From an uncultured archaeon (lineage in GTDB: Archaea > Asgardarchaeota > Thorarchaeia > Thorarchaeales > Thorarchaeaceae), in contig CAZLEV010000001.1 in the NCBI GenBank assembly GCA_964558645.1, positions 29,568 through 93,567 on the forward strand: a DNA stretch of 64,000 nt, written 5' to 3'. Shown one piece after another: positions 1 through 64,000 of the stretch. Each line of letters starts with the position of its first letter. Position 1 is the stretch's first letter. The notes beneath the pieces were generated by a model. The model was given only the letters and a program-made list of their open reading frames with translations, did not search any database and was not told where the DNA came from. The translations under genes and the position numbers were made by a program.

Positions 1-402
1 TACACCTTCAGTTTCGAGTATGACACCAGTGCTCTGGCCGTTGGCACTTATCAGCACGATGTCGACCTGACCCCGTCAAGTGCAGACTACGAAGCTGCAC
101 ACACCCTGGTGAACATCACCGTCCGAGCGCACTACACCTTCATCGAGGTGAACTACGACGAAACAGTACCGTGGGGTGAGACCTCCAGTTTCGTGGTGAG
201 ATGGTTTGATGCAGACACAGGTGGTTCCCAGATCACAACCGACCTTGGCAGTATCGTGGTGGGTTCAGACACGTTCTACACCTTCAGTTTCGAGTATGAC
301 ACCAGTGCTCTGGCCGTTGGCACTTATCAGCGCGATGTCAACCTGACCCCCTCAAGTGTAGACTATGAATCTGCACACACCCTGGTGAACATCACAGTCC
401 GG
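1..402 (+). repeat. Near-identical intragenic tandem repeat, period 276 bp (92 codons)
   Basis: Bases 1-55 are identical to 277-331, and similarity continues with scattered mismatches to about 126/402. Confidence 0.9.
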
Positions 403-3400
403 GCTCATTTCACCTATGTTGTTGTGAACTATGATTCACGATTGCCGTGGGGGTATCAGTCCTCTTTCGTTGTTTCTTGGCATGATCGAGATGTGGGGGA
501 TGCGCAGATCACAGACTCACTCGATAATGTGACTGTGGGTTCTCAGAGTTTCTACCAGCTGCAGTTTGAGTACGATACAAGTGCATGGGCTGTTGGAGAA
601 TACCAACGCAGTCTAGCAGTCTATCCCAACAATGACAAGTACTACACTACGAGCATGCTTGTCAATTTCACAATCCTAGCACATGAAACGTCCGTCGTTG
701 TAAATGCAGAAACAAACATTCCTTGGGGCGAGAACTCCTCCTTCTCAGTTAGTTGGTACGACCGTGACGATGGCAATTCATTGATTTCAGGAAGTCTGGA
801 GAATATCACCGTTGACACACAGGCCTTCTATGCTCGTACTTTCGATTTGGTGACAGACGACTGGAGCATTGGCACCTACAGGTTGGACCTCATTCTCTAC
901 TCCTCCAGTGTGAACTACATGCATGCAACGACACAGGTCAACATCACAGTAAGATCTCATCATACTGCAGTGTCCGTTAAAGGCAGTCTCACCGTTCCTT
1001 ATGGTAATAGCACCCCGATCACTGTTGTGTTCTGGGATACGGATTGGAACGTAGAGGTACCAATATACAACGTGTCAGCAGATGGAATCTCCTTTGACGC
1101 GGGTACATATGGAACTGAAGCCTTCAACGATTATACACCAACCCTCTCAACCGGCACATGGAGTGTAGGTGAGCACTCGGTCACCCTGACAGTGACAACT
1201 CTGGGAGATGGCCTCTACTACGATAATGCAATACATGATTTCAGCGTCACAATACGGAGACTTGGAATCCGTGTCGTCCACGAACCTACTGACATGATTA
1301 TCCCCTTCGGCGATGACTTCAACATTATCCTGAGGGTGAACGTTTCAGAGATTGGCAATCAATATGATGGAGATCCCGTGCCGGGACTCGGCCTTTCCGA
1401 CCTGCTAGTACAAAACTCCACCTACACCTTCTCCTTCACTCTCTCAGATCTCGGAAACGGACGATATAATCTAACTATAAGCAACTCCGAACTCACAGAC
1501 GAGTCGTACCGAATCACTATCACAATCCGACGTTCTGGTCTTATCTACGGGAGCGACTACATAACAATCGAGTTCAGCTACAGGGATGCTAGAAGTTATC
1601 TATCATCTCCGAACTACCCGAGGGTGATTACGCCATATGCGACTGACATCACGATTAGTCTGAATTACACTGATGTTGACCGCGACCTTGGCATAACTAC
1701 TGGGACGCTTACTGCTGAGGGTATTGCCATCTACGATGAGGGGCATATCGGCAACGGCGTTTATGAAGTAACGCTAGATGTGACAGGGCTTGATCGTGGT
1801 GACCATCAGTTCAACATAACAATCAGTGCACAACAGTATGAGGACAAGACACTATCATTCATCCTGACAATCCGGATTGTTTACACGTATGCAATTCCCT
1901 CCGTGGGGGCACTGGATATTCCTGTCGGTAACGACCCAGTGTTCTACGTGGACTACTGGGACACCGACCACGATGTACCCGTGGTAGATGCAATCCTGAA
2001 TCACAACTGGAGTGGCACAGTCGATGTGGTCTACCTGCCAGCCGAAGAGCGATATCAGCTAACCTTCAGGACTGAGGACACTGACCCTCTGGAGCAGAAC
2101 AGGATAGTTGAGTTCAATTTCTCAAAGGGTACGAACTATCAATTTGGTATTTTCACGATAACGGTGACAATCCGTACCCACCGAACGGACTTTCGACTTG
2201 TCAGTGCGGTGGAACCGACAAGCTATAATGGAATCATCAACATCTCCTTGTTCTACGGTGATATAGACAACAATATCGGAATCGACTCTTCGTTCGTGGC
2301 TCATCGAGCAGTCAACGGAAGCGGTTCCGGAGTCGAGGTATCCTCCACTCTCGTAAACGAGGGCTTCGGGTACTACACCGTGCAGATACCAGCTACTCAA
2401 TTTGGGGATCTTAGCACCCAGAACTTCTTGATATACTTCAACTGGACTGGAGATGTCTACAAGTACGAGAACAAGACAATCACAGTGGGGGCAAAGATCA
2501 TTGGTGAGGACTCGCAGTACACTCTACTGTTCTCATCTGAACCCACTCCCTACTTGAACAACATGAGTTACACGTTCCTCTACTCTGAGCTCTATAGCGG
2601 ACAGGGAATCAGCAACGCATCTGGAAATGTGTACATCTACGTTTCCTTCGATGATGAATCAATTGACTTGAACAAGATTGACATCTGGGAGGTCACTGAT
2701 GCAAACAAGACACCTGGTGAATATGCCATCCAGTTCAGCACGACGACTTTTGGTCGTACAGGACGCTTCTATATGACTGTCTACATCAACTGGTCCAAAG
2801 GAGCAGAGCCATTCTACACCAACAGGACCGATACTATCTCAGTCAGAATCCTCCCACGGGACACCCTGGTATCCGTAGTTCCGCCGACCCCGACAGCTCA
2901 TGGTGAGAACGCGACCTTCTCATTCACATTTGACGATGTGACTGGTGGGGAATCCGTACCGATTTCTGATAATCTCAGTCTCTCGATATCCCTGAGTCTC
3001 GCGGATTATTCTATCACGTATGACTCAGAAACCAAGGAGTTCACGGTATCATTCGACACCAGCCAGTCACCCGTTGGCGATGAACCACTGGGCCAGAAGT
3101 CGTTCATCTTGAATGTTACTTGGACCGGTGAACCCTTCTATGCAAATCGGACTGGACGAACAATCCTTGTCAGTGTCACGGCTCGCCAGACCGTGGTAGA
3201 TTACCAATCCCCTGCACCAACGCCCTATCTCGACAATGTCACCTTCTCAGTTGACTGGACGGACGTGACTGGTATGTCGGCGTTTGGCATTGCAACAGGG
3301 ATCATTACACTATATGATGGTCTGACCGAGATTCCAGCCACCTTCTACCATGTGGACAATCTAGGGGAGGGCGCTTACAGCGTGGAATTCACCACAACAT

Positions 3401-6400
3401 ACTACGCCGAACCGGGAGCATATGATGTCACTGTAGGGCTCCACACTGATGAGTTCTACATCCTTGATGTGAACACCACGCGGCAATTCTCTGTTAGATA
3501 TCGGGTAACACTATTATCAGCTGAACCTGTTGGCAAGAGTCCGTACAACTCATCAATTGAAGTCATTCTCAACTTCCAAGACCTTCTTACTCTGGACAAC
3601 ATAGCCAACAATTCGGACGTTACTTTCATAATAATGAATGGTTCAAGCTGGACCTATACAATAGATTGGAAACCTGCCTTTGGCTACTACCTTCTTGTGC
3701 TTGATACCTACAATCATCCTGACCTTGAAGTAGGTGTGCCTTTTGTCCTCCGATTCAATATGAGCTATGACTATCAGTCTCCTTACTACCGCTGGGATGA
3801 CACATACGTTTCGTTTGAGATGAGAACCAGGAAATCGTCACTTGAGCTGGACGATGCACCCCTGCCAACTGCTTATCTGGACTATGTCGACTTCGCAGTC
3901 TTCTATAGGGACGTTGATGGTACAGGAGGAATATCGGGTGCCACACTGTCAATCTACAGGGGCGTGACTGAGCTTCAGGCAGGTATCGACTACTCAGCTG
4001 TCGAAGTATCAGCTGGCCTTTGGAGTGTTTCTGTTAACACCACCGCATTGGATGGGCTCGGGATAACTGAAGTACAGGTAAGAGCAAACTGGTCGAACAC
4101 ATCGCCTCATCATGACAACGCAACGCTCAATGTGAGCCTTCGTACGATTAGACGTCAGACCAATGTAGAAGTAATCAGTCCGCCCGGACAGACGCCATAT
4201 CTGGAGAACGTCACCTTCACGTTCAGCTTCACTGATATCGGTACTGGGAACCCAATCACCGGGATCACCATTGACCAAATAATCGTGTACAACGATTTGA
4301 CCGCTCTGGTACCAGGTGAATACGTGTTCAGCATCGTGGGGAGTTTCTATGAGATTCAGGTGAGCTCCACAGTAATTGACCCAGCACTTGTAACAAACAG
4401 AAACCTGACGGTAGTTGTTGACTGGGACGATGGAGTGGTACCATACTACGAGGATGATCAGACATCAATCAAAGTCACAACCGTAAAACGGACGGTCTTG
4501 GTGTCGGTTGGTCAAGTATTGGATACGCCGCTGGGTGACTTGATGAACATCTCATTCACTTACAGCGACCAAGACACTGGCAATGGAATCGAGGGTGCGA
4601 TAGTACTCTTCAGTTGTGTGGAGGTGCCGGGGTTGGAAGAAAACACCGACTACTGGGTCACCGCGGGCACTGGAGCGGAAGCAGGTCAATACCTCATCTC
4701 GCTAGATACAGATGCTCTGGGTGGTATCAGTGCCTTCACCTTCTACTTGGACATTCACTGGGATCCGGCACAACAGCCCTACTACCGAAATGCGACGACA
4801 TTTGAGGTTCGTGGTTCCACACGACTCATACAGACGTCGCTGAGTAATGATGCACCCTCACCCGGAACAGTCCCTCTCAATGATGAGGTGTCAGTCATTG
4901 TCACTCTCAACGATGTTGACCATGGCTTGCCTGTAGACAGTGCAGGAGCAGCCATTTCAGTAAGGTACAAGGGCAGCGGCTTGGAGCCAGCTGACTGGAG
5001 CTACGCTCCCTTGGGGAGTGGCCAGTATAACGTAACTGTTGATACTGATGATGCAGGAGGTGCGGGAACGAAGGCACTCGTGATACGGATAGATTACTAC
5101 CCATATTTGCCTCTGGAGGTGCAGGTGACCTTCCAGATACGCTTGCGAGTTGGCGTTGTATCCATCGAGCACTTGCCAGATGCAATCTACGCCGGAGATC
5201 CAACCTACGTCATTCTGAACCTCACTGATGCTGATGCCAATGGCGCCCTCCTATCAGATGCTGTCCTTAGCCTTACATGGCCAGACTCAACAAGGAGCTG
5301 GGATGACCTCGGTGATGGGCGCTACAACATCTCGCTGGGCACATCAGAACTCAACTATGGCCTCAGGCGTCTGACTGTGGAAACATCGCTGCAGAACTAC
5401 ACAATCCAGACAGTTTCATTCGATCTGGACCTGCTTGCTGTTACGACCGATCTGCTATCGTCTTCCGATTTCTACGAGTTATACTTCATGGACTCGCAGA
5501 CCTTCTCAGTGTACCTGAACGATACGGTTCATGACACTCCAATATCAGACGCTGATGTGGACTGGAGAGCGACCTCTTCGGTCCTTGGTTCCATGACCGA
5601 GATTTCACCGGGTAACTACTCCTACACGCTTGATACGTCATTGCTCAGCGCGACGACAGTAGTGGTTAGAGTCACGGCACAAAAACCAAACTACGTGACG
5701 GTATCTGTGCAGATCACTTTGAGCATCTTGCCACTTCCTGTGGAGATTGTCCCTGTAGATGGCCAGTTCGTCTTCTCTTTGACCAGGGGTGAAAGCGTAC
5801 ACGTCGATGTCTGGCTCAATGAGACCGTAAATGGTGCTTTTGTCGATGGCGCTGAAGTGACTGTTTCTTGGGACTTCAACACAACTCAGCTGCTTTCTGC
5901 GGGCCCCGGTAGATACGAAACATACTTGAACACTGACGCCACCGAGGTGAAGTCATACACGATTTCAATCACTGGGCTGAAGCAGAATTATCTGGTGGCT
6001 CCCACCACACTCACAGTGTCCGTCAGACAGACGATGACGGTTGTGCAGTTCTCACCAAACAGTCAGGCAAACTACAGCGCTACTATCGCTTCTTTCTTCT
6101 GGAGCGAGATACCCTATATCGAGGTCTATGTGTTTGCTCCCTATCTCACAGGAGCAGATGCAAACAGATCTGATGCCATTGTGTCATGGAGCCTCATAGC
6201 GGAAGGAGCATCGAAAGGTGGCTTCATGCAGAACGGCAGTGCCACTGTAGAAGGAATGTACTATCTCTACCTCAATACATCAGACTTCGATGCAAACACA
6301 TACACACTAAGGGTATCTGCTGACGTGCTGAGTCCCGCTTACACCGACAATAGCACGGCCACTACCATAACGATTCGGAACATACGCACAGCAATCGAAG

Positions 6401-8211
6401 TGCCCGATATTGAGCCGGTCTATTGGGGGAACAGCTCATGGTACTACTTCAGCTATCTCGATACAGATCGGAATCTCCCTGTTGAGGGCGGCTCTGTCAC
6501 GTATACTTGGGCAGATATTCAGTATGATGCCGTCTATGTGGGAGAGGGTGTATATGGAGTCTTTATCGATACTCACGAAGTGCTTCCCAGTCCCACTAGA
6601 TACCCAATAGTAGTCGCCTTCGGGAAACAGAACTTCGACAGTCAGCAGAGGACAACATATCTCCGCGTGAATGAGATCCCGACCGAGCTCGTTCCCTATG
6701 CATCTGATGTGAATAGAGTGGATGATAGTTCCTCCCGCCTCCAAGTTCCCTATGGTGATGAACTCACTGTATACATCTACTACAACGTAACAGCTTATCC
6801 GTATGAGACGCCATACATAGGTGGAATTGCTGATGCGACGAGATGGGCTCAATTCACTGAACCTTTTGACGACCTGAATCTAACAGATCTGGGCGGGGGG
6901 AACTACAGCTTCACCTTCACCACAACTGACTATGAGATTCGCGATGACGCCTACAGGATCATCGTTGATATGCGTCAGGATAACCGGACCAAAGCGAGCA
7001 TCTCTATCTCGATCTTTGTCATAAGCGTTCCAACCACCGCACAGGCCTCCCTCCCGACCACGACCATTCAGATGTACTATGGAGACACAATGGAATTCAC
7101 AGTGACTTATTCTGACACATGGCCAGGGCACAACCTTGAGAGCATCGATGAAGCAATCATCTCCCTTGGCTCTGATAATCCGGACCTTGTGAATATCACC
7201 TACTTGGGTCCTGTCACAGGTCAGCCCGGAACCTACAGATTCAGGATGGCGATAAGCCGAGGTATTCTCCCCAATGTCAACCAGCAAGTAGCCAATGTCA
7301 ACGTTACTCTCAGCAAAGAAAACTACGATTCTTACTCCGTATCGTTGATTGTCAGAATGGGACCGAGTCCTGAGGACCAGACTCTGTCAAGCGCCATCAA
7401 CCTGGGCATGCCATTGGCCATTCTTGTTCTCCTCATTGGAGTTCTATGGGTCCGAGTATTCAGCGTGCCCAAGAAGCTCCGCAAGCTAAACGGTCAGATC
7501 AAGATGTTGCGTAAGGGAAACATCCCTAAACCGTTGGATGACGCGAAGGACCGGAAGGAGATTGTTGCACAGCTCTTCAATGACACATATGCCCAGTACA
7601 ACGAAAAGCTCGAGGAGTCCCGTCGTATCACCCGCAAACCCGATGAGATGCCTCCCGAGGCCGTTGAGGTTGACATACCTGAGATGGGTGAGCTTTTAGT
7701 GCAGCTATCGATTCTGACCCGATTGAGTCCCGAAGAGCTGGACGAATTCAAGGCAGACATTGCAAAGATGCGTCTGAGTGAACAGGCCAACTTCGTGAAA
7801 GAGGTCATCCACCAGGAGGCCATCAGGGCAGCCCGACGCGAGAACAAGACTGTTGAGGAGGTCATTGAAGAAGTGCAGCAGCAGGCGAAGCGGAGGCTGG
7901 GCGAGTTTGAGGGCGAGGTTCCTGAGGCCGTGACTCGCCGCACACCTGACGAAGACCTCGTCATTCTTGAGGAGACTCCAGAGCGCCTCAGGCGTGAAAC
8001 GGAGGAACTACTTCGGAAGGAAAGACTCGAAGAGGTAGAAGACTCTGAACTACCAGCCGACAGACTCAGTCCCTTTGAGATCGAGGATCTCAAGAAGAAA
8101 CTCGAATCACTCGGTGTGCCCCCGCATGAGATTGACACAATCCTGGAGCAGGCAAAGCATCTATCACGAGAAGATGTTGATGAGCTGGTTCGTAGTCTTG
8201 GTGGAGAGTAG
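1..8211 (+). CDS. Giant cell-surface protein (5'-truncated): tandem ~92-110 aa Ig/beta-sandwich-like repeats, one C-terminal TM helix and a ~250-aa acidic/helical cytoplasmic tail
   Basis: The frame is open from base 1 (YTFSFEYDTSALAVGTY...), so the true start is upstream of the window. Recurrent motifs such as PWG..SF.V.W.D.D and G.G.Y...DT, with many N-x-S/T sequons. TM segment MPLAILVLLIGVLWVRVF at ~7408-7461 is followed by KKLRK. Confidence 0.9.
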   Translation, partial: YTFSFEYDTSALAVGTYQHDVDLTPSSADYEAAHTLVNITVRAHYTFIEVNYDETVPWGETSSFVVRWFDADTGGSQITTDLGSIVVGSDTFYTFSFEYDTSALAVGTYQRDVNLTPSSVDYESAHTLVNITVRAHFTYVVVNYDSRLPWGYQSSFVVSWHDRDVGDAQITDSLDNVTVGSQSFYQLQFEYDTSAWAVGEYQRSLAVYPNNDKYYTTSMLVNFTILAHETSVVVNAETNIPWGENSSFSVSWYDRDDGNSLISGSLENITVDTQAFYARTFDLVTDDWSIGTYRLDLILYSSSVNYMHATTQVNITVRSHHTAVSVKGSLTVPYGNSTPITVVFWDTDWNVEVPIYNVSADGISFDAGTYGTEAFNDYTPTLSTGTWSVGEHSVTLTVTTLGDGLYYDNAIHDFSVTIRRLGIRVVHEPTDMIIPFGDDFNIILRVNVSEIGNQYDGDPVPGLGLSDLLVQNSTYTFSFTLSDLGNGRYNLTISNSELTDESYRITITIRRSGLIYGSDYITIEFSYRDARSYLSSPNYPRVITPYATDITISLNYTDVDRDLGITTGTLTAEGIAIYDEGHIGNGVYEVTLDVTGLDRGDHQFNITISAQQYEDKTLSFILTIRIVYTYAIPSVGALDIPVGNDPVFYVDYWDTDHDVPVVDAILNHNWSGTVDVVYLPAEERYQLTFRTEDTDPLEQNRIVEFNFSKGTNYQFGIFTITVTIRTHRTDFRLVSAVEPTSYNGIINISLFYGDIDNNIGIDSSFVAHRAVNGSGSGVEVSSTLVNEGFGYYTVQIPATQFGDLSTQNFLIYFNWTGDVYKYENKTITVGAKIIGEDSQYTLLFSSEPTPYLNNMSYTFLYSELYSGQGISNASGNVYIYVSFDDESIDLNKIDIWEVTDANKTPGEYAIQFSTTTFGRTGRFYMTVYINWSKGAEPFYTNRTDTISVRILPRDTLVSVVPPTPTAHGENATFSFTFDDVTGGESVPISDNLSLSISLSLADYSITYDSETKEFTVSFDTSQSPVGDEPLGQKSFILNVTWTGEPFYANRTGRTILVSVTARQTVVDYQSPAPTPYLDNVTFSVDWTDVTGMSAFGIATGIITLYDGLTEIPATFYHVDNLGEGAYSVEFTTTYYAEPGAYDVTVGLHTDEFYILDVNTTRQFSVRYRVTLLSAEPVGKSPYNSSIEVILNFQDLLTLDNIANNSDVTFIIMNGSSWTYTIDWKPAFGYYLLVLDTYNHPDLEVGVPFVLRFNMSYDYQSPYYRWDDTYVSFEMRTRKSSLELDDAPLPTAYLDYVDFAVFYRDVDGTGGISGATLSIYRGVTELQAGIDYSAVEVSAGLWSVSVNTTALDGLGITEVQVRANWSNTSPHHDNATLNVSLRTIRRQTNVEVISPPGQTPYLENVTFTFSFTDIGTGNPITGITIDQIIVYNDLTALVPGEYVFSIVGSFYEIQVSSTVIDPALVTNRNLTVVVDWDDGVVPYYEDDQTSIKVTTVKRTVLVSVGQVLDTPLGDLMNISFTYSDQDTGNGIEGAIVLFSCVEVPGLEENTDYWVTAGTGAEAGQYLISLDTDALGGISAFTFYLDIHWDPAQQPYYRNATTFEVRGSTRLIQTSLSNDAPSPGTVPLNDEVSVIVTLNDVDHGLPVDSAGAAISVRYKGSGLEPADWSYAPLGSGQYNVTVDTDDAGGAGTKALVIRIDYYPYLPLEVQVTFQIRLRVGVVSIEHLPDAIYAGDPTYVILNLTDADANGALLSDAVLSLTWPDSTRSWDDLGDGRYNISLGTSELNYGLRRLTVETSLQNYTIQTVSFDLDLLAVTTDLLSSSDFYELYFMDSQTFSVYLNDTVHDTPISDADVDWRATSSVLGSMTEISPGNYSYTLDTSLLSATTVVVRVTAQKPNYVTVSVQITLSILPLPVEIVPVDGQFVFSLTRGESVHVDVWLNETVNGAFVDGAEVTVSWDFNTTQLLSAGPGRYETYLNTDATEVKSYTISITGLKQNYLVAPTTLTVSVRQTMTVVQFSPNSQANYSATIASFFWSEIPYIEVYVFAPYLTGADANRSDAIVSWSLIAEGASKGGFMQNGSATVEGMYYLYLNTSDFDANTYTLRVSADVLSPAYTDNSTATTITIRNIRTAIEVPDIEPVYWGNSSWYYFSYLDTDRNLPVEGGSVTYTWADIQYDAVYVGEGVYGVFIDTHEVLPSPTRYPIVVAFGKQNFDSQQRTTYLRVNEIPTELVPYASDVNRVDDSSSRLQVPYGDELTVYIYYNVTAYPYETPYIGGIADATRWAQFTEPFDDLNLTDLGGGNYSFTFTTTDYEIRDDAYRIIVDMRQDNRTKASISISIFVISVPTTAQASLPTTTIQMYYGDTMEFTVTYSDTWPGHNLESIDEAIISLGSDNPDLVNITYLGPVTGQPGTYRFRMAISRGILPNVNQQVANVNVTLSKENYDSYSVSLIVRMGPSPEDQTLSSAINLGMPLAILVLLIGVLWVRVFSVPKKLRKLNGQIKMLRKGNIPKPLDDAKDRKEIVAQLFNDTYAQYNEKLEESRRITRKPDEMPPEAVEVDIPEMGELLVQLSILTRLSPEELDEFKADIAKMRLSEQANFVKEVIHQEAIRAARRENKTVEEVIEEVQQQAKRRLGEFEGEVPEAVTRRTPDEDLVILEETPERLRRETEELLRKERLEEVEDSELPADRLSPFEIEDLKKKLESLGVPPHEIDTILEQAKHLSREDVDELVRSLGGE

Positions 8212-8234
8212 CCGGAGCGCCATCTGCTCGGCTA

Positions 8235-8996
8235 CTACTCCTCATGTCTGATGAAATGAGAGAGCGGCAGCGTTGTACCGAAATCTCGCCGCTTTGCTCG
8301 GGAGGTTCGCCTGACCGGATATTGGGGGTGCTTGGTGAGTGTGTACTTGAAGTAGGACTTGCTCTCTGTCACATTGACATGAATCTGTGCACAGCTGGAG
8401 AGGGTCTTACCTCCTGCTGGAAACTTGGGGTTTCTCGATGAGGCTGGGGTCGTCACTATGGTGAATAGATTGTGACCCAGGGTGAAGGTCATCAGCTTGC
8501 TTGCCATGTGAGAGATCTGTTGCATTGCATCTCCTGATAGTCCCTCAGAGATGTAGAGATCTGGAAGGCCGGAAACAATGAGTAATCTGGCTGGAATGCG
8601 GTCTAAGAAATTCTCTAGTTGGTTCATTACGAGGTCATAAGTCTGTGACGAGTTGAAGGCTCTAGAGATATAGATATGATCCATTACCTCTTCGGGTTCT
8701 AGCTCAACATCGAATGCAAAGTCTGCGATTTTCTCCATCTTTATTATGTTTGCACTGTCAATTATGACCGTTGGACTGTCCAACCCTCCTGACTCCTTAG
8801 ATAGTTGTATGTTAACCGCAGCGCGGATAATATCACTATGAAGCGAACTGTCGCCATAGAAGAGGTGCATCAATCCCTTCTCCAATCCGCCGCCTAGTAA
8901 GGTGTCTATCGCTTTTGTACCCGTGCTGACCTGTTCTCTCTTCATCTGGTCGGCTGTGGTGAACCCCGGTCTTAGATTTGATCCCAAATTCTTCAT
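8235..8996 (-). CDS. RadA/Rad51-like paralog with degenerate ATPase motifs
   Basis: STGTKAIDTLLGGGLE and ..DHIYISRAFNS are RadA-like. The Walker A position reads YGDSSLHS (no GKT) and the Walker B position reads LLIVSG. Confidence 0.8.
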   Translation of the reverse strand: MKNLGSNLRPGFTTADQMKREQVSTGTKAIDTLLGGGLEKGLMHLFYGDSSLHSDIIRAAVNIQLSKESGGLDSPTVIIDSANIIKMEKIADFAFDVELEPEEVMDHIYISRAFNSSQTYDLVMNQLENFLDRIPARLLIVSGLPDLYISEGLSGDAMQQISHMASKLMTFTLGHNLFTIVTTPASSRNPKFPAGGKTLSSCAQIHVNVTESKSYFKYTLTKHPQYPVRRTSRAKRRDFGTTLPLSHFIRHEE

Positions 8997-9106
8997 TCCA
9001 AAATGATGTTGGCGTTATGAAGTAATAATCCCCACCGAAAAGTGTGCACCCGGCACTTAGTTTAATAGTCCCCCTTTCATACCTTTATTGGCCGGGAGGA
9101 ATTCAA

Positions 9107-9298
9107 GTGACACAGAAAATCCGCGTCTGTCCTCGTTGTGGAAGCGCCAAGATATCCGAAGCCAAGAGTTCTGTTGGTGGATGGCTGGTGCCTTCCTCAT
9201 ATTGTTGTCAGGAATGCGACTATGTAGGTCAGGTGTTCGTCGAGATTGAGATTTCAGATCTGAAAAAGCTTCAACAAGCCATCAAGGGCGAGGCATAG
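9107..9298 (+). CDS. Small zinc-ribbon protein
   Basis: CPRCGS...CCQECDY motifs. The GTG at 9107 is preceded by GGAGG; the ORF-track start at 9044 is probably too far upstream. Confidence 0.7.
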   Translation: MTQKIRVCPRCGSAKISEAKSSVGGWLVPSSYCCQECDYVGQVFVEIEISDLKKLQQAIKGEA

Positions 9299-9377
9299 CT
9301 CGTTTTCGTTTCATATGCCCTGAAGAGTAAATCACTTAAGTACTTTCTAATCAACAACCAGTTTAGGTGTCGCAATC

Positions 9378-9803
9378 ATGGTATCATACGAAGGGTTCGA
9401 ATTTCCTGAGGACTTATACTATACTACTGACCAAGAATGGGTCAAGAAAGAAGACGGCAAGGTCCGGGTTGGCTTTACGACTTTCGGCATGGATCTCGCT
9501 GGAAAGATCAAGTTCGTTCGACTCAGACCGGCTGGCCGCGAAATCAAGGCGGGTAAGAGCATTGGCACACTCGAGTCCGGAAAATGGACCGGTCCAGTGA
9601 AAGCACCAGTCAGCGGTACACTGGCCGAGGTCAATGAGGAACTCAAGACCAATCCTGGTCTGTTGAATGAGGACCCGTACGGCAAGGGCTGGATTGCAGT
9701 CATCGAGGCAACCAATCTTGAGGAAGACCTTAAGGAGTTGCAGGGTGCAGACGGACTTGATGAGTGGGTCAAGAAGGAATACGCTGAGAAGACGGCCGAA
9801 TAG
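9378..9803 (+). CDS. gcvH: Glycine cleavage system H (lipoyl-carrier) protein
   Basis: YYTTDQEWV, LESGKW (lipoyl-Lys) and LLNEDPYGKGWI motifs. Confidence 0.92.
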   Translation: MVSYEGFEFPEDLYYTTDQEWVKKEDGKVRVGFTTFGMDLAGKIKFVRLRPAGREIKAGKSIGTLESGKWTGPVKAPVSGTLAEVNEELKTNPGLLNEDPYGKGWIAVIEATNLEEDLKELQGADGLDEWVKKEYAEKTAE

Positions 9804-9819
9804 TTCCATGGGCGAGTGC

Positions 9820-9841
9820 GGTGCCGGAGTGATCCGGCGCC
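9820..9841. terminator. GC-rich hairpin between the convergent gcvH and cdc6-like genes
   Basis: GGTGCCGGA-GTGA-TCCGGCGCC inverted repeat. Confidence 0.4.
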
Positions 9842-9856
9842 ACCCACGTCATTTTC

Positions 9857-10990
9857 TCATTTTCTACGCGACAACTCTCGACGCATAGAGAGGGCTGCAT
9901 CATAGAGAACTTCCGGTGGCGTGAGTACGTAGAGAAGGTTACGAGAATAGCCAGACTCGAATACGATACTCTGAAAGATGAGCGTCTGCAGACTCTTCTC
10001 GATGTCATCACGCGCATGCTTGATTCCCAGCTCTTCACACTTGATGAGTGCCAGCTCGTTCAATGTCTTTCTGTCGATATAGGTTTCAGTCTTATATCTC
10101 ATCAGATGCTCAGTCATTGCCTCCAGGACGAGTAGTGTCATGAAGTCGTTCATCGCTACGGTCTCAACAATCTCCATGTAGTCTTGGTCAAGGCCAAATG
10201 TAGTTATGTTAGAAGTTGCTGACCTTACCATATCGGAATCAATCTCCTGGCCTCGCGAGGCAAGCGGCCAGAGGGCTTTCAGTGCCTCAATCGAAGTCTT
10301 GGGTTTCGAGGCATCGAACTCACAGACCAGATCAGTGATGTAGCGAATCACCTCATCTGTCAGGCCGAGCGGAAATGTGTCTTCTACCCTCATCCGAACA
10401 ATCTCGTAGAGCTGACTCTGAGTGTACGTGTCTAGAGGAACCTCAAAGTCATATGCCATGTCTGTGGCCGGTTTCTTTGTCAAGAGCCGATAGTCATGAC
10501 TGTTGAGCACGCCAATGGTAGACGCGCGAATCTCCTTAGATAACCTGGCGAGTCTGAGATAGACATCTTCGTTTGTTTCGTCGATGTTATCAAGCACAAA
10601 GACTGTCTTCTTGGTATCTGCAGCAGTGCGCTTGAATTGCATCCACAACACATCAAGGTCAAAAGCCACAGTGATTGGCCTGTTGGTTTCTCTGTGTATT
10701 TTGTCATTGAGCTCTGCAACTATCTCCAGGAGGTCCTTCCGCTTTGCGTCCACGTATACAGTATGCGCATCGAATCTATCTGGAATGAGTCTTGTGAGGA
10801 AGTAGCGGGAGAACACGGTCATACCAACACCAGTTATCCCGTGTACGAGGCAGTTGACTCCGTAGTCTTCTTCGTAGGAGTCTGAGTATACTCCTACAAT
10901 GTTGTCCAGCTCCCTGTGTCTATGGAGAAGCTTCTCGGGCACGTAATATGGATCAAAGAGCCCCTTTGGACTACGATGAGGTCTTACCAT
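9857..10990 (-). CDS. Cdc6/Orc1-family AAA+ paralog with degenerate Walker motifs
   Basis: FDPYYVPEKLLHRHREL and YTQSQLYEIVRMR match Cdc6. Walker A is GITGVGMT (K to M) and Walker B is VFVLDNID (E to N). Confidence 0.82.
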   Translation of the reverse strand: MVRPHRSPKGLFDPYYVPEKLLHRHRELDNIVGVYSDSYEEDYGVNCLVHGITGVGMTVFSRYFLTRLIPDRFDAHTVYVDAKRKDLLEIVAELNDKIHRETNRPITVAFDLDVLWMQFKRTAADTKKTVFVLDNIDETNEDVYLRLARLSKEIRASTIGVLNSHDYRLLTKKPATDMAYDFEVPLDTYTQSQLYEIVRMRVEDTFPLGLTDEVIRYITDLVCEFDASKPKTSIEALKALWPLASRGQEIDSDMVRSATSNITTFGLDQDYMEIVETVAMNDFMTLLVLEAMTEHLMRYKTETYIDRKTLNELALIKCEELGIKHARDDIEKSLQTLIFQSIVFESGYSRNLLYVLTPPEVLYDAALSMRRELSRRK

Positions 10991-11062
10991 AGCTATCGGA
11001 CATCTGTTCCTTCCAACCTATATAAGCACCACAGAGGGTTGACCGAAAGTATTCACCTGTTT

Positions 11063-12400
11063 CTAAGCCATCGACTCGAGTATATCATCACAGTCTGGGT
11101 CGAAGATAAAGGGGTTGAACCTTGTTCCGACAATCTCTCTGAGTTCTCGTAGCCTGTTGAGTTTCGCATCGTTGCTGAAGATCCACTTATGCTCTGGTTT
11201 TGGAGTTATACCCATTTCTTCGCAGAGGGTGACCATTTGCTTTACAACCTTGAATTTCTCAGCACCTGTCTTACCATCTGGCAGTATCTCGCGTGAGTGC
11301 ATTATCATCCCATAGGCGGGTGTATTGTCTCCGAGGTACCACTTGCTGGGGGCATGCCCATACTTCGCAAGAGGGACAAATCCGTTTTCGAGCAATAGCT
11401 CATCGATGCGATCGATGCACTTCTGCATATTAGTGAGGCTATGGTCATAGAAACCGTACCCCTCGAAGAGCGCCATCTGAACGCCTTCCCTGGGATTCTG
11501 CTTCGGCAGTTTCAAGCGGATGTCTTTCATCGATTGCGTCTCCCGTCTGGTGAGTGATTTCACCTCTGTGATATCGGATAAGACGTCATGAGACGCCTCT
11601 GGGTATTCAAGAATGAGCAATGGGGGATTCAGCTTTGACTTGACATCTGGGTGAGTGAATAGGATCGATTCTCCATAAGTAATCGGGACCTGAAGATCAA
11701 CCATCCTTTCCAGTGCCTTCCCAAACTCATCCGCATCATCGAACTGCATCAATCCACCAGCCAAGTTCTGCTCCTCAATGGGTCGGATCTTCAGCCGCAT
11801 CCCCGTTATGGCTCCCAGCGTTCCGTGCGATGCAGCTATGTCATCCAGGTTCATTTCCTTTCGATTCAATCTTTCCTCAATGTCAGTATTGGTGGAACTC
11901 ACACCCTGATGTGAAACCGTAATCTCGTCCCCCGTTGAGAGCAGCATCTTCACCCATACCGTGTTGTCGCGCATCGTTCCATTGATCCATGCATCATTAC
12001 CTCCACCGTCTGTGCTCAAGAGACCTCCCACGGTGGCGATATCTCGGCTGCTTGGCGCAACCCAGAACTTGTAAGCATCCTTCTCTATTATACCATTCAA
12101 GTCATCAGGAGTGACTCCCGGTTCTACATCCACATAGCCCTCTTCTAGATTGAGAGTGTGCATTTTCTTCATCTGCAGGGTGCTGACCATGATACGTTCG
12201 GTGTTTCCGCCCGTACAGGCGCCACTGAGGCCCGAACCACCACCCTTCATGGTGATATTCAAGTTTCTGTGGCTCGCCTCCTCGATTATTTGGCGCAGTT
12301 CATCAGTGCTTCTTGGATAGAATACTCCCTTGATTCTGTTGAACCTCAGCTTATAGTATATCGAGGCGTTTGCCCCGATTGCGATATCTCGCAGCTTCAC
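11063..12400 (-). CDS. FAD-binding oxidoreductase (GlcD/D-lactate dehydrogenase-like)
   Basis: KGGGSGLSGAC, PSS..ATVGG and SHGTLGAIT motifs, C-terminal EH. Likely GTG start at 12400, adjacent to the upstream stop and preceded by GGAGG. Confidence 0.85.
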   Translation of the reverse strand: MKLRDIAIGANASIYYKLRFNRIKGVFYPRSTDELRQIIEEASHRNLNITMKGGGSGLSGACTGGNTERIMVSTLQMKKMHTLNLEEGYVDVEPGVTPDDLNGIIEKDAYKFWVAPSSRDIATVGGLLSTDGGGNDAWINGTMRDNTVWVKMLLSTGDEITVSHQGVSSTNTDIEERLNRKEMNLDDIAASHGTLGAITGMRLKIRPIEEQNLAGGLMQFDDADEFGKALERMVDLQVPITYGESILFTHPDVKSKLNPPLLILEYPEASHDVLSDITEVKSLTRRETQSMKDIRLKLPKQNPREGVQMALFEGYGFYDHSLTNMQKCIDRIDELLLENGFVPLAKYGHAPSKWYLGDNTPAYGMIMHSREILPDGKTGAEKFKVVKQMVTLCEEMGITPKPEHKWIFSNDAKLNRLRELREIVGTRFNPFIFDPDCDDILESMA

Positions 12401-12401
12401 G

Positions 12402-13508
12402 TTATCGCCCTCCCGTAAGTGCTTCAAGAAGCAGTTCAACGATATCGCGGGTCTTGACGCCTGCCGAGAGAAGCTGTTCTCTACAGGAAGGGCAGCATGT
12501 GAGAACGACTTCGTCTTCAAGGTCTTCGCTCTCTTTCCTGAACTCGATTATCTTGGTGCTCAGCTCAGTGTCAGTCATCCGGAGTAGTCCCCCGCCACCA
12601 CAACAGGCCGACTCCAAGTCACGGTACTCAATTCCTATCCTCTCCATGAGTTCGCGTGGCTCTCTCTCTACGCCCATGATTCTGTGAAGCTCGCAGGGAT
12701 CGTGGTACGCATATTCTACTCTTGTTTCGATACGGGGTATGTCCTCCAGTTCTCTCTCGAAGAACTGCGTGTGATGAAGGACGTCAATGCCATCCAACCC
12801 GTGGTGTTCAGCCAACTCGATCAGGCATCCGGGACAGCAAGTGATGAGTGTTGTCGCTCCAGTGGACTCTATGACATTCTTGTTGTGGCGCCGGAGATCA
12901 ACGGCTGCATCGTCCTTTCCCATGAGATGCAAGGGATGAGAGCAGCAGAACTCCTCCGCGCCCATCACAAGGTAGTCTGCATCAATGATCTCGAGTGTCT
13001 TGAAGAGCGCCTTCACAACATCAATCTGTGTGGCTCGGAACGACATAAGACAGCCCAGAAAGACGACTGTTTCAGCTGTCTTGCCGGGCTGGTAGATTCT
13101 GTCTTCGATATTGGGCAGCTCGTCAATCAGTTCATCGATCCAGAAGACCGCTCGGTCCTCGGGAGAGAACCCATAGATATTCTTCACATCTGCTAGTGAC
13201 TCTTTGAGTGACTCCAAATGGTCAAATTGCTCTGGAGCAGTGTCAAACGCCCGTGCACGTTGGTTGTGCCATATCTTAAGAAGGTCAACATCTGAAGAAC
13301 ACATTTCGGCACATCGTCCGCACATCGTACATTGGAAGAGGAGACGTCTGAACTCTCTTCCAAGCTCTTCATCCTCCTCAATCTGCTCCATGACTTGCAG
13401 CAGATACGCCTTACCTCTTGGTGAATACTGCTCCTCGCCGGTGACTTGGAACAACGGGCAGAAGCTGAGGCACGACCCACAGCGCACGCAACGTTCGTAT
13501 TCTTCCAT
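12402..13508 (-). CDS. Fe-S oxidoreductase with 2x[4Fe-4S] and CCG domains (GlcF/HdrD-like)
   Basis: CVRCGSCLSFCP, CTMCGRCAEMC, EFCCSH, YHDPC, CCGGGG and CCPSC motifs. ATG at 13508 with upstream GAGG. Confidence 0.88.
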   Translation of the reverse strand: MEEYERCVRCGSCLSFCPLFQVTGEEQYSPRGKAYLLQVMEQIEEDEELGREFRRLLFQCTMCGRCAEMCSSDVDLLKIWHNQRARAFDTAPEQFDHLESLKESLADVKNIYGFSPEDRAVFWIDELIDELPNIEDRIYQPGKTAETVVFLGCLMSFRATQIDVVKALFKTLEIIDADYLVMGAEEFCCSHPLHLMGKDDAAVDLRRHNKNVIESTGATTLITCCPGCLIELAEHHGLDGIDVLHHTQFFERELEDIPRIETRVEYAYHDPCELHRIMGVEREPRELMERIGIEYRDLESACCGGGGLLRMTDTELSTKIIEFRKESEDLEDEVVLTCCPSCREQLLSAGVKTRDIVELLLEALTGGR

Positions 13509-13702
13509 TTCATGAGACCTCTCTTGTGGATAAGGTGTGCCATCCCGTATTCCAAATGAGCATGACGGTAGAGGATATTCCAAAGGATGCGCTTTACGGT
13601 CTGTTCTGTCGGTATTCCGTGGGGTGATGAATGCTCTTTTCGGCGCATATTTATGCAGTCAAGCATGGACACAAAGACGACGCATTCAGGAATCGATGAG
13701 AC

Positions 13703-15691
13703 ATGGAGCGAAAGAGACCCATCGCAATCGTTTTGGTTCTTCTTATCGCAGGTAGTGTCGCCGTTGGCGCGCTGTTTTTCCTGCCCAGTGGTGATGAGAT
13801 ACTCGACGACGATGAAGACGACGGAATTGAGCCAACAGAAATCATCCCTCATCCCTATAATGCATTGAACTGGTGGGATTTGCCCGGCAGTTTCAGCTCC
13901 ATGTCAAACTATCTCGATGTGCTGAACCATTTTGCCTCAATAGGCATACGTTATGACTACACTGATGGATACTACGATGCGGCAGAATATGTGATGGGAT
14001 ACCTTGAGGCCCGAAATATCGAAGCTGAGTTCTGGGGTCCCCATGACTCTGTGGTTGGAGTTCAGAGAGGCTATGGTTCTGACAACCGAGCCATCGTCTT
14101 CGGAGCACATCTAGATGGACCGCCTTCTACAACTGGCATCGACCAGAATGCAGGTGGCTGTGCCACCGTCATGATTGCTGCGAGAATCTTATCGCAGTTC
14201 AGACTGCCGATAGATATCTACTACTGCTTCTTCCAAGGAAATATGGAGTTCTTGGACGAGCAGCAGAAGAACCGTGCCATGTGGGGCTCCCAAGAAGTCA
14301 GCCAGATTCTGCTCAGTCAGGGCGTAGATGTCTTGGCCATGTACAACTTCGATGAGATTCTCTATCACATACCGGGTGTAGAAGGTCCCAAGCTTGACTT
14401 TGAGTACAAGTATCCGGGAACTACTGGCTATCACTCAACGAAGTACCTTGCTGATTTGCTCTATGCTTTCATGAATGGATACGACCACGGAACTACTCTG
14501 CGAATCAGACAATACGACCAGACCCAAACGGACCACTGGGCCTTCTGGGACCGAGGTTTTCCTGCGGTGAACGTGAGGAGTCCAGTCGGGGTCGATGAGA
14601 TGCTTCCTTACTCTGATTCTGTCTTCTGGGACTTCTTCTATAAGGAGCAAGGATTCTACCTCGCACGAGCGGCCGCATCGGTTGCAGTGTATTTGGGTAT
14701 GAAGGGAAATGGTGAGCACACAATTCAGAAGATCCAGACATCTCTGGTGACCGGAGAATCTGCCAGTCTTACCACAGTGTGCACAGTTGAACAGGAGTTC
14801 CTCATCCGCGGAGCAGTCCCTGAGAACAGCACACTGACACTCACAGTGAAAAGCGGAGGCACGCTGTATCTTCCCACAGTAGAGATTGAGACCGGGAATT
14901 TCTCCATGAATACCACCACCTCTGTCAGCATCGGCCTTGTTACGCTTGAAGTCACGAATACTGGAAACACCAACGAGACCTTCACTGTGTTCATGGAGTA
15001 CTCCTCTGACACTAACGGAGATGGAATCCTAGACTCAGTCGAATATGAATGGCCTGAGCCTGATCCCCCGCTGGACTGGGATGGTGACGGTCTTCCGGAT
15101 GCCAATGAAACCAGAATTGGTACAGACATTTTCAAGGTCGACACGGATGGTGACGGAATAAGTGACTATGTGGAGGTCCAGAACGGACTCAACCCTCTGC
15201 TTCATGACGCTAATGCTGACTATGATGACGATGGCTTGCCGAATCATCTGGAGATCTCTCTGGGTTTGGATCCTCTTTCCAATGATACAGACGTTGACGG
15301 CATGCCGGACGGCTGGGAGAGGGAGAACGGACTGGACCCTCTTGTATATGATAGCGGAGAAGATCCAGATAACGACGGGCTCACCAATCTTGAGGAATTC
15401 ATTCATGGAACGGATCCTCATTCGCCTGATACTGACAATGACGGCATTGACGATGCTGAAGAGGTCCTGAGGGGAATGGATCCCACTTCACCGGATTCAG
15501 ACGGTGACGGGCTGCCAGACTTGCTAGAGTTACTAGAAGGTCTTAACCCACTCAATCCGGACTGCGACTGGGACTTCGCTCCTGACGGCTTTGATCCCAA
15601 CCCTGTCGTCAATAAGTGGTTAGTGATCGGGTTCATTGCTCTCGTCCCGGTCCTGATAGGCTCAATCATCCTCAGAAGGCGAATAGAATAG
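13703..15691 (+). CDS. Membrane-anchored M28-family peptidase-like protein with thrombospondin type-3-like Ca-binding (DxDxDG) repeats
   Basis: N-terminal TM/signal; GAHLD, DQNAGG and TDH motifs; repeated D.D.DG..D..E...G.DP units at ~15007-15600; C-terminal TM plus RRR. Confidence 0.8.
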   Translation: MERKRPIAIVLVLLIAGSVAVGALFFLPSGDEILDDDEDDGIEPTEIIPHPYNALNWWDLPGSFSSMSNYLDVLNHFASIGIRYDYTDGYYDAAEYVMGYLEARNIEAEFWGPHDSVVGVQRGYGSDNRAIVFGAHLDGPPSTTGIDQNAGGCATVMIAARILSQFRLPIDIYYCFFQGNMEFLDEQQKNRAMWGSQEVSQILLSQGVDVLAMYNFDEILYHIPGVEGPKLDFEYKYPGTTGYHSTKYLADLLYAFMNGYDHGTTLRIRQYDQTQTDHWAFWDRGFPAVNVRSPVGVDEMLPYSDSVFWDFFYKEQGFYLARAAASVAVYLGMKGNGEHTIQKIQTSLVTGESASLTTVCTVEQEFLIRGAVPENSTLTLTVKSGGTLYLPTVEIETGNFSMNTTTSVSIGLVTLEVTNTGNTNETFTVFMEYSSDTNGDGILDSVEYEWPEPDPPLDWDGDGLPDANETRIGTDIFKVDTDGDGISDYVEVQNGLNPLLHDANADYDDDGLPNHLEISLGLDPLSNDTDVDGMPDGWERENGLDPLVYDSGEDPDNDGLTNLEEFIHGTDPHSPDTDNDGIDDAEEVLRGMDPTSPDSDGDGLPDLLELLEGLNPLNPDCDWDFAPDGFDPNPVVNKWLVIGFIALVPVLIGSIILRRRIE

Positions 15692-15896
15692 GCTTGCTTG
15701 TCCGCTCATGATGTTTCTCTGAGCATGGTGAATCTAGGGGTGCTGGACTATGTGACCCGGCATTCGCCAAGAGGACAATAGATGAAGGACATCTGTCCCT
15801 AGAGCGTGGAGCGTCTTCTTCGTGGGGTTCCTTGACTCTGTGTAGGTTCACATGTTGGACTATGTCCACCCATATTGCAGACAAAAAAGAGTGATG

Positions 15897-15921
15897 AGGA
15901 TGGAGAATAGTGCTCCATCCT
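15897..15921. terminator. Hairpin/putative terminator downstream of the malic enzyme gene
   Basis: AGGATGGAG-N7-CTCCATCCT, with an A-run upstream (T-run on the minus strand) and TTT downstream. Confidence 0.55.
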
Positions 15922-15944
15922 TTTGCTCTCCCTAGATGAACGGC

Positions 15945-17300
15945 TTAGAGAGGTGCCTTAGGAATGAAACCCTTTTCGTACAGGACTTCTGAGGATCCGC
16001 GTGCTGTCCGGATGACATGCTCTGCATGCTCGTAGAGGTCCTTTTCTTCCCACTCCTTGCGGGCAATGCCTTGTTCGATGGCCTTCATTCCCACTGCGGT
16101 CGCCTCAAGAGGATAGAGCTCCCATTGGTCCATAGTTGGAATCACTTTCTTCTCGCTTGCCTCTTTGGCACCAAGATCTGCCAGTGCTCTTGCTGCCGCA
16201 ACGCACATCTCATCTGTAATCGTTGTAGCCTGCACATCGAGTGTACCACGGAAGATTCCTGGGAAGCCGAGTGAGTTGTTGATCTGGTTGTCGAAGTCAC
16301 TCCTACCAGTGCCAACAATCCTTGCGCCTGCGGCCTTTGCATCCCACGGCCAGATTTCGGGCATCGGGTTAGCACAGGCAAAGACGATTGCATCATCAGC
16401 CATTTTTTCGATCCATTCTTTCTTTATGGTTCCTGGTACTGGGCGAGATGCTGCAATAAGTACGTCTGTCCCATCGATTACCTCCCCCAAGTCACCGGTC
16501 ATGCGGTCGGGATTTGTCTTCTGAGCCAAGTCATACTTGAAAGTGTCGTAGTCCTTTTCTTCGACGATATCTTCGCGATCTGAATAAATCGCACCTGTGC
16601 TATCTACCATCACGACGTTCTTGGGGTCTACACCTGCTGCGAAAAGTAGGTAGGCTGTGCGTGTGTTGGCCGACCCGACCCCAAGCAAAGCGACTTTCAC
16701 GTTTTCGATGTCTTTCTTCACAACATCCAGTGCGCCTATCACACCTGCAAGAACAACAGTCCCTGTGCCTTGTGCGTCATCATGCCAGACCGGTATTTTG
16801 ATTTCAGGGTCATTTCTCAACTCTTCGAGAACCCTGTAGCATTTTGGCTTGGAGATATCTTCCAGATTGATTCCACCAAAGGTTGGCTGGATCAGTTTGA
16901 CAGTCTTGATTATCTCGTCTGGGTCCTTGGTGTCAAGGCATATGGGCCAAGCATCAACTCCGCCAAGGTACTTGAAGAGGATTGACTTGCCCTCCATCAC
17001 GGGTCCTGCACCGTAGGGGCCTATGTCGCCAAGTCCAAGCACTCTCGTTCCGTCACTTACAACTGCAACCATGTTGCCTTTGTTTGTGTGTTCGTATGCG
17101 AGTTCTTCATTCTCTGCAATGGCACGGCATGGCGCTGCAACACCTGGCGTGTACCATATAGCGAAATCCGAGAAATCCCGAACGGGTGCCTTCCCGATGG
17201 ATTGGATTTTGCCCCGGTAGAACGGGTGCAACTCCATCGCATCCTTGGAGGGTTTCTCGGCCTTCTTCAATTCCTCAATGTTTACTTTTTCATCAGGCAT
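15945..17300 (-). CDS. NAD(P)-dependent malic enzyme
   Basis: YTPGVA, VVSDGTRVLGLGDIG, GGINLEDI, WHDDAQGT, NPMPEI and NQINNSLGFPGIFRG motifs. Confidence 0.95.
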   Translation of the reverse strand: MPDEKVNIEELKKAEKPSKDAMELHPFYRGKIQSIGKAPVRDFSDFAIWYTPGVAAPCRAIAENEELAYEHTNKGNMVAVVSDGTRVLGLGDIGPYGAGPVMEGKSILFKYLGGVDAWPICLDTKDPDEIIKTVKLIQPTFGGINLEDISKPKCYRVLEELRNDPEIKIPVWHDDAQGTGTVVLAGVIGALDVVKKDIENVKVALLGVGSANTRTAYLLFAAGVDPKNVVMVDSTGAIYSDREDIVEEKDYDTFKYDLAQKTNPDRMTGDLGEVIDGTDVLIAASRPVPGTIKKEWIEKMADDAIVFACANPMPEIWPWDAKAAGARIVGTGRSDFDNQINNSLGFPGIFRGTLDVQATTITDEMCVAAARALADLGAKEASEKKVIPTMDQWELYPLEATAVGMKAIEQGIARKEWEEKDLYEHAEHVIRTARGSSEVLYEKGFIPKAPL

Positions 17301-17428
17301 TCTAATCAGGCCTCACAATCATACGAGACAGATTCTGGTCTGTCATTCAGGCCAGAGTGACAATCGGCACGATTAAAATCTATGTGTCCAACTATATCAA
17401 CAGAGAGCCTTATTGACGAAGGTTCCTG

Positions 17429-18205
17429 TTGGCAACCTATACGAAGGAGAAGATTATTGTGGCCGATAGAGTGGGTGACGAGTTCTTTGAGAAGACGAAA
17501 TATCAGCGCGGACGGCTACCCGGACACACGTTAGACTGGAATAGCAAGCCACCTGTGCATAAGGAGTACTCGTCTGCCCCCAAGGTATCCCTTCCGCCTC
17601 CGCAGACATCGAACGGGCCTGACCTATGGCAGACCTTGGAGAGCCGCCGCAGCGTGAGAGCCTATACTGATGAACCATTGACGCGGCAGCAGCTCTCTCA
17701 GCTGCTCTGGGCAACACAGGGAATCACCGCAGAGGTGAGTGGAACGGATCTTCGTACTGCCCCATCGGCCGGCGCACTATATCCCATCGAAACTTATCTC
17801 TGCATCAATAACGTGAAAGGTCTGGGCTCGGGACTATATCACTATGACATCAAGAACCATCGGCTCGACGTCCTGAAGGAAGGCGACTTTTCTCAGGATA
17901 TCAAGCGTGGGGCTCTGGATCAGCAGATGGCTCAGAAGGCGGCGGTCGTGTTCATCTGGAGCGCAGTGATGCAACGATCAAAATGGAAATACCTCCAGAG
18001 GGCCTATCGCTACATCTTGCTGGATGCTGGTCACATCGCACAGAATCTTGCACTTGCAGCAGAGGGTATGGGTCTTGGGAGCTGTCAGATAGGAGCACTC
18101 TACGATGATGAGTTGAATCGGCTGTTAGAACTGGACGGCAAATCCGAGAGCGTTATCTATCTCAGCTCGGTAAGCTATCCCGCGAGAAAGCGCGATAGGC
18201 CCTGA
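17429..18205 (+). CDS. SagB/ThcOx-family FMN-dependent dehydrogenase (nitroreductase superfamily)
   Basis: RRSVR, LSQLLWATQG, RTAPSAGALYP and DAGHIAQNL motifs. Confidence 0.9.
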   Translation: MATYTKEKIIVADRVGDEFFEKTKYQRGRLPGHTLDWNSKPPVHKEYSSAPKVSLPPPQTSNGPDLWQTLESRRSVRAYTDEPLTRQQLSQLLWATQGITAEVSGTDLRTAPSAGALYPIETYLCINNVKGLGSGLYHYDIKNHRLDVLKEGDFSQDIKRGALDQQMAQKAAVVFIWSAVMQRSKWKYLQRAYRYILLDAGHIAQNLALAAEGMGLGSCQIGALYDDELNRLLELDGKSESVIYLSSVSYPARKRDRP

Positions 18206-18220
18206 TTTCTCAATCAAGGA

Positions 18221-20737
18221 CTAGTCTTCTTTCTCTGCCTTTTCGATGATTGGAATGAGCCCCTTCCTCTTTAGGGGCGCCGAGATTCTATTCCTCGCCT
18301 TTTCATTCTCTTCTTTGATTCTGTCGATACCGATGTCTTCAAGCCTCTGATTGAGTTCTTTCATTGTTCTTGCAAAGATAAGTCCCTCAGCTGCGGAGAT
18401 CTCCTTCCATAGGAATCTCTCGGAGCTGATACCCGCTCCCTCAAGCACCTTATGATAACGCTGGAACCTCTCATACGCAATAATATTCCCGCTGATATAG
18501 TGACAGTCTGTGGGCCTATGGCATGCACCCACCATGACTGCGCCAGCCCCCAGTCTGAAGGCCTCAGCGACAAAGTCAGTGTCCACTCGGCCTGAGCACA
18601 TGACCCTGATGATGCGTGAATTGGGAGGATAGGTGAACCGACTTGTTCCTGCGAGATCGGACCCTCCATAACAGCACCAATTGCAGGCAAAGACTAGGAT
18701 CTTCTCCTCGGGCTTGTCCTCTAGTGCTGCCCTGATCTGCGAAAAAATCATGGGGTCAGTGAAGTGCATCTGCTCGATAGCATCGTGGGGACAAGACGCA
18801 ACACACGTACCGCAGCCATGACAATTGGCTACGTTGATAACGGCCGCCTTACCGTCGACTGCCGTAATGGCCACGTAGGGGCATTTGTCGACACAGATGC
18901 CACAGTCCCGCTCAAGATTCTTGCATTTCTCAGGATCTACAACGGCGACGATGGGTTCAATCTCTACAGTGTCTTTCGACAGAATAGTGGCAGCGCGAGA
19001 AGCTGCACCGCTGCCAGCTGATACTGAGTATGGTATGTCCTTGAGACCCTGACAGGCCCCAGACAGGGTGATCCCATCAACAGGTGTATCGAGGGGCTTG
19101 AGCTTGGGGTGTGCCTCCATGAAGAATCCGTCGGCGCTTCTGGTGATGTGGAGCTTCCCGCCGAGGTCTCCAGTCCCAAAGCTTGGTTCGCCAGCAGTAG
19201 CTAGGATTAGCAGGTCAACCTCAACCTCAACCTCCCTTCCCAGGAGTACGTCTTCAGAACGTACAATGAGGTTCTTGGTCTCCGGATCTTCGATGACCTC
19301 ATATGGTCTGCCCTTTATGAAAGTGAAGCCCGCCTCTCTTCCTCTTGTGTAGAAGTCCTCGTATCCCTTCCCAGGAGTCCTGATGTCGATGTACCATATG
19401 AATATCTCAGTGTCTGGCTCGTGCTCCTTTATCAAGATTGAATTCTTCAAGGTGTACATGCAGCAGAAATTGGAGCAGTACTCGTATTTGTTGACATCAC
19501 GAGACCCCACGCATTGGATGAAGCCCACACGATGGGGGTGTTTTCCGTCAGACCTGCGAATGACTTCACCTCCCGTGGGCCCACCCGCACAGACGAGTCG
19601 CTCTACCTCAAGAGCGGTGACGACATTTTCAAATCTTCCATAACCATAGTACCCCTCTTGTGCCGCCTCAGACTCTCCTCCTCTGACAGGCTCGTACATC
19701 GAGTGATAGCCTGTAGCCACAGTGATAGTCCCCACCTCAACCTCGATCTCTTCGGGTTCCTGTTCGAAGTCGATGGCCTGGCGTTCGCCGCAGACATCAA
19801 CACATTTGTAACATTCGATGCAGTGATCGCGGTTTATCGTATACACGAGGGGGACTGCCTGCGGGAAGGGTACAGAGATGGCCTTTCTTGTTCCGAGATT
19901 CTGTTCCCACGCATTGGGATACTCGACTGGGCAGACCGCAGAGCACTCGCCACAGCCGGTGCAGTTGTCTTGGATGACGTAACGGGGATTCTTTCGAATT
20001 CTGACCTTGAAATTTCCAACGTATCCATCTACATGTACGATATCCGCAAAGGAGATGATTTCGATGTTGGGGTGTCGGCCCACCTCGACCATCTTCGGCC
20101 CCTCTATACAGATTGAACAGTCTAGTGTGGGGAAGGTCTTGTCGAGCTGAGCCATGTGGCCGCCAATGCTCTCGTCACGTTCGACAAGATATGTCTTGTA
20201 TCCCATATTGGCAAGGTCAAGGGCAGCATGAATTCCGGAGACTCCTCCTCCGATTACCATGGCCTTGTCCGTCACAGGCACTTCGAATTTCTGCAGAGGC
20301 ACGGTGAGCACTGCCTTGACAACTGCCATCTTGATGATTTCTTTCGCCTTCTGCAGAGAGTCCGCGGTCTCCTCATGACACCATGAGCAGTGCTCTCTGA
20401 TATTGGCCATGATGAAGTTGAACGGGTTCATCCCTGCCTCGGAGACCGTGACCCTAAAGGTAGGTTCGTGCATCCGGGGTGAACATGCGGCGACCACGAC
20501 CTTGTCGAGCCTGTGGTCCTTTATCCCCTCACGAATCTCCTCTTGACCGGGATCAGCACATGTGTATCGGTTCTGTTTGACATAGACAACCGAGTCAAGC
20601 GCTTTGGCATATTCTTCCAACGCGTCGATGTCGAGAGTGCCGGCTATGTTGGAACCGCAGTGACAGATAAAGACACCAATTCGGGGTTTTTCTGCTACGA
20701 GTGTCACGTTATTCTGATCGGTCTTTGTGTCAGTCAA
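18221..20737 (-). CDS. hdrA: Heterodisulfide reductase subunit A fused to a C-terminal MvhD domain
   Basis: IGVFICHCG, ANIREHCSW, VIGGGVSG, DKTFPTLDCSIC and FIQCVGSRD..YCSNFCC are HdrA motifs. C-terminal FACNWCCYGG, RVMCSGRV and CHYISGN are MvhD motifs. Confidence 0.95.
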   Translation of the reverse strand: MTDTKTDQNNVTLVAEKPRIGVFICHCGSNIAGTLDIDALEEYAKALDSVVYVKQNRYTCADPGQEEIREGIKDHRLDKVVVAACSPRMHEPTFRVTVSEAGMNPFNFIMANIREHCSWCHEETADSLQKAKEIIKMAVVKAVLTVPLQKFEVPVTDKAMVIGGGVSGIHAALDLANMGYKTYLVERDESIGGHMAQLDKTFPTLDCSICIEGPKMVEVGRHPNIEIISFADIVHVDGYVGNFKVRIRKNPRYVIQDNCTGCGECSAVCPVEYPNAWEQNLGTRKAISVPFPQAVPLVYTINRDHCIECYKCVDVCGERQAIDFEQEPEEIEVEVGTITVATGYHSMYEPVRGGESEAAQEGYYGYGRFENVVTALEVERLVCAGGPTGGEVIRRSDGKHPHRVGFIQCVGSRDVNKYEYCSNFCCMYTLKNSILIKEHEPDTEIFIWYIDIRTPGKGYEDFYTRGREAGFTFIKGRPYEVIEDPETKNLIVRSEDVLLGREVEVEVDLLILATAGEPSFGTGDLGGKLHITRSADGFFMEAHPKLKPLDTPVDGITLSGACQGLKDIPYSVSAGSGAASRAATILSKDTVEIEPIVAVVDPEKCKNLERDCGICVDKCPYVAITAVDGKAAVINVANCHGCGTCVASCPHDAIEQMHFTDPMIFSQIRAALEDKPEEKILVFACNWCCYGGSDLAGTSRFTYPPNSRIIRVMCSGRVDTDFVAEAFRLGAGAVMVGACHRPTDCHYISGNIIAYERFQRYHKVLEGAGISSERFLWKEISAAEGLIFARTMKELNQRLEDIGIDRIKEENEKARNRISAPLKRKGLIPIIEKAEKED

Positions 20738-20743
20738 TGTTGA

Positions 20744-21610
20744 TCACTTTCCTCCACCCATGTTTCGTCGTTTCATGGCCTCGGCAACCTTACTTGTTCT
20801 TTTTGTCCGAAGTTCACGGTCGAAGGCATCAGAGGTTGCCAGTTTCTCTAAAGCTTTGTTCCACGCTCCAGACTTGACAGGAGTATGTCGAACTGATGTC
20901 CGTGTAACAATCAGCGCCTCCTCCGGCTTTGGACAGACTTGGACGCATGCCTCGCAGTAGACGCAGTACCTTCCTAGGGGGTACACCTTCCCGTCCTCAC
21001 TTAGTTCGAGCGCCTCTACGGGACACACATCTAGGCAGCTCTTACAGCCTTCAGGACACTCTTCCTGATTGATGGTGATGGAGCCAAAGAAGATCGGACG
21101 AACTAGAATCGCACCTTCTGTCCTGTCTTCACAGTGTCTGCAACAGGGACATGATCTCTCATCGATGACTAGTTTTCCGTCTTCTGCTGAGATGAGATTC
21201 AACGGGCATAACTCGTCTGCCCTTTCCAGATAGGGAGCTATCTTCTCTTCATTGACTCTGATGTCGCGAACGTACTGAGGGAAACTCTCGGTTTCGTGGA
21301 CACACACGACTGGCTCACCATTGACAGTATGTTGGATTGCCCAGAATGGACACATGGCCTCGCACATACCGCAGTGATCGCAGAGATGCTCGTCAATATC
21401 AAGAATCGATCTCTGCGCAACCTCTTCCCCGTCTACTATTGTCTTCTCTCGGTCAACGAGAGAAATCGCGCCTGTATGACACACCGTTTCACAAACGCCA
21501 CATCCTCTACACTTCTCTCTGTCCACGATGAGCAGGAAGCGTTTTGTGTAGAGGCCCCGTTCGATGACCAATGCGTTGTCGGTTTCTGTCTTTTTCAGTC
21601 GTAGTGGCAA
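20744..21610 (-). CDS. Polyferredoxin (FwdF/MvhB-like)
   Basis: Multiple ferredoxin motifs (CRGCGVCETVC, CDHCGMCEAMCP, CPEGCKSCLDVCP, CVYCEACVQVCP). Ends 6 bp before hdrA. Confidence 0.85.
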   Translation of the reverse strand: MPLRLKKTETDNALVIERGLYTKRFLLIVDREKCRGCGVCETVCHTGAISLVDREKTIVDGEEVAQRSILDIDEHLCDHCGMCEAMCPFWAIQHTVNGEPVVCVHETESFPQYVRDIRVNEEKIAPYLERADELCPLNLISAEDGKLVIDERSCPCCRHCEDRTEGAILVRPIFFGSITINQEECPEGCKSCLDVCPVEALELSEDGKVYPLGRYCVYCEACVQVCPKPEEALIVTRTSVRHTPVKSGAWNKALEKLATSDAFDRELRTKRTSKVAEAMKRRNMGGGK

Positions 21611-21927
21611 ATGTCTATCCTTCCTCTATCGGCTTGCTGTATTGTGACCGAGATGCGTTTCGCAATATTGTACATATTAAATCTGTTTTGCAATGAGACA
21701 AAAAAGTGGTGGGAATCTCATGCTTGGATACACCACCGCTATGTTCCTAGATTCAGGGTAAGCCCTGTTAGTTTCGCGCATCTGTGTCTTCTCCTTGGAT
21801 GTCATCATATGGGCCGTCTTGAGTTACACAACCCGGTCCTGAGTGGGCAAGCTTCGATACTTTTATCACCGGTTCGTTCTTGCCTGACACGAATATATGC
21901 ATCTCGAACTGGCTGAGAGTGGATAAC

Positions 21928-23835
21928 GTGAAAGGATACGCGAACAATATCTTATACATCAACCTGAGCACTGGAAAAACAAAGACCGAACCGCTCGGGG
22001 AGGAGATGGCCAGAGACTTCCTTGGTGGTGCCGGATTCGGTATCAAGATGATTACTGATCATCAGCGGCCCGGCACAGATGCCTTTGACCCTGAGAATCC
22101 GATAGTGTACTCCTGTGGTACTTTCTGTGGAATGATGGTGCCCGGGAGCGCCAGCAAGTGGGGTGTCGCGGCAAAATCGCCCCAATCACAGGGACTTGGA
22201 GAGGCTTATTCAACTGGATTCTTTGGCTCAGAACTGCGGAGAGCTGGATATGATATCGTCATGGTGACTGGAAAGGCCGAGCGGCCGTCATATCTCTACT
22301 TGGAAGATGACAGTGTCCAGATCCTAGACGCCGGCCATCTGTGGGGTAAGAGCAACTGGGACACGGAGGACATAATCAAGTCAGACTTGGGAGATCCTGG
22401 GGTGAGAGTAGCCTCGATCGGTCCGGCAGGAGAGAACCTTGTCCGCTTTTCAGCCATCATTAATGATCGACTCAGGGCAGCCGGGCGTACCGGAATGGGT
22501 GCGGTCATGGGATCCAAGAACCTCAAGGCTGTCGCAGTGAGAGGCTTCAATGATGTTGAAGTCGCCGATGTTGACGGCTTCAAAGAGATGGCATTTGAGA
22601 TCTATGAGAAGGCAAAGGGACCCGCCACAGAGAAGTACCGGATTCTTGGTACTGCAGCTAACGTTCTCACACTGAATAAACAGGCTGCAATGCCCACGAG
22701 AAACTGGCAAGATGCAGTATTCGAGAAAGCCGATAAGATAAGTGGAGAGGCTCTGAATGAAATGCATGTTGAGAAGATACAGGGCTGCGATAGCTGTGGA
22801 ATGCGTTGCGAGCATGTTGCTATGGTAAGAGAGGGCCCATTCAAAGGGGCAATCGGTCGCATAGAGTATGAGCCGACCTATGCATTTGGTTCGTGTACAG
22901 GTGTTGACAGACCAGACGCCATCGTTCGGGCTGTACAGCTCTCCGACCTCTATGGCACAGATGCTCTATCAACAGGTGTTGTTATTGCATTTGCTATGGA
23001 GGCCTACGAGAAGGGAATCATCACCAAGAAGGACACAGGTGGTATAGAGCTCGAGTTCGGCAACGCCGAGGGTATGTGTGACATGATAGAGAAGATTGCC
23101 CTCAGAGAAGACATAGGGGATCTCTTGGCTGAAGGTGTGGAACGCGCAGCAGCGAAGCTGGGGAAGGGGTCAGAGAAGTTCGCCATGCACATCAAGGGTG
23201 TGGAGATGACAGGTTATGATGTGCGGGGCCTCAAGACCTGCGCTCTAGGTTATGCTGTGTCCCGCAGAGGGGCCGACCATCAACGACATGGTGCCTACGG
23301 GCCCGATCTGAAGGGTCAGGTTGACCGTTTCAAGGCTGAGAAAGGAAGGGGTCAGCTTGTCATAGATGGAGAGGACCTCTATAGCGTCATGGACTCCCTC
23401 ATCATTTGCAAGTTCTCCAGAGGAATATGGGACTACGAGAGTTATGCCAAGATGTACAGTCTGGCCACCGGGATTCCAATGACTGCAGAGGAGATGCGTC
23501 GCTGTGGCGAGAGAATCAGCAACTTGGGCAAGATCTACAACCTCCGGGAGGGCATTGGTCGCGAGAGGGACACACTGCCTATCCGATGCATGACTGATCC
23601 AATCAAGTCGGGCGTTGCAAAGGGTTCACTCGTTACTCAGGAGGAACTAGACCTTCTTCTTGACGACTATTATGAAACACGAGGTTGGTCAAGAGAGGGC
23701 ATTCCATCTGGCGCCAAGCTCAAGGAGTTAGGGCTTGAGAGTTATGCCGGGTACCTTAAAGACCTGAAGAAGACTGAACCTAAGAAGAAGAGTGGGAAGA
23801 AGAAGACCACGAAGAAGAAGACGAAGAAGGATTGA
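21928..23835 (+). CDS. aor: Tungsten-dependent aldehyde:ferredoxin oxidoreductase (AOR family)
   Basis: KSP, IGPAGENLV, GRTGMGAVMGSKNLKA, CDSCGMRC, EYE and DSLIICKF motifs. Likely GTG start at 21928. Confidence 0.93.
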   Translation: MKGYANNILYINLSTGKTKTEPLGEEMARDFLGGAGFGIKMITDHQRPGTDAFDPENPIVYSCGTFCGMMVPGSASKWGVAAKSPQSQGLGEAYSTGFFGSELRRAGYDIVMVTGKAERPSYLYLEDDSVQILDAGHLWGKSNWDTEDIIKSDLGDPGVRVASIGPAGENLVRFSAIINDRLRAAGRTGMGAVMGSKNLKAVAVRGFNDVEVADVDGFKEMAFEIYEKAKGPATEKYRILGTAANVLTLNKQAAMPTRNWQDAVFEKADKISGEALNEMHVEKIQGCDSCGMRCEHVAMVREGPFKGAIGRIEYEPTYAFGSCTGVDRPDAIVRAVQLSDLYGTDALSTGVVIAFAMEAYEKGIITKKDTGGIELEFGNAEGMCDMIEKIALREDIGDLLAEGVERAAAKLGKGSEKFAMHIKGVEMTGYDVRGLKTCALGYAVSRRGADHQRHGAYGPDLKGQVDRFKAEKGRGQLVIDGEDLYSVMDSLIICKFSRGIWDYESYAKMYSLATGIPMTAEEMRRCGERISNLGKIYNLREGIGRERDTLPIRCMTDPIKSGVAKGSLVTQEELDLLLDDYYETRGWSREGIPSGAKLKELGLESYAGYLKDLKKTEPKKKSGKKKTTKKKTKKD

Positions 23836-23848
23836 AGGAGGTAACAGA

Positions 23849-24340
23849 ATGGCGAAAGTACACAAGTTTGTGAGTTGTGATCCAGATCTCTGCACTGGTT
23901 GTACTGTCTGTGAGTACGCGTGCTCGCTTGAGAAAGATGGGGTCTTCAATCCCATCAGGTCTCGGATTAGGGCGGTTCGTGTCTATCCGAGCGGTAATCT
24001 CGCGATAGCTTGCATAATGTGCGAAGATGCCCCGTGTGTCATCGCTTGCCCGAGAGATGCTCTGCAACAGAGCGAGAAAGACGGTCATATTATCGTCGAC
24101 GAAGACAAGTGCAATGGATGTGGTTGGTGCGTTGAAGCTTGTGATTTTGGTGCAATCACAGTGGGTCCTGACAGAAACGCTATCGTCTGTGACCTTTGTG
24201 ACGGCGAGCCAAAATGCATAGAAGTCTGTCCAGTAGAGGCTCTCTCGTTGCAGAGCCGCGAAACCACGGCACGGAAGTCTCGAATATCTGCAACGACTGC
24301 ACGAATTTTGGCAGCTGAAGCCTCAGAGGCCGAGAAATAG
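23849..24340 (+). CDS. 4x[4Fe-4S] ferredoxin-like subunit (DmsB/AorA-type) partnered with AOR
   Basis: CTGCTVCEYAC, CIMCEDAPCVIACP, CNGCGWCVEAC and CDLCDGEPKCIEVCP. ATG at 23849 after GGAGGT. Confidence 0.9.
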   Translation: MAKVHKFVSCDPDLCTGCTVCEYACSLEKDGVFNPIRSRIRAVRVYPSGNLAIACIMCEDAPCVIACPRDALQQSEKDGHIIVDEDKCNGCGWCVEACDFGAITVGPDRNAIVCDLCDGEPKCIEVCPVEALSLQSRETTARKSRISATTARILAAEASEAEK

Positions 24341-24357
24341 AACAAGTATGACAGAGC

Positions 24358-24879
24358 CTAGGCTCTGTCTCTCTCTTCTCTCATTTTCGCGGTCATGTTC
24401 TTGACCAAGCTCTTTACCTTCGCCTCTTCACCATGAACTATGACTGTATCAGGGTCTTCCTCTTTGATTGAGAGGCCCAAGTTTGAGGCCATTTCCTTTA
24501 TCTCCTCCCCTCTGATTACCTCTCCTAATGTAAGGCGGATCCAGTAGTCTGCTCGCGGAACCCCCGGAGAGAACGGTTTGGCCCGCGATACTTCAGGCTC
24601 GGACTCTCTGGCCTTCTTGATTCTGGCTATCCAGTTGTCCGCATAGTCTGGACCCACTCTGTTCTCAGCAAGATAGACTAGTTGTCCCTCTAGGTTGTTC
24701 AGCTGCTCTTCTACCATCTTCATGGTGTCTTCATAGGTAGGATCTGCCTTCAGGATGTTGATATTCCCATGGACGGCCTTCAGTTTCGTCAAGAAGTCTG
24801 CAGGTATCTCGACATCTCTTTCCTTGAGATTGCCAAGCAATTCCTCCAGGACTCTCCAGATTGCGTAGTAGTTCCACAT
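24358..24879 (-). CDS. Conserved archaeal protein (DUF2096-like) downstream of hdrB
   Basis: WRVLEELLGNLKERDVEIP...E..L...AE...G..YAD.W resembles DUF2096. Co-oriented and 12 bp from hdrB. Confidence 0.6.
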   Translation of the reverse strand: MWNYYAIWRVLEELLGNLKERDVEIPADFLTKLKAVHGNINILKADPTYEDTMKMVEEQLNNLEGQLVYLAENRVGPDYADNWIARIKKARESEPEVSRAKPFSPGVPRADYWIRLTLGEVIRGEEIKEMASNLGLSIKEEDPDTVIVHGEEAKVKSLVKNMTAKMREERDRA

Positions 24880-24891
24880 AGTCTGAGCCCC

Positions 24892-25842
24892 CTAGATGCC
24901 CTCTTCTCCGCCTTCCTGCAGTTTCTTCAAGAGAGCTTCGGGTTTGACTTTCAGGCTGTCCAGTCCGAGCTCCTCTGGCGGGATGCCTAGGGCAAGCCCG
25001 AGTAATTGTGGATAGTGCAAGACTGGAATGCCGAATTCTTCACCGTACTTCTTCTCAGCCATTGCCTGATTTCCGTCGTACTGCAGATGGCATGATGGAC
25101 AGACTGTTACAAGTGCGTCCGCTCCTGCATTTTTCACATTGTGTAGTTTCCTTCCAACGAGTTCACTGGGAATGTCCGTATTGACTGTGATTATCATAGC
25201 TCCGCAGCAGTCTCGCTCGCCTTCGTATCTGACCAGCTTGGCCCCGGTGAGTTCAATCAGTTCATTCAGAAAACGGGGATTGCCTGGATCATCGAATTCG
25301 AGATACTTGCCGGGCATGAGCACGTGGCAGCCGTAGTGTCCTGCAATCTTGAGGTTCTTCAGAGGGCGCTTGATTCGTTTCCTGATATTATTCAGGCCAA
25401 AATCCTCGACGAGAGCGCGAACAAGATGTTTGACCTCGATGTTGCCCTCGAACTTCCGTCCAATTTCGGCAAGCTCGGTGTTAACGTGCTCCCGGGTTCC
25501 TCTGTTTTCCTTCAGGCTGATGTTTGCTTTTGCGAGCGCTCCTGTGCAACCAGTGCAGATTGCAAGAACATCATGCCCCATCTCTTCAGCAATCGTCAAG
25601 TTCCTGGCGGCAAGTGCCAATGAAGACTCATGACTCACCATATCCACAGGGAGGCCACAGCAACTAGCCCCTTTCATCTCAAGAAGCTCAATCCCGAGTT
25701 CTTTGCAAACTCGTCTCGTGGCGAGCTCATAATCTGCTTCTCTATTGGGTATGACACATCCAAGGAAAAAGCTGTATCTGACAGGCTCGGTATGCTCCTC
25801 TACTTCTGGAATCGAGATGTCTTTTGGTTCTGTACTGCTCAT
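24892..25842 (-). CDS. hdrB: Heterodisulfide reductase subunit B
   Basis: FFLGCVIP, SCCG, HYGCH, DCCGA, CPSCHLQYD and PVLHYPQLLGLALG motifs. Confidence 0.95.
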   Translation of the reverse strand: MSSTEPKDISIPEVEEHTEPVRYSFFLGCVIPNREADYELATRRVCKELGIELLEMKGASCCGLPVDMVSHESSLALAARNLTIAEEMGHDVLAICTGCTGALAKANISLKENRGTREHVNTELAEIGRKFEGNIEVKHLVRALVEDFGLNNIRKRIKRPLKNLKIAGHYGCHVLMPGKYLEFDDPGNPRFLNELIELTGAKLVRYEGERDCCGAMIITVNTDIPSELVGRKLHNVKNAGADALVTVCPSCHLQYDGNQAMAEKKYGEEFGIPVLHYPQLLGLALGIPPEELGLDSLKVKPEALLKKLQEGGEEGI

Positions 25843-26405
25843 TCTTCTTCCTCCACTTCCTCAGCTTCAGCAATTATATCAAGCCCTGTGACCTTCATGA
25901 GTTTTTCAATCTCGTCCTGATCCGTGTCTTGAATCGGTGGGAGGCCCTGTTTCTCTCTCTTCTTCAGCTTGAAGCTACTGACCTTTTGAGCCCATCCCGT
26001 TTTCACGATATTCTCAGCAATCTTCTGGTAGCCCTTTGGCACGTAGCCTTTCTTCACAGCCAGATTTTGAAGCACTCTGATGATGTCTTTTGGGGTGACC
26101 CCTTGTGGGCACACCTCCGTACAGGAATAACACGTACTACAGAACCATAGCTCGGGACTGGAGAGAAGGTCTTCAACTAAGCCGAGCTGAGCCATCCGAA
26201 TGATCTTTCGAGGGCCCTGGTATTCATCACTGTGTTCTGCGATGATGCATCCTGCAGTACATGTACCACACTGGAAACACAGCTTCAGGCTTTCGCCACC
26301 CGGTTCTCTCAACACCTCATGCTTGAACTCAGGATCTACAATAGCCGGCCTTCGACGCGATGCAGGTTCTTTCCTTTCTGTTGCTTCTTCTGTCATGTAT
26401 TTCAC
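25839..26405 (-). CDS. hdrC: Heterodisulfide reductase subunit C
   Basis: CFQCGTCTAGC and WFCSTCYSCTEVCP. Overlaps hdrB by 4 bp; alternative ATG at 26396. Confidence 0.93.
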   Translation of the reverse strand: MKYMTEEATERKEPASRRRPAIVDPEFKHEVLREPGGESLKLCFQCGTCTAGCIIAEHSDEYQGPRKIIRMAQLGLVEDLLSSPELWFCSTCYSCTEVCPQGVTPKDIIRVLQNLAVKKGYVPKGYQKIAENIVKTGWAQKVSSFKLKKREKQGLPPIQDTDQDEIEKLMKVTGLDIIAEAEEVEEEE

Positions 26406-26598
26406 TCACGGCTGTTTCTGCAAGATGACTTCTGTTTTCGAACTAGCAATCTGTATTAATATTTCCCAATGACGAATTCGAGCACATGGATAGACTACAG
26501 TAATCTGATATGTTCATGTCTGAACATCTTTATCATCAAGCCAGGTCACGAGCTTTCCTGGTAAGTCTCGAAGTCCTTGATACTCAGCGGCAGGGTTG

Positions 26599-27072
26599 CT
26601 AGAGCTTGAGTCCCCAAAAGCCTGCTATTTGCTCTGCGTGTTGGCTTGATATGACGTCTTCTTCGCCTGCCTGCCCACCGAAAATCCCCTCGATCTTGCC
26701 CTTCTCATCGATGAGATACGTTATGCGTTTCACACCAAAACCGATGACGCTCAGTCTACTGTAAGCGTCATACATCTTAGCGATTTCAAGATTCTCATCC
26801 ACGAGTAGAGAAAACGGAAGGTTGTGTTTCTCTTTGAACTTCTGATGTGCGTTTGCATCTCCACCAGATATCCCAAACACAGGTATCCCGGCTTCCTGGA
26901 ATGTTCGGTAGTTGTCTCGGATAGAACAGGCTTCTGCAGTGCATCCGGGTGTTTCGTCCTTTGGGTAGAAATAGAGCACGAACTTGCTCCCTTTATGGTC
27001 TCTCAGTCTGAACGTATTGCCTGATTCGTCCACTGTCTCGAAGTCAGGCGCCCTATCTCCTATTTGAAGCAT
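26599..27072 (-). CDS. bcp: Peroxiredoxin, BCP/PrxQ family
   Basis: VLYFYPKDETPGCTAEAC and RITYLID motifs. Confidence 0.92.
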   Translation of the reverse strand: MLQIGDRAPDFETVDESGNTFRLRDHKGSKFVLYFYPKDETPGCTAEACSIRDNYRTFQEAGIPVFGISGGDANAHQKFKEKHNLPFSLLVDENLEIAKMYDAYSRLSVIGFGVKRITYLIDEKGKIEGIFGGQAGEEDVISSQHAEQIAGFWGLKL

Positions 27073-27117
27073 CTCTCACTTTCTCCTCTTGATAATAGAT
27101 CTTCGGTGTTGTTCTTC

Positions 27118-27609
27118 CTATAGTTTGAGTTCCCAGAAGCCTATCACTTGATCTGCGTGCTCCTTGGTCTTGACCTTTTCGATACCGTCGGGCCCGCCAA
27201 ATATGCCTTCAATCTTCCCATTTTCATCGATGAGGAACGTTGTGCGAATGATGCCCATGTACTCCTTGCCATACATCTTCTTCTTTCCCCACACGTCATA
27301 GAGCTCTGCAATCGCATTATTCTCATCCATCAGAAGCGGAAACGGGAGTTTGTTCTTGGACTTGAAACTCTGGTGTGTCTTCTCTGAACCAGGGCCGATT
27401 CCAAAGACTTGAATCTCATTTGATCGAAAGACATCATAGCTATCTCTCAGGGAACAGGACTCTGCCTGACATCCGGTTGTGTTATCTTTCACATACCAAT
27501 ACAGGACCACCTTCTCCCCTCTGTAGTCGCTTAGTCTGAATTCCTCACCAGACTCGGTTGTGGTTTCGAAGTCCGGTGCTTTGTCGCCAACTTTCAACAT
27601 AGTTATCAA
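27118..27609 (-). CDS. bcp: Peroxiredoxin, BCP/PrxQ family (tandem paralog)
   Basis: VLYWYVKDNTTGCQAESC, YGKEYMGIIRTTFLID. Confidence 0.9.
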   Translation of the reverse strand: MITMLKVGDKAPDFETTTESGEEFRLSDYRGEKVVLYWYVKDNTTGCQAESCSLRDSYDVFRSNEIQVFGIGPGSEKTHQSFKSKNKLPFPLLMDENNAIAELYDVWGKKKMYGKEYMGIIRTTFLIDENGKIEGIFGGPDGIEKVKTKEHADQVIGFWELKL

Positions 27610-27701
27610 AGGTGTGTATTAACAATGGTTAATAAACATTGTGTCATTCTAGCAATGCTTAAAGGAGTGGGCGAGCGGAACAGCAGGAAGGATGGGTCAC
27701 G

Positions 27702-28721
27702 ATGAATGAAGGGATAGTGCAATACAAGTCACTGAGACGTCACTTGGGCTTTGAGATATTTTGCCTCCTTCTAGCTGCTGCGGGAGGGTATTTCTTGACA
27801 CCCTTTTTCACGCCACAATCTGATCTAGACCTTCTCGCAGTAATATCGTGGTTCTTCTTAATGCCGCTTGCAATCAGCTCTATTGGCTTTGTGATTGGCT
27901 GGAAGGCAAAGAAGGATGCCGTTGATTATACAGGTTATCGATGGGAGTTCGATGCTAAGCAGTACCGCATTGAGGAAGTGATAGGGCTCTTCAGGGATTA
28001 CAAGAGGCGTTACTCACGACTCATACCCGAATCGCAATTCTGGTATTTCTTTGTACCAGTGCTCCTCATATTAGCAACCCTTTCTGTACCACTCTACTCG
28101 TTCTTCTACATGACATGGCTTACCGCCTATGTGGATGAGGTGACTGCCCTGCTCTTGGTGGCGATATTTGCTTTCTCATCTTATGGCGGGTTTCGAGCAA
28201 CATCCAACGACGCGTCGGAAGACTTCAAGATTCCCCTAATACGGGAGAGCCTCGATCTGGCGAGAACTCAAGAGGATACTCCTGGCGTTTCTCAAGTGCG
28301 AATCGTGCTCGATGCTGCACAACACAACGACTTGGCAGTTTACAGGGTTCCCCGCGTATTGGTTCGAATCAGCGGCATTGAGGAGCAAGCCTACATCGAG
28401 TCTCTGACTGAGGAATTGGGTGCGGTGTCCAGCATCTTCTGTCGTCTGTTGAGGACTGATGACACTCCGGCAGTTGATTGGTGGTGGACAAGCAGGGATC
28501 GGCTTTTCCGAAAACATATTGGAGGAGAGGAAGAAGGATACTACGTCAAGCTACCCGTTCCTACGAAGAAGGAAAAGCTAGGAGTCAAGGACGTATCTGA
28601 GTTGACTGCTAATGCCGTCGCGCTTGTCTCTATAGAGGCGATTAAACGTGAGATCGCATCAAACCAATGTCGGGACATTCTGAGACAGCTCGATGTGCCC
28701 GAGGGCTACCCCTCTATCTAA
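27702..28721 (+). CDS. Uncharacterised 4-TM membrane protein, paralog 1 of 3
   Basis: Long ORF with two TM pairs separated by DY...W.F...Y..L, then a soluble C-terminal domain. Confidence 0.75.
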   Translation: MNEGIVQYKSLRRHLGFEIFCLLLAAAGGYFLTPFFTPQSDLDLLAVISWFFLMPLAISSIGFVIGWKAKKDAVDYTGYRWEFDAKQYRIEEVIGLFRDYKRRYSRLIPESQFWYFFVPVLLILATLSVPLYSFFYMTWLTAYVDEVTALLLVAIFAFSSYGGFRATSNDASEDFKIPLIRESLDLARTQEDTPGVSQVRIVLDAAQHNDLAVYRVPRVLVRISGIEEQAYIESLTEELGAVSSIFCRLLRTDDTPAVDWWWTSRDRLFRKHIGGEEEGYYVKLPVPTKKEKLGVKDVSELTANAVALVSIEAIKREIASNQCRDILRQLDVPEGYPSI

Positions 28722-28740
28722 TCTCCGAGGTTGGTGGTGA

Positions 28741-29745
28741 TTGTTGACCGATGAACCTCTGGACCTTGGACGGCCCCTCATCTATCAGGCTCTGGTTCTC
28801 GTAGTCGTGTTGATCTGGGGATTTCATGCTGGTGATCGTGCGCAGTACCTCCTCCTCGTGTATGAGCAGAATCCTCTTGACTGGTATGGCTTCTCTCTGG
28901 TTCTACTTGTCAGCTTGGCCTCATCTACTGCATTTTTGTCTTGGTTCTTCAGGAGCAGAATAACTATCGGCAGTACTGATTGGGAATTCCACGAGCGGGA
29001 ACTGTCCTTTTCCGATTTTAGCGAGCTAATAGGGCAGTACCGTCGCGCCTATTCGTTAGTGCTGGTCGATCTTGACATGAACCTCTTGTTCACGTTCACG
29101 CTCTTCGGCTCAGCTGCGGTGCTAGCACCTCCTGCTATGGCGAGAGTTTCAGTTCTAGGACTTATCTACTCGCCCTATGTATACGGGGCGCTTCTGATAG
29201 GTTTTGGTGTTTCATTTGCGCTGTTTGTTTTTCGTGTTTCTCCTTCACCCGCAAGCAGCGAATTTCAGACTACTTCTACAAAGGAGATAGAACGATATGT
29301 GAAGACTCTCGGCAATGCTTGTGGAATATCATGGGTAGGCGTAAGGCTAAGGATAGGGGAGTGGCAGGGTCTTTATACGATTAGAGACGTCGGTGCTATC
29401 GGACGCATCGAGTCTATCGAGTCCGCAGGAAGAATCATAATCGAGCCGGAGGCAGGATCCCCAAGAATAGCTCTGACACGTGAAGTAGAGCTGGGTTTGG
29501 ACTTGCACTCAAAAGTTCTCCACCATAACGCCAGAATCTCTGAGCTGAAGCAGCATGTTGAACTGTTCGTATTGGATGCACTGGAGTTCTATACGGCGAC
29601 CCGTGAGGTTGATTCAATGATCTATGAAGTGATGCAGGACGTTAAGCGATGCCTTGCTAGGTCAGGCCCATCACATCCAAACGATGCTCTTATTTCAGAA
29701 GAAAATGATAGAACAAGACAGACGCGTGGGAAAGACAATGAGTGA
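28741..29745 (+). CDS. Uncharacterised 4-TM membrane protein, paralog 2 of 3
   Basis: Same architecture and motif spacing as its neighbours. Confidence 0.72.
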   Translation: MLTDEPLDLGRPLIYQALVLVVVLIWGFHAGDRAQYLLLVYEQNPLDWYGFSLVLLVSLASSTAFLSWFFRSRITIGSTDWEFHERELSFSDFSELIGQYRRAYSLVLVDLDMNLLFTFTLFGSAAVLAPPAMARVSVLGLIYSPYVYGALLIGFGVSFALFVFRVSPSPASSEFQTTSTKEIERYVKTLGNACGISWVGVRLRIGEWQGLYTIRDVGAIGRIESIESAGRIIIEPEAGSPRIALTREVELGLDLHSKVLHHNARISELKQHVELFVLDALEFYTATREVDSMIYEVMQDVKRCLARSGPSHPNDALISEENDRTRQTRGKDNE

Positions 29746-30697
29746 GTCGGAGATTATTGACTATGGCCGGCAGAAGCTGGTGAACAGACTCTTTGCCTTC
29801 TTTGTGGTTGCTGTTATCGCAGTGGCCGTATTCTCTTTCATAGAGAACATGACCTTTGACAATTTCATCATCTTGTTTGCTCTCGTTCCCTTTGCCCTTG
29901 GTCTCGCTTCTCTTGGCTTTGGTGCTGCCTCCAAGAGAGCAATCGACTATGTACCTGGGAAGTGGAAAAGGGAGAAGACTTGGGTTGATCTGGCACAATA
30001 TCAGACGATGAAAGAGAAGTACGATGAGGCATATGGGCATCTGACAAAGAAAGACAATGCCTGCTGCAGCTGTGTCTGCGGAATATTCCTGATTCCTGCA
30101 CTCATCATTACGTTTCTAATACCTTTTGATTTCTCTGTTCCTCCGTTGATATACTCCGTCATATTCATCGCGATTCTCTACACGATTCCATCCGCTCTAG
30201 GTTTCTGGGCAGGCTACGGCAGCGTGGGTATAGATCCTCACCAGTTTTTCGAAGAGCCTGACACAGGAACTCCCCACAAATACTTGGCAGAACTCTCGAC
30301 TGTTCCTGGGGTCAGAGCTGGGTATAGTGTAACTATGGGATCGAGAGCTGGCATTCGCACGATTATTGAGGCTGAACCGAAGATACACCTCGAAGGCCTG
30401 CCGGAAACGGTTGCGCTTCAGGTACAGGTATCAGAATCCGGATTTGTCTATCCGTATATTGTTGGAACCGTGTATAAAGGCGGTACGGTGAGTGAGAGTG
30501 AAGAAATCTATCGCATAGGAACAAAATACCCTGCACTGATTGAGTACAGCATGGATGGTGATGTGGCAGTCATTGTTGGTAGATTTGATATTCCTGAGCG
30601 AACTAGCAGTATACCAAGAATTTCACAACGTGATTTCCGAAGACTGGCTGAGCTTGTCATTAAAAAGGTGAAGGACATTCATGACTCAGGTCAGTAA
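29738..30697 (+). CDS. Uncharacterised 4-TM membrane protein, paralog 3 of 3
   Basis: ATG at 29738 overlaps the end of the upstream gene by 8 bp. Same architecture; CCSCVC before TM3. Confidence 0.75.
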   Translation: MSESEIIDYGRQKLVNRLFAFFVVAVIAVAVFSFIENMTFDNFIILFALVPFALGLASLGFGAASKRAIDYVPGKWKREKTWVDLAQYQTMKEKYDEAYGHLTKKDNACCSCVCGIFLIPALIITFLIPFDFSVPPLIYSVIFIAILYTIPSALGFWAGYGSVGIDPHQFFEEPDTGTPHKYLAELSTVPGVRAGYSVTMGSRAGIRTIIEAEPKIHLEGLPETVALQVQVSESGFVYPYIVGTVYKGGTVSESEEIYRIGTKYPALIEYSMDGDVAVIVGRFDIPERTSSIPRISQRDFRRLAELVIKKVKDIHDSGQ

Positions 30698-30768
30698 ATC
30701 ACAGTCAGCTTTAATTGGTGGTCCTGCCGGGAAGGCACACAGTACCTAGACACATGAGTTGAGCAATA

Positions 30769-31077
30769 ATGGCATCTTCGAACTGGACAAACAAATGGAT
30801 AATCCTACTTCTCAGCGGAATCATCATTCAGGCCATCGCCTACCCCTTCATTTGGGTCTTCCAGCTTTTCAGTCATGAGTACCTTCTTGATGTCTTCATA
30901 GTCAGCATTGCATCTGTTCTAATCCAGTTCGCTGGCTTTCTCGTCATCATATCCAAGACCAAGGATGAAGACCCAAACATCTACGGTCAGGGACGTCCCT
31001 TCCAGCACAAGCTTCGTGAAGAGGATGAGGATGTGGCCGATAGAAAGCCCACCTATGCTGAAGATTCAGTTGAATAG
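30769..31077 (+). CDS. Small 2-TM membrane protein
   Basis: Two hydrophobic segments and a charged tail; co-oriented with the triplet. Confidence 0.65.
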   Translation: MASSNWTNKWIILLLSGIIIQAIAYPFIWVFQLFSHEYLLDVFIVSIASVLIQFAGFLVIISKTKDEDPNIYGQGRPFQHKLREEDEDVADRKPTYAEDSVE

Positions 31078-31106
31078 CCTGCTAGTGACAGGCCCTTGGT
31101 ATGACA

Positions 31107-31126
31107 CTCAGCAACGGCTGAGCTTT
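31107..31126 (+). terminator. Putative terminator hairpin
   Basis: CTCAGC-AACG-GCTGAG followed by CTTT, ~30 bp after the 27702-31077 gene run. Confidence 0.35.
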
Positions 31127-31238
31127 AGTGCTGGCCAGAAGGCTATGCTTAGCTGGAACCAGCTCAGATTGCCGGGAGGTTGCTAGATTGCTGTTCTATT
31201 TAAGCATCCTATGAAGACCGACTTCGTGGTATGATACA

Positions 31239-32825
31239 GTGCACACTGTCAGTCGTTTACTCCTTGCAATTGCCATCATTCACCTCTATCTCGAAGGCCC
31301 TGTTGCTAACGGGCTCACACCCATGTATTTTCCAATTGATGCCGCCTGTCTTTCATCTCCACCAATACAGATTGTTAGTGACGAGGATTTTGGGGAGCTA
31401 GGTTTTCCGGGAACTGGGACTCGTGATGATCCCTACCGAATCGAGAATCTGCTTATACTGAGCAATCAAACATGTATCGATATTCGCGATACTCGATCGT
31501 GGTTAGAAATAGTCAACTGTACCCTGACAAGCAGTACCCAAGGCATGTCAGGAGTCTATCTCACCAATGTAAGCCATGTAACGATCACAGAATGTCATGT
31601 GACAAACATGCGAGAAGGTGTCTATCTGCTCCATAGCTCCAACTGCACAGTTTCGGACTGTCGCCTACTCGGCAACGCAAGGCGCGGAATAGTAATGGCA
31701 ATGAACACAAACATCACTGTATCAGGAAATCAGATACACGACGGTGATGGTGATGGCATATTCATTTCGGGTCGAAACAGAGGAAGCAATGTTTCATGCA
31801 ATACCTTGTATCGCAACAATTGGCATGGAATGTACTTGGAAGCCGCTCGCGACGTCGAGGTGTCCTCAAATGTGGTGACGGACAGCATGTTTGGGATTCT
31901 CCTTGAACGCTCTCAGAACATAACCTTCTGTGATAATGAACTACGAAGGCACTCCTTGGGCGGCCTTCTATTCGAGTCCTCTGGTTATAATGCTGTATCA
32001 GGTAATCGCTTCTATGGCTGCGGTCTACAGGTCCAGGGCCATCCTGTTCACAACTGGGCTCTGGAGGTCACCAACAACACGGTAGAAGGACGCCCTCTCG
32101 GATTTTTCCACAATGTAACAGATACTATCCTTGACCTTTCAGAATACGGTCAGATTATCGTTGTTGAGTCTCGTGACTTAGTCCTGCGGAACGCACTGAT
32201 TCACTGTACAGACCATGGTATTCGTCTCGGGTATTGTGACAACGTCACCGTGACTGATTGTGAGGTATTCGACTGTTCGCGGGATGGCATAATCTCACAA
32301 TATTCGTCAAACTGCACTTTCTTCAACAACCTAGTCCACAGAACACTGCGAGTTGCTATCTATCTCTTCCAATGCTCGAGATGCTCAGTCCACGAAAACA
32401 TAATTCGTAGGAATCTGGATGGAGTGTACCTATCGGCCACAAACAACAGCACACTATCAGGGAACGAGATTGTCCTCAATGAGCGTTATGGCATCTGTCT
32501 TGGTTTTGGGAGTGATTCCAATCTTATATTCAACAACAGGCTTGGATGGAACAATCACTCAAACGGATACGACGACTCTGAGAACAACGCTTGGGACAAC
32601 GGTATAGTAGGCAATGCTTGGAGTGACTATGCCGGGGAAGAAGTATATCACATTGCTGGCCCCTCGAACAGCATTGACAGATTTCCACGTCGCTATGTCA
32701 CAAGCACTACTGAAACAACCAACGGTGAAGAGTTCGATGGCTTGATACTCTTCTCTTTCAGTGCTCTGCTCGTTTCTCTCATTGGTGTGGTTGTGCTCTT
32801 CGCCTTCAAGAAACGATATACCTAG
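31239..32825 (+). CDS. Surface protein with right-handed beta-helix (NosD/CASH-like) repeats and C-terminal TM anchor
   Basis: GTGTRDDPYRIE, repeated GI.L..S.N..V..N.I..N, GNAWSDY and DRFP motifs; C-terminal TM plus KKR. Confidence 0.85.
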   Translation: MHTVSRLLLAIAIIHLYLEGPVANGLTPMYFPIDAACLSSPPIQIVSDEDFGELGFPGTGTRDDPYRIENLLILSNQTCIDIRDTRSWLEIVNCTLTSSTQGMSGVYLTNVSHVTITECHVTNMREGVYLLHSSNCTVSDCRLLGNARRGIVMAMNTNITVSGNQIHDGDGDGIFISGRNRGSNVSCNTLYRNNWHGMYLEAARDVEVSSNVVTDSMFGILLERSQNITFCDNELRRHSLGGLLFESSGYNAVSGNRFYGCGLQVQGHPVHNWALEVTNNTVEGRPLGFFHNVTDTILDLSEYGQIIVVESRDLVLRNALIHCTDHGIRLGYCDNVTVTDCEVFDCSRDGIISQYSSNCTFFNNLVHRTLRVAIYLFQCSRCSVHENIIRRNLDGVYLSATNNSTLSGNEIVLNERYGICLGFGSDSNLIFNNRLGWNNHSNGYDDSENNAWDNGIVGNAWSDYAGEEVYHIAGPSNSIDRFPRRYVTSTTETTNGEEFDGLILFSFSALLVSLIGVVVLFAFKKRYT

Positions 32826-32846
32826 AGCTCTTGGAGTCTATGGCTT

Positions 32847-33686
32847 TCATGGCCATATTCGTGGCGGTACATGTGGCGGAATAGAGCCGGGGAGCCACAG
32901 GTTAAGGAGGGGAAGGTATGGCGCTAGAGCAATCGTGACTACTACTAGGACGGCAAATGTGAAGGTATGCACTGCTGTCACATATGTGTAGTATGGTCTG
33001 ATGTAGGAGTAGAACGCAAACGCCGGGATGGATATTGCCGCCATTGCCATTATCTCTACGGGATCAAAGAAGAAAGGCATAGAAACTGGCCATAGGAAGT
33101 AGAATACTCCCGTTATCTTCTCGCTGGAAGTTTCATGATGTGCAATTTTGTGGATTCCGTCGACTCCCTGTGAGAGGAAGAAGACAGGTATCAAGAGCCA
33201 CCACTGGAGGCCTACGAAGAACATGGGTCCTGCGTAGAAGAGAAGGTCTCCAAGGCTCTCCACTCTCTCCCAGAGGGGATTTCTTGCTATGTATTCGGTC
33301 GCCTCGGTCATATAATAGCCAATCATCTGCATCAGAACTAGAATGGGAAGGAATACGAAGGATATGACAATCATTACTACCGCCGCTCTTGGCAGTTCCG
33401 AAATCTTGCCCTCGTGGTAATTGTCCAGCGGGTAGATACCGTGTAATGTAATTGCTGTAATCAGAACAAGAATCCCACTCGGAACGAAGAATAAAGGTTG
33501 AGCGAGGTAGCTGAAGACTCCAAGGAATGAATACATGTTGCCAGTCAAGGACTCGGGAGCGAGATACCAAACGCCGAAGACTACAAGCAGTTCGGGTATC
33601 AGCATCTTCATGCGGTAGTCTTGAATGAATCTCATGATGGGCCCATGTTCGTTTTCCGTTGACGTCATTGAATGCCACCTGTACAT
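32847..33686 (-). CDS. Hypothetical polytopic membrane protein
   Basis: About 7 hydrophobic segments; co-oriented with the two upstream genes. Confidence 0.65.
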   Translation of the reverse strand: MYRWHSMTSTENEHGPIMRFIQDYRMKMLIPELLVVFGVWYLAPESLTGNMYSFLGVFSYLAQPLFFVPSGILVLITAITLHGIYPLDNYHEGKISELPRAAVVMIVISFVFLPILVLMQMIGYYMTEATEYIARNPLWERVESLGDLLFYAGPMFFVGLQWWLLIPVFFLSQGVDGIHKIAHHETSSEKITGVFYFLWPVSMPFFFDPVEIMAMAAISIPAFAFYSYIRPYYTYVTAVHTFTFAVLVVVTIALAPYLPLLNLWLPGSIPPHVPPRIWP

Positions 33687-33720
33687 CTGAGAGCCTGTCC
33701 AAGAATGGCGCCACTTAAGA

Positions 33721-34755
33721 TTATCTGGTCAAGAAGCTATCTTTCACTTCTTTGAAGACGCCATCAAATTTTCTACTCTCAGCATGTATTCTCTCGGTCA
33801 ATGCATCTGAAAGACCAGAGAGACCACACTGGGTCGAGACCATCGAGTTTTCTGTAATCAACTCAATGCTGACTCCGCTATCTGTGAATCCTTGGAAAGT
33901 GCTTTGGAGGCCTCTGCGCAGGAGTTCTATCACTGAATCAAAGAAGGCCTCCTCATTGTTCGGGATGACCCCGAGAGCGAATCCGCCGCCTCTTTCAATG
34001 AAATGATTGATTGCCTCGGATTGCTCAGATTCAAGATGCGGTGGATAATGGAGCACATCAATGTGAATTAGCCTGGCCTTCGAATCCCAGAGGAAGTAAT
34101 TGTCCCCAAATCGAAGCCGCCTCCAATCATCACAGTAGTGGTACGCTGGAATAGCCCCCTTGGGATAGACACTCTCTGTAGCTCTTGCAAGTTCCCCGAC
34201 TTCCAGACCTCCTATCCTGTTGCTCTGAATCATATTGATTGTGTGTCCAAGTGCTGGGTCGTCTTGACAGAGTATTATATTGTCGCAGAAACTTTCCAGA
34301 AACTCAACTTGCCCTGCCGCAACTCTGGCCATCAGAGATGCGAAGAAGCTGATCATGCTCTTGGAGAGTAACTGGCCACCATCGGGCCCTCTTATGGTGA
34401 AAGCCATTGTGGCGGGGGCTGTCTGTTGCGTCTTAAAATCTACGAAAGGTCCTCTTGATCGAAGCAGGTGGAGTCCATGAGCATGCTTGTTATCTGGTAT
34501 CAACGGGCTGTCGTCTTGCATGATCTCACTGTACGTATACATATCCACATCCAGAGTGAAGTCTTCCTCTTCCTCGAATCCATCAATAAGATATGCGAAT
34601 TGCCGGACCATGTCTTCCTCCTTGAACCTGGGAAGCTGGTACCAGTAAGGAACCGCCAAATCTGTGATATAGTCAAGCGGTGCAGTGTAGTCTCTTGCTC
34701 CCACGCTGCCCACCCCGAAGAACTCACCTACGAGTCTTTGCGGAACTACTTGCAT
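33721..34755 (-). CDS. Methionine synthase (MetE C-terminal/core)-like TIM-barrel protein
   Basis: WYQLP, CQDDPAL, YHYCD (HxC zinc ligands), ALGVIP and STQCGL (xxxCGL) resemble the URO-D/MetE superfamily. Confidence 0.6.
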   Translation of the reverse strand: MQVVPQRLVGEFFGVGSVGARDYTAPLDYITDLAVPYWYQLPRFKEEDMVRQFAYLIDGFEEEEDFTLDVDMYTYSEIMQDDSPLIPDNKHAHGLHLLRSRGPFVDFKTQQTAPATMAFTIRGPDGGQLLSKSMISFFASLMARVAAGQVEFLESFCDNIILCQDDPALGHTINMIQSNRIGGLEVGELARATESVYPKGAIPAYHYCDDWRRLRFGDNYFLWDSKARLIHIDVLHYPPHLESEQSEAINHFIERGGGFALGVIPNNEEAFFDSVIELLRRGLQSTFQGFTDSGVSIELITENSMVSTQCGLSGLSDALTERIHAESRKFDGVFKEVKDSFLTR

Positions 34756-34767
34756 CGTCGTGACAAC

Positions 34768-36483
34768 CTATTTCTTTCGGCCTTCTGCCTTTCGTCTTAC
34801 AACCCTGTTACAGGAGTTCAATGCCGGACATCCTTCGCACTCTCTTGGAACATCCTCAATCTCTTCTCCATAGAGTAGAATCTGCTCTCCCACCCCTGTG
34901 TCTGCAATTTCGGATTCGCTGGCAACATCCTTTGTTTCAGCGCGTCTTACGTGACACTTGTGTTCTTTGAGTTCTTCTGTGAACTCATCGATGTCCCCTC
35001 TGATGGCCGCAGCCATCGGTCCCACACGCCTGACTACATACTTATTGAATTCTTCAAGTAGGAGTAGATGGTCTAATTCAGCCTCAGTCTCTGTTTCAAA
35101 GAGCGTTACGTCGTCGACAGTGGCGAACATGCTTTGAGATGTCCAGTCCTGAATGGATCGGATGACGTTGTTTGGAATCGGTTTTGTGCTCTCTGCTTCA
35201 AGAAAACCGACTATCTCCTTCTCACGCATGCCCAGCTCTATCGAGTGGAAGATTGACCTCTCTGTGATTCTGAATGTGCTCACCACGTCCGTCTTTACTT
35301 GCTCAGTGAACAGCATGAGTTTGTAGAGCTTGGCGTAGTCCATCTCTGAGGTGAACACTGTGAGTTCGAAGTTCGGCTGAACGATGAATGTTTCATGTCC
35401 CTCCGTTAGCTCAAGGGTGTGCCCTCTGAGAACACTACTTCCAACCTTTGTGAGTCGAATTGCGGTAAGGTTTCCTCCACGGTAAGCCGCCTCGACTAGC
35501 CCAAGGAGAACTGGTGTTTCCAATGCAAGAGTGACTCTTTCTTCATCTACCTGTATCCATTTGAGCGGCTGCTTCTCAATAAAGAGCTCACTTCTTATCC
35601 ATTGACGCAGTTCACTTATGGAAATCCACTCTTCTGTAGAGCTATCTCTGAGCCTGCAGATGATCAGATTCAGAGTATACTCCGTCGGTTGATCCGGTGT
35701 TGCCCAAATCGCTCTTGTGCGTCCGAGCGAGGCTAAGAGAATCCGTCTTGAGGCATTGTCTTGCTTGCCAGAGAACAGGGCCTCCACTTTGGCAGGTACA
35801 ACTCTGTCTTCTTCGATAATGGCGTATGCTCCAGCTTTTCGGGCAATCTTCTGGACCAAATCAAATCTCTCTTCAGTGGACTCGGACATGGGTTTGATTA
35901 TGTCCTCCATGTCTCGCTTGGGAAACTCCCAGGAGCTGGTCATTGTAACTTCATTCTTGGCAAGATACGATACCAAGAGCAGGATGTCCACCAGAAGACT
36001 GTCGCGTTCGTCGATAATCGTATCGGCCTTTTCTGGATTATATCTGCCAGTGTCAGGCTTCTTCGAGAAATGTTCCTCTAGATATGGCAAAAAATGGTCA
36101 ATTATCTTGAACTCCGCTACTTCACGGCCATATTCGGTGAGTCTGGACATGACTCTCCTGATTATGATGCCTTTCTTTCTCAGATCACGTTCAGTTTGGT
36201 TAAGCTGGCCGTAGCTGTAGATCTTCCTATAGGGCTTGAGTCGATCATAGCTCATGGCACCGCCATTGAGACTGAGCATTCCGAGCAGGTCTAGTTCGCT
36301 GGGAGTGAATGTGGCAAAGACTCTCTCTCTAGTTTCCTCGTCGCTCATCTTCTTGGCAAGAAGCTCCGTCAACTGAGTACCTGACCGGGTGCCGCTCAGC
36401 TCGATGCCCCAATATTGGCAGGCGACCATCAGGTCTTCACGAAACATGTGTTCAAGTTCATTCTTCAGGCTTTCCTTTGCCAT
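34768..36483 (-). CDS. Non-helicase protein with an XPB/Ssl2-associated (Helicase_C_3-like) domain; candidate p52/Tfb2-like XPB partner
   Basis: FIVQPNFEL...FTEQ..TDVVSTFRITERSI...G....EI..FL...S..PIPNNV...I.DW; no Walker motifs; C-terminal CEGCPALNSC. Confidence 0.75.
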   Translation of the reverse strand: MAKESLKNELEHMFREDLMVACQYWGIELSGTRSGTQLTELLAKKMSDEETRERVFATFTPSELDLLGMLSLNGGAMSYDRLKPYRKIYSYGQLNQTERDLRKKGIIIRRVMSRLTEYGREVAEFKIIDHFLPYLEEHFSKKPDTGRYNPEKADTIIDERDSLLVDILLLVSYLAKNEVTMTSSWEFPKRDMEDIIKPMSESTEERFDLVQKIARKAGAYAIIEEDRVVPAKVEALFSGKQDNASRRILLASLGRTRAIWATPDQPTEYTLNLIICRLRDSSTEEWISISELRQWIRSELFIEKQPLKWIQVDEERVTLALETPVLLGLVEAAYRGGNLTAIRLTKVGSSVLRGHTLELTEGHETFIVQPNFELTVFTSEMDYAKLYKLMLFTEQVKTDVVSTFRITERSIFHSIELGMREKEIVGFLEAESTKPIPNNVIRSIQDWTSQSMFATVDDVTLFETETEAELDHLLLLEEFNKYVVRRVGPMAAAIRGDIDEFTEELKEHKCHVRRAETKDVASESEIADTGVGEQILLYGEEIEDVPRECEGCPALNSCNRVVRRKAEGRKK

Positions 36484-36630
36484 CTATCTGCATATCTCCT
36501 AAGAGCGAGTCGTGTAAACAAGGAGCCTCTGTTTTCTGGCTTTTGACAGTTGCGGTTTAGGGTGTTCGTTTCTTGACTATTCTCCTCAAAGACAGTTGTA
36601 CGAGAGTCAACCTTATCTTGACGGGACATC

Positions 36631-37764
36631 TTGAGGGCTCGGGTGGAAATTCTGAAGCCGCCATTATGGTGCGTGAAGTATCGTCCGGAGAAATGGATCG
36701 ATTTCATAGGCCAAGACAAAGCAATCAACAGACTGCGGGAGTTCGCTGAGAATCAGGTGTGCCCTCATATGATCTTCATGGGCCCTTACGGAACTGGTAA
36801 GACAAGCGCTGCAGAGCTCTTTGCACGCTCCTACCTGAAAGATGATTATGCGTCCAACTACATGTTCCTGAACGTTAGAGATCTGATTAACTATCCAGTG
36901 TCCAAAGCAAAGAGGAGCATCCAAAAGCTTGCCAAACTGGATCGTGGTCAGCGGACGGATTTCGATGAGTATATGTCGTTTGTCTACAGGGAGGCCAAAG
37001 ACACACTCAAGAGAAGAGGCACAAGCAGAAACCCAAACCGAAGACAGATGCTTCAGGAGGCAATCCATATCTTCGCCTCTACCATGACTGTTGTGGACGA
37101 GAGAGTCAAGCTTCTCGTACTGGATGAGGCAGATGCACTGAGCTACAGCATGCAACAAGCATTGCGCCGGACAATGGAGGTCTACAGCGATGCATGTCGG
37201 TTCATTCTCATAACTCCGAGTCTTGCAGGTTGGAGTCCTGCCATTCTGTCAAGAACCGTTATCATTCGTTTTCCTGCGGTTTCAGAGAGTGCAGCAGGAG
37301 AGCTTGTAACCAGGATAGCACAACAAGAAGATGTGAAAATTGACGATAAAGGACTCGCTGCAATATCTCGAGAATCCAAGGGCAATTTGAGAAGAGCAAC
37401 GAATCTTCTTCAGATGGCTCAGGCTGGTTCGGGTGTGGTCTCGGAAGATAGTGTCTACGAGGTCTATGAGACTGCACTAGATCGAGGAGTTCGTGAGATG
37501 GTCTCGACTTCAATCAACGGTGATTTTCTCAAGGCTCGTAAGAAACTGAGATACATGCTGACATTTGACGGGTTCTCCCCTGATGAGATAATCTTGGGAA
37601 TAAACCGGGACATCATTGCTCGCCCCTTCTCCAAAAAACTGGCATCCACACTCGTAGATCGGATTGCAGAGATAGACCATCGAATGGTACTAGCAAGAAA
37701 TCCATTCATCCAACTGGAGGCATTGCTTGCTTCGATAGCCGCCATCACCGAAGAATCCGCCTAG
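36631..37764 (+). CDS. rfcS: Replication factor C small subunit paralog with internal insertion
   Basis: LWCVKYRP, GPYGTGKT, LDEADAL..QQALRRTME, FIL and G(N)LRRA motifs. Confidence 0.88.
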   Translation: MRARVEILKPPLWCVKYRPEKWIDFIGQDKAINRLREFAENQVCPHMIFMGPYGTGKTSAAELFARSYLKDDYASNYMFLNVRDLINYPVSKAKRSIQKLAKLDRGQRTDFDEYMSFVYREAKDTLKRRGTSRNPNRRQMLQEAIHIFASTMTVVDERVKLLVLDEADALSYSMQQALRRTMEVYSDACRFILITPSLAGWSPAILSRTVIIRFPAVSESAAGELVTRIAQQEDVKIDDKGLAAISRESKGNLRRATNLLQMAQAGSGVVSEDSVYEVYETALDRGVREMVSTSINGDFLKARKKLRYMLTFDGFSPDEIILGINRDIIARPFSKKLASTLVDRIAEIDHRMVLARNPFIQLEALLASIAAITEESA

Positions 37765-38048
37765 AACATCGGTTCATAATCTCCGGTAAGACGAACAGAA
37801 TTCTCCATGGCAATGGCTTGATTTGGTGACAGCTCTTGACTATCGAAAAGGAATTGCGCTTCAATCATGTCACCCTTCCTATCCAGTATGCCCTTCATCT
37901 TTGCCGCCGTTAGCATCCGTCTGATATCGCTGGGATAACCATACCGCCACCTGAATGAGAGGTACTCAACAGCCTCTTCCAATTCAACCGATGAACCAAT
38001 GGTCCTGAAGAGGTGCGCCAGTATGAGGATTATCTCACGTCCCATCAT
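37761..38048 (-). CDS. Small conserved archaeal protein (DUF2240-like)
   Basis: LSFRWRYGYPS..R.L..A...GIL pattern. Confidence 0.55.
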   Translation of the reverse strand: MMGREIILILAHLFRTIGSSVELEEAVEYLSFRWRYGYPSDIRRMLTAAKMKGILDRKGDMIEAQFLFDSQELSPNQAIAMENSVRLTGDYEPMF

Positions 38049-38109
38049 ACGCCTAGCTCATTTACACAGTTTAATTAGCTTAATGAAGCCGGATGCACAT
38101 GACACGAAT

Positions 38110-39072
38110 ATGAGCAAGGAACTCCTCTCTGTTCATGGTCTATCTCTTGATGAGATCGGGAACCAAATCACGTCGGCGGTTGGTTGCTCTAATGACATTC
38201 ATTTCAACAGACGTCCCATTGGGGGCTGGACAAATATCAACCTTCTTGCAGAGTCCGACTCGAAGAGATATGTTGTGAAACTACCTGGGTTACGAGAGCC
38301 CAATGATCACAACCCCTATGAGTCTCAGTTCAAGGTATATGACCACTTCTCCAGACTTGGATTAAGCCCGGAACCAATCGCCTTCGGAAGACTTGACTCC
38401 AAATTGAGGACGCCGTTCTTGGTGCTCAGGTTTGTGGAGGGCGAAATAGTGCCACATTTCGCGAGGATGACATCGAAGCAGCTCTCTATGATGAAGGCTG
38501 CCATGATGACCTTCTCTCAGAATCCGATAGATGGCCTCCATGAATTCGAATCATCCGAGGCCTACGCCAAGTACCTTCTCAACAGGCTCACTGATGCCTT
38601 AAACCGTTATCCGATTTCTTCAACTTCTATGGTCGATGAGGGCAGAAGACTTCAAAGAATGACGGATTGTCTGGATGCGGAGGGGCTCTTGCAAGATGAT
38701 TGGCCTTGTGATATCATGCACGGCGACTTTCAAGAAGCGAATGTAGTCTTCACTGAGTCCAAAGCAGTCTTGCTTGACTTCGAAGAAACCTGCATAGGCA
38801 ACTCTCTGTTTGACATCGCATATCTTCTGGTGCAAAACCCTCTACACAATCTGACGGACAAAATCCCTTCAATACTGTCTGAAGGCAAAGAGAGAAGGAT
38901 TCGAGGGCTCTTCCCACTTGCTCTTCTCTCCGTGATATCATGGACCATTAGACGAATTGTGCAAACCAAATCTAGAGCAATTGAGGAGAGTCTGGCTGAT
39001 TCCCATACTGTGAAAGACTTGGAGGTCTACCTGCACTCAAAGATGCGGGCCTTTGAGATTCTTGTACCGTGA
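38110..39072 (+). CDS. Aminoglycoside/choline kinase-family phosphotransferase
   Basis: GGWTNIN, YVVKLP, HGDFQEAN (Brenner motif) and LLDFE. Likely ATG at 38110. Confidence 0.8.
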   Translation: MSKELLSVHGLSLDEIGNQITSAVGCSNDIHFNRRPIGGWTNINLLAESDSKRYVVKLPGLREPNDHNPYESQFKVYDHFSRLGLSPEPIAFGRLDSKLRTPFLVLRFVEGEIVPHFARMTSKQLSMMKAAMMTFSQNPIDGLHEFESSEAYAKYLLNRLTDALNRYPISSTSMVDEGRRLQRMTDCLDAEGLLQDDWPCDIMHGDFQEANVVFTESKAVLLDFEETCIGNSLFDIAYLLVQNPLHNLTDKIPSILSEGKERRIRGLFPLALLSVISWTIRRIVQTKSRAIEESLADSHTVKDLEVYLHSKMRAFEILVP

Positions 39073-39151
39073 GGAAGAAACTGATGTGATTCGTTGGAGC
39101 AATCTGTAAATATGCCCGTTGACCAAGTATGTCCTGTCCAAGGTGGATGCC

Positions 39152-39976
39152 ATGAGTTTCAGAGAACTACTCGAAGAAGGGACTGGGTCGTATTTCACGG
39201 GCATAAAGACTCTGGATGATGAGATTCCTGATGGATTCCCGCGGAATAACTTCGGAGTTATTCGTGGACCTGGGGGTGGCGGCAAGTCAGTCTTCCTGAA
39301 CGAGATGGCAAAGTCTATGATGCACTCAGGGCGACCAGTGATCTACGTCTGTTTCGAGGACACCCCGCTTTCCGTTCTCCAAAGCCTCTGTTCTCGAGGT
39401 TGGGACTACAGCACTATGCTTGACAAAGGCATGATTGAATTGGTCGATTGTTTCTCCTCCCAGATTCTGGGAAAGACCACCAGGTATGAGCATACCCTTA
39501 CAGTAAGAAATCCCAATGACTCCGACCAGATAACTGATGCAATACGCACGCTAATCGATAAGCTTGACCCCGCACGTCTCGGTGGCATCTTTGTTGACTC
39601 AATCACGGAATTCTTCATCCAGTCGCACCCATTCAAGGCTATCAATACGATGAAGGCATGGCGTGCAACCTTCTGCAAGGAGCAACGAATTCCGCTTTGG
39701 GCCATCTATCACATGGGCCTGCAGCAGTTCTCCGCCTACGATGACACAATCACGTATTCTAGTGATGCCATATTAGACACAAGACATGAACCTGCCTTTC
39801 AGAAAGCAGGGATACTCATCAAGCAGTTCAGAGTCACCAAGGTGCGAGGAGCCCCTCATAATACTGCATGGGTCACCTTCGGAGTTGGCCCTCAGGGAAT
39901 ACGGCGAATGACTCTTGATGATATGAAAGAAATAGCACGGTCGATCACCAAATACGAGTCCCCCTCGCCTGATTAG
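39152..39976 (+). CDS. KaiC/RAD55-family RecA-fold ATPase (single domain)
   Basis: TGIKTLD, GPGGGGKS, FVDS and KVRG.PH motifs. ATG at 39152. Confidence 0.88.
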   Translation: MSFRELLEEGTGSYFTGIKTLDDEIPDGFPRNNFGVIRGPGGGGKSVFLNEMAKSMMHSGRPVIYVCFEDTPLSVLQSLCSRGWDYSTMLDKGMIELVDCFSSQILGKTTRYEHTLTVRNPNDSDQITDAIRTLIDKLDPARLGGIFVDSITEFFIQSHPFKAINTMKAWRATFCKEQRIPLWAIYHMGLQQFSAYDDTITYSSDAILDTRHEPAFQKAGILIKQFRVTKVRGAPHNTAWVTFGVGPQGIRRMTLDDMKEIARSITKYESPSPD

Positions 39977-41682
39977 TGTCTGAAGAAGGTGTTGGGGTCC
40001 CTTTCCCAGATTCTCTCATCTCCAGAGGCTATGACGTACTGATAGCCCTGTTCTGTAAGGAAGAGTTGTCTCTTCGCAGCAAAGTCCATGTCTCTTGTGT
40101 CTTTGGTTATTACCGAGTAGAATCGGGCAAAGCTGCCATCCGTCTTTGGGCGAAGAATCCGTCCGAGTCGCTGAGCCTCTTCTTGTCTTGAGCCAAAAGT
40201 TCCTGAGACCTGTATAGCAACGTTGGCATCAGGGAGATCTAGAGCGAAGTTCGCGACTTTCGAAACGACCAAGACTTTGACTTTTCCCTCGCGGAAGGCA
40301 TTGTAGAGAGTCTGACGAGCATCATTACTTGTCTTCCCTGTTATCAGAGGGGCCTCAAGCGCCTCAGAAATGAGTTTGAGCTGCCTGAGATACATTCCGA
40401 TGACAAGTATGTTGTCGCCAGTGTGGTACTCCACAATCTCCTTGATCATGGCAATCTTGTCTGGATTCTCGGCTGCGATTCTGTACTTATGCCGGTCCTC
40501 GGCAAGAGCATACTTTCGTCGGAGCGATTCTGGTAGCTCGATACGCACCTCGTAGCAAACCGCGGTTGCAATCCATCCTTTATCCTCGAGGAGTTTCCAT
40601 GGCATATCGAATCTCTTCGGACCGATGAGACTGAACACTTCTTCTTCCCGTTCATCTTCTCTGACAAGGGTTGCAGTGAGCCCCAATCTTCTTGTTGCCT
40701 GAATTGTGGCTGTGACTCGAAAGACTGGTGCGGGCAGAAGATGGACCTCATCATATATGATTAGCCCCCAATTCTTGGCCTCGAAGACCTCGAAGTGCTC
40801 GAATTCGGATTCTCTTGATTTTCGATAGGTCATGATTTGGTAAGTTGCCACTGTCACAGGTCTAATCTCTTTGACATCTCCAGTGTACTCTCCTATCTGA
40901 TCTTCTGTCAGGGTGGTCTTGTCGAGGAGTTCTTCTATCCATTGACGAACGGCAACTGTGTTGGGACAGAGAATCACTGTTGAGGTCTGAAGTTCATACA
41001 TTGCTCCGATGCCTACCATGGTCTTACCGGCGCCACATGGCAGAACCACGACGCCAGAACCTCCTATGGTCGTTCCCCCTGCGTGAAACGATGCAACCGC
41101 GTCTTCTTGATAGTCTCTCAAGTTGAAGTCGTTTCCACTCAGTGTCTTCTCCCTGAGTTCAAAATGTAGTGGGTCTCCTTCCACGTACCCTGCAACATCC
41201 TCAACAGGATGACCTATCTCGATCAGTGCCTGTTTGACGAACCCTCGCTTCGTTGGGTCGACCAATATCGTAGTAGAATCAACTCTCTCAATCAGGTATT
41301 CCCGTACGTTCTTGCTCTGCCAGATTTGCTCTGCCAAATCCTCGTTGTCGCATAGTAGTAGCAGATCCTCATCCTCTTTGTACAGGCTCAACTGACCATA
41401 TCTGCTCATGTAGTCCAGAATTTCACGACTGATGTTGCCTGGGATTGGATACTTGGCATACTCTTCGAGAGACGCAATGACCTCACTCGGAGTCATACCC
41501 ACTGCAGCGGCATTCCAGAGACTGAGGGGAGTTATGCGATAGGTATGGACATACTCCGGACTCTTGACCAGTTCTGCAAATCGTGCCAGCGAGTCTCTGG
41601 CATCTTCGTATCGTTCATTGTCTACTTCAAGCAGTACTGACTTATCCGATTGAACTATGAGGGGATTCCTGGGGTCTGGCAT
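39973..41682 (-). CDS. xpb: XPB/Ssl2/Rad25 DNA helicase with N-terminal Helicase_C_3-like domain
   Basis: PLIVQSD..LLEV, LRDYQ, GVVVLPCGAGKT, DEVH, LGLTATLVREDE (RED motif) and QEEAQRLGRILR. Confidence 0.95.
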   Translation of the reverse strand: MPDPRNPLIVQSDKSVLLEVDNERYEDARDSLARFAELVKSPEYVHTYRITPLSLWNAAAVGMTPSEVIASLEEYAKYPIPGNISREILDYMSRYGQLSLYKEDEDLLLLCDNEDLAEQIWQSKNVREYLIERVDSTTILVDPTKRGFVKQALIEIGHPVEDVAGYVEGDPLHFELREKTLSGNDFNLRDYQEDAVASFHAGGTTIGGSGVVVLPCGAGKTMVGIGAMYELQTSTVILCPNTVAVRQWIEELLDKTTLTEDQIGEYTGDVKEIRPVTVATYQIMTYRKSRESEFEHFEVFEAKNWGLIIYDEVHLLPAPVFRVTATIQATRRLGLTATLVREDEREEEVFSLIGPKRFDMPWKLLEDKGWIATAVCYEVRIELPESLRRKYALAEDRHKYRIAAENPDKIAMIKEIVEYHTGDNILVIGMYLRQLKLISEALEAPLITGKTSNDARQTLYNAFREGKVKVLVVSKVANFALDLPDANVAIQVSGTFGSRQEEAQRLGRILRPKTDGSFARFYSVITKDTRDMDFAAKRQLFLTEQGYQYVIASGDERIWERDPNTFFRH

Positions 41683-41843
41683 CTACGTTCCTCGATGGGG
41701 TTATGCTGCCACATGGATGGGTCAGACAGAAACCGTGGAGGAAACCTTTACTTCAGGTATAAACCCTTCCGTGTAGACACCAATCCATTTGGTCATCTAT
41801 ATTAGATGGATGAGATTTCTCAGCGCATATCGGGGAATTCTGG

Positions 41844-43265
41844 ATGGATGCTGAACCGAAGAGCGGCGAAGTGAAGAGTCTTTATACAAATCCCCGTGTG
41901 ATGGTCATTGCTCTTGACGCGATGCTAATCATGCTGGGCTTCGGCATCGTGAGCCCTTCGATGTCCTTCTATTTGATTGCTCTCGAGGGCGGACTCGATC
42001 AACCTCCAGGCCCTGATTATATCGTGCCTGCTGAAGTTGTAGCTCAGTTTTCTCTCATTCTGGGAATGATGACAGCCGCATTCATGGCCACGAGAACATT
42101 ACTGTCACGCTACTGGGGAAATGCGTCCGACGTTCATGGTCGTAAGCCCTTAATGATGCTCGGACTCGGTGGGTATGTCCTGCTGCTGATTCTGTTTGGG
42201 CTAGCTCAAGACTGGATTCAGTTGCTGCTCATTCGAGCATTCCAAGGTGTGATATCTGCGATGGTCTGGCCCGTTGCCCAGGCAGCATTAATGGACATTG
42301 TGGGGCAAGACCGCAGAGGTGAGGGTCTTGGGCTCTACATGGTAGTTTCAAATATTGGGTTCATAGTTGGCCCCGGTGTTGGTGGCCTACTCTACAACTT
42401 CTGCAGAGATTTTCTCGTGCTACCAGTCCCAGCAGTGTTCAGAGTCCCATATTTCATCGGGGCGCTCATCGCCCTTCCCGCCGTCATTATGACCGCTGTG
42501 CTCTTGAGGGAAACTGCCCCAGGGAAAACACATGAACCTCAAAACAGTGGGCTTCCTGCTACTGTAGAAGGCAAGGGGGGCGATATTCTCGATGTGGAGC
42601 TCGAGCAGATCAGCGTCAAGCGCCGTCGTATGATTCAGGCAATCTATCTGATGGCTCTGATGAATGGATTTGCTATGGGTCTGGGACAGCCAATTTTCCA
42701 GCTCTTCCTCATGAGCAAAATCACATCTGATATTGGTCTGATTGGTCTTATAATCTCTGGTGCCGGGGCTCTTGGCATGATATTCTCATTGCCCGCCGGC
42801 AGGTATGCTGACCGCCATGGACGAAGATCCATTGCAGTTGGTGGAACATTGGCATCTAGAGGCAGCTTCTTCCTTCTGCCGCTCACTACCACAATTCCAG
42901 AAACAAGTGTCATATGGATTACACAGGGGGCAACCCTTTCTGCATCTCAACCTGCCTTACGGGCCCTGCAGGCGGATCTGGTCCCCTGGAACTTGCGCGG
43001 CAAGCTGTTCGGTACCATTCAGGCCTTCTTCAATGCAGGCGCCACCCTGGGTCCGCTGCTTGGAGGAATCCTCTATGGGTTCTTCTCTCTCATGATCTTT
43101 GCAGTCGGACCCATCATCATCGAGGGCTTTGTCATTCCCTTCTGGCTCGCTGGTGCCTCTGGAGTATTCGGGGCCGCAATCCTATGGCGATATGTTGAGG
43201 AAACTCAGCCGATTAAAGTAGTTCGAGTTGATGATGCGGAAGAGGTTGCTTCCGACCTGACATGA
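41844..43265 (+). CDS. MFS transporter
   Basis: 12-TM-type pattern, with WGNASDVHGRK and GRYADRHGRR as motif A. Confidence 0.9.
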   Translation: MDAEPKSGEVKSLYTNPRVMVIALDAMLIMLGFGIVSPSMSFYLIALEGGLDQPPGPDYIVPAEVVAQFSLILGMMTAAFMATRTLLSRYWGNASDVHGRKPLMMLGLGGYVLLLILFGLAQDWIQLLLIRAFQGVISAMVWPVAQAALMDIVGQDRRGEGLGLYMVVSNIGFIVGPGVGGLLYNFCRDFLVLPVPAVFRVPYFIGALIALPAVIMTAVLLRETAPGKTHEPQNSGLPATVEGKGGDILDVELEQISVKRRRMIQAIYLMALMNGFAMGLGQPIFQLFLMSKITSDIGLIGLIISGAGALGMIFSLPAGRYADRHGRRSIAVGGTLASRGSFFLLPLTTTIPETSVIWITQGATLSASQPALRALQADLVPWNLRGKLFGTIQAFFNAGATLGPLLGGILYGFFSLMIFAVGPIIIEGFVIPFWLAGASGVFGAAILWRYVEETQPIKVVRVDDAEEVASDLT

Positions 43266-43621
43266 TAGCTTCTCGCGGTCAACGTAAGAGATATATGCTT
43301 TCTGAATTGAAGCTGGGTAATCGCTTAGATACGGAGGTGCAAGCAGTCTATGAATCAAGGAATTAAATCTGAGGTATCAGCGGCCGTCTGCACCAGTAGT
43401 GTAAGTGTCTAATGATGTGATTCTTTCTCTGGGTCTTCTGATTGTTGCACGTGTCTGATCATTGATTTCCAGACGTGCTGGTGCCGAGGTGTCTGCTCCT
43501 TCTCACTCTGCTATTGTGACGATTGAACGATTGACGCGTGCGATCTATACTAAAGGTGTAACAAGAAATTGCATACGCAACTTACAATTAGTACGAGCTT
43601 GCTTGCCGGAGGCCATCGCAA

Positions 43622-44455
43622 GTGAGCCGTATCGAGAAGTACAATCCCCTGAAACATTCTAGCGCTTCTAGACAGATTCAGGCTGCAAAAGACAACTACT
43701 CAGGACGAGGCTCTTTGATCAAGGAGCCGACATTCGATGATATCAAGAGAGATGCGGTTGGCTTCGACCTTGCGACTGATGTGCTTCATCAAATCAACGC
43801 TGGCAAGGAGGCTTCCATCTATCTCGCCACATGGAGGGAGCATGCTATCATCCTCAAGGTATTTCGGATACATCAATCATGCCACAAGATATCCAAGAAA
43901 CATGGCTATAGCTCTGCTGCGAGTGCTAAGCGAACCCATCATGTTCTGGCTATGATGGAGGACCTGGCCGTCAAGGAGTTCGACCTGCTCATGAAATGCT
44001 TCAGAGCTGGAGTGCATGTCCCTACGCCGATTGGACGTGTTGGTCAATATCTGACCATGCGGTTCATTGGCGATGGGGATATACCAGCACCCCAGCTTCG
44101 GAACGTCGAATTGCAGAAACCCGGTCGGGTACTGGATCAGATTCTGGACGACTATCTGATTATGTATCGGGATGTGAATGTGGTTCATGGTGATCTGAGT
44201 GAGTACAACATACTCTGGTGGGACGATAGACCTTGGCTTATTGATGTGCCGCAAGCCGAGGCTGTCGATAAGCATTGTGACATGATGCGCATTGAGGGGC
44301 TCCTGCGACGTGACTTGCGAAATCTACTCGCATACTTCGAGGGCTATGGTATCTACAGTGATCCTGAGCAGATTCTGGATGTGTTCCTGTCGGCTTACGT
44401 TCCAGATAATCAGAAGCACTATCGAGAGCTTAGAATTAGAGGTGAGTTAGCATAG
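43622..44455 (+). CDS. RIO1-family atypical Ser/Thr kinase
   Basis: AGKEASIY, LKVFR, GVHVPTP, VHGDLSEYNIL and IDVPQA motifs. GGAGG upstream of the GTG. Confidence 0.9.
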   Translation: MSRIEKYNPLKHSSASRQIQAAKDNYSGRGSLIKEPTFDDIKRDAVGFDLATDVLHQINAGKEASIYLATWREHAIILKVFRIHQSCHKISKKHGYSSAASAKRTHHVLAMMEDLAVKEFDLLMKCFRAGVHVPTPIGRVGQYLTMRFIGDGDIPAPQLRNVELQKPGRVLDQILDDYLIMYRDVNVVHGDLSEYNILWWDDRPWLIDVPQAEAVDKHCDMMRIEGLLRRDLRNLLAYFEGYGIYSDPEQILDVFLSAYVPDNQKHYRELRIRGELA

Positions 44456-44710
44456 CTTCGCCTAGAATCATGGCAGACCAACTGAAGAAAGAATCAGGTG
44501 ATCAGTGTTTCTGTCTGAAATCCTACAGGTCATGTGTTGATGCAAGGAATTCGAGAGAGATCTACTTCAAACTCTACACTCAGAAGACCGGTACTGCACT
44601 GTACTGATGACCTGAATAATCCTAGGCTAGCCTATCTCCTGCGACACCCTATCCACAATCGGACGCTTTGACCCCAGTCACGAGATAAGCCAACTGGTTA
44701 AGGGAACGGT

Positions 44711-45127
44711 CTACTCGACTTTCCGCAATACAACTCGAGACACGCCGTCAATCATTTTGAGCGAGTCTTCAAGTTCGTTCAGAGAAACAACCAGCTGATC
44801 CGGAACGAAGTAGCACTCGTAGTAACATTTCTCGCCCCTGAGGCAAACGCCGGTCGTGAAGATAATGTCGCTAAGTTTTGCGTCATTGAACGCATAGTTG
44901 AGCTGTTTCAAGAAATTCCTGGAGAGGTCGCTAATCTCGATTCGTAACAGGTAGATATTGTCTGAAGCAACAGGAAAGAGCTTCATCACCCGATCCTTGT
45001 GGTGTAGTATGGTCAATCCTGCCTTTTCTCCAATCTCCTTCACAAACTCCGCAGGAAACTCAACGGGTTTACCCGCTGTGAATCTCAGAATAACGGCCGA
45101 AGTGGCTCCCTCGCGATCTATTACCAT
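44711..45127 (-). CDS. Hypothetical protein, possibly AbrB-like N-terminus plus ACT-like C-terminus (ligand-binding regulator)
   Basis: C-terminal LEDSLKMIDGVSRV and the beta-alpha-beta pattern resemble ACT domains. Confidence 0.5.
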   Translation of the reverse strand: MVIDREGATSAVILRFTAGKPVEFPAEFVKEIGEKAGLTILHHKDRVMKLFPVASDNIYLLRIEISDLSRNFLKQLNYAFNDAKLSDIIFTTGVCLRGEKCYYECYFVPDQLVVSLNELEDSLKMIDGVSRVVLRKVE

Positions 45128-45329
45128 TAGTTCAACGTCCTTCAGGGTGTATGTCGGTGATTGTGATTATCTCTCTAAATAAGTCATTCTGTTATCTCCA
45201 CCGGGGCACTCTCAGATGCAAGGGGAGCAATATCTGGGTATTACATCTGCTATGTGATAATCATGTTGCCCTCTTGAGAAAAGCTATATCAGGGAAGAGC
45301 ATAACATTTGAGCCGGAGATTGACCTTCA

Positions 45330-46040
45330 TTGAACCCACGTCTGTCACAGCTTATTGGTTTGGTCTTACTGGTCGTATGTGCGGCCATGACGTTAGTAGT
45401 ATATCAGAGTACACTCATGGTCACCGGTGAGCCAATGGTTGTTCTTGCATCTGGTATCATTGCTTGGGCCATTCTAGGTCTCCCCGAGCTGGTGATAGGA
45501 CTCTACTTGATTAATAGAGGGTCACGGGAGGCGCGCGTCAAAGATATTTCGGGCAGCTTGGTCCCCCTTGTCCAGAGAGAGGGACGAATTGGGGTTGACG
45601 CCGCGGCAAGAGAACTTGGAGTCTCAACTGAGGACGTGGTTGATGCCGCAGACCGCCTGGCTCATCGCAGGCTTCCTCTGGTCTACCTTGACCGTGCGAA
45701 GAGTGAGATTGTAAGTCCCAGTGCCGTGAGTCTGGAAGAGAGCCTGCTCCATCTTCTTCATGCCCAGAGAAGGATGTCTTTTGAACAGATTACGAGAGTG
45801 ACGAACTCAACAGACGAGCAGATAATAGAGGCAATGAGCGTTTTGTCGAAAATGGGACGATTTCGTGGCACCGTAGACAAGAACTCCCGTGTTGTCTATA
45901 CTGCTGAGGCCGTGGAACAACTACCCAAAGCAGTCACAAAGTGTCCTAACTGCGGTGGAAAACTCAAGAATCCGATACTACCAGGCGAAGAAGAGAATTG
46001 TCCCTACTGTGGTCACTTCATTGTGAATCGCGTTAACTAG
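45330..46040 (+). CDS. Membrane-anchored tandem winged-helix (PCI-like) protein with C-terminal zinc ribbon
   Basis: Two N-terminal TMs; RIGVDAAARELGV and RMSFEQI...GRFRGTVDKNSRVV; CPNCG...CPYCG. Confidence 0.7.
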   Translation: MNPRLSQLIGLVLLVVCAAMTLVVYQSTLMVTGEPMVVLASGIIAWAILGLPELVIGLYLINRGSREARVKDISGSLVPLVQREGRIGVDAAARELGVSTEDVVDAADRLAHRRLPLVYLDRAKSEIVSPSAVSLEESLLHLLHAQRRMSFEQITRVTNSTDEQIIEAMSVLSKMGRFRGTVDKNSRVVYTAEAVEQLPKAVTKCPNCGGKLKNPILPGEEENCPYCGHFIVNRVN

Positions 46041-47188
46041 TCGGTTCTAGTGACCATCGCTCTGTCACGTTCGCGCAATATCTTCCACTCACAACAGACG
46101 TTCTCTGTTCCGTCGTGAACAGCGTACCAATCGAAGAGATTCGCAGTCAGACATGAATGATTAGGCAGGATGTGTATCTTCTCTCCCGGTTTTACGTTTC
46201 TCAGAGGCGAACCGTCTACCAGTCGTATCTTTGCATGCTCCTGAGAGAGTGATACGATGCGGTCTCCCGTTGGTTCTCGGATATCTCCACTGGGAAATAC
46301 TCGTCCGTAGCCACTCACAGGATCAATGTGTACGGGCCCCAAATCCTTGGAAAGTGCTGTTGCGCCTGAATCAACCACAATCCGATTCCCGTAGTTGCCA
46401 ATCACACTTGCAAGCACAGTCAGAGCACAATCACTGAACGTGCAAGAACCAAGAGCTACCTGATCGTAATCATGGAATACGTAGTTGCCCGGCCGTATCT
46501 CGGTAATGCAGTCCTCTATGTCGTCCGTGAGCGACATTGTAGGGGTGGACCCGATGCTGACAACATCCGGTTCAAGATCGACGTTGCTTAGCTTCTCCGT
46601 AACCTTACACATAACAAGCTGTTCCTGCATTGCGACTGCTCTGACTTCTTCGACACTGGACGCCTCGTAAGCATGACCTGCGTGTGTCAGGATTCCTCTG
46701 AAGTCCAGCCATCTTGCGTCCTCTATTCCTCGAGCCAATTCAACTGGCTCCTTGCTGTCGGGGTCGACTCCACAACGGTGATAACCACAGTCTATTTTGA
46801 TGAGAACTCCAATCTGGACTTCTTGCTCTGCGGATTCCTTTGTGAGCCATTGGACTGGGTTGCTACTATCGACCAGTACAGTCATGTTGACATCTCTGGC
46901 AAGGTTCACAACACTTTCCACTTTGTCCTTGACAATTGGTACGGCAAGCGTGATGTTTTCGAAGCCAGAATCAGCAAAAGCCTTGGCCTCCCAGACTGTT
47001 GACACAGTGATACCACGGGCGCCTGCTGAACGCTGGAGACCTGCAATCTCCAAGCACTTGTGGGTCTTGATGTGGGGTCGAAGGTGAACACCATTAGCCT
47101 CTGCTTTCTTGGCCATTCGATCAATATTTTTTCCAAGTCGAGTTCTATCAAGAAGAAGAGCGGGAGTCTTTAGTTCATCGATGAGCAT
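46037..47188 (-). CDS. PLP-dependent fold-III enzyme (D-serine dehydratase/D-threonine aldolase family)
   Basis: LRPHIKTHK, R.GV, THAGH, GSTPT, EIRPGNYVF, SQEH and PNHSC motifs. Confidence 0.9.
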   Translation of the reverse strand: MLIDELKTPALLLDRTRLGKNIDRMAKKAEANGVHLRPHIKTHKCLEIAGLQRSAGARGITVSTVWEAKAFADSGFENITLAVPIVKDKVESVVNLARDVNMTVLVDSSNPVQWLTKESAEQEVQIGVLIKIDCGYHRCGVDPDSKEPVELARGIEDARWLDFRGILTHAGHAYEASSVEEVRAVAMQEQLVMCKVTEKLSNVDLEPDVVSIGSTPTMSLTDDIEDCITEIRPGNYVFHDYDQVALGSCTFSDCALTVLASVIGNYGNRIVVDSGATALSKDLGPVHIDPVSGYGRVFPSGDIREPTGDRIVSLSQEHAKIRLVDGSPLRNVKPGEKIHILPNHSCLTANLFDWYAVHDGTENVCCEWKILRERDRAMVTRTD

Positions 47189-47235
47189 GGCTTTGACCTA
47201 GCCACTCGGACTATAGAGGCTGTCGGTCAGAGGCA

Positions 47236-48657
47236 CTAGGTGATTCCATGCTGATCGCCTCTTATTCGTCTTCTGAGATTGAGTCTGATCTCATCCATCT
47301 TGGATGCCACCCTGCTTTTCTCCGTCCAGAAGCCCTCTATCTCCTCGAAACCGTGCACGTCCCAGTAGAGTGGGCATCCTCCGAAGCAATAGCTGAAGTA
47401 TTCACAAGCCTTGCAACCCTCAGGAGCATAGTCCTTTGCTCTCCAGAATCTGGAAGCCCGATTATACCATACCTTCTCGAACCCGTCGTGAAGAAGGTCT
47501 CCGACCGGTTCGCTGAAGCTGGAGCATGGGAGGAGTCTTCCCTCTGCATCGACTGAGAGAAGACCATCACAACACGCGCAACTCTTTGCTCCCAATCCGT
47601 GAGCAATGGGGTTGAAGACGCAAACAGGTGTGGGAGCATACCAGACGAACTGAACTCCTTTCTTGCTGGCCCTCTTCTTCACTTTTCGCACAATGTCTCC
47701 AATCTCCGTGTACTTGATTTGGAGTTCATCTCTCAGCTTCGCCGCTGTCCCAGTATAGATTACCATATTCATGCTGAAATAGGTCAGGCCCAGCTCATCA
47801 GCGTGGAAGTCTACTAGCTTTTCAAGATTGTCTACATTAGGTCTGCAGATTGTTGTGTTGCAGTGAGTGTAGATGTCGGTTTTCCGAAGGTTCTTGATAC
47901 CCTCTACCGTCTGTTCAAAGGCGCCCGGGATTCCAACGATGTAGTCGTGAGTCTCTGCGTCAGCGCCTTCTATGGATACTTGTGAGCTGTTCAGCCCTGC
48001 CTCAACGAGTCCTGCAACGAACGATTTGTCAGCACAGCGCCGGCCATTCGTTATCAGATTGACACGGAGCCCCTTTCCTCTTCCGTGCTTGATCAGCTCG
48101 AACAGGTCGTTTCTGAGTGTGGGCTCTCCGCCTGTGAAAGAGAGCGATGGAACATGAGCATCATCAGCTATGATGTCTATGACACGTTTGACATCCTCGG
48201 TTGTCATCTCGCCCGATTCTCGGAATGGGGAATATGCATAACAGAACCTGCACTTGTTATTGCAGCGGTAAGTCACGGCTATCTCGCTGAGTACCGGATA
48301 CTTGATTTCGCCAGTTCCGAACGGAACAATCTTTGCTGTACGATAAGTGTAGACATTTTGGTTTCCGCTTACCATATTCTGTAAATCGTCCACAAATGCT
48401 GCCAGGTCATTGAGAACCTGCTGTTTGTCAGCGCCATGATTCTCTGTAAAATAGTTCACAACGCTCTCCGGACCCTCTCCTTCAAGGAGCATCTTGAGCA
48501 TGAGCATCCCTGTCCTGTTCAGATGCATGACCTTGTTGGGCCTCAAGATTAGGAGATTGTCTTCGGGGCGAGAGAAGAAGTAGTCTCTCACCTCTTCCAT
48601 GAATCTTGGTATCCATTTCAGGTCCTCAAGTGTGTACTGGTACTCTGAAACAGGCAT
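47236..48657 (-). CDS. Radical SAM/SPASM maturase with N-terminal PqqD-like RiPP recognition element (RRE)
   Basis: N-terminal LNRTG..ML..L.....V..........QV..DL..FV..L (PqqD-like); CNNKCRFC; FTGGEP; SPASM motif CACC..G..LPC...CKAC....CFGGCP. Confidence 0.9.
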   Translation of the reverse strand: MPVSEYQYTLEDLKWIPRFMEEVRDYFFSRPEDNLLILRPNKVMHLNRTGMLMLKMLLEGEGPESVVNYFTENHGADKQQVLNDLAAFVDDLQNMVSGNQNVYTYRTAKIVPFGTGEIKYPVLSEIAVTYRCNNKCRFCYAYSPFRESGEMTTEDVKRVIDIIADDAHVPSLSFTGGEPTLRNDLFELIKHGRGKGLRVNLITNGRRCADKSFVAGLVEAGLNSSQVSIEGADAETHDYIVGIPGAFEQTVEGIKNLRKTDIYTHCNTTICRPNVDNLEKLVDFHADELGLTYFSMNMVIYTGTAAKLRDELQIKYTEIGDIVRKVKKRASKKGVQFVWYAPTPVCVFNPIAHGLGAKSCACCDGLLSVDAEGRLLPCSSFSEPVGDLLHDGFEKVWYNRASRFWRAKDYAPEGCKACEYFSYCFGGCPLYWDVHGFEEIEGFWTEKSRVASKMDEIRLNLRRRIRGDQHGIT

Positions 48658-48779
48658 CTTGAGCCAGTGATTGATTATGGTGACTTAAGCCTTGGTATCG
48701 TGACTACGGATAGCAAGGACCTGAAACGCTTATCTTTGCTTACGTCAGTTAGAAGACAACGCTTAGGAGAGAGTCAACA

Positions 48780-49175
48780 ATGACCACCGGTGAAATTAAA
48801 CTCCCATATGGTACGATAACTGACAAGAAACTCGAGATGCACTTCAATGCATATGATATCGATTTGCCCGTGATAGCCTCCGGAATTCGTGAGAGGATGG
48901 ATGTTCTCCGAGAACTCGATGTGGCATTTGCAGGATTTGGGACCGAGGTTCCTCAGAACGTTACTCAGCAGAATCCTGCAATCATCAAGGCCTTCTTTGA
49001 ATTCACAGGCACCGCGGGTGATGCGCAAGTCATAATGAAGCGAGTCTATCACATTGTCTGGTGTGGCATGATACAGGAGTTCCCAGATTTGATTGATTGG
49101 GCTCAGGCCAAAGCAGACTTGTCGAATCTGACCTACGCTCAGGCAGAGATCATGAGGGCAAGAAGGAGCGAGTAG
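48780..49175 (+). CDS. Hypothetical 131-aa protein, divergent from the rSAM gene
   Basis: ORF preceded by AGGAGAG; no recognisable motif. Confidence 0.7.
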   Translation: MTTGEIKLPYGTITDKKLEMHFNAYDIDLPVIASGIRERMDVLRELDVAFAGFGTEVPQNVTQQNPAIIKAFFEFTGTAGDAQVIMKRVYHIVWCGMIQEFPDLIDWAQAKADLSNLTYAQAEIMRARRSE

Positions 49176-49306
49176 TGGGGCCGAGACTTCCGATGCCTGA
49201 AATAGAGGTTTCCGGTCTTCTACTCGGACTGCTTCATTGTCACTCAGCACAGGATGAAGGAATTCTTCGGAAGATAGCACAAGAGGTCAATTAGAGCAGA
49301 GAGTAC

Positions 49307-51481
49307 ATGGGAGAGAAACGAATGAAGAGAAGATACGTCGCAGGTCTACTCAGTCTGTTCATAGTCGGGATGATTGCATCCTCCAATACGGCTAGTGGTT
49401 CAGCAGAACTTGCAGCAGATCCGACAATCAACAGCGTCTATGTTGATGTTGTCGTCCTACAGAACGGCAGAATCAATGTGACTTATTTCATCACTTTTAC
49501 CGCAGCGAGTGGTGGGCTTGGTGGATTCGACCTATTCGGGATCCAAGAGAGCAGTGTATATGACTCAAACCGTGCCTATGTAGAATGGGGTGGCTCAAGA
49601 TACTCCCTTATCGTGGATAAGGTTTCTCAAGGCTACAAACTGGATTGGGTGCCCCGTACTCCTGAAGGTGAACAGGTCCTGGTAGTCTTTGGATACTTCA
49701 GCACGAACAGGATAATCGAACAGACCACAGGAGAGTACACTGTTGAAGGGTCCTCGGAACCCGTCACGGGTGACTTCGGTGTTCTCAACTGGGCGCCTGT
49801 GCAGTGGAGTATCGATGTGCTGTATGAGAATGTACGTCTGGTTTATCCGATTGAGATGGATGAGGCGTGGATAGAGTCTGGGGGTGGGATTACTTCCGAA
49901 GGTGCACTATATGCCGGATACGTGGAGGACTACCGACAGGGCATCCTCTCCTCGGGTGAGACCCTTCGGGATTACGATGAGAACAACCTTCTCGCATATC
50001 CTTCAGCCCCAGATACAACTCCCCGCAACTTCAGTGTTAGTCTGGCAGCTGACCCCGCATACGCATATGACAAGTTGCAGGTATTTCAGTACACGAACTG
50101 GTCGTTCTATGCCGACCATGTAGAACCAGGGGCTCTTGGTGTTGTAGGTGATACCTACGTTAACGTGGATGCTGATACCAATTTCGAGTATGAGTTAGTT
50201 GTTTTCAATTTCGGTGATAGCACATTGTCCAATGTAGAAGTCACTCTAGGACTACCTGACAATTTGACTCTGATCTATGGAGCGCTCGAAACATACATTG
50301 GGAATCTTGCGGGTGGCCAGAGCGAATACCTAACCTATACGTTTAGGGCTGATAACATTCCTGACGTACTAACAGTCATCTTTCTTGTGACAGGAGAGAA
50401 CAGTGAGGGTTCTGTGGATGGGACCTTTACAGTCGACGTTTACGTAAGGGAGTACATCCCGCCCCTGATACCACCGGATCTCCTCATAATTGGTATATCA
50501 GGGATTATGGCGCTCGGCATCCTCTATTACGTCTATAAGAAAGTCACATATTCGTACGGGGCCAAGTGGACTGCAGATGAGACCACTTATAGCTATGAGA
50601 GCCCTGAGATTGCAGTTGAGACCTATGGAACCCCTGGGACGGTTGCAGAGCTAGACCCCGTCGAGTCCGCTTTCTTTGTCAACACGAGCAGACAGAAACT
50701 TGTCACGATGATACTCATGTCCTGCGTCAAGAAGGGGGCCGTCCGGGTGATTTCTTCTGAGCCATTGAAGCTCTCGGTGACCGGCGTCAAGTTCGAGGAA
50801 TTGACCTACTACGAGGAGCTATTCCTCAAGGCTATCAAGGACAATGAGTTAGATCCAGAGCTGGTCGATGAGATGATTGATCAACTTGGAGAACGCGTCC
50901 AGAAGAAGTCTTGGGATGCGGATTTCGAGGCAACCAAAAACCGTCATGAAGAGATGGTCGAAGGGGCCTGGGAAGAGCTCGAGGCCAGTCCCACAATCGA
51001 TGGCAGAACTGACTACTACTTCGATAGAAGGTATCATGATTCTTGGGCCTGGTACTGGTTGTATATGCATCCGCGGCATGACACAAGAATCGGTGGTGTC
51101 TTCAGGGATACTGGTGGCTCAATCTCTCCCCCTGATATTCCAGAGTGGTTCAGAGGCGTTGCTGATGCCACCGGGCATGCGATCAGTGGCGCGGGACGAG
51201 TAGTAGGTGATATAGCAACTACGACTGGCCAGATTATGTCAAATGTCACAAGCACTATCGGTGAGGTCATGAATGGCGTTGCTAGCATCATCAGCGAGCC
51301 GCTGAAACCAATCGTTGAGGGTACTAGTCGCTGCGTATCACATGACGCATGCCACTCGGCATGTGTGACTCATGATGCATGCCACTCGGCTTGTCACTCG
51401 GCATGCCACAGTGCTTGCGTGTGTCATAGTGCATGCCATTCTGCCTGCCATTCAGCGTGTGTCAGCGGAGGATTTCGCTAG
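49307..51481 (+). CDS. Single-pass membrane protein (DUF2207-like N and C regions plus an Ig-like insert) with a C-terminal Cys/His CHSA-repeat tail
   Basis: Signal peptide; VDVVVLQNGRINVTY..F; Ig-like FNFG...LSNV.V.L.LP; TM LLIIGISGIMALGILYYVYKK; LDPVESA...KKGAV; tail CVSHDACHSAC...CVSGGFR. Confidence 0.88.
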   Translation: MGEKRMKRRYVAGLLSLFIVGMIASSNTASGSAELAADPTINSVYVDVVVLQNGRINVTYFITFTAASGGLGGFDLFGIQESSVYDSNRAYVEWGGSRYSLIVDKVSQGYKLDWVPRTPEGEQVLVVFGYFSTNRIIEQTTGEYTVEGSSEPVTGDFGVLNWAPVQWSIDVLYENVRLVYPIEMDEAWIESGGGITSEGALYAGYVEDYRQGILSSGETLRDYDENNLLAYPSAPDTTPRNFSVSLAADPAYAYDKLQVFQYTNWSFYADHVEPGALGVVGDTYVNVDADTNFEYELVVFNFGDSTLSNVEVTLGLPDNLTLIYGALETYIGNLAGGQSEYLTYTFRADNIPDVLTVIFLVTGENSEGSVDGTFTVDVYVREYIPPLIPPDLLIIGISGIMALGILYYVYKKVTYSYGAKWTADETTYSYESPEIAVETYGTPGTVAELDPVESAFFVNTSRQKLVTMILMSCVKKGAVRVISSEPLKLSVTGVKFEELTYYEELFLKAIKDNELDPELVDEMIDQLGERVQKKSWDADFEATKNRHEEMVEGAWEELEASPTIDGRTDYYFDRRYHDSWAWYWLYMHPRHDTRIGGVFRDTGGSISPPDIPEWFRGVADATGHAISGAGRVVGDIATTTGQIMSNVTSTIGEVMNGVASIISEPLKPIVEGTSRCVSHDACHSACVTHDACHSACHSACHSACVCHSACHSACHSACVSGGFR
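51332..51478 (+). repeat. Coding Cys/His tetrapeptide repeat, (CHSA)x7 plus 2x CV[ST]HDA
   Basis: 49 aa with 11 Cys and 9 His. The repeat units use varied synonymous codons. Confidence 0.95.
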
Positions 51482-52237
51482 ATGCCCCAGTCAATCATGA
51501 CAATCTTCCATATGAGTGATGTGCACATTGGCGAACAGGGGGTCAAGATTGATGACTTTCTGAGAATCTTGGATGGTGTGGAGAAGAAGTCGAAGGCCAG
51601 GACCGAGCCCCTTCTACTGATCACTGGCGACCTGACCTCTGAGGGTCTCAGGGAGGAGTATGAAGCATTCCATGAGGCTGTTGATGGTGTCGACGTTCCC
51701 ATGATCATTGTGCCGGGGAACCACGACGAGCGGAACTACGGGACAGCTCACTTCGAGGAGCTCTTTGGCGAGCGGTTCACTCGCCATGAAACAGAAGATG
51801 TTGCATTGTTCGCCATTGATAGCTCCGAACCTGATAACGATGCAGGTCACGTTGGCAGGGCGTACTATATGCAGATACGCGACTTCTTCGGTCTAGCGAA
51901 GGGGAAGATCAAGATTCTTGCTCTGCACCATCATCTTCTGCCTGTTCCGCACACCGGTCGAGAACACAACGTGGTGGAGGACGCAGGCGATGTGCTTGGG
52001 ACTCTTCAGGTATCAAAGTGCTCTCTGGTCCTCAACGGTCATCGACATGTGCCGTGGATGTGGCGTCTCAATGAGATGGTTCATTACACTACTGGAACTC
52101 TTCTCTCTCGGAGAATCCGAGGTGCAACCACTCAAGTCTACACACGGATAGACCTAACGAGAAACGATGCCACGTTCAATCTGGTTCAAATAGATGGAGC
52201 TGAGCGTGTTCTGGGGCGAAGCGAGCTCGTTGTCTAG
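51482..52237 (+). CDS. Calcineurin-like metallophosphoesterase (CpdA-like)
   Basis: SDVH, TGDLT, PGNHD, HHH and GHRH motifs. ATG directly follows the upstream TAG. Confidence 0.92.
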   Translation: MPQSIMTIFHMSDVHIGEQGVKIDDFLRILDGVEKKSKARTEPLLLITGDLTSEGLREEYEAFHEAVDGVDVPMIIVPGNHDERNYGTAHFEELFGERFTRHETEDVALFAIDSSEPDNDAGHVGRAYYMQIRDFFGLAKGKIKILALHHHLLPVPHTGREHNVVEDAGDVLGTLQVSKCSLVLNGHRHVPWMWRLNEMVHYTTGTLLSRRIRGATTQVYTRIDLTRNDATFNLVQIDGAERVLGRSELVV

Positions 52238-52273
52238 CCAAGCGAGATTGAATTATATTGTCGCCTGACCTAG

Positions 52274-53257
52274 ATGAAATCTAATATATCTGGAGAACGA
52301 CGCCTCATGATTGTCGAAGTCCTCATCATGTCAACCTACTACGGCATCAAACTCAGACTTGAGTACTTGCCACAGGTTGTGGATTGGGACACCATTCGGC
52401 AGGTTGGAAAGAGAACGCACACAATGGACCCGGTCATGGAACATGGCCCGAGTGAGATTCGGGTATACTATGCCAAGCAGATGGGTTCTGACGGATTATG
52501 GAGGCACTTCGGCATAGCACGGAGAAGGCCCTTTGTTGTAATGGTAGTTGGTGATGAATCGGAAGGCCGAAGCTCCGTCACAGACAAAGCACTATCCGTG
52601 TGTAGCGAAGTGGTCAGTGCTACCGATGGCAAGGCACTCAAATCCATTTCCTCAAGTCGACGGAAGCTACTTGCCCGCAGGATAAACGACCAAACCATCG
52701 ACTATGTGAGGCTTGTCATGTTTGGGGAGGCCGGGTCCGGCAAGAGCTCGCTGTTCTCTATGCTCACCTCGGGAGATATCACTGTTGAATATCGCCCATC
52801 AGTGAGGGCAGTTGCTGCCCCCAATGCAGGCCAGCTTCAAGCGATTCTCGAGAAAAACAAGCCCTATGAGTTGGATGAGTGGTACATGGTTGCGAACAAG
52901 TTGCTGACTCTCTATGACCTTCCAGGATCCACTCACTACAGGAAGCTGTGGACTTCTTATCTTAAGAGAGCCGATGTGGGAATCATTGTCCTGAAGAGCG
53001 ATAAGACTGGAGTGGCCCGTGCAAAAGGGGTCCTTGAATCACAATCTGGAAGCCTTCCAAAGCATGTCATTGCAGTTGCGAACTACCAGGATTTGGAGGA
53101 TGCTGTGCCGCCACTGACAATAGAACGATTCTTGGGCGTTACTACCTACGGCATGGTGGGTACCGATCTAGACCGCATCGAGCAGTTCCGTGACATTGTG
53201 AAGACGGCGTCAGTCTATCAAGTCGACTCTTCTTCTTCAGTGCTTCGCTCTTATTGA
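52274..53257 (+). CDS. Ras/Arf-like small GTPase with a ~130-140-aa N-terminal extension
   Basis: G1 GEAGSGKS, G3 YDLPG, R.LW..YL, G4-like ANYQD. The start may be at 52307 or 52328. Confidence 0.8.
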   Translation: MKSNISGERRLMIVEVLIMSTYYGIKLRLEYLPQVVDWDTIRQVGKRTHTMDPVMEHGPSEIRVYYAKQMGSDGLWRHFGIARRRPFVVMVVGDESEGRSSVTDKALSVCSEVVSATDGKALKSISSSRRKLLARRINDQTIDYVRLVMFGEAGSGKSSLFSMLTSGDITVEYRPSVRAVAAPNAGQLQAILEKNKPYELDEWYMVANKLLTLYDLPGSTHYRKLWTSYLKRADVGIIVLKSDKTGVARAKGVLESQSGSLPKHVIAVANYQDLEDAVPPLTIERFLGVTTYGMVGTDLDRIEQFRDIVKTASVYQVDSSSSVLRSY

Positions 53258-53604
53258 AAGACCCACACAACTTCAACTGAACTGACATCCGACAGGGTTC
53301 CTATCGAACTGACAACACCTCTGACAACAACAATCGAATCAAGCGGTGGAGAGCTTCCAGCCCACTCGAAGATGATGAAGTTGTCTCCACTGATAGATCT
53401 GACCGTATGGAGATTCCCGGCTCTGAAGACCAGTCGCCCCTTGATTGTCACAGATGTTCCGTTGTCTACGTTGCCTGCATTGATCTCGGCGATACTGGTG
53501 ACACCGATCAATCCATCGTGCCAAGCGACAACACCTACTGCTACGATGATGATGAGGAACACCATTCCAATGGCTTTCTTATTCGATTTCTTCTTCCTTG
53601 GCAT
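53251..53604 (-). CDS. Small membrane-anchored OB-fold-like protein
   Basis: Basic N-terminus plus TM, then SI.EI.....G..V.I.G...V.V.G. Confidence 0.6.
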   Translation of the reverse strand: MPRKKKSNKKAIGMVFLIIIVAVGVVAWHDGLIGVTSIAEINAGNVDNGTSVTIKGRLVFRAGNLHTVRSISGDNFIIFEWAGSSPPLDSIVVVRGVVSSIGTLSDVSSVEVVWVFQ

Positions 53605-53725
53605 GCGAAATCACTCTTGTCTTCGAGGTACGGCCCGTTATCTTTCTTTCTGGGCATCGGGTGTTTTGCCAAGAGCCTTCCTTCACACCAGCAGACTCTA
53701 AACATCTTGACATGCTATCATATCG

Positions 53726-54952
53726 GTGGCTATGAACGAGGCTGAAGAGTTTGTCAGGGTCTGTGGGAAAGTGGGGAACTACTCAAAGCGAATCACCGGT
53801 AATAGCATTGTCGACGCATATTTCGGCCCCCAAGAACTGGCACCTGCCTTACAAGATGAGCGTCAGTCCCCTGATGAATTGCTACATGAACTGGGTATTC
53901 TCTTGGATGAATGCAGAAATCGGCTGGCTCCCGAGCTGCGTCGTGAGTACATGCTAGGCGAGATACAATCTATGCAGGTGTTGGTCAGCTGGCTTGCAGG
54001 TAAGAAGATGTCTTACGCGGCCTTGGTGAAAGGACTCTTTGGCATTCAAATGACAGGCTTCTCGGATTCGGATCTCGTTGATGCTACTGGCGTACTACAG
54101 GACCATCTTGCAAAATACCCGGGAAACGACCTCAAGGAGAAGGTGCGACAGTTCACAGAGAAGAGTCAGGTCAGAGGAGAAGAACTCAGGAGTCTTATCA
54201 TGGGCGAGCTACAAGAGAAGACTCGGGAAGTGGGGGAGATGTTCAAGACTCAAGTATTCTCGCAGATTGGAGAAATGGTTTCTGATAATGGAGTCAAATA
54301 CGAAACAACTCAGAATGAGCCTTGGACTGGATACAATTATTATCAGGGCGACTATCGCTCTATCAATTGCTTCAACGTTGATCGTGCATTCATTAGAGAT
54401 AGATTGCTCGGTGTTGTTTACCATGAGTATGAGCACCACGTATCCAATCTCTGGCGCGAGAAGGCATACAAGGAAAGAAATTGGACCGAGTTGAGTATTG
54501 TTCCACTTCACACTGGAAGGTGTGTCATCTCCGAGGGCACAGCTGATACTGCCAGAGATTTCCTAGGGATCAGAGTAGACAGTCCTGGTAAGAAGGCTGT
54601 CGATGTTTTATATGCGCTCAGACGGATGGTCAATATCAATGCAGCAATAATGCTCAATCAAGAACAGCGGTCATTCGATGAAGTGATTGAGTTCGTTCAA
54701 GAAAGAGGACTTTTCTCTCGGGAGACTGCAGAGAAATCACTAAGATTTGTCAAGCGCAAGAGAAACGATGGTCGACCAAACCTGTGGGCGCCGTACGTAT
54801 TCAACTACTCCATAGGCCGAACTCGGTTTGTTTTGCCAGCATTTGAGAGGGCAAGAGCAGAAGGGGAGCTTACAAGATTTTTCCAGACAGTATACCTGAA
54901 TCCTTTCGCGCTGTCAAGCAGAACCTGGCCTGGGGCGTTTGACTGGCTCTGA
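53726..54952 (+). CDS. Zincin-like metallopeptidase (DUF885-like)
   Basis: YHEYEHH (HExxH), downstream ISEGTA, and YVFNYSIG. Confidence 0.65.
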   Translation: MAMNEAEEFVRVCGKVGNYSKRITGNSIVDAYFGPQELAPALQDERQSPDELLHELGILLDECRNRLAPELRREYMLGEIQSMQVLVSWLAGKKMSYAALVKGLFGIQMTGFSDSDLVDATGVLQDHLAKYPGNDLKEKVRQFTEKSQVRGEELRSLIMGELQEKTREVGEMFKTQVFSQIGEMVSDNGVKYETTQNEPWTGYNYYQGDYRSINCFNVDRAFIRDRLLGVVYHEYEHHVSNLWREKAYKERNWTELSIVPLHTGRCVISEGTADTARDFLGIRVDSPGKKAVDVLYALRRMVNINAAIMLNQEQRSFDEVIEFVQERGLFSRETAEKSLRFVKRKRNDGRPNLWAPYVFNYSIGRTRFVLPAFERARAEGELTRFFQTVYLNPFALSSRTWPGAFDWL

Positions 54953-55113
54953 CAGATGCACCCCTCATCTCTACTGGATTGCCCCTACTTCATTGATAAG
55001 AGAAGTGGTTCTTTGTTCATTCGTCGAGGTCGCCACAGATCACCTTCTCTATATCAGGTGCAAAGACTGAAATCCTTAACAAGGAGCATCTCTCTGTCTT
55101 CACAAGACTTTCA

Positions 55114-56124
55114 TTAGAGATGAATCTCTCCATCTTTCATTATTGTCCTAGAGCGGCCGTCTGCGTAGCCTATCGTCACAGTTGGCTTGTCAACTAGAAA
55201 GTCCTGATGGGTTGCTGAATTATTGCTAACCGTCCCCGGATAATCCATGTTGTTACCGAACGCCACATGGATAGTTTTCCCCACTTTCTCCGATTCTAGG
55301 AATTCCTCAACGATTCTGGCCTTGGGATTAAGCCCGATTGCGAACTCGCCGACATGTTTTGCCATCTTGTCTGTGGCTTGTGTTTCTTCGACAGCTCCTA
55401 GTGCCTTCTTGTCGTCAGATTCCAATTCCTGAACACACCCCTTCTCTACTTCAACACGTATCGGGCTTGTCAGGGGTCCGACTCCACCCACTGCAAGGTC
55501 GCAGACCAGCACGCCATCCATAGAGGTCTCAACCGGGCCAACCAGTACCTCGCCTGTAGGCAGATTCATCCATTTCATCGTTTTCCAGTTGATTGCGGTA
55601 TCGGTGAACCATGTTCTTCCTTTCACACTGAGTGTGAAGTCTGTGCCAGCTGGTGCTGCGACATGGACTGATTCAACATCTTGAAGCAGCGTCAGGAGGT
55701 TTCTTGCCTTCTCCTGCATCTCCGCGTTCTCTTCTCTTGTCAAGGCAAGGGCTCCTTGGGTGAGCATGTCCATTGTGATACCCGGACAGTGCCCTACTCG
55801 CGAATTGCCCTTTCTGGTCTCCAGTTTGATGATCTTGATTCTGAAGGGAGTTTCTTCGGCTGGTCCTCGTAGCAGATTAACGAAGATGTCTGGCTGCGGC
55901 TGGACATTGATCATCTCCATCAAGTGCAGGGGAACATCTCTCCTGACTCCCTCGTCTGTCTCAAGAACAAGTAACCTTGTCCAGAGGTTCAAGTCTAAGG
56001 CTCCGTTGGCAAACGCATCTCCAATCTCTCTTCTGACGTCATCGCATACAATCAGAATCGATTCTCCCCGTCTTGCTTCCAAAACAGACTCTAGCGCATT
56101 GGCTGCAGCTCTTGTTGCATCCAT
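55114..56124 (-). CDS. M29-family (thermophilic) aminopeptidase
   Basis: NLPTGEV, VGEFAIGLNP, ESEK..TIHVAFG and HQD motifs. Likely ATG at 56124. Confidence 0.88.
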   Translation of the reverse strand: MDATRAAANALESVLEARRGESILIVCDDVRREIGDAFANGALDLNLWTRLLVLETDEGVRRDVPLHLMEMINVQPQPDIFVNLLRGPAEETPFRIKIIKLETRKGNSRVGHCPGITMDMLTQGALALTREENAEMQEKARNLLTLLQDVESVHVAAPAGTDFTLSVKGRTWFTDTAINWKTMKWMNLPTGEVLVGPVETSMDGVLVCDLAVGGVGPLTSPIRVEVEKGCVQELESDDKKALGAVEETQATDKMAKHVGEFAIGLNPKARIVEEFLESEKVGKTIHVAFGNNMDYPGTVSNNSATHQDFLVDKPTVTIGYADGRSRTIMKDGEIHL

Positions 56125-56318
56125 CAGGTACACCGCGGAATGCAGCTGCAGACTTCCTTTAGGCTGTTATGGCTGGAAATAATGCTTCCATCTAAGGACC
56201 ACCAAGAAGCAGACTGCTCCAGCGCATCTCATTTCCTCATCCATCCAGCAGCACATTCCACTATCTCAGGCTGAAGAAAAGGATACGGGATGGCTGGAGG
56301 CCACCCCCTGAATGTCTA

Positions 56319-57704
56319 CTAGCCACCTTTTCTCTGAGCCGTGTTGTAGGCTGACTTGAGCTCTCTCTCCATCGAGCTCGGAATAGCACTCTTCCCTTTG
56401 ATCTCGCCCTCTTGTCTTCGTATAAAGACATAGAGCAATGTGATGTATACGATGTCAAAGGTACGCAGGACCAGAGTACTGGGTATCGCTGCGAATACTA
56501 CGAATATGATGGCAAAGAGTAGAGTCATCAACAGGTCACCTGAATACAGCCAACCTATAGCTGCTCCTCCGGCAGCGAATGCGATGAAGAAGATTGCTGC
56601 AAGAACGCCGAAGCCCCAGCGTACGGCCGTTTCCTTGATGATGACGTCAACGAAGTTACGTCGCACGAGGCTGGCACTCCGCTTGATTCCATCCTTCGCT
56701 CCAGTCTGTTCGGCCACCATAGCTGGAATCGTGAAGAAGTTGATGAGGGCCCATATCCAACCTATCACTCCGCCTGCAGCCCTTCCAACGGCAGCACCGC
56801 CTGCTCCGCCAAGCTCTCTACCGAGCCGCTGAAGTATGAATCTCACTATCACGACTATGACGCTCGCGACGCTAAGGGCTGCGATACCGCCGATAACTCC
56901 AAGTGTGCTCTTCACACCGTCACCTATGGTCGGGTCTCTTCCTCTCATGTAGATATAGACCATAGCCGACGACGTCCCATAAGCGAAGTTGTAGAAGAAT
57001 ATAGTCGTGAACAGATAGAGCACAACACCTACACCCACCGGCGTTGCCGTTTCAAGAGTCCACTCCGAAGTACCCATGAGAACATCCATTGGTGTGAACT
57101 GGAAGATGATTGCGCCGAACATCAGGGCCGAGATGAAGGTGAAGAACATTGTTACAAGCGGTGGTACAAACACACCCTTCTCATCGAGACAGACTCGTCC
57201 CGTCAGTTTGATGATCTCGCCAGCTCGCCTCACGCGGTCCTTGTAGACTGTGAACAGAAGGATGGTTATGAACAACGTGAACAGTCCCGGTATCATCACT
57301 GGCCATGCCGCGGTGAGCGCTGCGAAGTTGAAGCCCGATGCCACGAACAGGGCAATCGGGGCAAGCCAGGTGATCACGTTCATGAACACGGCTCCCAGAT
57401 AGATTAGAGTTCCCCCAAGCCGGTTTGCCAATGCCGACGCTCCCACTGCCAATAAGAGACTCAGGATTATGAGGGCCGCGAAGACGCCGCCAATAGTGTA
57501 TACATTTGCGGTCAGGAAATCCGGTAGTCCAGATGTCTGTATTGCATCGAGAATATCCTGACCGTACTGATTCCACAGCTGTAGCAGCGAATAGGTGCCG
57601 TAGGCGATGAAACCGCCGATGACTACAATGATTGCTACAATCGCACCTGTGTGGCTAGGATACTTCTCTTTGTCGTGATAAGATACAATGTCTGCTTTAG
57701 CCAA
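56319..57704 (-). CDS. Polytopic membrane protein (DUF6159/choline-transporter-like fold)
   Basis: About 9-10 TMs; IPAMVAE..GAKDGIKRS..L.RR motif. Confidence 0.65.
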   Translation of the reverse strand: MAKADIVSYHDKEKYPSHTGAIVAIIVVIGGFIAYGTYSLLQLWNQYGQDILDAIQTSGLPDFLTANVYTIGGVFAALIILSLLLAVGASALANRLGGTLIYLGAVFMNVITWLAPIALFVASGFNFAALTAAWPVMIPGLFTLFITILLFTVYKDRVRRAGEIIKLTGRVCLDEKGVFVPPLVTMFFTFISALMFGAIIFQFTPMDVLMGTSEWTLETATPVGVGVVLYLFTTIFFYNFAYGTSSAMVYIYMRGRDPTIGDGVKSTLGVIGGIAALSVASVIVVIVRFILQRLGRELGGAGGAAVGRAAGGVIGWIWALINFFTIPAMVAEQTGAKDGIKRSASLVRRNFVDVIIKETAVRWGFGVLAAIFFIAFAAGGAAIGWLYSGDLLMTLLFAIIFVVFAAIPSTLVLRTFDIVYITLLYVFIRRQEGEIKGKSAIPSSMERELKSAYNTAQRKGG

Positions 57705-57784
57705 CTCTCTCTCCTCTTTTGGGTTGAAGACTAAGCTTCACTGAAGAAGAAAGAAGTTAAACTTTCGCACAGACGTTGAATGGA

Positions 57785-57815
57785 GGATAGAGGAGCTTTC
57801 GGCATTCCTCTATCC
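57785..57815 (-). terminator. Hairpin downstream of the 57825-59026 operon
   Basis: GGATAGAGGA-N11-TCCTCTATCC, a perfect 10-bp inverted repeat. Confidence 0.5.
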
Positions 57816-57824
57816 AGCTCGCAG

Positions 57825-58067
57825 TCAGTCGAACTCGCGTGCTAGTTCCATCATCTTTCTGACGGATAACACCTCGAGGGCAGGTGAGGCATAGGTGTCT
57901 GCTAGCCTTTCAGCTGCATCTTCAGGGACTCCTGATTGAGTCAGCAGTTTCTCGAAGGCCTTTCTGCTCTTCTTGACTTGACCCCTGGCGCGCCTGATGG
58001 CCCAGTATGACCTGACAAATAGTTTTGTCCCACCGGATACTGCGTCCCAGATCAAACGTGCCACCAT
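57825..58067 (-). CDS. Small helical hypothetical protein
   Basis: 2 bp from the upstream gene; F...L...GVP...A..L...Y. Confidence 0.7.
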   Translation of the reverse strand: MVARLIWDAVSGGTKLFVRSYWAIRRARGQVKKSRKAFEKLLTQSGVPEDAAERLADTYASPALEVLSVRKMMELAREFD

Positions 58068-58069
58068 GT

Positions 58070-58408
58070 CTAGTCCTCTTCATCATCGTCTATTTCGATG
58101 TGGATGTTGCGGCCACCTTTGGCTTCATCCGAGGCAATACTCATGATCTTCTTGAAATCCAGTGCACTGACGTAGTTCTCCGTCATCTTCAAAGCTACTT
58201 CTTTCGGTATGCCCTCCTCTATGAGCTTGGAGTAGAACCGCCCGATTGCAGTTGCTACGTTGCCAGCGGACTCTGGGCTGTATAGGCTGCCGATCAGTCC
58301 AGAAATAAGCTTTGGAATTTCTTCGCTCAGCGCGCCGAATATCTCGCGAATCTCTTCTGCGTCTTCGACATGTGAGCTACGTTTCTTGGGTGTTTCTTCA
58401 TTACTCAA
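58070..58408 (-). CDS. Small helical hypothetical protein
   Basis: Likely TTG start at 58408 after GGTGA; FY..L...GIP...A..M...Y. Confidence 0.72.
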   Translation of the reverse strand: MSNEETPKKRSSHVEDAEEIREIFGALSEEIPKLISGLIGSLYSPESAGNVATAIGRFYSKLIEEGIPKEVALKMTENYVSALDFKKIMSIASDEAKGGRNIHIEIDDDEED

Positions 58409-58540
58409 ATCATTCACCACGGAGAAGTATGCATGGTCACTGAATATAGAGATGGTGGGCAGAAGTGACCAAAACTCCGATGTTTGTGTGTCCACTCTAC
58501 TTCGGAGTCAGCAGTATACTCGATTGGCGTTGTCTGTCTA

Positions 58541-59026
58541 TCAGCTCTTCGATAGGCTGAAGTATCGAGCTCGGTCGTCTTCATCATCGACCACGACGAG
58601 TATCCCCCGTTCTACTAGCTCATTCACACGTTCCCTGACAATCCTTCTTGAGGCCGTGCCTCTTTCGCTTCGAACAGCTGAAGTCAGTTGACTGATGTTC
58701 AGAGGACGACTTGTGTCTAGGGTCTTGATTATCGCCCAGCTGATATCGTCCTTCTTCAGATTGCCAAATCGCGACTCGAGTCTCTCCGCCTTTGTGAATT
58801 TGGACATGAGTTTGACCATTCCATCGTAGAACTCGAATCCTTCCCGGATTACCTTGGCTGATTCGCTGACCTCTTCGATGCCAGGTCCGATTCGCTCAAT
58901 CAGCCTCTCGACTCGAGCAAGTCGTGAGGAGATCTCATCTAGGCGATCCTGTACCTCCTCAAGAGACATCTCCGGATTCTCATCTGTTTTCCGCCCTGAT
59001 GCATCTTCGGGAGCATTGTTGTTCAA
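58541..59026 (-). CDS. Coiled-coil plus winged-helix transcriptional regulator
   Basis: N-terminal heptads; NISQLT..V...RG.ASRR.VRER...L...G. Confidence 0.75.
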   Translation of the reverse strand: MNNNAPEDASGRKTDENPEMSLEEVQDRLDEISSRLARVERLIERIGPGIEEVSESAKVIREGFEFYDGMVKLMSKFTKAERLESRFGNLKKDDISWAIIKTLDTSRPLNISQLTSAVRSERGTASRRIVRERVNELVERGILVVVDDEDDRARYFSLSKS

Positions 59027-59249
59027 TTCTGTGACCTCTTGAGGGAAGTCAGATTTACATCAGGGTTTAGTCGAGAATATGCTAAAAGAGATTCCGTATT
59101 GAGTAGGCATAGTGTGAAAGCAAGAACGAAGGACCTGAATGTCCTCTTTGAGATTGTTCAATAGACTAATGAGCAATCGGAGTATATTATAGGTCCAGCT
59201 GGTGACCGCGCCGTCACAATAAAGAGTTGTTACGAAGGAGACACTTCGA

Positions 59250-62200
59250 TTGAAGAGAGCCATGCCTTTCATATTATTCTTGATTCTGCTGGGATCATTT
59301 CCGATGCTATTTGATGTGAGTAGTACCGCCCCCCCTGACCAAACCAATTCATCTCTCAGAGAGAGTATGTTGGATTTCCATCGCATTGCAGATGAGTTCG
59401 GCGGAGTCCTTCGCGTCATCGCACAGTTCACAACTCCGCTGACCCCGACAATACGCTATGAGCTCGAAATGGCTGGAGTGACTTTCGGTTTAGGGGGTCC
59501 TGAATCTAGCCGTGTCCGGGATTACTATCTGCTAGAGGGACCTGTGGAGAGTTTCGAGAGCATAATGAATCTCGGAGTGATAACGGCTGTCAAGCCCCAG
59601 ACTCCGAGTAGATACCTTCATCCAACTCGTGACCTTTCTATCCCGGAGATCAATGCTGATGAGGCATGGAACATCATCGATAAGCTCGGTAGGAATGCTA
59701 CTGGCGAAGGCATTTTGGTGGCTGATTTGGACTCCGGAGTTGACTGGACTCATCCAGACCTCTGGTTCCCCGGAGAGGTCGAATATGACTGGATTGATGA
59801 CAACTCCAATAATGAGCCAACCAACGGGACTGACTACATAGACCTCAACCACAATGGAATTCCTGATGCTGATGAGGTTCTCTACTATCTGGATCTGGAT
59901 GGTGACGGCACCTTCAATGCCACAACAGATTGGATATGGGTTGACAATGTGACAGCTGATGGAGTCCCCCAGATTGGAGAACCGTTCTTCGTGGTCAGTG
60001 ACACCAACAACAATGATCAGCTTGAGGTGGGTGAAAAACTGCTGATGCTTACAACTCCCAAGACAAAGCACATCGTGGAACAGGATGGTTCTCATAATAC
60101 TCAGGTCTGGGAGAGGGGAGTGAATCTTACCCAGAGCACTCATGAGGATGCAGATGGCCATGGCACTGCTGTTGCAGGCATTCTTCTGGGCGGACAGCTG
60201 GGTTTCAGAAAATATGTAGGTGTAGCACCCGGAGCTGAATTGATGATGATCAAAGTCCTAGGCTCTCAGGCCACATCACTGACAGTCGAAGAGGGACTGA
60301 CGTATGCCTATAATCACGGTGCTGATCTCATCCTCACCGAGATTGGTTCTTGGACCTATGAGTACCTGGATGGGAGTTCGGCCTCTGAGACTCTCATTGA
60401 CACGATCGTTGCTGCCGGAATCCCGGTCATCTCTCCCAGTGGGAATCTGGGCGGAAAGGAAAAGCACAGTCTGTTCAACACATCTGCCAATGTTGCTAGG
60501 CAAGTGGATTTCTCAATCCCTTCGCCAAGCGATGATCCGTATCTGAATCAGGAGATCGAGAATGTCTACATGACCGTACTCTCAGTGAACTCTACTGACT
60601 TTCAGAATTGCAACTTCAGCTTGATCTTCAATCTACAGTCCATGGGCGGTCCTCTCCAGTTCACCGTCTACCTCCACCCGGGTGTTGGTTATTGGAGCTG
60701 GAACACAGACAATGTTGCAGGATATTCTTTCTATGTGGATTCTTTTGTATCGGTTTCAAATAGATCCACCCCGATGCTTGCGATATGGATAAAGGGGGGA
60801 CAATTGCCGACAACAGGACCGGGCAATGCGCCTCCTTGGCATCAGCTCAATGTGACGACTCCCAGTGATACCACCTTTCATGGCTTCGTATCTGATGACA
60901 AGACATCTTGGACAGGCGGGGCCGTCTGGAAGAGCGACATTTCCGACGATTATCACATCACGTGGCCTTCTACGGCGGACTCGGCGCTCAGTGTGGCAAG
61001 CTACAGGACGAGAAACCTCGTAGGCGGCGGCGTTGTTGGCGATATTGCTAGTTTCTCATCGAGAGGACCAAGAATCGACGAGATCTCGAAACAGGGTATT
61101 GCTGCTCCTGGAGGATACGATATCATCTCGGACTACACCAATGCTTCCAGCTGGGCCACGTGGTACAACGCATATGGGCAACTACCTTTCGATCGCCAGT
61201 TTGGCAGCTACAGGCTATTCAGTGGCACCTCGGCATCTGGGCCTCATGTAGCTGGGTGTGCGGCATTAATACTCCAGCTGGCCCCTTCACTTGGGACAGA
61301 GGTCAGTAGCATTATCAAGTCAACAGGTCGGAACGATAGCTACACCGGGGACATTCCAAACAATATCTGGGGCCACGGCAAGCTTGACGTCTTTGCCGCT
61401 GTGGCATCCATTGACACCACATCTCCGACAGTGTTGTCTGTGGGCCGTTCACCCACTGATGTTGACTATGGAGAGACGGTGCAGATCGAAGCGAATGTGA
61501 CTGACAATGCTGCTGTCGCCTCAGTGTACTGCAAGTATGAAGTAGGTGGATGGTCTGACCCGACATTTGTTCTGATGGAACAGCAACTGAGCGGCAATTA
61601 CACCACTCTCATCGGTCCCTTTGATTACGGTGATAGTGTTAGTTTCTCAGTGTATGCCAATGACACTGCTGGCAATGATGTTGAGACCGCGGTTGACACT
61701 TTCAATGTGGGGGACTCCATTCCTCCCCAACTCGAGGACCACTGGAGAAACGCCACAACCCCTGCAGAAGACCATGATGTTCTCATCACTATTGATGTGA
61801 TTGAACCCACAGGCTCATCAGGTGTAGACACAGTCATTCTGAACTGGACATCGGATGGTTGGGCGTCGTTCACGGAGACTCTAATGGCACTAGATGGCAG
61901 TGTATATTCAGGTTTAGTACCAGGCCAGCCACTCGGCACAACTGTCGAGTATCGCATCTTCGCCAATGACACCGCAGGAAACACGAATACCTCCCATAGT
62001 TTTGAATACACAACAGTTGAGGCTGAACAGAATCCGCCGATTATCGGTACACCTTCGATCGATCCCAACAATCCCTTTGCTTATCAGCAGGTCAACATGA
62101 CTGTGACGGTTACTGATGATACAGCTGTGAATATGGTCGTCCTCTCTTATTACAATGGAACAGCTTGGATCAACCTTACTATGAGCGGATCGAATAATGA

Positions 62201-62489
62201 CTACTCTGCTACCATACCGGGCCTTCCCGGAGGTACTGAGGTCACATACCGTATCTACGCTCAGGACACAATCGGCAACTGGGCGGTCTCTCCCGATTAT
62301 TCCTATACTGTGCAGTCAGAAACCACAACTACGACCACAACTACGACTACAACCACAACCACTTCAACAACGACCAGCACAACGACGACAACCCCTGAGG
62401 AACCTGAGTACCTCATCTTGGCGCTGATGCTGGCATCAATATTGGGACTCATAATACTGGCAGCTCTCTACAATAGAAGACAGAACTAG
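59250..62489 (+). CDS. Membrane-anchored subtilisin-like S8 serine protease with Ig-like repeats and a Thr-rich linker
   Basis: Catalytic triad DLDSG / HGTAVAG / FSGTSASGPH; three DT.P....A.D..GN Ig-like modules; poly-Thr; C-terminal TM plus RR. Confidence 0.92.
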   Translation: MKRAMPFILFLILLGSFPMLFDVSSTAPPDQTNSSLRESMLDFHRIADEFGGVLRVIAQFTTPLTPTIRYELEMAGVTFGLGGPESSRVRDYYLLEGPVESFESIMNLGVITAVKPQTPSRYLHPTRDLSIPEINADEAWNIIDKLGRNATGEGILVADLDSGVDWTHPDLWFPGEVEYDWIDDNSNNEPTNGTDYIDLNHNGIPDADEVLYYLDLDGDGTFNATTDWIWVDNVTADGVPQIGEPFFVVSDTNNNDQLEVGEKLLMLTTPKTKHIVEQDGSHNTQVWERGVNLTQSTHEDADGHGTAVAGILLGGQLGFRKYVGVAPGAELMMIKVLGSQATSLTVEEGLTYAYNHGADLILTEIGSWTYEYLDGSSASETLIDTIVAAGIPVISPSGNLGGKEKHSLFNTSANVARQVDFSIPSPSDDPYLNQEIENVYMTVLSVNSTDFQNCNFSLIFNLQSMGGPLQFTVYLHPGVGYWSWNTDNVAGYSFYVDSFVSVSNRSTPMLAIWIKGGQLPTTGPGNAPPWHQLNVTTPSDTTFHGFVSDDKTSWTGGAVWKSDISDDYHITWPSTADSALSVASYRTRNLVGGGVVGDIASFSSRGPRIDEISKQGIAAPGGYDIISDYTNASSWATWYNAYGQLPFDRQFGSYRLFSGTSASGPHVAGCAALILQLAPSLGTEVSSIIKSTGRNDSYTGDIPNNIWGHGKLDVFAAVASIDTTSPTVLSVGRSPTDVDYGETVQIEANVTDNAAVASVYCKYEVGGWSDPTFVLMEQQLSGNYTTLIGPFDYGDSVSFSVYANDTAGNDVETAVDTFNVGDSIPPQLEDHWRNATTPAEDHDVLITIDVIEPTGSSGVDTVILNWTSDGWASFTETLMALDGSVYSGLVPGQPLGTTVEYRIFANDTAGNTNTSHSFEYTTVEAEQNPPIIGTPSIDPNNPFAYQQVNMTVTVTDDTAVNMVVLSYYNGTAWINLTMSGSNNDYSATIPGLPGGTEVTYRIYAQDTIGNWAVSPDYSYTVQSETTTTTTTTTTTTTTSTTTSTTTTTPEEPEYLILALMLASILGLIILAALYNRRQN
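62322..62393 (+). repeat. Poly-threonine linker (ACN codon run)
   Basis: About 24 consecutive Thr/Ser codons before the TM anchor. Confidence 0.85.
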
Positions 62490-62600
62490 GTTGCATCAAA
62501 TGACCTGATTGCCCTCTTACGCAGATACTGCTTAGATGCTCTTATATGAGCAAGACTTATTCCCATCATGAACTGGATAGAAACGTGAGTGTCCTAGAAA

Positions 62601-62966
62601 ATGAAGCAACTCGGCACATTCGACCTTAAACTGGAAGGAGGAACCCTCAGTAGAGTCCTTGGTTCTGGCAAGAAGATTCCTGTTGAGGTTTACGTGGATG
62701 GTGAGAATACCATCCTCTTCCTAGATTGTTCCTGCTGTGAGGAGTTGCTCGCAAGCAAGCTGCCTGGCGGAGTCTTGATCCCAATTGCATCCACACTCAA
62801 GGCTTTCTTCGAGGACAGAGGTATGCGGAATCTTGACGTAACCGTTGATGGGTCCATGATGCAGCGGACCTACCGTGGAGTCATCGCCAAAGAACTCATG
62901 GATGACATGCAGGATCTGCTTGAGGATGCCGTTGCAGAGTTCTTAAGAAAGCGAAGAGCAACATAG
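62601..62966 (+). CDS. Hypothetical protein with CSCC motif
   Basis: 121-aa ORF convergent with serC. Confidence 0.65.
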   Translation: MKQLGTFDLKLEGGTLSRVLGSGKKIPVEVYVDGENTILFLDCSCCEELLASKLPGGVLIPIASTLKAFFEDRGMRNLDVTVDGSMMQRTYRGVIAKELMDDMQDLLEDAVAEFLRKRRAT

Positions 62967-63007
62967 ACGATGGTTTCGATGCGTCTTACGACATGAAGAA
63001 AAGAAGA

Positions 63008-63023
63008 AGGGGCCGAAGCCCCT
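63008..63023 (-). terminator. Intrinsic terminator-like hairpin after serC
   Basis: The minus strand reads AGGGGC-TTCG-GCCCCT followed by TCTTCTTTTCTTC. Confidence 0.65.
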
Positions 63024-63032
63024 CAGTGTCTA

Positions 63033-64000
63033 TCACTGATTCTTGTCTTGGAACTCCTTCATGAACTCGGTGAGCTCCTTAGTTCCCTCCACGTCCGCAG
63101 CATTGTAGATTGAGATCCTCATTCCCCCGACCGAACGATGTCCCTTGAGCCCAATGAAGCCCCTCAGTGTGGCTTCTTCTACACATTTCTTCTCCAGTTC
63201 CTCTGTCGGAAGGTTGAACGTGACATTCATCAAAGAGCGCGAGTCTTTCCGCGCATGACCCGTGTAGAATCCGTCCGAGCCATCTATTACGTCATAGATG
63301 TACTTCGCTCTCTCTTCGGCTCTTCTCTCTAGTTCTGGAACTCCACCCAGCTCCTTGTAGTGATCCATGACCAGCTTGGCTATGTAGATCGCGAAAACTG
63401 GGGGCGTGTGGTAGAGCGAATTCTTGGCTGCCTCTGTTTTCCATTTGAGAAGAGTCGGAACGTTCTCTGGCACACGATCCAAAAGGTCCTCTCGAATGAT
63501 GATCAGTGTGGCACCGGCGGGTCCGATGTTCTTCTGGATACCCGCATAGATGACCCCAAAATCCTTCACGTCAATCTCTCGAGACAGAATGTCCGAAGAC
63601 ATATCACAGGTCAGGGGAACATCTTTCGGAACCTCGGGCCAATAGTGCCACTGAGTTCCATTCACTGTGTTGTTGCTAGTGATATGTGCAAACGCAGCTT
63701 CTGAGCTGAACTTGACGTCTCGCGGGACATATTTGTAATCGTCCTGAGCAGATGAGGCAACAACCTTGACATCTCCGTAAAGCTCTGCCTCCTCTATTGC
63801 CTTCTCAGACCATCGACCTGTGTCTGCATACTCCATCGGTCTGCCTGGCAAATGAAGATTCTGAGGTATCATGAAGAACTGGGTTGAAGCTCCTCCCTGT
63901 AGCCATAGAATCTCATAATCATCGGGGACTCCCATCAGATCTCGGACAAGCGCTATGGCCTCATTGTGGAGTTTATCGTATTCTTTGGACCTGTGAGAAA
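63033..64000 (-). CDS. serC: Phosphoserine aminotransferase (5' end outside window)
   Basis: The frame stays open to the window edge (SHRSKEY...). LQGGASTQF, SNNT, DMSSD, YAGIQKNIGPAG and GHRSVGGMRISIYNA motifs. Confidence 0.95.
   Translation of the reverse strand, partial: SHRSKEYDKLHNEAIALVRDLMGVPDDYEILWLQGGASTQFFMIPQNLHLPGRPMEYADTGRWSEKAIEEAELYGDVKVVASSAQDDYKYVPRDVKFSSEAAFAHITSNNTVNGTQWHYWPEVPKDVPLTCDMSSDILSREIDVKDFGVIYAGIQKNIGPAGATLIIIREDLLDRVPENVPTLLKWKTEAAKNSLYHTPPVFAIYIAKLVMDHYKELGGVPELERRAEERAKYIYDVIDGSDGFYTGHARKDSRSLMNVTFNLPTEELEKKCVEEATLRGFIGLKGHRSVGGMRISIYNAADVEGTKELTEFMKEFQDKNQ

Follow-up and report, generated by a model that had tools for sequence, protein, structure and literature searches.

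We propose that two genes of a Thorarchaeaceae archaeon, encoding a 473-aa radical SAM enzyme and a 724-aa membrane protein, form a dedicated enzyme–substrate pair in which the enzyme covalently modifies the repetitive Cys/His tail of the membrane protein, a reading to which we assign a probability of about 0.72. The pair is kept from Asgard archaea to more than 20 bacterial phyla and the repeat is almost unchangeable, so the enzyme probably acts on the tail of the whole protein; comparative genomics speaks strongly for this proposed enzyme–substrate relationship. The genes lie within a 64,000-nucleotide stretch of DNA (hereafter, the window), in the following arrangement:

47236-48657, minus strand: RRE (PqqD-like)-radical SAM-SPASM enzyme, 473 aa (ORF and Pfam)
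48658-48779, no strand: divergent intergenic region of 122 bp, separating the enzyme gene from the run of u131 and the membrane protein gene (sequence)
48780-49175, plus strand, ATG at 48780: u131, soluble accessory protein of 131 aa, unknown fold family (ORF)
49307-51481, plus strand: 724-aa membrane protein of DUF2207-like architecture (ORF and hydropathy)
50621-51013, plus strand: confidently folded core of its cytoplasmic domain, residues ~439-569 (AF2 pLDDT >90)
51332-51478, plus strand: (CHSA)n tail of 49 residues with GGFR at its end, the proposed substrate core (sequence)
51482-52237, plus strand: metallophosphoesterase, a lineage-specific neighbour (Pfam Metallophos)
52274-53257, plus strand: small GTPase of Arf/Roc-like type, extended at its N-terminus, a lineage-specific neighbour (Pfam Arf, Roc)

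All of these open reading frames lie where the first-pass annotation had placed them, including the 122-bp gap, the abutting phosphoesterase and the 36-bp spacing before the GTPase. That annotation had also named the tail of a full-length membrane protein as the enzyme’s substrate, and had suggested asking whether radical SAM orthologues and tail-bearing proteins occur together across genomes. They do, whether one starts from the tail or from the enzyme, and this co-occurrence in both directions makes the proposed substrate probable. When a one-genome-per-species collection was searched at the DNA level for the pattern (CH[S]A)3C, more than 120 contigs matched. Among the matches listed, 72 loci encode a 500-950-aa membrane-protein homologue with the repeat at its end, and in about 52 of these a full-length orthologue of the enzyme (37-50% identity, RRE included) lies immediately 3' on the same strand; 10 further tail loci are interrupted by contig ends. 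The tail loci range over at least 20 bacterial phyla and the Asgard archaea, and, as most carriers are bacterial, the earlier picture of an Asgard speciality does not hold. Starting from the enzyme, a tail ORF lies within 4 kb in 62 of the best 80 relatives, 10 are at contig ends, and the other 8 come from Chloroflexota genomes that each have one tail locus elsewhere. Four genomes with a tail and no adjacent enzyme likewise each encode one enzyme orthologue elsewhere (E <= 1e-164), and both genes are present or absent together among 41 relatives of the window’s genome. In distant Asgard families the pair is retained and all other neighbours are lost, with tails of the form CHSA...GGWG (G029) or CACA...GGGR (G025, G028), and the enzyme tree groups by tail subtype, not by host phylum. 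No tail partner was found for the distant enzyme relative in G035 (32% identity), and five pair-lacking genomes searched for one flanking gene lacked that gene too.

The enzyme carries a PqqD domain (residues 37-93, PF05402, 31.2 bits against a cut-off of 23.4), a Radical_SAM domain (residues 128-283, PF04055, 89.7 bits) and a SPASM domain (residues 363-419, PF13186, 21.7 bits against a cut-off of 21.5) in Pfam. The SPASM match rises to 47.7 bits in the orthologue from G029 and 32.7 bits in that from Desulfobulbus alkaliphilus, and the PqqD match is weaker in distant orthologues. In an alignment of 35 orthologues, the CxxxCxxC motif (C132/C136/C139) is invariant, as are seven more Cys residues (C346, C360, C378, C415, C418, C424 and C428), the last four of which have the SPASM spacing CX2CX5CX3C (C415-x2-C418-x5-C424-x3-C428), and the N-terminal residues R30, D33 and N47. 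All of the locus enzymes are predicted from hydropathy to be soluble. By domain content the enzyme is a member of the RRE-dependent radical SAM/SPASM maturase architecture class, with a correspondingly predicted activity. No NCBIfam family reaches its cut-off on the enzyme, the best being AhbD (150 versus 500 bits); its top NCBIfam scores (AhbD, NirJ2, PqqE) are generic, as are its PDB sequence matches (PqqE 68 bits, SkfB 60 bits). Candidate assignments scored as follows: 44 bits (G000:C1:77322-77849) against a cut-off of 525 for the CrpC family TIGR04463, so that the enzyme is not a CrpC-family member; no match at E <= 0.001 for the CXXX-repeat maturase TIGR04115 (cut-off 350 bits), whose sole match in the genome lies elsewhere, at 33.7 bits; 88.6 against 340 bits for the PapB-type ranthipeptide maturase NF047865; and 103 against 625 bits for the StsB family. 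Judged by these profile scores, the enzyme is outside every characterised family.

The membrane protein begins with a predicted signal or anchor (residues 11-29), followed by an ectodomain, one central TM (residues ~384-410, about 50474-50542), a cytoplasmic domain and the Cys/His tail. Because the single central TM is followed by Lys-Lys, the tail is predicted from hydropathy to be cytoplasmic, in agreement with the first reading of the sequence. The suggestion that the protein belongs to DUF2207 was roughly right by fold, and bacterial homologues match the DUF2207 N-domain weakly (P0047 and P0059, 25.4 and 32.9 bits against a cut-off of 24.4), but the window’s protein falls under all Pfam DUF2207 thresholds, with no match to PF09972 or PF20990 even at E <= 1. 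Structure searches with the AF2 model point to a GPP34 (GOLPH3/Vps74)-like and DUF2207_C-like fold for the cytoplasmic core: the cytoplasmic domain superposes on DUF2207/DUF2207_C clusters with TM 0.47-0.68 and on the atlas GPP34 cluster with TM 0.39/0.53. In the wide VIA-align search it retrieves GOLPH3 (3kn1_A, Z 6.6, rmsd 4.3, 155 aligned) and, in the second row, Vps74 (2zih_A, Z 5.7), the next row being at Z 3.3; Foldseek also places Vps74 and GOLPH3 at the top, but only weakly (E 0.3, probability 0.6).

The last 49 residues of the protein contain 11 Cys and 9 His. Across 136 distinct tails comprising 947 CxxxC units, His occupies position C+1 in 98%, Ser (76%) or Asp (18%) occupies C+2, and Ala occupies C+3 in 98%; His and Ala are fixed as firmly as Cys. 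The tail is near-invariant across genera. In 17 Thorarchaeota genomes all 47 of 47 tail codons vary in DNA, 43 of them only synonymously, giving 97.6% amino-acid identity against 41% identity at third positions; by contrast, 50 of the 60 codons just before the tail show an amino-acid change. Purifying selection on the tail is extreme, and the repeat is far beyond chance. No other copy of the motif is present in the genome. The initial observation that no short free precursor lies nearby was borne out: the interval 44000-57000 contains no short, free ORF with Cys periodicity, no such ORF recurs in the loci, and a search for a free precursor of 36-118 aa among 5.8 billion proteins returned just 2 fragments, on 578-728-bp contigs.

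The only recurrent extra genes of the cassette encode a ~320-aa membrane protein (36 loci) and u131. The latter was found by tblastn and HMM searches in every Thorarchaeota cassette and in 3 from bacteria, in each case just 5' of the membrane protein gene. It has no family match in Pfam or NCBIfam, and its AF2 model (pLDDT 81.6) finds no PDB match better than E 0.02; we propose that it is an optional helper. The phosphoesterase (Metallophos, 50.4 bits), whose ATG at 51482 directly follows the TAG of the membrane protein gene, is found downstream in 11 of 17 Thorarchaeota loci and the GTPase in 4 of 17; neither is present in any bacterial or other archaeal cassette. By this distribution both are outside the core system. 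The first-pass annotation had counted them as system parts that couple it to signalling, a link that is unfounded since the two genes are absent outside Thorarchaeota and patchy inside.

In the mechanism that we envisage, the DUF2207-type ectodomain would lie outside the cell and the GPP34/DUF2207_C-like domain with its (Ala-Cys-His-Ser)n tail inside, where the soluble RRE-radical SAM-SPASM enzyme would engage the cytoplasmic end of the membrane protein and use SAM-derived 5'-deoxyadenosyl radicals to modify the repeat units successively. The likeliest chemistry, to which we give slightly less than an even chance, would be a ladder of small intramolecular thioether rings of ranthionine or sactionine type, in which each Cys sulfur would be joined to a carbon atom of an adjacent invariant His or Ala. 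Such bonds would convert a flexible tail into a rigid cross-linked rod, the imidazoles of which may then bind metal, and the modified membrane protein would remain whole. Small thioether rings spanning i to i+3/4 are formed by PapB (C-X3-D) and NxxcB (N-x-x-C). To our knowledge, the acceptors in thioether systems are Asp, Glu, Asn, Gln or Thr; the invariance of His in the tail is unexplained by these systems. Repeated thioether cross-links are a best guess, by analogy with CrpC/CrpA (2026), QhpD, PapB and NxxcB, and any biological role of the modified tail is one that we infer.

The closest precedent is CrpC of Methanococcus voltae, an RRE-rSAM-SPASM enzyme with a seven-Cys SPASM domain that introduces ranthionine cross-links into CrpA, a Cys-repeat protein of 28.8 kDa whose processing is improved by the small accessory protein CrpB (PMC13692751, 2026). 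In both systems an enzyme of this architecture is encoded beside a large protein with a C-terminal Cys repeat, and the substrate is a whole protein rather than a short peptide—in the window’s pair, by proposal; CrpB is a possible parallel to u131. Whereas CrpA is soluble, with a 17-residue repeat and C-X-X-Q/D motifs, the repeat here is a 4-residue A-C-H-S unit in the cytoplasmic tail of a 500-950-aa membrane protein. The CXXX-repeat system (target TIGR04117, maturase TIGR04115, PF27846 ‘tSAM_targ_Cxxx_rpt’), which is defined bioinformatically only, likewise combines a core Cys at every fourth residue with a radical SAM/SPASM partner. The TIGR04117 profile, however, describes a short protein of 98 positions, in contrast to the DUF2207-like membrane protein that carries the repeat here. 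Its repeat part (positions 61-97) aligns to bacterial tails at 14-17 bits against a cut-off of 50, and it gives no match to the window’s tail, whether at E <= 10 or at E <= 1. For PF27846, matches are on record in about 15 of 88 homologues, and in none of P0001-P0005, the five closest archaeal matches. By these scores no curated family fits the enzyme or the membrane protein, TIGR04463, TIGR04115, TIGR04117 and PapB all being below cut-off.

CteB/SCIFF, PapB/freyrasin, NxxcB, SkfB, AlbA and QhpD/QhpC share with the window’s system the RRE, radical SAM and SPASM domains and a CxxxC-type Cys spacing, and QhpD, as summarised in PMC13692751, acts on a protein subunit. The acceptors of ranthipeptides and sactipeptides (Asp, Glu, Asn, Thr) are, however, not conserved in the window’s tail, which fixes His and Ala, and unlike those systems the loci here have no leader-cleavage or export genes. 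The layout of the membrane protein is shared with DUF2207 proteins (PF09972/PF20990) such as Streptococcus mutans SMU.243, in which a signal peptide and a large ectodomain are followed by a TM and a large intracellular C-terminal part that ends in low-complexity sequence (PMC10457818), but ordinary DUF2207 tails are Gly/Ser-rich and have neither a Cys-His repeat nor a radical SAM partner; we found no paper linking DUF2207 with radical SAM. TIGR04222 integral membrane proteins also have a low-complexity, Cys-bearing C-terminal tail suspected to be the substrate of an adjacent RiPP-type enzyme, in that case an MNIO (PMC12452194). There the enzyme depends on oxygen, the predicted location of the tail is periplasmic rather than cytoplasmic, and the association is loose, with many genes lacking an MNIO neighbour, whereas the coupling here is near-complete.

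Cys, His and Asp/Ser recurring every four residues are classical metal ligands, and the overlapping CX3CH units of the tail resemble variant haem-c motifs, so its conservation could equally reflect metal or cofactor binding. The tail might then be a metal-, Fe-S- or haem-binding module and the radical SAM partner might serve cofactor loading or maturation, for example the attachment or transformation of a tetrapyrrole or metal centre, a reading to which we give a small chance. The fixation of Cys, His and Ser/Asp at 98%, 98% and 94% of unit positions is a composition typical of ligand sets, and the enzyme’s top curated matches, AhbD and NirJ2, are tetrapyrrole-modifying SPASM enzymes; these matches, however, reach only ~150 bits against cut-offs of 500, no better than PqqE and other peptide maturases, and the RRE of the enzyme is a peptide-binding domain. 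Haem-c attachment is known outside the cytoplasm, whereas the tail is predicted to be inside, and simple ligation leaves unexplained why Ala should vary as little as the ligand residues do. Metal or haem binding is also compatible with cross-linking, and the authors of the CrpA study propose that modified CrpA may bind metals (PMC13692751).

It seems to us improbable that the tail is a precursor that is first modified and then released, as with PQQ and mycofactocin or to give a cyclic peptide signal, with the membrane protein as scaffold or leader only. The RRE-dependent SPASM enzymes PqqE and MftC act close to the C-terminal end of their precursors, and the Thorarchaeota neighbourhood includes an M29 peptidase (55114-56133) and a conserved protein with an HExxH motif (53726-54952). 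The HExxH protein, however, matches no family or PDB entry and does not occur outside the syntenic block of Thorarchaeota, the cassette has no peptidase that is conserved across phyla, and the carrier protein is conserved along its whole length, ecto- and cytoplasmic domains included. The ‘releasable cyclic peptide’ of the first-pass annotation is left without support because the cassette has no conserved protease.

It is very unlikely that the two genes are mere neighbours linked by inherited synteny: in the Thorarchaeota family, where the divergent order is kept, the whole 14-kb block from the RIO kinase gene through the DUF6159 gene is syntenic, so that local linkage there is weak evidence alone, but the pair, and the pair alone, persists in bacteria of at least 20 phyla and in four groups of archaea, with three different gene orders, including the bacterial one with the enzyme gene co-directional and directly 3' of the tail gene, and the partner was found elsewhere in the genome in 12 of 12 separated cases checked.

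As to novelty, we found no literature description of this system or modification, but the earlier label ‘undescribed’ has to be qualified in view of the curated Cxxx-repeat target model, which touches some bacterial tails, and of the CrpC/CrpA precedent. The proposed enzyme–substrate pair would belong to a mainly bacterial system that extends into the Asgard archaea, and that an RRE-rSAM-SPASM enzyme can install thioethers on an entire protein was already shown in 2026 for CrpC/CrpA (PMC13692751).

Five open reading frames (ORFs) make up the locus, and an ORF check of the sequence placed all of them exactly where the first-pass annotation had put them. The radical SAM enzyme matches the Pfam families PqqD (residues 37-93, 31.2 bits against a cut-off of 23.4), Radical_SAM (residues 128-283) and SPASM (residues 363-419). 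In the sequence, a divergent gap of 122 bp separates its gene from the ATG at 48780, which opens a plus-strand run encoding a 131-aa protein of no family, a 724-aa membrane protein, a metallophosphoesterase whose ATG adjoins the TAG of the membrane protein gene with no gap, and an Arf/Roc-like GTPase that begins 36 bp further 3'. The final 49 residues of the 724-aa protein (the tail) hold 11 Cys and 9 His arranged as (CHSA) units, a repeat that occurs once in the genome. Hydropathy gives the membrane protein an N-terminal signal or anchor plus a single central transmembrane (TM) segment followed by Lys-Lys, and gives the putative enzymes of the locus no TM segment; this predicts a cytoplasmic tail that the soluble radical SAM enzyme could reach. 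No RNA dataset covering 47236-51481 is listed, the matching runs being marine and freshwater sediment metagenomes, among which the reads behind the assembly itself may be included. The features discussed here are as follows.

47236-48657, minus strand: radical SAM enzyme gene, 473 aa, with Pfam PqqD, Radical_SAM and SPASM
48780-49175, plus strand: 131-aa protein
49307-51481, plus strand: 724-aa membrane protein bearing the tail
50621-51250, plus strand: candidate GOLPH3/Vps74 (GPP34)-like and DUF2207_C-like domain of the membrane protein, residues about 448-649, from a structure search of the model
52274-53257, plus strand: Arf/Roc-like GTPase
53726-54952, plus strand: soluble 408-aa protein with a HEYEH (HExxH-type) motif, conserved in most Thorarchaeota loci
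55114-56133, minus strand: M29 metallopeptidase (72.6 bits), neighbor of the 461-aa protein
56319-57704, minus strand: 461-aa multi-TM protein, Pfam DUF6159 (45 bits), with a GPDPase membrane domain match under its cut-off
L125:5404-6426 and L268:8056-9045 (coordinates within two bacterial loci), plus strand: membrane protein (about 320-340 aa) without a Pfam or NCBIfam family

The feature is genuine and widely distributed. A degenerate DNA pattern of three CH[S]A units and a closing Cys, scanned against a one-genome-per-species collection, matched at least 120 contigs, and 72 of the 80 listed tail loci encode a 500-950-aa homologue of the membrane protein with the repeat at its end. The carriers are mostly bacteria and span at least 20 phyla among the matches listed, including Spirochaetota, Chloroflexota, Planctomycetota, Myxococcota, Pseudomonadota, Bacillota, Thermodesulfobacteriota and Omnitrophota. 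Directly 3' of the tail, on the same strand and often with overlapping stop and start codons, about 52 of the 72 loci encode an orthologue of the enzyme (37-50% identity), and these orthologues align from residue 10-20 onward and thus include the PqqD-like RRE. Ten further tail loci reach a contig or locus end within 1.2 kb of the tail, and four genomes with a tail gene and no enzyme at the locus each encode one strong enzyme orthologue elsewhere (E <= 1e-164).

From the enzyme side, the best 80 relatives in the one-genome-per-species collection were fetched with 4-kb flanks, and 62 of the 80 have a tail ORF within the flank. A contig end cuts the flank in ten of the 80, with the start of the membrane protein gene visible in two of those. 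Eight, all Chloroflexota (L214, L226, L232, L235, L236, L237, L251 and L258), have full flanks and no partner within 4 kb; all eight genomes carry one tail locus elsewhere, and in the two cases compared a single contig holds both, the tail about 4-5 kb away from the enzyme gene. The pair is also split in genome G021, with about 5.5 kb between the enzyme gene and that of the 131-aa protein (L053:8770-14342). The enzyme-based set adds Armatimonadota as well as Thermoproteota and Nitrososphaerota archaea, with the membrane protein gene placed 3' of the enzyme gene in these two archaeal groups; together with the bacterial and Thorarchaeota arrangements, this means that the pair is kept in three different gene orders. 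The first-pass annotation's proposed association of radical SAM orthologues with tail-bearing membrane proteins is thus recovered from either gene.

Conservation of the tail reads, at the codon level, as selection and not slippage. Across 17 Thorarchaeota genomes the membrane protein outside the tail is 51-95% identical to that of the window and the tail is essentially invariant. All 47 of 47 tail codons vary, 43 of them synonymously only, giving 41% identity at third codon positions against 97.6% at the amino acid level, and of the 60 codons immediately 5' of the tail 50 have changed their amino acid. Of the 947 CxxxC units counted in 136 distinct tails of all lineages, 98% have His directly after the Cys, 76% have Ser and 18% Asp at the following position, and 98% have Ala at the one after that, so that His and Ala are as constrained as Cys.

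In a maximum likelihood tree of 55 enzymes, the clades track tail subtype and not host phylum. One clade (SH-aLRT 96) groups the Thorarchaeota and the split-repeat tails found in Chloroflexota, Myxococcota, Sumerlaeota and one spirochaete, the other (97) comprises uniform (CHSA)n-CVSGGxH/R tails, with Spirochaetota, Myxococcota and Chloroflexota among its members, and these three phyla are represented in both, which fits a cassette that moves and evolves as one unit. The first-pass annotation had found no short free Cys-rich precursor ORF nearby, and this absence is borne out more broadly: a search of 5.8 billion proteins at 36-118 aa returned two tail-like sequences only, both fragments given that they lie on 578-728-bp contigs, and translating all loci in six frames revealed short tail-like ORFs only where a locus or contig breaks off. 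A 33-aa ORF with one CHSA in the gap 5' of the membrane protein gene (49193-49294, plus strand) was rejected as a chance ORF, since it is conserved in none of 16 orthologous loci, not even within the genus; no frame of those 16 Thorarchaeota gaps, several just 30-57 bp long, contains CHSA.

Among 41 relatives of the window's genome, the enzyme and membrane protein genes either both occur or are both missing. This carries little weight within the Thorarchaeota family, where synteny extends over the whole block bounded by the RIO kinase and DUF6159 genes; we likewise set aside the co-loss of the pair in six genomes of that family, as all five of those searched also lack the flanking HTH/Zn-ribbon gene. 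More informative are the other Asgard families, where only the pair persists. In G029 a 924-aa protein with a CHSA...GGWG tail is encoded directly 3' of the enzyme gene; in G028 a 591-aa protein, whose C-terminus consists of a Gly run, a Cys-Ala repeat and GGGR, has the enzyme gene directly 3' of its own; and in G025 a 555-aa protein ends in a Cys-Ala repeat and GGGR. The G025 gene is flanked by a true RRE-radical SAM-SPASM enzyme and a pseudo-radical-SAM paralogue without CxxxCxxC (L057:2-1231 and L057:4786-6111, both minus strand), and the latter may be a non-catalytic partner. Lokiarchaeal ("Promethearchaeota") homologues have hybrid CHSA-plus-CACA tails, which link the CHSA and Cys-Ala types.

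Invariant in the enzyme family are CxxxCxxC and seven additional Cys, CX2CX5CX3C among them, and the N-terminal RRE region also contains conserved positions. At cut-off, the enzyme belongs to no curated family: the top NCBIfam model is AhbD (150 bits; cut-off 500), followed closely by NirJ2, PqqE, ScmE and others, and its PDB sequence matches (PqqE, Tes, SkfB, SuiB) are generic. The membrane protein has no Pfam or NCBIfam family, nor does its homologue in Desulfobulbus alkaliphilus DSM 24258; among 88 database homologues every named one is a "hypothetical protein", and a few bacterial ones reach the threshold of the DUF2207 N-domain. An AlphaFold2 model of the cytoplasmic domain places about 130 residues at pLDDT > 90 and the tail at < 50. 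This model matches DUF2207/DUF2207_C clusters in the ESM atlas (TM 0.5-0.68) and, in an exhaustive comparison with PDB representatives, GOLPH3 (Z 6.6) and Vps74 (Z 5.7), the next row being at Z 3.3; Foldseek also ranks these two first, weakly. GPP34 is a Golgi phosphoinositide-binding fold in eukaryotes; the domain family here is mostly bacterial, so the predicted GPP34-like fold is not an Asgard-specific eukaryotic signature. In Candidatus Vecturithrix (Moduliflexota; L110:5915-6214) the tail runs on past CHSA into a Gly/Ser run and a Trp end, resembling the usual Gly-rich end of ordinary DUF2207 proteins, which suggests that the Cys-His repeat was there inserted into an older low-complexity tail.

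The 131-aa protein gives a confidently folded model, for which a PDB Foldseek search and an ESM atlas feature search returned no usable match; all Thorarchaeota loci, and three bacterial loci, encode a homologue 5' of the membrane protein gene. In half of the bacterial cassettes (36 loci) an unannotated membrane protein of about 320-340 aa is encoded directly 3' of the enzyme gene, and this third gene was not found in the window's genome. The suggestion that the system is coupled to signalling through the phosphoesterase and GTPase finds no comparative support, since both are missing from all bacterial and other archaeal cassettes examined and are confined to some Thorarchaeota loci (in 11 of 17 the phosphoesterase gene comes 3' of the one for the membrane protein, and 4 of 17 have the GTPase). 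In the GTPase, about 140 N-terminal residues form an extension that matches no family, and homologues at 37% identity occupy the same position in three other Thorarchaeota genomes. As a leader peptidase, the HEYEH protein (53726-54952) was rejected: it has no Pfam or PDB match, is absent from the bacterial cassettes and occurs only in the syntenic Thorarchaeota block.

The most economical reading, well supported by these sequence comparisons, is that enzyme and membrane protein form a dedicated enzyme-substrate pair, the tail of the whole protein being the part that would be modified in the cytoplasm. CteB, PapB and NxxcB are RRE-radical SAM-SPASM enzymes that make thioethers on CxxxC-type cores, and by analogy we infer thioether chemistry for the tail. 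QhpD is a further thioether-forming enzyme of this class, as summarized in PMC13692751, and CrpC of Methanococcus voltae, which shares with our enzyme its architecture and a seven-Cys SPASM region, installs ranthionine cross-links on the 28.8-kDa repeat protein CrpA (September 2026, PMC13692751). The enzyme falls outside the CrpC family TIGR04463 (44 against 525 bits), the CXXX-repeat maturase family TIGR04115 and PapB. On the substrate side, the repeat part of TIGR04117 ("Cys-Xaa-Xaa-Xaa repeat radical SAM target") scores 14-17 bits on bacterial tails (cut-off 50) and does not match the window's tail, and the newer Pfam model PF27846 ("tSAM_targ_Cxxx_rpt") is recorded on about 15 of the 88 homologues; curators thus recognize such repeats as radical SAM targets, but on short proteins. 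A complex prediction for the enzyme (orthologue alignment A2) and the last 100 residues of the membrane protein scored 0.00, uninformative either way. We found no paper on the membrane-protein form, none containing the repeat string and none combining DUF2207 with radical SAM. MNIO enzymes associated with TIGR04222 membrane proteins bearing Cys-containing periplasmic tails (PMC12452194) are a loose analogue, of a different enzyme class.

The invariance of His and Ala is not accounted for by the QhpD, CteB, PapB, NxxcB or CrpC precedents, and leaves room for a His or Ala acceptor, metal binding by the product, or a different chemistry. At its boldest, the enzyme would build from Cys-His(-x-Ala) units a repetitive, protein-borne redox or metal-binding cofactor array at the inner membrane face, and not ordinary Cys-to-Asp/Thr thioethers; it could consist of Cys-His cross-links, or of covalent tetrapyrrole or metal sites along overlapping CX3CH units. 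We consider this improbable; if true, it would be a new kind of prosthetic structure, formed after translation and borne by a transmembrane receptor-like protein that Asgard archaea share with many anaerobic bacteria.

The proposed enzyme-substrate pair is readily open to experiment, with a short substrate core, a self-contained gene pair and at least one cultured carrier (D. alkaliphilus DSM 24258). That His and Ala are so strictly fixed beside each Cys suggests a chemistry, or a mode of metal binding, unlike that of known thioether peptides. If the enzyme modifies the tail, at least 20 bacterial phyla and several archaeal groups would share this widespread alteration of a full-size membrane protein after its translation, oxygen-independent by virtue of its radical SAM chemistry. 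RiPP-type radical chemistry would then reach beyond small secreted peptides to the cell's own membrane proteins, an extension for which the only experimental precedents we found are QhpD and the 2026 CrpC/CrpA study (PMC13692751), and one branch of the large, unexplained DUF2207 superfamily would gain its first functional handle.
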